Source: a virus
Lineage: Duplodnaviria > Heunggongvirae > Uroviricota > Caudoviricetes
Length of the DNA: 6,604 bases
Virus record (IMG/VR): IMGVR_UViG_2917849834_000003
Reading direction: 5' to 3' (one strand)
This document shows positions 1 to 6,604 of this stretch, one piece after another. Both the position numbers and the translations under genes were made by a program. How positions within the stretch are numbered: position 1 is the first letter of the stretch; the number at the start of each line of letters is the position of its first letter. The notes beneath the pieces were generated by a model that had not been told where the DNA came from, searched no databases, and was given only the letters and a program-made list of their open reading frames with translations.

Positions 1-1305
1 CTATGCTTGTTTAATTACATCCGATCCCACAGCGTGGGGCATGGATGGGGCAAACTCACTCAATTTCTGGTTTAAAATGGATACCTGATCCTGATTGTTT
101 TCTGCCATCCACGATCCGTAAAAGCGATAAACCATCTGAGCATCAGAGTGTCCCATTTGCTTCGCGATGAAGTTAGGGTTAGCTCCAGCGGTCAAAGACC
201 AACATGCATAAGTGTGCCTGGACTGATATGCTTTGCGGTAGCGAATCCCGGCGCGTCGCATTGCAGTTTCCCATGACTGATTAATCGACCCAACTGCATA
301 ATGGTACCCGGCAAGGCCATTACGCGTAACGATTTGCGGATTGAAAACAAAAGTGCACGGATGCATTTCAGTTCGACCATACTCACGAAGTTTCACTTCA
401 ACCTGATACTGCTTACCAAGCCGTGTCATTTCAGCCTGATTCTTAAGCACGTCTATTGCTGGTTGAATTAGGTTGATAACACGGTTTGTTCCCGCTTCGG
501 TTTTAGGAAGAGTGAACTCTTTCGTTAATGTGTGGTTTCTTCTGATCGTCATTGTCCCTGCCTTCAGGTCTATATCTTCCCATGCCAGAGAAACCAACTC
601 CCCGTGGCGAACTCCTGTATAAACAGCCAGTGACCACATATTTTTTAATTGCTGATGCTTAAATGCGTTAATCAACCTGACAAACTCATCACGGGTTAAC
701 GGATCAGGTTCCGTTCGTGATCTCTTCAGTTGCGAAATGGCTGCGAACGGATTTTCTTTGATGTATCCGCTGTCGGCTGCGAATTGAAACATCCCCGCCA
801 TGGTGTTCATGTAGTTATTAACAGTTGGCACGGAACGTCCCTTAATGGGTGTTTTTTGCCCACGTTTCAGAACATGATATCCGGTCAGCAAATCCTTTCG
901 TATGAACAGCAGTTCTTCCTGAGTCACAGCAGATGCAAGTCTGTTGCCTCCGATTCGGGGAACCATATTTCTTACAATGGAGCTGTAACGCCCCATCGCA
1001 TTGGTACTGATTTCCAGCTTTTTCAGATCCAGCCATTTCTCAGCCAGGTCTGCGACGGTAATTTCCTTACTTTCCGCACCAAATTTTCTCAGGTTGGGAG
1101 AGTCCGGAAACTGAGCGGCATAGTCGAAATTACCCGTCTTAATGGAAAAACAAACAGACGCTCGTAGCTCGCCAGCTATTTTCCTGTTTTTTGGTGTATC
1201 CGGCACACCGAGACTTTCCCGTACTCGTGTGCCTTTATACATGAACCATATGCGGAGTGATCCGCCATGGTTCTCAACGCCTGTTGGGTATGCTGTCTTA
1301 GCCAT
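1..1305 (-). CDS. int: Phage tyrosine integrase (site-specific recombinase), lambdoid Rac/e14-like type with N-terminal arm-binding domain
   Basis: Complete 434-aa ORF, ATG at 1305..1303 preceded by AGGAGG with 5-nt spacing, stop at 3..1. The N-terminus (PTGVE..GGSLRIWFMYKG.RVRESLG) resembles the arm-DNA-binding domain of lambdoid prophage integrases as I recall them. Catalytic signature blocks are present: VRHGEL..LAWEDIDL (Arg), SRHTYA (Arg-His), MGHSDAQMVYRFY (His and the Tyr nucleophile). Confidence 0.9.
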   Translation of the reverse strand: MAKTAYPTGVENHGGSLRIWFMYKGTRVRESLGVPDTPKNRKIAGELRASVCFSIKTGNFDYAAQFPDSPNLRKFGAESKEITVADLAEKWLDLKKLEISTNAMGRYSSIVRNMVPRIGGNRLASAVTQEELLFIRKDLLTGYHVLKRGQKTPIKGRSVPTVNNYMNTMAGMFQFAADSGYIKENPFAAISQLKRSRTEPDPLTRDEFVRLINAFKHQQLKNMWSLAVYTGVRHGELVSLAWEDIDLKAGTMTIRRNHTLTKEFTLPKTEAGTNRVINLIQPAIDVLKNQAEMTRLGKQYQVEVKLREYGRTEMHPCTFVFNPQIVTRNGLAGYHYAVGSINQSWETAMRRAGIRYRKAYQSRHTYACWSLTAGANPNFIAKQMGHSDAQMVYRFYGSWMAENNQDQVSILNQKLSEFAPSMPHAVGSDVIKQA

Positions 1306-1350
1306 TGTTCCCTCCTGACGCCCAAGAGCGCATTAAGCATAAACGGTTCT

Positions 1351-1596
1351 TCATCGACGCGCACCAGGCTGTTTTTTTGACATACTTTCAACCCACTGGT
1401 CGATAGCCTTGCGGTTATACATGCATTCGCTGTTTTCTTTTGGAATACCGTCCGGTGCAACATGGAGATATTCACGACCGACAAGCCAGGATTGTTTACG
1501 TGCTCTCTCAATGGTTCCTGGGCGTAAACCTGTAATTTCGATCAGTTTTTGCTCTGTCACCCAGTCGTTGGGCACAATTAAGTTAACTTCGCTCAT
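1351..1596 (-). CDS. xis: Excisionase-like protein (Xis / recombination directionality factor)
   Basis: Small ORF immediately upstream of int on the same strand, the canonical xis-int arrangement. The MSEVNLIVPNDWVTEQKLIEITGL..ECMYNRKAIDQWV pattern resembles lambdoid prophage excisionase-like proteins. I prefer the ATG at 1596..1594 (GGAG about 7 nt upstream) over the longer ORF start at 1644, which has no obvious SD and would read through a C9 tract. Confidence 0.75.
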   Translation of the reverse strand: MSEVNLIVPNDWVTEQKLIEITGLRPGTIERARKQSWLVGREYLHVAPDGIPKENSECMYNRKAIDQWVESMSKKQPGARR

Positions 1597-1621
1597 TGTT
1601 TTCTCCGGTGCTGGAATGAAA

Positions 1622-1630
1622 GGGGGGGGG
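1622..1630. repeat. G9/C9 homopolymeric tract in the xis leader
   Basis: Nine consecutive G on the plus strand (1622..1630), about 26 nt upstream of the preferred xis start. In the alternative longer reading frame it would encode PPP. Confidence 0.8.
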
Positions 1631-1671
1631 TTAACATGCCTCATTGGGTTTGAGGCTGTGTGATTCCATGG

Positions 1672-2016
1672 TTAGTCCTTGCGTAGCTCGCTGATTCTTC
1701 TGTAAGTCTCTGGTGCTTTGTTTCCGTGTATCTTCATTTCAGACTTCAACAGAGCAACGAGGGAATCCCATTCGTTGAGGATGCCTTTGAATGCCGGAAC
1801 GCGCTTTGCAACCTTGTCGAATGAATCTCTGATTTCTGGAATCTGCTCAACAAGTGCAACGCATCGTCGGAAATCGGCTGCGTCATGTGGAGCGCCGAAG
1901 TGATGACCATAGATATTCTTTTTCAGTCCACATGCGATTGAGGCAAGAGTTGCGCTACTGATGCCGACATCGCCAGTTGATTGCCATTTCAAAATCTTCA
2001 TAGCCAAATCTGACAT
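1672..2016 (-). CDS. Hypothetical prophage early-region protein (114 aa from the preferred start)
   Basis: ORF on the minus strand; the ATG at 2016..2014 has GGAGA 6-7 nt upstream. The longer ORF start at 2043 has no SD and would overlap the upstream terminator hairpin. No family recognised. Confidence 0.6.
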   Translation of the reverse strand: MSDLAMKILKWQSTGDVGISSATLASIACGLKKNIYGHHFGAPHDAADFRRCVALVEQIPEIRDSFDKVAKRVPAFKGILNEWDSLVALLKSEMKIHGNKAPETYRRISELRKD

Positions 2017-2030
2017 TTCTTGTCTCCAAT

Positions 2031-2051
2031 AAAAAACCGCCATCAGGCGGC
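2031..2051 (-). terminator. Putative rho-independent terminator (short GC stem plus U6 tract on the minus-strand transcript)
   Basis: Plus-strand AAAAAACCGCCATCAGGCGG: on the minus-strand RNA this is a CCGCC/GGCGG stem with a 4-nt loop followed by UUUUUUAUU. It sits between the stop of the 2094..2393 gene and the start at 2016. Confidence 0.45.
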
Positions 2052-2093
2052 TTGGTGTTCTTTCGGTTCTTCAATTCGAATATTGATTACGTC

Positions 2094-2393
2094 TTATTCG
2101 ATGCGTACTCCTGGTATTTCGCCTTTTGATATTGCTAAGTCATAAATTTGCGCGGCACTATACCCATCTCGCATCCATGAATCCAAGGCGCGAACAGCCT
2201 CGCTACGCTTTTTATCTTCTCTCTCATTTTTGATATCAACGAGGACATCAACGCAATTAAGGCAAATGTGGATTTTGTCCTTACATTCGATCATGGCGGC
2301 TTTACCATGATTTCCGCCACACAGTGAGCATAAATCTTCAGGGTCCGGCTGGTATTTCTGTAACGTTAGATGGTTGAATGTTGAACAGACCAT
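2094..2393 (-). CDS. Hypothetical small Cys-rich protein (CxxC...CxxC, possible zinc ribbon)
   Basis: ORF with three in-frame ATGs; the one at 2393..2391 has GGAG with 6-nt spacing. Two CxxC pairs (CSLCGG and CLNC) suggest a zinc-binding fold. No family recognised. Confidence 0.55.
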   Translation of the reverse strand: MVCSTFNHLTLQKYQPDPEDLCSLCGGNHGKAAMIECKDKIHICLNCVDVLVDIKNEREDKKRSEAVRALDSWMRDGYSAAQIYDLAISKGEIPGVRIE

Positions 2394-2403
2394 AATCATC
2401 TCC

Positions 2404-2430
2404 ATAAAACAAAACTCGCCGTAGCGAGTT
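2404..2430 (-). terminator. Putative rho-independent terminator after the 142-aa gene
   Basis: Plus-strand AACTCGC-CGTA-GCGAGTT (2413..2430): on the minus-strand RNA a 7-bp stem and 4-nt loop followed by UUGUUUUAU. It lies between the stop at 2476 and the next gene. Confidence 0.5.
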
Positions 2431-2475
2431 CAGATATAATTTCCACCAAAGGCAGTAGTTGCTTGATGCTAAGAA

Positions 2476-2904
2476 TTATTTAATATCTATTCCTGTAATA
2501 TCTTTTATCTTTTTCCTTGCCAAGCCTTTTGCTAGTGATTTTGAAACACTCATAAGTGTACTAATTCCCTCATCCTTAAAGTTTGTTTTTATAGCTTGCC
2601 AGACATCCTTTTGACGTAAGTCAGCAATAAAATCATGCCCTCTTGCTGTCAACCTTAGTGGTACTTCGATCCAACTATATCCAACACCTTCCCCTAACGC
2701 TTTGGACATTATATGACCGAACCCAGGTTTTCCATCAACCCTGACTATTAATTCGTAGTCACATAATAATCGCATATGGAAAATAAAATTTTGGTCATAT
2801 CTATTAAAGCCATTATCCTCTAGTTCACTAAGCATCGTGTCAGGGCCATGAGTTTTTTCGAATGCGATAAGTAGATCTTTTAGATATTGCTGGTCTAATT
2901 TCAT
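2476..2904 (-). CDS. Hypothetical protein, AT-rich moron-like gene (142 aa)
   Basis: ATG at 2904..2902 with GGAGG at 5-nt spacing. Composition is visibly much more AT-rich than the flanking genes. It has its own downstream terminator and a candidate -10 (TATAAAT at about 2931..2938 on the minus strand) plus a palindrome upstream. I faintly recall a phage DUF family with this N-terminal pattern but cannot confirm it. Confidence 0.6.
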   Translation of the reverse strand: MKLDQQYLKDLLIAFEKTHGPDTMLSELEDNGFNRYDQNFIFHMRLLCDYELIVRVDGKPGFGHIMSKALGEGVGYSWIEVPLRLTARGHDFIADLRQKDVWQAIKTNFKDEGISTLMSVSKSLAKGLARKKIKDITGIDIK

Positions 2905-2914
2905 TGCCGCCTCC

Positions 2915-2926
2915 GTGACATGTCAC
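2915..2926. promoter_or_regulatory. Perfect 12-bp palindrome GTGACATGTCAC, candidate operator between a putative -10 and the RBS of the 142-aa gene
   Basis: Exact dyad symmetry read directly from the sequence, located in the 28-bp gap between the 112-aa gene stop and the 142-aa gene start. Confidence 0.3.
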
Positions 2927-2932
2927 AGAGAT

Positions 2933-3271
2933 TTATATCATTAATGTTGTTTCGTGCCAGCCTTTGGTCACCCAGCATTGTGAGTCACCATTACACGGGC
3001 ATGAATTAACAGGAACTCTCTCGCCGCACTTACCGCAACGTTTTCTGCTGATCGATTTTATACGCCAGCGCACACGTGCATCATCCTGGCGGCTCAGTAA
3101 CGCGATGTACTCACCAAACTCGTAAGGCGCACGCCTGAAGCGACGCGTGGCACAGTCACGCTCCAGCATTTCAATTTCCTGAGCATCAAGTACAAGCTCC
3201 AGCTTACGCATACCGGATGATGCTTGCTTGGCTCTCTGATCGGCTTTGCGCTCTGCTGCTGATTTAGCCAT
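2933..3271 (-). CDS. Hypothetical small protein with a possible N-terminal ribbon-helix-helix-like segment and a C-terminal Cys cluster (CGKCG...CPC)
   Basis: ATG at 3271..3269 with AGGAAA upstream. KLELVLDAQEIEMLERD looks like a beta-strand plus helix of an RHH-type DNA-binding motif (inference). The C-terminal CxxC...CxC suggests a zinc ribbon. The overlapping ORF 3094..3423 in another frame starts with TTG and is rejected. Confidence 0.5.
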   Translation of the reverse strand: MAKSAAERKADQRAKQASSGMRKLELVLDAQEIEMLERDCATRRFRRAPYEFGEYIALLSRQDDARVRWRIKSISRKRCGKCGERVPVNSCPCNGDSQCWVTKGWHETTLMI

Positions 3272-3443
3272 TCTGCTTTTCCTGCATCAGGAGAAAGACA
3301 ATCATGGCGGCGCGGATGCTTCCGGTATCTCTTTATGCGATATTCCTCCTCTATAGCACATACAAGCAGCGAACCATCAACTGGAGTGAGTGAGGAATCG
3401 ACCACAAGCAACGCCCCTTGCAATATGCCTTCGCGGTAATGGC

Positions 3444-3534
3444 TGTCACCCGCGGAACAATTTATCTGCTGGCTGTATGAAAAGCCAGCAATACAACTTT
3501 TGCTGACTTTCCACCGTTAACGCGACACAACCTT
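3444..3534. repeat. Left arm of a long imperfect inverted repeat flanking the 233-aa gene cassette
   Basis: 3501..3534 is the exact reverse complement of 4488..4521 (34 bp). 3444..3471 matches the reverse complement of 4518..4545 with one mismatch and one 1-nt indel. The left arm carries about 31 extra bp (3472..3500) between the two blocks. Confidence 0.8.
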
Positions 3535-3619
3535 TGTTCCTGAGCTTCGCGTTGCAGAGCCGGTAATCTCCGTCTCTTTAAATTAAAAAGACGGAGACTA
3601 TTAAAAACTCATTAAAACA

Positions 3620-4321
3620 TCAGGAAACAACAGATTCCCCGTAAAACGCTACAGCCTGTGCAGGCTGGGAGTCCATATCATCATGGAGATCTCTGGAGTA
3701 TGGGAGGGAGTTGACTGTCGATATAAATATCCTGTCATTTTCTAAAGTGAAAATTTCTGATTTGAGACTACCAATATCACTATGTACAGGATTAGTCCAC
3801 CCACTAAATAGTAAAAATCCCCATTCCTGAAAAAGCCCGGAATTCACTTCACGTTTTACATCATGAAACATTTCTCCCGTCAGTTCATCGAAATGGACAT
3901 TATTGATATCGCGTCGTGCCGGGACAGTCCCTTTTTTATCCTCAATCCAAAACCATGCATTGTCAAATCTGTCCGACGTTGCGGTACGAGGTTTAAAGAA
4001 GCGATGAGGTTTAATTAAATAAGATGACACAAATTTCCCTGTGGCTTTATCCTTCGCAAAAATAACAAATGTTTTACCAATGCAGCTTTCATCAATATCT
4101 TTTGAAAATGACACCACGCCGTCCTGATTTACAGTCAGCGAATTGTCTCCCGCATTGGTGGCAACACTCCAGTCCAACGTATTATTATTGACAACATCAT
4201 TGTCAACCACCATCTGAAATGTCGCACCTGGAAATAATGTTTTCGGGAATGAACCATTAGCCATGTCTTCTTTTATATCGAAAACATGGTGGCTCACTAG
4301 AACACCGGTAATTTTTGGCAT
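3620..4321 (-). CDS. Hypothetical orphan protein (233 aa), AT-rich moron flanked by inverted repeats
   Basis: ATG at 4321..4319 preceded by AAGGAG with 6-nt spacing. AT-rich composition. No signal peptide or catalytic motif recognised. The N-terminal ~90 aa has an alternating beta-strand-like pattern (FQMVVDNDVV...LTVNQDGVVSF...FVIFAKD) that could be an Ig-like beta-sandwich, which is inference only. Confidence 0.65.
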   Translation of the reverse strand: MPKITGVLVSHHVFDIKEDMANGSFPKTLFPGATFQMVVDNDVVNNNTLDWSVATNAGDNSLTVNQDGVVSFSKDIDESCIGKTFVIFAKDKATGKFVSSYLIKPHRFFKPRTATSDRFDNAWFWIEDKKGTVPARRDINNVHFDELTGEMFHDVKREVNSGLFQEWGFLLFSGWTNPVHSDIGSLKSEIFTLENDRIFISTVNSLPYSRDLHDDMDSQPAQAVAFYGESVVS

Positions 4322-4487
4322 AAAAAACTCCTTATTTGTTTAATTGAAATGCGATCAATAAATTCGATCGCCAGAGAGATATTATTACTTTTACAAGAAT
4401 AAATGTTGTTATTTGTTTATTATAAAACAATCATCACCCAGAAAAGAAAAAGATGCAGCTCGTTAACAAAAACCTTTGTGGCATATT
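4322..4487 (-). promoter_or_regulatory. AT-rich upstream region of the 233-aa gene with a candidate sigma70 -10 (TATAAT on the minus strand at about 4424..4419)
   Basis: Very AT-rich 160-bp stretch. A perfect TATAAT hexamer sits on the minus strand about 100 nt upstream of the start codon. The -35 is poor, so the promoter call is weak. Confidence 0.3.
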
Positions 4488-4545
4488 AAGGTTGTGTCGC
4501 GTTAACGGTGGAAAGTCAGCAGATAAAATTGTTCCGTGGGTGACA
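4488..4545. repeat. Right arm of the inverted repeat flanking the 233-aa gene cassette
   Basis: Reverse complement of 3444..3471 plus 3501..3534 (see left arm). The arms sit about 950 bp apart and enclose the 233-aa gene and its promoter region. Confidence 0.8.
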
Positions 4546-4593
4546 ATCCATCACCCTGAGGATGCTGATATTGCCCCTTGCGCATCATGTGGA

Positions 4594-4804
4594 TTAATTC
4601 AACGCCGGCCAGTATCGTAGCCGTTCCATGAAATAGGTGTGCAAGTTCTCCGGTTGCTCACGGGCTACCTGTTCTGCAATTACCGGTATATTCATCCGCT
4701 CTTTGTAGGCAACGCCGCTGGCGGCCAGGTCAGCGTGATAATTCAGATTCGTGCGGGTAGAAAGCGGACATGACGCCGCTACCCGCGAGCTGAAAGTGCA
4801 TCAT
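4594..4804 (-). pseudogene. Probable frameshift-disrupted small gene (about 70 codons if restored)
   Basis: The minus strand reads AAGGAG-TTACCC-ATGATG (a perfect SD with 6-nt spacing), then an ORF of only 24 codons ([24 protein letters not shown]). A second frame is open across the same region and continues to a stop at 4596..4594 (..[48 protein letters not shown]). The span is 211 nt, which is 3n+1, and the region is GC-rich and coding-like. Confidence 0.35.
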
Positions 4805-4887
4805 GGGTAACTCCTTATATTTGATTGCATAACGAAAATGCCTCTCGTGAAGCATTATTGGTATGCGGTAAAGCCGCGCTCAGGCGG

Positions 4888-5136
4888 CTACTCTATTTCT
4901 TCTTCGAATGATTTTATTAGTCGGTCAATAACATCATCTGTTTCAATATCATTTCCGTCCGATTGCTTTAATACGTCTATTGATTCTGCTGCGGTAAATT
5001 CCATCGCTGTGAGAAACTCGACAATTGCACACTCAACGACATATCGTTCTTCATCTGTACGACATGAGATAAAAGAGCATTTAATTGCTGTTATTACTTT
5101 TTGTTTAAGCTCTGCAGGATAATCAGTTTTTATCAT
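4888..5136 (-). CDS. Hypothetical small acidic protein (82 aa)
   Basis: ATG at 5136..5134 with GGAG at 6-nt spacing. The product is strongly acidic, especially the C-terminus (DGNDIETDDVIDRLIKSFEEEIE). A GC hairpin overlaps the stop codon (4873..4888). No family recognised. Confidence 0.55.
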   Translation of the reverse strand: MIKTDYPAELKQKVITAIKCSFISCRTDEERYVVECAIVEFLTAMEFTAAESIDVLKQSDGNDIETDDVIDRLIKSFEEEIE

Positions 5137-5149
5137 CGTTCACTCCGTC

Positions 5150-5178
5150 AAAAAAATTGCCCTCACATTGGAGGGCAA
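5150..5178 (-). terminator. Rho-independent terminator (8-bp stem, 6-nt loop, U7 tract on the minus-strand transcript)
   Basis: Plus-strand AAAAAAA-TTGCCCTC-ACATTG-GAGGGCAA: on the minus-strand RNA the hairpin is followed directly by UUUUUUU. It lies between the IS end and the 82-aa gene, immediately upstream of that gene's RBS. Confidence 0.6.
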
Positions 5179-5316
5179 AGAAGATTTCCAATAATCAGAA
5201 CAAGTCGGCTCCTGTTTAGTTACGAGCGACATTGCTCCGTGTATGCACTCGTTGGAATGAATACACAGTGCAGTGTTTATTCTGTTGTTTGCGTGAAAAT
5301 GAAACCCGCTAAAGCG

Positions 5317-5339
5317 CTGAGGAATCCCCAGTAATGGGC
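5317..5339. repeat. Putative left terminal inverted repeat of the IS10-like element
   Basis: Similarity to the IS10 terminal repeat as recalled. It cannot be confirmed against the right end, which is outside the window. Confidence 0.55.
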
Positions 5340-5410
5340 GGGTAAAAAAAGACAGGCATAGAGTTTTGTGATCTACTGATTTGTGCAACCAATTCAATGA
5401 GATCACTTCT

Positions 5411-6604
5411 ATGCCTGCTCGACAAGTATGCCAGAATTTTTTCCACGATGCGTTAGCACCGTTTCACAAATACCGACAAAATGCTTTGCTGGATGCCACC
5501 ATCGCTCTCATCAATGGCGCATCACTGACGCTGACCAGCATCGGGCGTTATTTACCCGGCCCGGCTCAGGTCAAAAATAAAATCAAACGCGTTGACCGAC
5601 TGCTCGGTAATGAATCTCTTCACCGCGATATCCCACTGATTTTCAGTAATATTATTGCCATGCTGACTAACCAGCTATCTCTTTGTGTCATCGCCGTTGA
5701 CTGGAGTGGATATCCATCTCAGGAGCATCATGTGCTCCGCGCCAGCCTGCTCTGCGATGGACGCTCGCTTCCCCTGTTAAGCTTGATAGTCCCGTCAGAA
5801 AAACAGCAGAACTCGCAGATACAAAAAAACTTCCTGGATGCTCTTGCCGAGGCTGTAAACCCTGTGGCCAGAGTCATAATAGTTACCGATGCGGGTTTCC
5901 AGAGTGCATGGTTCCGGCATATAAGGTCACTCGGATGGGATTTTATCGGTCGCGTCAGGGGAAATATCCAGATGCGGCTGGACAGCAAAGGTGAGTGCTG
6001 GTTCAGGCGTCAGGAGTTACAGGCCAGAAGCAAACCAGAATATCTGGGGACGGGTACATTTGCCCGTTCGGAATATGCCCGGTGTGATGGCCATTTTTAT
6101 TTGCATAAAAAAGAGCTGAAAGGCCGGAAGAATCGCCGTTCACGTTGCCGCATAGAGCGTAAATCCCAAATAAAGGATGGCCGTTCTTCGGCAAAAGAAC
6201 CGTGGCTTATCTTTAGCAGTACAAATGACTTTAAACCCCGGGAAATCATGAGATTGTACAGCCGTCGCATGCAAATCGAGCAGAACTTCCGGGATGAAAA
6301 AAGCGAGCGCTTCGGGTTCGCTCTGCGTGCCAGTTACAGTCGTTCCGTGGGAAGAATGCTGGTACTGAGCCTACTGGCGACGCTGAGTACAATTGTACTG
6401 TGGCTTATTGGCTATCATGCTGAAAACAAAGGATTACATCTGAGATATCAGGCCAACAGCATTAAAACACGGCGGGTAATCTCGTATCTGACATTAGCGG
6501 AGAATGTCTTACGACACTCCCCGCTAATTTTAAGGCGAACAGTGCTGAGCACGGTTCTTAATCATCTCGCCAAAACCTACCAGAATATGGTGTTGGTTTA
6601 TTAG
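5411..6604 (+). CDS. IS4-family (IS10-like) DDE transposase
   Basis: Conserved blocks align by eye to the IS10 transposase: LTLTSIGRYLP..IKRVDRLLGN, VDWSG (first Asp), VLRASLLCDGRS, IVTDAGF (second Asp), GWDFIGRVRGN, KGRKNRRS, SAKEPWLIF, YSRRMQIEQNFRDEKS (the Y-R-E-K signature with the catalytic Glu). The ORF track starts at a TTG at 5381; the first ATG at 5411 gives an N-terminal length matching IS10, so I take 5411 as the start. Confidence 0.85.
   Translation: MPARQVCQNFFHDALAPFHKYRQNALLDATIALINGASLTLTSIGRYLPGPAQVKNKIKRVDRLLGNESLHRDIPLIFSNIIAMLTNQLSLCVIAVDWSGYPSQEHHVLRASLLCDGRSLPLLSLIVPSEKQQNSQIQKNFLDALAEAVNPVARVIIVTDAGFQSAWFRHIRSLGWDFIGRVRGNIQMRLDSKGECWFRRQELQARSKPEYLGTGTFARSEYARCDGHFYLHKKELKGRKNRRSRCRIERKSQIKDGRSSAKEPWLIFSSTNDFKPREIMRLYSRRMQIEQNFRDEKSERFGFALRASYSRSVGRMLVLSLLATLSTIVLWLIGYHAENKGLHLRYQANSIKTRRVISYLTLAENVLRHSPLILRRTVLSTVLNHLAKTYQNMVLVY

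Follow-up and report, generated by a model that had tools for sequence, protein, structure and literature searches.

A DUF2513 accessory gene inserted between resident control elements of a prophage and a conserved palindrome associated with the adjacent orf112 gene

Background

The described systems closest to the locus analyzed here are the morons of lambdoid phages, integron gene cassettes, the MarR, PadR and HxlR regulators, the matS/MatP system of E. coli and the protein family of epsilon15 gp49, phiV10 gp55 and PHROG 536. The moron concept of lambdoid phages is said to go back to Juhala and Hendrix in 2000. The gp49 family is annotated as 'transcriptional regulator' by label alone. The matS site, which is recognized by MatP, follows the 13-bp consensus GTGAC[AG]N[TC]GTCAC (PMC6907758, PMC3603311) and is avoided by prophages (PMC3603311). 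In the papers searched, neither DUF2513 nor the 12-bp palindrome described below is mentioned, and the pairing of this palindrome with a phage gene appears to be undescribed so far. A paper on the Uetakevirus ZX5 concerns other proteins.

The window analyzed in this study comprises 6,604 nucleotides of a Caudoviricetes virus (IMG/VR record IMGVR_UViG_2917849834_000003), and all features described here are carried by its minus strand. An earlier note on this DNA had interpreted the interval 2404-2940 as a self-contained, AT-rich moron consisting of a candidate promoter, a palindromic operator, a 142-aa gene and a terminator. The sequence features named in that note were all found at the positions given there, but the unit is not self-contained, since the terminator belongs to the phage backbone, the best -35 element lies within codons of the upstream gene orf112 and the palindrome is tied to orf112. 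The explanation that we favour, with a probability of roughly one half, is that the region from about 2437 to 2960 represents an accessory-gene cassette with a DUF2513 gene as cargo, located between resident elements and provided with a putative promoter of its own that would be gated by the orf112 protein.

Composition and deduced product of the DUF2513 gene

The DUF2513 gene (positions 2476-2904) encodes a protein of 142 aa and begins with an ATG codon at 2902-2904, which is separated by a 5-nt spacer from the Shine-Dalgarno sequence GGAGG (2910-2914), as read from the sequence. The motif CACGGAG is kept in all relatives, even in those with a decayed palindrome. On its downstream side the gene is followed by a cassette-specific 3' untranslated stretch (2437-2475) that ends at a mosaic junction around 2436-2440. 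A composition count yielded a G+C content of 35.7% (28.7% at third codon positions) for the DUF2513 gene, compared with 51.0% (48.7%) for the upstream gene orf112 (2933-3271), 42.9% (43.3%) for the downstream gene orf103 (2094-2405) and 45.0% for the whole window. The gene is indeed far more AT-rich than its neighbours, as the earlier note had stated, and its G+C content is below that of the flanks in nearly all loci.

The deduced protein matched the Pfam family DUF2513 (PF10711) with 41.9 bits, exceeding the gathering cut-off of 29.6, over profile positions 1-100 of 100. It has a winged helix-turn-helix fold, in which an acidic winged-helix domain is followed by basic C-terminal helices. A profile built from relatives matched 1383 clusters (50% identity), which with few exceptions consist of stand-alone proteins of 130-145 aa, and most members are acidic, with pI values of 4.6-6.5. 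No MarR or PadR match was obtained with Pfam and no sequence match in the PDB, and a Foldseek search of BFVD returned uncharacterised proteins only. Searches with the PADLOC defence HMMs gave no match at E <=0.01 for DUF2513, orf112 or the neighbouring genes. Because of its acidic character, DUF2513 is a poor candidate for binding the palindrome. Binding of a protein or nucleic acid partner in phage-host or phage-phage conflict is more likely for it than a role as classical operator-binding repressor.

Genomic contexts of the DUF2513 gene and origin of the terminator

The genomes of epsilon15, phiV10 and Tyrion share the order orf112-palindrome-terminator-terS. The slot between orf112 with its palindrome and terS is empty in these three phages and in one E. 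coli prophage, and tblastn searches of these empty-slot phages detected no match to DUF2513. The same slot is filled by DUF2513 in prophages of Cronobacter and Pantoea, and in BUCT554 it holds another gene. A UmuD-like identity of the BUCT554 gene was considered on account of a suggestive motif and a LexA box and was dropped for want of a Pfam match. Further copies of DUF2513 are located in the lambdoid early-left region, in the nin region and near int in Serratia; the Pectobacterium copy is monocistronic and flanked by genes on the opposite strand, and that of Rhodanobacter lies inside an integron cassette array. Counted together, the prophage contexts of DUF2513 number at least five, in addition to the integron array, and the DUF2513 module is present in only 142 of 5426 E. 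coli genomes. The absence from syntenic epsilon15, phiV10 and Tyrion, together with the composition and the many unrelated contexts, supports the view of the earlier note that DUF2513 is a mobile, independently acquired accessory gene, and the comparison of syntenic relatives proposed there revealed both empty and occupied slots. Recurrence in prophage accessory slots and integron cassettes is a pattern characteristic of genes for conflict or lysogenic conversion. This uncharacterised family of small, acidic winged-helix proteins, with about 1400 clusters at 50% identity, accordingly provides a candidate worth testing by phage challenge and in screens for interactions.

The downstream border of the cassette was deduced from the P22-like g341c and E212, which share the downstream backbone with the window and lack DUF2513. 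The homology of g341c, E212 and 720R6, likewise without DUF2513, to the window stops at 2436-2439, whereas E. coli prophages carrying DUF2513 match the window from position 2395 upward. The intrinsic terminator (2402-2431) is located beyond this border and is directly followed by the Shine-Dalgarno sequence and ATG of orf103. According to a terminator scan, it consists of a hairpin at 2412-2431, in which eight pairs enclose a loop of 4 nt, and of the tail TGTTTTATGG; it folds with -12.1 kcal/mol (z = -3.7), a value that none of 200 shuffled sequences reached. The hairpin and U-tract recognized by the earlier note are thus real, but they are not the moron's own, because the terminator sequence TTATCTGAACTCGCTACGGCGAGTTTTGTTTTATGGAGA is identical in g341c and E212 and belongs to the backbone. 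In the Uetakevirus contexts, the terminator following DUF2513 is the resident early-operon terminator. An origin of the window terminator from an epsilon15-type early terminator, as suggested by similar loops, was discarded in view of the exact match to the P22-like/lambdoid backbone.

A promoter-like element upstream of the DUF2513 gene

The stop codon of orf112 and the ATG of the DUF2513 gene are separated by 28 nt. The extended -10-like sequence TGaTATAAA (2932-2940) includes the orf112 stop codon TAA (2933-2935), and the TATAAAT noticed previously corresponds to 2931-2937. The best -35-like sequence, CTGGCA (2955-2960), is located 17 nt upstream of TATAAA in the last codons of orf112 (GWHE) and hence beyond the interval of the earlier note. 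A consensus sigma-70 scan of the window called no promoter at this place, since the -10 hexamer TATAAA is devoid of the final T; CTGGCA at the same spacing from TATAAT or TATAGT was called as a promoter at the orthologous place in the loci L089, L087 and L070. The TGn motif is present alongside TATAAA and missing where the -10 hexamer ends in T. Moreover, a block of 8-10 nt comprising the -10 sequence was found in all DUF2513 loci, whereas it is absent from loci with orf112 only.

Loci in which orf112 was otherwise lost provide further information on this element. CTGGCA is kept together with DUF2513 in four of them (L003, L067, L070 and L085), where the homology begins just upstream of the -35 sequence (L003, L070), about 10 nt upstream (L085) or further upstream (L067). 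A promoter of its own, with the structure CTGGCA-17-TGaTATAAA, is accordingly plausible for DUF2513 when judged from the comparison of sequences, and so is its gating by orf112. It should be mentioned that the upstream conservation could also reflect hitch-hiking orf112 codons and not promoter selection.

According to the corresponding alternative, DUF2513 would be devoid of a promoter and transcribed by read-through only, as the last gene of the orf112 operon, the upstream stretch being orf112 coding sequence and its site carried along. The short gap after orf112, the strong Shine-Dalgarno sequence, the lack of a promoter call in the window, the overlap of both promoter-like elements with orf112 codons and stop codon, and the position of the gene upstream of the early-operon terminator in Uetakevirus contexts are in agreement with this explanation. 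It is nevertheless difficult to reconcile with the Pectobacterium loci L085/86, in which the -35/-10 block is kept although DUF2513 lies between opposite-strand genes, and with L067, in which TGaTATAAA is kept although the orf112 reading frame is lost. The alternation of TGn and final T and the DUF2513-specific block also fit a promoter, and we therefore consider transcription by read-through only as possible but doubtful.

Distribution of the palindrome and its association with orf112

The palindrome GTGACATGTCAC (2915-2926) is a perfect 12-bp sequence lying, as described in the earlier note, between the -10-like TATAAAT and GGAGG, and it extends to an imperfect palindrome of 20 bp (2911-2930). 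With respect to the putative DUF2513 promoter it would cover about +1 to +12. The window alone contains two perfect 12-bp palindromes against 1.6 expected, which ruled out an assessment from the window, so that the significance of the sequence derives from comparative data only. In 934 kb of examined loci, 33 copies were found in loci with orf112 and three in loci lacking a full orf112, all three beside DUF2513, next to what is left of orf112 or to an upstream sequence that is truncated; no copy was detected elsewhere in the 934 kb, where 0.06 would be expected. The sequence GTGAC-NN-GTCAC, or a form of it with one mismatch, follows within 10 nt the stop codon of every orf112 homologue with at least 40% identity, irrespective of the presence of DUF2513. 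These homologues include gp22 of ZF40, and the site of the orf112 homologue in a P2-like Yersinia phage is GTGACGCGTCAC. Three exact copies of GTGACATGTCAC per genome were counted in epsilon15, Tyrion, an E. coli Uetakevirus prophage and ZF40.

The orf112 gene encodes a basic protein of 112 aa (pI 9.5) with a basic N-terminal helix, a possible ribbon-helix-helix and a Cys-rich C-terminal zinc ribbon. It is 71-88% identical to epsilon15 gp49 and phiV10 gp55 and matched the profile of phrog_536 over residues 1-111 (E 1.5e-49); the residues C40, C79, C82, C93, W100, W105 and H106 are invariant. Meaningful Pfam matches up to E 5 and PDB sequence matches up to E 10 were not obtained, and the AlphaFold2 model (pLDDT 56) was too poor for a fold search. 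From the charge of the protein, its cysteines and its PHROG label only, we infer DNA binding by orf112. The palindrome is most likely a site of this basic protein and not an operator of DUF2513. Control of the palindrome by a dimeric DNA-binding protein, as envisaged in the earlier note, is reasonable, with the orf112 product as best candidate, but the presence of the site in phages without DUF2513, with about three copies per genome, means that it is not the dedicated operator of the moron.

The comparative data thus largely refute a closed moron with its own promoter, operator and terminator, in which the palindrome would be bound by a dedicated dimeric regulator, for instance in DUF2513 autoregulation. 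Such an arrangement would agree with the position of the palindrome, flanked precisely by the -10-like element and the Shine-Dalgarno sequence, with the winged-helix fold that DUF2513 shares with MarR and PadR repressors, and with the retention of the palindrome, in some cases with one mismatch, beside DUF2513 in loci without intact orf112. Conversely, the palindrome, often in three copies per genome, is found in phages without DUF2513 and is gone upstream of DUF2513 homologues with 56% identity or less, the winged-helix domain itself is acidic in most members (pI 4.3-5.5) and the terminator is backbone sequence. We regard this explanation as quite improbable.

Other roles of the palindrome were weighed likewise. 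At the RNA level, it might control the translation of DUF2513 through a hairpin in which the Shine-Dalgarno sequence is sequestered, or form a boxB-like structure recognized by the arginine-rich N-terminus of orf112. The minus-strand RNA of the window can indeed form a 9-pair stem that includes GGAGG (-10.8 kcal/mol, z -2.8), with one U-G pair whose counterpart in the opposite strand would be a C-A mismatch. The SD-sequestering hairpin was rejected since it is not conserved, the relatives folding no better than shuffled sequences (z +0.5, -1.2, +0.2 and +0.6). Sequence conservation, moreover, covers all 12 positions and hence the 'loop' as well, the variants GCGACATGTCAC, GTGACATCTCAC and ATGACATGTCAC represent single uncompensated changes, and a transcript derived from the promoter would begin inside the 5' arm. 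A function as RNA is hence improbable to much the same degree as the closed moron. No Rfam covariance model matched at E <=1 anywhere in the window. Two further assignments were discarded, namely a phage genome end (cos/pac), as the phiV10 record starts inside the palindrome but by convention after the gp55 stop codon and other records start at terS, and an operator of the epsilon15 repressor, as the annotated operators have the sequence ATTACC-N4/5-GGTAAT.

The palindrome might also represent a module-boundary or recombination 'linker' for the exchange of accessory genes, without a regulatory role for DUF2513. Each of the three copies in Uetakevirus lies next to a variable accessory region, and in the loci L064 and L065 one flank of a copy is identical whereas the opposite flank differs. 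On the other hand, 12 bp are short for homologous exchange, two of the ZF40 copies are located inside coding regions, and so strict a conservation in different genera points to a protein that recognizes the site, which makes a mere linker unlikely.

A model for the expression of the DUF2513 cassette

According to the cassette model preferred here, the unit is not closed but bordered upstream by the 3' end of orf112 and GTGACATGTCAC and downstream by the backbone terminator. A putative promoter of the sigma-70 type, CTGGCA-17-TGaTATAAA, travels with DUF2513 and would direct a transcription start inside the palindrome. In a repressed or defective prophage, orf112 as an early-operon gene would be silent, the moron promoter would be free and DUF2513 could be made alone. 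During lytic growth, read-through would additionally yield DUF2513, whose gene is the last one ahead of the terminator, and a dimer of the basic orf112 protein, bound to the palindrome around positions +1 to +12, may modulate or repress the moron promoter.

The native role of the palindrome in Uetakevirus may perhaps not be operator-like, because the three copies are located at operon ends beside terminators and not at promoters. As a tentative extension, GTGAC-N2-GTCAC and the basic, Cys-rich gp49/orf112 protein could constitute an undescribed regulatory pair of Uetakevirus, ZF40-like and some P2-like phages that acts at operon ends or module boundaries, for example as insulator, in terminator-associated control or as matS-like mimic, and that also gates accessory cargo such as DUF2513 inserted beside the sites.

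Comparison with known systems

The DUF2513 locus resembles a lambdoid moron in that an extra gene of atypical composition is present in some of several syntenic phages, with a promoter-like element upstream, a terminator downstream and backbone genes around it. It differs in that terminator and palindrome both belong to the backbone and in the overlap of the -35 and -10 sequences with the neighbouring gene, and the cassette is consequently not autonomous. As a moron the locus is routine; its value lies in providing a well-delimited case of an accessory gene slotted between resident control elements instead of a closed promoter-gene-terminator unit. Distant DUF2513 homologues form single-gene cassettes between attC-like repeats in the Rhodanobacter integron array, with similar-looking loci in Vibrio, whereas the copy in the window is embedded in a prophage and devoid of attC sites. 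With regard to MarR, PadR and HxlR regulators, DUF2513 shares the fold of MarR and PadR repressors but not the membership in these sequence families, and it is distinguished by its acidity in most members and by the lack of an operator conserved throughout the family.

The 5-bp half-sites GTGAC and GTCAC of the phage palindrome are identical to those of the likewise palindromic matS (PMC6907758, PMC3603311), and the hosts are all Enterobacterales, which would be compatible with a host-factor site. The phage site is, however, a 12-bp sequence with a 2-nt instead of a 3-nt spacer and follows a phage gene instead of lying in the Ter macrodomain; the 13-bp matS was not found in the window or in the phage genomes examined. 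The avoidance of matS by prophages (PMC3603311) and the strict co-occurrence with orf112, unexpected for a host site, likewise render this explanation very unlikely. Kinship of orf112 or DUF2513 with E. coli MatP was rejected, as hhalign returned a probability of less than 1% and the spacing differs.

Finally, orf112 is a clear member of the family of epsilon15 gp49, phiV10 gp55 and PHROG 536, with the same palindrome after the gene. It differs in its location in a lambdoid early-left region, instead of at the end of the early genes ahead of terS, and in the single palindrome copy present in the window. The association of gene and site is the more useful by-product of this comparison, since it supplies a testable hypothesis for a family whose regulatory annotation consists of a label.

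Genetic organization of the prophage region

In minus-strand orientation, the window represents the early-left end of a lambdoid prophage with a mosaic structure. On this strand it carries int (1-1305), xis (1351-1644), orf123 (1672-2043), orf103 (2094-2405), the DUF2513 gene (2476-2904), orf112 (2933-3271), a cIII remnant (4730-4855; cIII is annotated over 4730-5290 in phage records) and ral (4888-5136). An IS4-family transposase gene (DDE_Tnp_1; 5381-6604, plus strand) follows just past ral and cIII, at the position expected for N and pL, which suggests a disrupted early-left promoter region and a prophage that is probably defective. Matches covering at least 80% of the window were found in no complete E. 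coli genome.

A Peptidase_S24 (UmuD/LexA-like) remnant at approximately 3300-3423 (minus strand), immediately upstream of orf112, matched Pfam below the cut-off (E 0.012) and lies within an ORF (3094-3423, minus strand) that extends into orf112 in a different frame; phage Chlobot has an intact orf112 that is overlapped, again in another frame, by a CDS annotated as 'UmuD-like protein'. A G9 homopolymer at 1622-1630 (C9 on the coding strand) closely precedes the likely xis start and encodes PPP within the longest xis ORF; it may be prone to slippage or may have arisen in assembly. Between orf112 and cIII, the segment at approximately 3501-4521 is bounded by a perfect 34-bp inverted repeat (3501-3534 and 4488-4521), which 20-nt arms extend with 95% complementarity, the repeat regions spanning 3444-3534 and 4488-4545. 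The enclosed 953-bp AT-rich DNA contains a gene (3620-4321, minus strand) whose 233-aa product has an Invasin_D4-like domain. This segment gave no megablast match among 5426 complete E. coli genomes; it may represent a cargo element that was inserted or is able to invert.

The DUF2513 gene is a mobile accessory gene

The 142-aa product matched the Pfam family DUF2513 above threshold as well as PHROG 585; searches of PDB sequences and PADLOC yielded no relative and no defence match, respectively, and no mention of the family was found in the literature searched. With a profile search, 1383 clusters (50% identity) were obtained, almost all of them stand-alone proteins of 130-145 aa. Most members have an acidic pI (4.6-6.5 for the whole protein and 4.3-5.5 for the winged-helix domain) and basic C-terminal helices. 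This charge profile is a poor fit to a typical operator-binding repressor.

The earlier note had described the gene as a self-contained, AT-rich moron, and every feature it listed is present in the window. The term is appropriate if moron is taken to mean a mobile accessory gene, since the gene is absent from syntenic phages, occurs in many contexts and is AT-richer than its flanks at almost all loci; in the window its GC content is 35.7% (GC3 28.7%), compared with 51.0% for orf112 and 42.9% for orf103. The module with DUF2513 was detected in only 142 of the 5426 E. coli genomes, and orf112 in about 532, where it is mostly followed by terS and not by DUF2513. DUF2513 is missing from three Uetakevirus phages (epsilon15, phiV10 and Tyrion) and from an E. 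coli prophage at guaA, in all of which the order is orf112-palindrome-terminator-terS; prophages of Cronobacter and Pantoea with the same architecture carry DUF2513 exactly between orf112-palindrome and terS. In phage BUCT554 another gene occupies this slot. Homologues with 60-75% identity reside in lambdoid nin regions, next to an integrase in Serratia, and alone between genes of the opposite strand in Pectobacterium. A Rhodanobacter homologue forms a single cassette within an array of attC repeats, and Vibrio loci have the same appearance.

Distant homologues are single-gene integron cassettes (L007 629-2051; L013, L018, L019, L035), with attC-like repeats (..GCCTAAC..GCGTTAGGC) spaced by 331, 523 and 480 nt in the Rhodanobacter MAG and VCR-like flanks at the Vibrio loci. 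The BUCT554 slot gene (L083 7860-8260) encodes a 109-aa protein without a Pfam match, starting with MGFPSPAKDY, which we take to be a UmuD-like motif. It is preceded by TTGACT-17-TATACT, overlapping the LexA-box-like TACTGTTTAAATGTACAGTA, and appears to be a second moron, under SOS control, at the orf112 hotspot. A second DUF2513 lineage of 45-50% identity (L005, L010, L012, L014, L016, L017) has a different conserved block some 70 nt before the gene (GGCATTCAC.G.GTG..TG.GATAATG.TA), consisting of an imperfect palindrome and an extended -10, and then a strong terminator, a putative further design of self-promoted cassette. In Cronobacter prophages and BUCT554 (L073-L078 and L083), the epsilon15-type repressor operator ATTACC-N5-GGTAAT closely precedes terS, 3' of DUF2513 or of the slot gene; the repressor thus seems to control the late operon directly in these genomes, in line with the epsilon15 annotation.

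Assignment of the palindrome to orf112

On the minus strand the upstream region reads TGaTATAAAT-CTCT-GTGACATGTCAC-GGAGG-CGGCA-ATG, the orf112 stop and the DUF2513 gene being separated by 28 nt. By itself, a perfect 12-bp palindrome such as GTGACATGTCAC (2915-2926) is not unusual in 6.6 kb (2 seen versus 1.6 expected). It had been counted as part of the moron but is kept beside orf112 in loci without DUF2513, where it overlaps the orf112 stop codon (..GTG TGA CATGTCAC). Three exact copies each are present in epsilon15, Tyrion and the E. coli prophage, with 0.003 expected per 49 kb, and two exact copies plus one with a single mismatch in phiV10 and BUCT554. Each copy in these Uetakevirus-type phages lies a few bases from a stop codon and beside an intrinsic terminator, at the borders of variable accessory regions. 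Exact positions in Uetakevirus phages and Pectobacterium phage ZF40 are 29115, 31380 and 48664 (L079), 2142, 19517 and 39612 (L081), 2702, 20377 and 41755 (L082), and 5125, 7622 and 14944 (L099). The annotated epsilon15 repressor operators are distinct sites, and an identity with them was rejected.

The pairing of orf112 and palindrome persists outside the genus Uetakevirus. In ZF40, gp22 (61% identical to orf112) is followed by TGTGACATGTCACA, and two of three exact copies flank cI/cro inside coding sequence; an orf112 homologue (40% identical) of a P2-like Yersinia phage ends within TTGTGACGCGTCACAA, which has the same half-sites and spacing with GC as the centre. Among 934 kb of fetched loci, 33 exact copies occur in orf112-bearing loci, the three in loci without full orf112 all adjoin DUF2513, and none was found elsewhere. 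The site was not found with orf112 homologues of 30-34% identity from Vibrio and Aeromonas phages. Neither the annotations of epsilon15 and phiV10 nor the literature searched gave a description of GTGACATGTCAC. The orf112 protein is basic (pI 9.5) with invariant Cys, Trp and His residues; Pfam and PDB searches detected no relative, and a poor AlphaFold2 model (pLDDT 56) provided no usable structure. This distribution argues that the palindrome belongs to orf112, and we infer that the orf112 protein is its putative binding partner.

Cassette limits and a putative promoter

The cassette is not self-contained. An 8-pair hairpin (2412-2431; -12.1 kcal/mol, z -3.7) followed by UUUUGUUUUAU lies downstream of DUF2513, and this terminator with the next SD (TTATCTGAACTCGCTACGGCGAGTTTTGTTTTATGGAGA) is identical in the P22-like phages g341c and E212, both without DUF2513. 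Their homology stops at 2436-2439 and that of orf112 with phiV10-like prophages starts at 2940; the cargo-specific DNA is therefore approximately 2437-2939.

In all DUF2513 loci of this clade, 8-10 additional nt separate the palindrome from the last orf112 codons and yield TATAAA, TATAAT or TATAGT at a distance of 17 nt from an upstream (C/G/A)TGGCA. A -10 of TATAAA is preceded by TGn (window, L003, L067, L073, L085), and one ending in T lacks TG. A promoter scan called none upstream of DUF2513 in the window and the orthologous promoter in L089 (10/12 matches), L087 and L070. In loci that have otherwise lost orf112, homology starts immediately 5' of the -35 (L003, L070), further upstream (L067) or, in L085, some 10 nt before the -35; at the last of these loci no upstream gene is able to supply transcription. 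DUF2513 is probably served by a weak extended -10 promoter of its own, which overlaps the site of the neighbouring regulator-like gene. Transcription would start about 7 nt past the -10, within the left arm of the palindrome, and a protein bound there would occupy a classical operator position.

Alternatively, the palindrome could act as an RNA hairpin hiding GGAGG. The window RNA can form a 9-pair stem covering this element (-10.8 kcal/mol, z -2.8), but the equivalent fold in four relatives was no better than shuffled sequence and variants of the palindrome are uncompensated.

Comparison with known systems

The DUF2513 gene is a mobile accessory gene, ordinary in kind, between borrowed control elements; what merits further study is the pairing of orf112 with the palindrome. 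Neither orf112 nor the DUF2513 protein resembles MatP, and no 13-mer matS was found in the window or the phage genomes examined. Compared with the matS consensus GTGAC[AG]N[TC]GTCAC (PMC6907758, PMC3603311), the palindrome has the same half-sites, but its spacer is one base shorter.

What the first reader, a model, noticed from the sequence alone, without database searches (positions are those of the whole stretch)
3444..4545. A 233-aa orphan gene cassette bracketed by long imperfect inverted repeats
Two arms (3444..3534 and 4488..4545) are reverse complements of each other: a 34-bp perfect block plus a ~27-bp block with one mismatch and one indel. They enclose about 950 bp holding the AT-rich 233-aa gene and its promoter region. 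The left arm carries an extra ~31-bp insert between the two blocks. Ordinary phage morons are bounded by a promoter and a terminator, not by 60-bp inverted repeats. This geometry fits an invertible or excisable segment, a MITE-like or other non-autonomous mobile cassette carrying a passenger gene, or an insertion into the loop of a pre-existing large palindrome. No invertase or transposase sits next to it in the window.
Basis: seen in the sequence. Interest (0 to 1): 0.72.

Follow-up and report, generated by a model that had tools for sequence, protein, structure and literature searches.

The report
Gene flanked by leftover IS6 ends
The long inverted repeats around this prophage gene are the leftover tail ends of two copies of an IS6-family insertion sequence, and related genomes carry the enclosed gene in both orientations, so it is a decayed transposon relic that recombination occasionally flips, not a new kind of switch.

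Summary
Arms 3444-3534 and 4488-4545 are reverse complements: a 34-bp perfect block, plus an outer block with one mismatch and one indel. The left arm has 34 extra bases.

The arms are not a new repeat type. Each is the 3' end of an IS6-family insertion sequence. It holds the last transposase codons, the stop codon, a small hairpin and the right terminal inverted repeat (GGTTGTGTCGCGTTAACG). The IS tips point inward at the cassette. The right-hand remnant continues past the repeat to about 4615.

The unit sits between fragments of the phage-P1-type genes hot and humD. In P1-like plasmids these two genes are 299 bp apart, and that is the empty site.

The cargo is a 233-aa protein resembling invasin domains D4-D5. 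It is found only in Escherichia.

Of 11 related loci, 9 have the window's orientation and 2 have the cassette flipped. The two flipped loci lie on different cassette lineages. The segment therefore does invert, most likely by short-homology recombination between the arms. No invertase gene or hix-like site is present.

It is not a MITE and not an insertion into a palindrome. Verdict: a decayed, inverted IS6-flanked cargo unit. This is a known kind of structure, of modest interest.

The parts
3309..3453 (-). Internal fragment of a humD (UmuD'-like, phage P1 type) gene. It is truncated at both ends, and its upstream end is fused to the IS remnant at 3444-3453.
   Evidence: 90% identical to humD of a P1-like E. 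coli plasmid (L002 1501-1645). The translation GDSHYREGILQGALLVVDSSLTPVDGSLLVCAIEEEYRIKRYRKHPRRH matches HumD residues about 33-80. Microhomology at the junction: humD GGTAATGGCTGTCACC against IS GGTGATGGATTGTCACC.
3444..3532 (+). Left IS6-family right-end remnant (long form). It holds the last roughly 12 transposase codons, the stop codon TGA at 3478-3480, the hairpin TGCTGGCT/AGCCAGCA (3467-3490), and the right terminal inverted repeat 3514-3532. The IS tip (CC on this strand) is at 3531-3532 and faces the cassette.
   Evidence: 79% identical to the last 90 bp of an ISEas1-family IS6 element (L027 2501-2590), spanning the end of its transposase CDS and its terminal repeat. The ISEas1 left-end repeat GGTTCTGTCGCATTAAG matches GGTTGTGTCGCGTTAACG here. 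The hairpin folds in every arm variant.
3467..3500 (.). The 34-bp segment present in the left arm and missing from the right arm. Its placement is ambiguous by 5 bp because of the flanking TGCTG direct repeats. It contains the transposase stop codon, the hairpin, and a LexA-box look-alike, CTGTATGAAAAGCCAG (3473-3488).
   Evidence: Alignments. Loci L007, L009 and L011 carry the long form on the hot side too, so the short arm is a deletion derivative. The LexA-like match comes (1 mismatch to CTGT-N8-ACAG).
3533..3567 (.). A 35-bp fragment of a plasmid thermonuclease-family gene, directly abutting the IS tip.
   Evidence: 33/35 identity to thermonuclease-family CDS on many E. coli plasmids, the bulk of the 477 matching records.
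3564..3600 (.). Near-perfect hairpin just downstream of the 233-aa ORF. It is probably that gene's terminator, but it is not a canonical one because no T-run follows the stem.
   Evidence: Inverted repeat I3 (18-nt arms, 89% complementary, 1-nt gap).
3620..4321 (-). Cargo gene: a 233-aa protein with an invasin D4 (Ig-like) domain and a C-terminal domain that is poorly modelled but aligns to invasin. I saw no N-terminal signal peptide by eye.
   Evidence: ORF. Pfam PF21764 Invasin_D4, E 1.4e-7. Foldseek top hit is invasin 1CWV, E 1.7e-6, from a model with mean pLDDT 51.7: the N-terminal half is confident and residues 107-233 score below 50. All homologues that carry a source name are from Escherichia.
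4322..4487 (-). AT-rich upstream (promoter) region of the cargo gene. Positions 4322-4433 are homologous to the upstream region of the 70%-identical homologue in L017. Positions 4434-4487 are of unknown origin.
   Evidence: blastn of the cassette against L017/L019 gives 79% identity over window 3604-4433. No match in E. coli genomes.
4490..4615 (-). Right IS6-family right-end remnant (short form, lacking the 34 bp). The terminal repeat is at 4490-4508, with the tip GG at 4490-4491 facing the cassette. The remnant continues about 70 bp beyond the repeat arm (which ends at 4545), encoding the last roughly 32 transposase residues.
   Evidence: The - strand translation [32 protein letters not shown] is 27/33 identical to the ISEas1 transposase C-terminus. 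DNA alignment. The long-form equivalent from L007 matches the 3' ends of IS6-family transposase genes in 168 plasmids at 75-82%.
4616..4731 (-). Fragment of a hot gene (DNA polymerase III theta homologue, phage P1 type). Its 3' end is replaced by the IS remnant.
   Evidence: 89.7% identical to L002 1944-2059 inside the annotated theta CDS. The called 50-aa gene carries PF06440 in L013. Junction microhomology is shown.

Best explanation
The unit is the decayed remains of a cargo segment bracketed by two inverted copies of an IS6-family insertion sequence.

Shown:
- Each arm is the last roughly 90 bp of such an IS: the end of the transposase gene, the stop codon, a hairpin and the right terminal inverted repeat.
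- Both IS tips abut the cargo, and both IS bodies point outward.
- Both IS copies have lost nearly all of their length. The left is cut 37 bp before the transposase stop and the right about 100 bp before it. Each cut is fused at a few bases of microhomology to a P1-type gene: humD on the left, hot on the right.
- The 'inverted repeat' is therefore just the part the two unequal remnants share.
- The unit replaces 299 bp of a hot-humD module.

Inferred:
- The inverted pair arose by intramolecular replicative transposition in trans, or by two separate insertions. This happened on a plasmid or P1-like phage-plasmid, as suggested by the 35-bp plasmid nuclease fragment at one tip.
- The block then entered the early-left region of a lambdoid prophage by illegitimate recombination.

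Current behaviour:
- The remnants have no transposase and only inward-facing tips, so the unit cannot transpose as a MITE or compound transposon.
- The arms (34-58 bp of identity) act as substrates for occasional homologous recombination, which flips the 953-bp segment. RecA could do this, as could the Exo/RecT/Gam module encoded by intact relatives of this prophage.
- Flipping puts the cargo gene either co-directional with the leftward early operon (the window's state) or antisense to it. The gene keeps its own promoter region either way.
For: IS6 identity of the arms:
- DNA matches to ISEas1-family and other IS6 elements.
- Transposase C-terminus 27/33 identical.
- The terminal repeat matches both ends of ISEas1.
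- The family's GG tip and TGT motif are present, as described in the IS6 review PMC7986276.

Geometry:
- The same review states that functional IS6 compound transposons always have direct copies. It also states that intramolecular transposition in trans leaves a segment bracketed by inverted copies.

Empty site and origin:
- P1-like hot-humD matches both flanks in the same order and orientation.
- This module is a hallmark of P1-family phages.
- Junction microhomologies are visible.

Inversion:
- L004 has window 3444-4555 reversed between unreversed flanks.
- L018 joins the terminator side of the cassette to the hot flank.
- The two flipped loci fall in different cassette lineages.

No dedicated recombinase:
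- The gene list for 6 kb on either side of the cassette in the source genome shows none.
- There is no hix-like site.

Recombination functions in relatives:
- YqaJ exonuclease, RecT and Gam lie 3-5 kb from the cassette in L010.

Independence of the cargo from the arms:
- Homologues of the cargo elsewhere lack the arms.
Against: - No full-length cognate IS (more than 90% identical to the arms) was found in any collection searched, so the donor structure is inferred.
- The crossover point cannot be placed. In L004 the short arm sits on the humD side together with the promoter end of the cassette. A single crossover in the 34-bp block from any sampled parent does not predict this, so extra gene conversion or recombination steps must be assumed.
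- 34-58 bp is near the lower limit for efficient RecA recombination, yet two flips appear among only 11 haplotypes.
- L018 is a metagenome contig with a single flank.
- No read-level data were available to rule out within-culture switching.
Confidence: 0.8

Rival explanations
1. A programmed invertible switch (phase variation). A site-specific recombinase acts on the arms to turn the cargo gene or its neighbours on and off.
For: Both orientations occur in nature, and by parsimony the flip happened at least twice. In both flipped loci the whole short arm stays with the promoter end of the cassette. This would fit crossovers at the outer arm boundary, where only about 8 bp of identity exist. Contig L018 starts exactly at the outer base of an arm, as a graph branch would.
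Against: No invertase or Fim-type recombinase gene is in the window or in 6 kb on either side of the cassette in the source genome. No hix/gix-like site was found (the consensus I used is from memory). The arms are ordinary IS6 ends. The cassette carries the whole gene with its own promoter region, so flipping need not change expression. The arm haplotypes are equally explained by an inner-block crossover plus gene conversion.
Confidence: 0.05
2. Transposase-driven inversion. A resident full-length IS6-family element supplies transposase in trans. This recombines the two right ends conservatively, as in IS26 targeted conservative cointegration, and so flips the segment without RecA.
For: Both arms keep an intact right terminal repeat. 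The IS6 review describes a RecA-independent, transposase-dependent reaction between two IS copies. In both flipped loci the arm on the hot flank resembles arm types seen on hot flanks elsewhere. This fits an exchange at or near the tips.
Against: No cognate IS was found. According to the review, the known reaction needs active transposase in both participating IS copies and is sensitive to mismatches. Here both copies lack transposase. The humD-side arm of L004 does not fit this model.
Confidence: 0.07
3. A MITE-like non-autonomous transposon that carries the gene as a passenger.
For: The arms are long, IS-derived inverted repeats around a single foreign gene.
Against: The IS tips are at the inner ends of the arms, not the outer ends. 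The outer ends are deletion junctions of unequal depth into the IS (3444 against about 4615). There is no direct target duplication: the flanks read GGTAATGGC and ATCCATCAC. All 11 copies sit at the same hot-humD site, and the arm 24-mer occurs nowhere else in the viral, GTDB or JGI metagenome scans.
Confidence: 0.02
4. The flipped orientation is an assembly artefact. The segment is fixed in one orientation.
For: Inverted repeats can mislead assemblers. Short contigs L014 and L018 break at or near the arms.
Against: The perfect block is only 34 bp, which is shorter than sequencing reads and shorter than the k=119 used for L018. Two unrelated assemblies show the flipped junction. L004 has its own arm and cassette SNP pattern rather than a simple swap of a sampled genome.
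Confidence: 0.06

Closest known systems
IS6-family insertion sequences (ISEas1 subgroup; IS26, IS257 and IS6100 are better-known members)
   Same: The arms share the family's right end: transposase C-terminus (27/33 aa to ISEas1), the stop codon region, and a terminal repeat with a GG tip and TGT motif (GGTTGTGTCGCGTTAACG against ISEas1 GGTTCTGTCGCATTAA).
   Different: Only the last 89 and about 126 bp of a roughly 800-bp element survive. There is no transposase, no left end and no 8-bp target duplication. Identity to any catalogued IS is at most about 82%.
Product of IS26/IS6 intramolecular replicative transposition in trans (a segment bracketed by inverted IS copies)
   Same: Two copies in inverted orientation, with the same IS end facing the enclosed segment on both sides.
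   Different: The diagnostic inverted 8-bp target duplication lies at the outer IS ends, which are deleted here, so this origin cannot be proven. Two independent insertions would look the same.
IS6 pseudo-compound transposons (e.g. Tn4352, Tn6023, Tn610)
   Same: A passenger gene lies between two IS6-family copies.
   Different: In functional examples the copies are always direct repeats (PMC7986276). Here they are inverted and truncated, so the unit cannot move by that pathway.
IS26-flanked cargo in P1-like phage-plasmids such as RCS47
   Same: A P1-type backbone (hot, humD) hosts cargo delivered by an IS6-family element. RCS47 carries the intact hot-humD module.
   Different: That RCS47 carries IS26-flanked blaSHV-2 is from my own knowledge and was not checked here. 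In the window the block now sits in a lambdoid prophage remnant and the IS copies are vestigial.
Phage invertible segments (Mu G, P1 C, e14 P) and Hin/Fim switches
   Same: A roughly 1-kb or larger segment bounded by inverted repeats of tens of bp, found in both orientations. Mu G is bounded by 34-bp repeats (from my own knowledge).
   Different: Those have an adjacent serine invertase (Gin, Cin, Pin, Hin) or tyrosine recombinase (FimB/E) and conserved crossover sites, and flipping swaps gene ends or a promoter. None of these features is present here.
Yersinia invasin domains D4-D5 (PDB 1CWV)
   Same: The cargo protein matches Pfam Invasin_D4, and its model's best structural match is invasin.
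   Different: It is a stand-alone 233-aa protein with no beta-barrel anchor. I saw no signal peptide by eye. The C-terminal half is not confidently modelled, and no function has been tested.

Membership tests
IS6-family insertion sequence (arms as remnants of one) | Short (15-20 bp) terminal inverted repeat with a GG tip and a conserved cTGTt motif | tested here: met
   The inner end of each arm reads GGTTGTGTCGCGTTAACG from the tip. ISEas1 has GGTTCTGTCGCATTAA at both of its ends. The family motif is as described in PMC7986276. The 'caaa' motif is replaced, as it is in ISEas1.
IS6-family insertion sequence (arms as remnants of one) | Sequence relatedness of the transposase | tested here: met
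   The right remnant encodes 33 residues that are 82% identical to the C-terminus of the ISEas1 transposase. DNA matches to the 3' ends of IS6 transposase genes were found in 168 plasmids.
IS6-family insertion sequence (intact, autonomous element) | An element of about 700-890 bp with one transposase ORF spanning almost all of it, and both ends present with tips outward | tested here: not met
   Only 89 bp (left) and about 126 bp (right) remain. There is no DDE domain and no left end. These are remnants, not IS copies.
IS6-family insertion sequence (intact, autonomous element) | 8-bp direct target duplication | not testable with these tools
   The outer IS ends, where the duplication would lie, are deleted. 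The 8 bp next to the two inner tips (TTTGTTCC and TTAATATG) are unrelated.
IS6 pseudo-compound transposon | Flanking IS copies in direct orientation | tested here: not met
   The remnants are inverted. The review states that functional IS6 compound transposons always have direct repeats.
MITE (miniature inverted-repeat transposable element) | Both IS ends with tips at the outer extremities, flanked by a target-site duplication, present at multiple sites | tested here: not met
   The tips face inward, the outer boundaries are unequal deletion junctions, and there is no duplication. All 11 copies sit at the same hot-humD site.
Serine-invertase or Fim-type invertible DNA switch | A cognate recombinase gene adjacent to, or within, the invertible segment | tested here: not met
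   No such gene appears among the window ORFs or Pfam scans, or within 6 kb on either side of the cassette in the source genome. The only recombinases are the phage Int/Xis pair and an IS4-family transposase.
Serine-invertase or Fim-type invertible DNA switch | Conserved crossover sites (hix/gix/cix-like 26-bp sites) at the repeat boundaries | tested here: not met
   0 matches to a hix-family consensus with up to 3 mismatches. The consensus was written from memory, so this is a weak test.
Serine-invertase or Fim-type invertible DNA switch | Both orientations present within one clonal population | not testable with these tools
   No reads were available. Both orientations are seen only between genomes.
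LexA-regulated (SOS) promoter in the arm | A CTGT-N8-ACAG box overlapping a promoter that drives a gene | tested here: inconclusive
   The box-like sequence at 3473-3488 has 1 mismatch and is perfect in L004 and L007. However, it lies on the transposase stop codon and hairpin of the IS, and no convincing promoter surrounds it. I judge it a look-alike.

The most novel reading that the evidence does not exclude
The vestigial IS6 right ends might still be live recombination sites. In that reading, a resident IS6-family transposase, or another unidentified site-specific activity, would flip the cassette at useful frequency. Two dead IS ends would then serve as a trans-driven orientation switch for an invasin-like gene, whose relatives sit directly upstream of Scabin-like ADP-ribosyltransferase toxin genes.
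Probability: 0.06. Interest if true: 0.6.

Novelty: new member of a known kind. Interest (0 to 1): 0.3.

Why it matters
It shows how a prophage accessory gene (a 'moron') can arrive. The cargo came in on an IS6-family structure, probably by way of a plasmid or a P1-like phage-plasmid, and the IS copies then decayed to short inverted stubs. Those stubs still promote occasional inversion.

It is also a useful caution. Long inverted repeats around a lone gene can look like a switch or a MITE, yet turn out to be inside-out IS relics. The orientation of the IS tips is what tells them apart.

The cargo family itself may deserve separate study. It is a stand-alone invasin D4-D5-like protein restricted to Escherichia, and in some genomes it is paired with a Scabin-like toxin gene.

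Tried and rejected
1. SOS-box idea. The extra 34 bp contain CTGTATGAAAAGCCAG, which is perfect CTGT-N8-ACAG in L004 and L007. I considered a duplicated LexA-regulated humD promoter. I rejected it because the sequence is the stop codon and hairpin of the IS transposase gene, and related IS copies have a hairpin there without a LexA box.

2. Arms as diverged humD 5' coding sequence. This came from eye alignments to UmuD and HumD. I dropped it once the IS6 match was found.

3. Inverted repeat extending beyond the arms. The two outer flanks are no more alike than shuffled sequence (score 7 against a mean of 7.1). The right flank is IS sequence and the left flank is humD.

4. Hin/Gin-type crossover site: none found.

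5. Rfam: no family matched.

6. PADLOC and PHROGs for the cargo protein: no hit.

7. Arms around distant or 70%-identical homologues of the cargo: absent.

8. Metagenome scan for the arm 24-mer: 0 hits. The GTDB scan gave only 2 Escherichia genomes. The arm has no match in the phage collection in either mode.

10. AlphaFold model. The C-terminal half scores below pLDDT 50, so no fold claim is made for it.

11. Placing the crossover from arm SNPs. Both an outer-edge crossover and an inner-block crossover need one parent type that was not sampled. This stays unresolved.

Full report
**Setting.** The window is the left end of a lambdoid prophage. It holds an integrase (1-1305, - strand), an excisionase-like gene (1351-1644), several small early-left genes, an anti-restriction gene (4888-5136) and an IS4-family transposase (5381-6604). 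The exact cargo protein located the source: contig PDIA01000056.1 of assembly GCA_004745155.1. There the prophage is only a remnant of about 5 kb, lying between fliE and that IS4-family element, with host genes beyond.

**Checking the observation.** The repeat finder and a direct alignment confirm the arms.
- 3501-3534 and 4488-4521 are a perfect 34-bp inverted repeat.
- The outer blocks differ by one G/A mismatch and one T indel.
- The left arm carries 34 further bases.
- Nothing else in the window comes close to this repeat.

**What the arms are.** A sensitive DNA search of 3440-3620 against complete E. coli genomes matched 3444-3532 at 79% to the last 90 bp of an ISEas1-family IS6 element on plasmid pKPC-bca9. 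That stretch covers the end of its transposase CDS and its right terminal repeat. Further evidence:
- The multiple alignment shows the homology running up to the IS tip.
- ISEas1 carries GGTTCTGTCGCATTAA at both ends. The arms read GGTTGTGTCGCGTTAACG from their inner ends.
- The IS6 review gives a GG tip and a TGT motif as family marks (PMC7986276).
- On the right side the homology continues outward past the repeat. The - strand of about 4612-4514 translates to [32 protein letters not shown], which is 27/33 identical to the ISEas1 transposase C-terminus.
- The long-form right remnant from locus L007 matches the 3' ends of IS6-family transposase genes in 168 plasmids of Yersinia, Serratia, Klebsiella and other genera, at 75-82%.

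The two arms are therefore right-end stubs of two inverted IS6-family copies. Their tips face the cassette and their bodies point away. The inverted repeat ends at 3444/4545 only because the left stub is cut there.

**The 34 extra bases.** Loci L007, L009 and L011 have the long form on the hot side as well. The window's right arm has therefore lost 34 bp between TGCTG direct repeats. The lost piece holds the transposase stop codon and a small hairpin, which folds in every variant. Its resemblance to a LexA box is best read as a by-product of that hairpin.

**Flanks and empty site.**
- Window 3309-3453 is 90% identical to an internal part of humD of a P1-like plasmid. Window 4616-4731 is 90% identical to part of the adjacent hot (theta) gene.
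- In that plasmid the two matches have the same order and orientation and lie 299 bp apart.
- The hot-humD pair is a hallmark of P1-family phages. It was not found intact in any lambdoid phage.
- Both junctions between IS stub and phage gene show a few bases of microhomology. This is the signature of illegitimate recombination or deletion.
- Phage Chlobot shares the humD fragment up to 3414 and then carries a different gene. This spot therefore exchanges accessory genes.

**The cassette.** Between the tips (3533-4489) lie, in order:
- a 35-bp piece of a plasmid thermonuclease gene;
- a hairpin;
- the 233-aa gene;
- its AT-rich upstream region.

The core 3604-4433 is 79% identical to loci where a 70%-identical homologue sits directly upstream of a Scabin-like ADP-ribosyltransferase gene and next to a tyrosine recombinase. 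Those loci have no IS6 arms. More distant homologues (about 42% identity) are chromosomal and also lack arms.

The protein matches Pfam Invasin_D4. Its model's best structural match is invasin 1CWV, although only the N-terminal Ig-like half is confidently modelled. It has no PADLOC or PHROG match.

**Orientation polymorphism.** An exact arm 24-mer found the unit in 7 IMG/VR contigs and 2 GTDB Escherichia genomes, and in no JGI metagenome contig. The cargo protein itself led to the source contig and to two short contigs, L014 and L018.
- Nine loci have the window's arrangement: hot flank next to the promoter side, humD flank next to the terminator side. L011 shows one junction only. L014 carries no flank, so it was not scored.
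- L004 has window 3444-4555 reversed between unreversed flanks.
- L018, a metagenome contig, joins the terminator side through a short arm to the hot flank.
- Cassette SNPs place L004 inside the main group (8-13 differences). L018 is nearest the window (30 differences, against 35-40 to the others). Parsimony therefore needs at least two flips, with the usual caveat about recombination.

**Where the exchange occurs.** This is unresolved. In both flipped loci the arm on the hot flank resembles hot-flank arm types seen elsewhere, which fits an exchange in the 34-bp inner block or at the tips. The short arm stays with the promoter side, which fits an exchange at the outer edge. Either reading needs a parent that was not sampled, or later gene conversion.

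**Mechanism.**
- The IS6 review states that functional IS6 compound transposons always have direct copies. It also states that intramolecular replicative transposition in trans leaves a segment bracketed by inverted copies.
- The structure here fits the second case, or two separate insertions, followed by loss of the outer parts of both copies.
- With no transposase and only inward-facing tips, the unit cannot move as a MITE or a compound transposon.
- The simplest cause of the flips is homologous recombination across 34-58 bp of identity.
- Intact relatives of this prophage encode a YqaJ-type exonuclease, a RecT-family annealing protein and Gam within 3-5 kb of the cassette. Lambda Red-type systems are known to use homologies of this length; this is established knowledge and was not tested here.
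- No invertase gene or hix-like site is present.
- A transposase-dependent conservative exchange at the surviving tips cannot be excluded, but it has no positive support.

**Verdict.** The arms, however, are inside-out IS6 relics, not a MITE, a switch or a split palindrome. This is a new example of a known kind of structure and is of modest interest. The cargo protein family is the more open question.

Noticed in passing
window 5302-6604: An IS4-family (IS10-like) element with a 407-aa DDE transposase ORF (5381-6604) cuts the prophage off just past cIII. In the source genome, host genes follow directly, so the prophage is a remnant of about 5 kb next to fliE. The same IS is 98.7% identical on E. 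coli cattle plasmids.
   Followed up: partly
L017 5001-7034; L019 299-2335: Homologues of the cargo protein at 69-70% identity sit directly upstream of a gene of about 424 aa with a Scabin-like ADP-ribosyltransferase domain. In L017 a 329-aa tyrosine recombinase also lies alongside. This may be a two-gene toxin-related module. The window's copy has lost the partner gene.
   Followed up: partly
window 3533-3567: A 35-bp fragment (33/35 identical) of a thermonuclease-family gene common on E. coli plasmids lies directly against the left IS tip. This hints that the IS once sat in a plasmid nuclease gene.
   Followed up: partly
window 3467-3500, and arms of L004, L007, L009, L011: The hairpin region of the arms has five different alleles across loci, while the adjacent 49 bp never vary. 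Each allele still folds. Two alleles are perfect CTGT-N8-ACAG LexA-box look-alikes.
   Followed up: partly
L018 position 1: The metagenome contig (assembled at k=119) begins exactly at the outermost base of an arm. This is what an assembly-graph branch would produce if two different flanks adjoin that arm in the sample, possibly because both orientations are present. It could also be chance at low coverage.
   Followed up: no
L001 5207-5971 (phage Chlobot), against window 3414 onward: Chlobot shares the truncated humD fragment and downstream genes at 97% identity. It diverges at window 3414 and carries an unrelated 204-aa gene with no Pfam match where the window has the IS-flanked cassette. 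The position is a hot spot for exchange of accessory genes.
   Followed up: partly
window 1621-1629: A run of nine G lies inside the 5' extension of the excisionase-like ORF (1351-1644, - strand). The Pfam match starts at residue 23, so the true start is probably the downstream ATG. The homopolymer could be prone to slippage.
   Followed up: no
window 3094-3423 against 2933-3271, - strand: The reading frame of the humD fragment runs on for 109 codons across the start of the 112-aa regulator-like gene (phrog_536), in another frame. Chlobot annotates the equivalent as a 'UmuD-like protein'. It is most likely a non-functional fusion ORF.
   Followed up: no

Follow-up and report, generated by a model that had tools for sequence, protein, structure and literature searches.

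The DNA analysed here, a stretch of 6,604 nt that we refer to as the window, carries on its minus strand a gene for a 233-aa protein (Table 1). To the left of this gene lie int and xis, and to the right a truncated cIII and an anti-restriction-like gene, the latter two with 98.6% identity to phage Kapi1, an arrangement that agrees with the position in the early-left variable region proposed by the initial annotation. The element as a whole is an IS-cut remnant of ~6.6 kb inserted between a yedL-like acetyltransferase gene and fliE. The ‘prophage’ in which the gene resides is accordingly not a complete element. The flanking fliE-fliG genes are closer to E. whittamii (96% identity) than to E. 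coli (~91%), which identifies the host as a non-coli Escherichia, and an identical 233-aa protein is encoded in GCA_004745155.1.

Table 1 Features located in the 6,604-nt window, with strand and basis of assignment where available
Feature	Position (nt)	Strand	Basis or remark
int, tyrosine integrase of 434 aa	1-1305		left of the 233-aa gene
xis (DUF1233)	1351-1644		left of the 233-aa gene
Mosaic block (regulator, humD', inverted repeat, cassette, inverted repeat, hot')	2958-4736	.	~97% identity
humD (P1 UmuD'-like) remnant, residues 33-82 of 130	3304-3453	-	90% amino-acid identity
Left inverted-repeat arm	3435-3534	.	perfect core 3501-3534
LexA-box-like CTGTATGAAAAGCCAG in the left arm	3473-3488		
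Hairpin, 20 nt past the stop codon	3564-3600	-	without T-tail, hence not a canonical terminator
CDS, leaderless invasin D4-D5-like protein, 233 aa, ATG start	3620-4321	-	homology; dN/dS 0.14-0.42 across the family
C-type-lectin-like domain, residues 107-233, invasin D5 homologue	3623-4003	-	core REVNxGLxQEWG...GW kept; both disulfide cysteines replaced
Ig-like domain, residues 1-106, invasin D4 homologue with two family-specific 5-residue loop insertions	4004-4321	-	PF21764, 1cwv_A, conserved residues
Interrupted poly-A tract, codons 16-18 (AAAAGAAG)	4266-4276	-	close relatives have A7, in frame, or A8, frameshifted
5' region conserved with the 70% paralogue	4322-4433	-	homology to L003 stops at 4433
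Ribosome-binding site AAGGAG	4328-4333	-	6-nt spacer to ATG
5'-UTR hairpin and TATAAT box, both inside 4322-4433	4351-4371 (hairpin), 4419-4424 (box)	-	box as putative promoter element
Right inverted-repeat arm	4488-4560	.	perfect core 4488-4521; without the 29-nt LexA-box segment
Pol III theta (P1 hot-like) remnant	4597-4737 (also traced as 4794→4597)	-	joined at ~4730-4737 to the truncated cIII
Anti-restriction-like gene (phrog_14587)	4730-5290		right of the 233-aa gene
IS4-family transposase	5381-6604		truncates the element on the right

With no further start codon between its ATG and the preceding stop, the reading frame cannot be extended upstream, and the strong ribosome-binding site noted in the initial annotation is present, AAGGAG being found 6 nt before the ATG. 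The encoded protein is acidic (pI 5.1) and has neither a signal peptide nor a transmembrane segment, the highest Kyte-Doolittle mean over 19 residues being 0.74; residues 2-9 already align to the first beta-strand of invasin D4, in keeping with the lack of a signal peptide stated before. The composition, earlier described as atypically AT-rich, does deviate from the surroundings, with a GC content of 40.7% (GC3 36.8%) vs 45.0% for the window, but the deviation is modest and not unique to the gene, as positions 2251-3000 are as AT-rich as the ORF; the intergenic region upstream has ~34% GC. The Rfam search with the 5' UTR gave no match, by which a known RNA element was ruled out. Within the coding sequence, codons 16-18 hold a poly-A tract. 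Other bases interrupt it in the window, whereas it reads A7 in frame in L023-L025 and A8 with a frameshift in L026-L029, a difference that reflects either slippage or a sequencing artefact; the A8 alleles all come from a single genome batch and could be sequencing errors.

The protein, which had gone unrecognised as a whole, is homologous over its entire length to the tip of invasin/intimin adhesins and represents a stand-alone homologue of their terminal superdomain, in which an Ig-like D4 is rigidly joined to a C-type-lectin-like D5. For the N-terminal part, the Pfam model Invasin_D4 (PF21764) covers residues 23-101 with 32.3 bits (cutoff 27) and was matched by 14 out of 14 family members, and phmmer against PDB sequences aligned residues 2-108 to positions 302-395 of invasin 1cwv_A (E=9.4e-8). 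The beta-rich, Ig-like pattern noted previously for the N-terminus is thereby confirmed, although the domain takes up ~45% of the protein (residues 1-106) and not one third. The C-terminal domain, so far regarded as unassignable, can now be assigned to the C-type-lectin-like fold of invasin D5. A profile built from the family only and searched against 1.84 billion representative proteins returned 52 proteins at E<=1e-3, and the matches outside the family, spanning profile positions ~3-177, sit at the extreme C-termini of long proteins such as P0022 (1139-1292 of 1346, E=3e-10), P0031 (713-874 of 910) and P0042 (835-988 of 1029). The majority of the long matching sequences inspected are clear intimin/invasin-type inverse autotransporters, and these long-protein matches extend through the QEWG...GW motif, which is located in D5. 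With D4 removed, hhalign still related the C-terminal domain to invasin-type D5 over 55 columns (probability 88.7%, E=2.6e-6).

From an alignment of only the 14 family sequences, structure prediction gave a pLDDT below 50 for residues 107-233, and with invasin-type tips added to the alignment the model reached a pLDDT of 87.4 and a pTM of 0.87; searched with Foldseek, the latter model matched 1cwv over its full length (E=2.9e-12, TM 0.66, 235 columns) and intimin 1f00 (E=1.5e-6). Because the enriched alignment included invasin-like sequences, the confident model lends support to the sequence evidence without being independent of it, and the assignment of the D5 fold rests on sequence homology together with homology-guided modelling. 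The initial annotation had recognised no enzymatic motif, which still holds for a protein made up of an Ig-like and a C-type-lectin-like domain. A PDB match to a DpnI-like nuclease (E=0.17 only) was not reproduced by the family profile and was discarded.

Among the parts of a complete adhesin, no LysM/periplasmic domain, no 12-stranded beta-barrel and no tandem Big repeats were found in the 233 aa, in which Pfam detects Invasin_D4 alone. Individual residues were placed on invasin with a profile including invasin-like sequences, which served for mapping only, its E-value being circular, and the invasin numbering was checked at C907 (chain index 413) and D911 (index 417). C907 corresponds to I126 and the second disulfide cysteine to a position in the conserved AQAVAxY strand, both cysteines being replaced in 14/14 members, and the loss of the pair would fit folding in the cytoplasm. 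D911, essential for integrin binding, maps to K130, a position occupied by N in most family members, and D811 to N22, beside a 5-residue insertion; the invariant D138, considered as a counterpart of D911, was ruled out by this mapping. The carbohydrate-binding motifs EPN, QPD and WND are absent from the 233-aa sequence, which has only the fold in common with Ca2+-dependent C-type lectins. With the integrin residues replaced and these motifs missing, the protein is not an invasin of the integrin-binding kind, nor is it a C-type lectin with canonical sugar binding. Conversely, several residues are conserved in the family and absent from the invasin-type tips compared, among them D19 (13/14), M20 and D77/E78/C80 (14/14), as well as D138, H153 and E158, with D19, M20 and D77/E78/C80 lying in the two D4 loop insertions. 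Variability clusters at residues 111-130, 141-150 and above all 171-220, that is, in the lectin loops, with D4 and the lectin core being conserved. A type III effector was also considered and rejected, as there is no unstructured N-terminus and residue 2 is already part of D4 strand A.

Compared with invasin of Yersinia pseudotuberculosis, the 233-aa protein shares the fold of D4-D5 (PDB 1cwv) and lacks the signal peptide, LysM domain, beta-barrel and D1-D3. Invasin possesses the C907-C982 disulfide, D911 and D811, whereas the disulfide is lost in the 233-aa protein and K130 and N22 stand in the place of the two aspartates; the family further differs by two extra 5-residue loop insertions in D4 and by a longer hypervariable loop region in D5, and its member in the window is part of a prophage cassette, whereas invasin is encoded by a chromosomal adhesin gene. 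Identity to the Tir-binding domains D2-D3 of intimin from EPEC/EHEC (PDB 1f00/1f02) amounts to 11-13%, and unlike intimin the protein is unanchored and has no LEE/Tir context. With the type Ve inverse autotransporter adhesins it has the C-terminal tip in common, but not the Sec signal, LysM domain, barrel and Big repeats.

Free-standing proteins with such domains are known from other systems. Those of the ZirS/ZirU/SinI type carry Sec leaders. ZirS and ZirU with ZirT, SinI with SinH, and Rat-like proteins are barrel-less IgSF proteins whose genes directly follow that of an inverse autotransporter and which are reportedly secreted through this partner, and they resemble the 233-aa protein in being free-standing and homologous to intimin/invasin-type passenger domains (PMC4943183). 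In contrast to proteins of the ZirS/ZirU/SinI type, which come with a cognate inverse autotransporter neighbour and a signal peptide, the 233-aa protein has neither, and no inverse autotransporter gene was found in the island or within ±10 kb, nor at L001, L003, L006 and L007. P0030, P0046 and a 389-aa protein of L019 are likewise short D4-D5 tip proteins, but they have a hydrophobic leader or lipoprotein-like signal and retain the D5 cysteine pair, both of which are missing from the window family. Regarding its genomic setting, the gene corresponds to lambdoid early-left (ea/b) morons in its position between cIII and xis-int, its AT-richness, its own ribosome-binding site and its occurrence in a mosaic block across integrases, yet it differs from them in belonging to no PHROG family and occurring in no INPHARED phage.

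The family comprises 14 clusters among 5.8 billion proteins, all of them unnamed. Among 185,579 species-representative genomes it was detected at five loci in Escherichia sp. E1V33, three in E. whittamii and one in E. ruysiae, and nowhere else; tblastn against 50,697 phage genomes (INPHARED) gave no family match, nor was one obtained in 72,556 plasmids (PLSDB) or in 5,426 complete E. coli genomes. The 233-aa protein matched no PHROG and no NCBIfam model, and BFVD yielded only generic Ig-domain matches with TM<=0.3, none of them full-length. Clear homology to a structural or housekeeping phage protein, which the initial annotation had named as an argument against its own proposal, was thus seen in none of INPHARED, PHROG and BFVD, and the same searches led us to reject a phage structural or decoration protein. 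Degeneracy in close relatives, named there together with a missing phenotype as a further counter-argument, was encountered in part, as some close relatives are degenerate (L012, L016-L018, L026-L029, L037 and L042), but most copies are intact and under purifying selection.

In every family pair with measurable divergence dN/dS lies between 0.14 and 0.42, including a value of 0.22 for L001 vs L014, two chromosomal copies in non-inducible remnants; the value of 0.82 for the window copy vs its 94%-identical relative is based on very few substitutions. At 40% overall identity 56 residues are invariant, and the start codon, ribosome-binding site and 5' region have also been kept. Judged by these substitution patterns, the gene is real and under purifying selection. 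Its product is best read as a rare, mobile binding protein of non-coli Escherichia. The idea of a silent cassette that would donate tips to a large adhesin gene was rejected in view of the conserved start codon, ribosome-binding site and 5' region and of dN/dS <1.

Members of the family occur in the early-left and nin regions of lambdoid prophages, on a plasmid-like contig and in chromosomal islets between ybcH and emrE, and an E. whittamii copy lies directly beside fliE, the same chromosomal site as that of the island in the window. Single predicted prophages harbor two or three paralogues, with up to five loci per genome, and some of the carrier prophages, 40-49 kb in size, look inducible. 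Within each subgroup ~110-130 nt of upstream sequence, containing a TATAAT-like box and the 5'-UTR hairpin, are conserved across chromosomal, prophage and plasmid-like contexts, showing that the gene moves as a self-contained unit with its own ribosome-binding site and ~110 nt of 5' sequence. In the window, the mosaic block is common, at ~97% identity, to prophages with different integrases and flanks. A partner gene conserved across the whole family was not found; in the plasmid-like context L007, an NlpC/P60 hydrolase is encoded just upstream of the family gene.

One subgroup has a neighbor of particular relevance for function. The gene of a 232-aa paralogue with 70% identity to the window protein precedes, by 61-63 nt and in the same orientation, that of a leaderless Scabin/ScARP-like ADP-ribosyltransferase (ART) of 423-424 aa (L003, L044 and L045), an enzyme with flanking beta-rich domains, and the paralogue is intact where the ART is IS-disrupted (L047 and L048). 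All loci with this pair belong to one island lineage with the same 329-aa integrase. The sole distant ART homologue (L046) is accompanied by IS remnants in an IS-scrambled upstream region and by no D4-D5 gene. No ART remnant was found in the window, where homology to the L003-type island stops 6 nt past the stop codon.

The inverted repeats that had been described on both sides of the gene do exist and comprise a perfect core of 34 nt within arms reaching out to ~100 nt. A 29-nt segment with the LexA box, deleted in the right arm of the window, is retained in L027, L029 and L012, and in L023 and L027 the box is a perfect CTGT-N8-ACAG. The adjoining hot and humD remnants are co-stranded and follow the order known from a P1-like plasmid, in which the two genes have a LexA box between them, and by this homology the arms are duplicated P1-like hot-humD SOS-box DNA. 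SOS control of the 233-aa gene was rejected, as the LexA boxes lie in outward-facing hot-humD arms, ~100 nt from the TATAAT box, and are missing from the upstream arm in the window. The repeats do not always accompany the homologues, a point that the initial annotation had raised, but are restricted to the ~94%-identical cassette lineage and absent at L001, L003, L006 and L007, so that they cannot serve as a family hallmark. L023 has an inverted cassette between flanks collinear with those of the window, and its junctions were verified base by base; this is the one inverted case among nine loci, the other eight being collinear (the window, L010 and L024-L029). A Logan contig of 1,013 bp ends inside the repeats, an outcome to be expected whenever a repeat exceeds the assembly k-mer in length.

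Taking these results together, we consider it most likely, albeit tentatively, that the protein acts inside the cell in some genetic conflict, since no copy has an export signal and constrained copies are found in remnants without lysis genes. The ORF that cannot be extended, the missing hydrophobic leader and the replacement of the D5 cysteines in every member point to folding in the cytoplasm, where the protein would most probably also act, as a non-enzymatic, stoichiometric binding protein. The D4 scaffold and the lectin core would present a surface of hypervariable lectin loops (residues ~171-220) and the two D4 insertions, which Ig-fold topology would place at the D5-proximal end of D4, and paralogues would differ in ligand specificity. 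Such a protein might neutralise or sense some protein from a phage, a toxin or a competing element, and the constraint on copies in non-inducible chromosomal remnants (L001 vs L014) favors a benefit for the host cell over a purely lytic-phage function. Speaking against intracellular action, every characterised homologue acts outside the cell, there is neither a PADLOC or PHROG family match nor a family-wide partner gene, and degenerate copies make up about a quarter of the examined loci. With PADLOC-DB giving no match at E<=0.01 for the window protein, three relatives and five neighboring genes, and with no PHROG match and no conserved partner, the label ‘defence or anti-defence’ given by the initial annotation lacks direct support, though such a role may still apply. 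One concrete version of the conflict role would be an antitoxin- or partner-like relation to the ART. That the window copy is an orphan partner of a Scabin-like DNA/nucleotide ART, be it as antitoxin, immunity protein or regulator, and would protect the lysogen or phage, nevertheless appears improbable to us: the paralogue adjoins a co-oriented ART and stays intact where that ART is disrupted, and a leaderless active ART would presumably need neutralising in its producer, but the pairs, all from one island lineage, provide no independent replication and may merely reflect shared ancestry, the ART homologue of L046 does without a D4-D5 gene (with IS remnants upstream), an ART is missing from the surroundings of most family members, the window copy among them, and an Ig plus lectin fold would be unusual in this role. 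The main rival reading, possible though on the whole unlikely, is action outside the cell, by which the protein would fold in the cytoplasm free of disulfides, leave the cell through prophage lysis or a route of the holin/endolysin type and subsequently bind a surface receptor; it could be a soluble adhesin or lectin directed toward an animal host, a lectin-like bacteriocin against related bacteria or the cell-binding partner of an ART in a binary toxin. All known homologues are extracellular receptor binders, the variability in the lectin loops is as expected for receptor specificity, some carriers are inducible-looking prophages of 40-49 kb, an NlpC/P60 hydrolase lies just upstream in L007, and the leaderless ART next to the 70% paralogue has flanking beta-rich domains, as is often the case in secreted toxins. 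A precedent is provided by LlpA, leaderless lectin-like bacteriocins carried as prophage or tailocin cargo. On the other side, none of ~45 copies has an export signal, intact and constrained copies persist in chromosomal remnants without lysis genes (L001, L014 and L015), and the protein has neither the integrin-binding residues nor an EPN, QPD or WND motif.

It seems highly unlikely that the gene is a decaying relic of a phage-captured adhesin fragment without function in this remnant; its carrier is an IS-truncated remnant of 6.6 kb, several relatives are truncated or frameshifted and dN/dS reaches 0.82 vs the 94% relative (few substitutions), but these points are outweighed by the constraint seen across the family, by the retention of the start codon, ribosome-binding site, 5' region and 56 invariant residues at 40% identity, and by a window copy that is full length and has an interrupted poly-A tract. 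The occurrence of both cassette orientations, with L023 inverted relative to the window, L010 and L024-L029, raises the idea that the repeats delimit an invertible switch, programmed and phase-variable, that turns the gene on and off, and the A7/A8 polymorphism in the same gene would likewise result in ON and OFF states. We regard a switch as distinctly improbable, because no invertase is encoded among the ORFs of the window, the arms are ordinary duplicated hot-humD intergenic/SOS-box DNA in which a 34-nt core within ~100 nt suffices for occasional RecA-mediated inversion, only one of nine loci is inverted, the repeats are missing at all other family loci, the gene retains its own 5' region whichever way it is oriented, and the A8 alleles, from a single genome batch, could be sequencing errors. 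With no invertase nearby and no repeats at other family loci, occasional homologous recombination between the arms is the simplest explanation. A broader proposal combines several of these elements into a new class of mobile, leaderless adhesin-tip proteins that would be released by lysis and act on other cells, either in the manner of a lectin-like bacteriocin or by providing receptor binding for the neighboring Scabin-like ART in a phage-borne binary toxin, with specificity set by the lectin loops and expression toggled by inversion and poly-A slippage; in this combined form it strikes us as rather improbable.

To our knowledge, invasin and intimin tips are extracellular binders of host receptors that always sit on an outer-membrane anchor. 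An adhesin tip that has been freed from leader and disulfide and is nevertheless selected on mobile elements indicates that this superdomain can serve anew as a soluble scaffold for binding. Should its target be a component of a phage or toxin, the conflict proteins would gain a new fold; should the protein be released and attach to cells, it would represent a new kind of lectin, bacteriocin or toxin subunit carried by phages of non-coli Escherichia, a little-studied group. The cassette, prone to inversion and flanked by arms of SOS-box DNA, moreover illustrates the shuffling of morons.

Both orientations were found for the cassette between its inverted repeats, and in the IMG/VR prophage UViG_2913128013_000003 (locus L023) it is inverted relative to the window and to the loci L010 and L024-L029, with the inversion junctions confirmed at the sequence level. 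Duplicated SOS-box DNA makes up the inverted-repeat arms. Remnants of a P1-like hot-LexA box-humD module sit within a lambdoid early-left region, and perfect CTGT-N8-ACAG boxes are kept in the right arm of the related loci L027, L029, L012 and L023. Two further ORFs of the window overlap each other; the 112-aa ORF is a phage transcriptional regulator (phrog_536), while the other is the humD remnant continuing out of frame, and phage Chlobot carries 97%-identical DNA annotated as 'UmuD-like protein' plus 'transcriptional regulator'. In Escherichia sp. E1V33 we additionally observed a degenerate family copy upstream of chromosomal umuDC and divergent from it (L018), a position that recalls the umuD/humD-derived arms flanking the window cassette.

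Coordinates of the features in the window and at compared loci
Feature	Locus	Coordinates
hot (Pol III theta)-LexA box-humD module remnants, P1-like	window	3304-3453, 3473-3488, 4597-4737
Two overlapping ORFs	window	2933-3271 and 3094-3423
Cassette between inverted repeats	window	3435-4560
Cassette, inverted	L023	2391-3502
Interrupted poly-A tract (codons 16-18)	window	~4266-4276
Poly-A tract, A7 or A8	L023-L029	~6046-6056
Start-proximal hairpin	window	4351-4371
Start-proximal hairpin	L001 (and equivalents)	~7925-7945
cIII, 3'-truncated	window	4730-4855
82-aa protein, phrog_14587-like	window	4888-5136
IS4-family transposase	window	5381-6604
Region with the ~6.6-kb remnant, yedL-like gene and fliE	L004	7190-14653
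Degenerate copy near umuDC	L018	4861-6397
Paralogue pair on one contig	L031	346-1014 and 2805-3473
Paralogue pair on one contig	L037	3538-4209 and 6001-6519
Truncated copy	L012	6001-6396
Proteins of 651 aa and 389 aa with signal peptides	L019	2298-4253, 6223-7392
Paralogue with ADP-ribosyltransferase	L003	8001-10034

Variation was also seen within the gene itself, where the poly-A tract is interrupted in the window, is an in-frame A7 in L023-L025 and reads A8 in L026-L029, the latter causing a frameshift and a stop after 21 aa. The A7/A8 difference reflects slipped-strand ON/OFF variation or else an error in sequencing the homopolymer; the two alleles sit on differing flank backgrounds. The start codon is preceded, at a distance of about 30-35 nt, by a hairpin that may be a conserved 5'-UTR element, being found in both subgroups with differing sequences (GCGATC...GATCGC vs TATTCC...GGAATA); a search of Rfam gave no match for it.

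Directly upstream of the gene, in the same operon direction, are the truncated cIII and the gene of the 82-aa protein, which matches phrog_14587 ('anti-restriction protein'), both 98.6% identical to phage Kapi1. The prophage is cut off on the pL side by the transposase, and the whole element is a remnant of ~6.6 kb with a yedL-like gene on one side and fliE on the other, an interval that in K-12 is the site of intG. At this same site E. whittamii (L015) carries a 41%-identical paralogue directly next to fliE, with no integrase. The 97%-identical copy in this species (L012) lies at a different chromosomal site, where a deletion has removed everything beyond residue ~122 and fused the copy with part of a lambda-like integrase.

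The diverged paralogues number two or three in single predicted prophages (L023/L032, L024/L035, L026/L037; L031; L037). One copy lies close to int/xis, and the contig has one or two more at other positions, among them tandem copies spaced ~2.5 kb apart. Paralogues of ~43-45% identity lie in a nin-type region in E1V33 (L013) and E. coli (L006). Another, 70% identical, is followed after 61-63 nt by a leaderless Scabin/ScARP-like ADP-ribosyltransferase of 423-424 aa flanked by beta-rich domains (L003, L044, L045, L047, L048); in L047 and L048 the transferase is IS-disrupted and the neighbouring D4-D5 gene intact. The transferase family, too, is tiny (5 clusters). The distant leaderless relative P0024 adjoins two signal-peptide-bearing proteins at L019, the 389-aa one ending in a D4-D5-like tip with the cysteine pair kept and the 651-aa one weakly matching Invasin_D3, and therefore secreted and leaderless versions share one locus. 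The L019 locus, too, adjoins an emrE-like gene.
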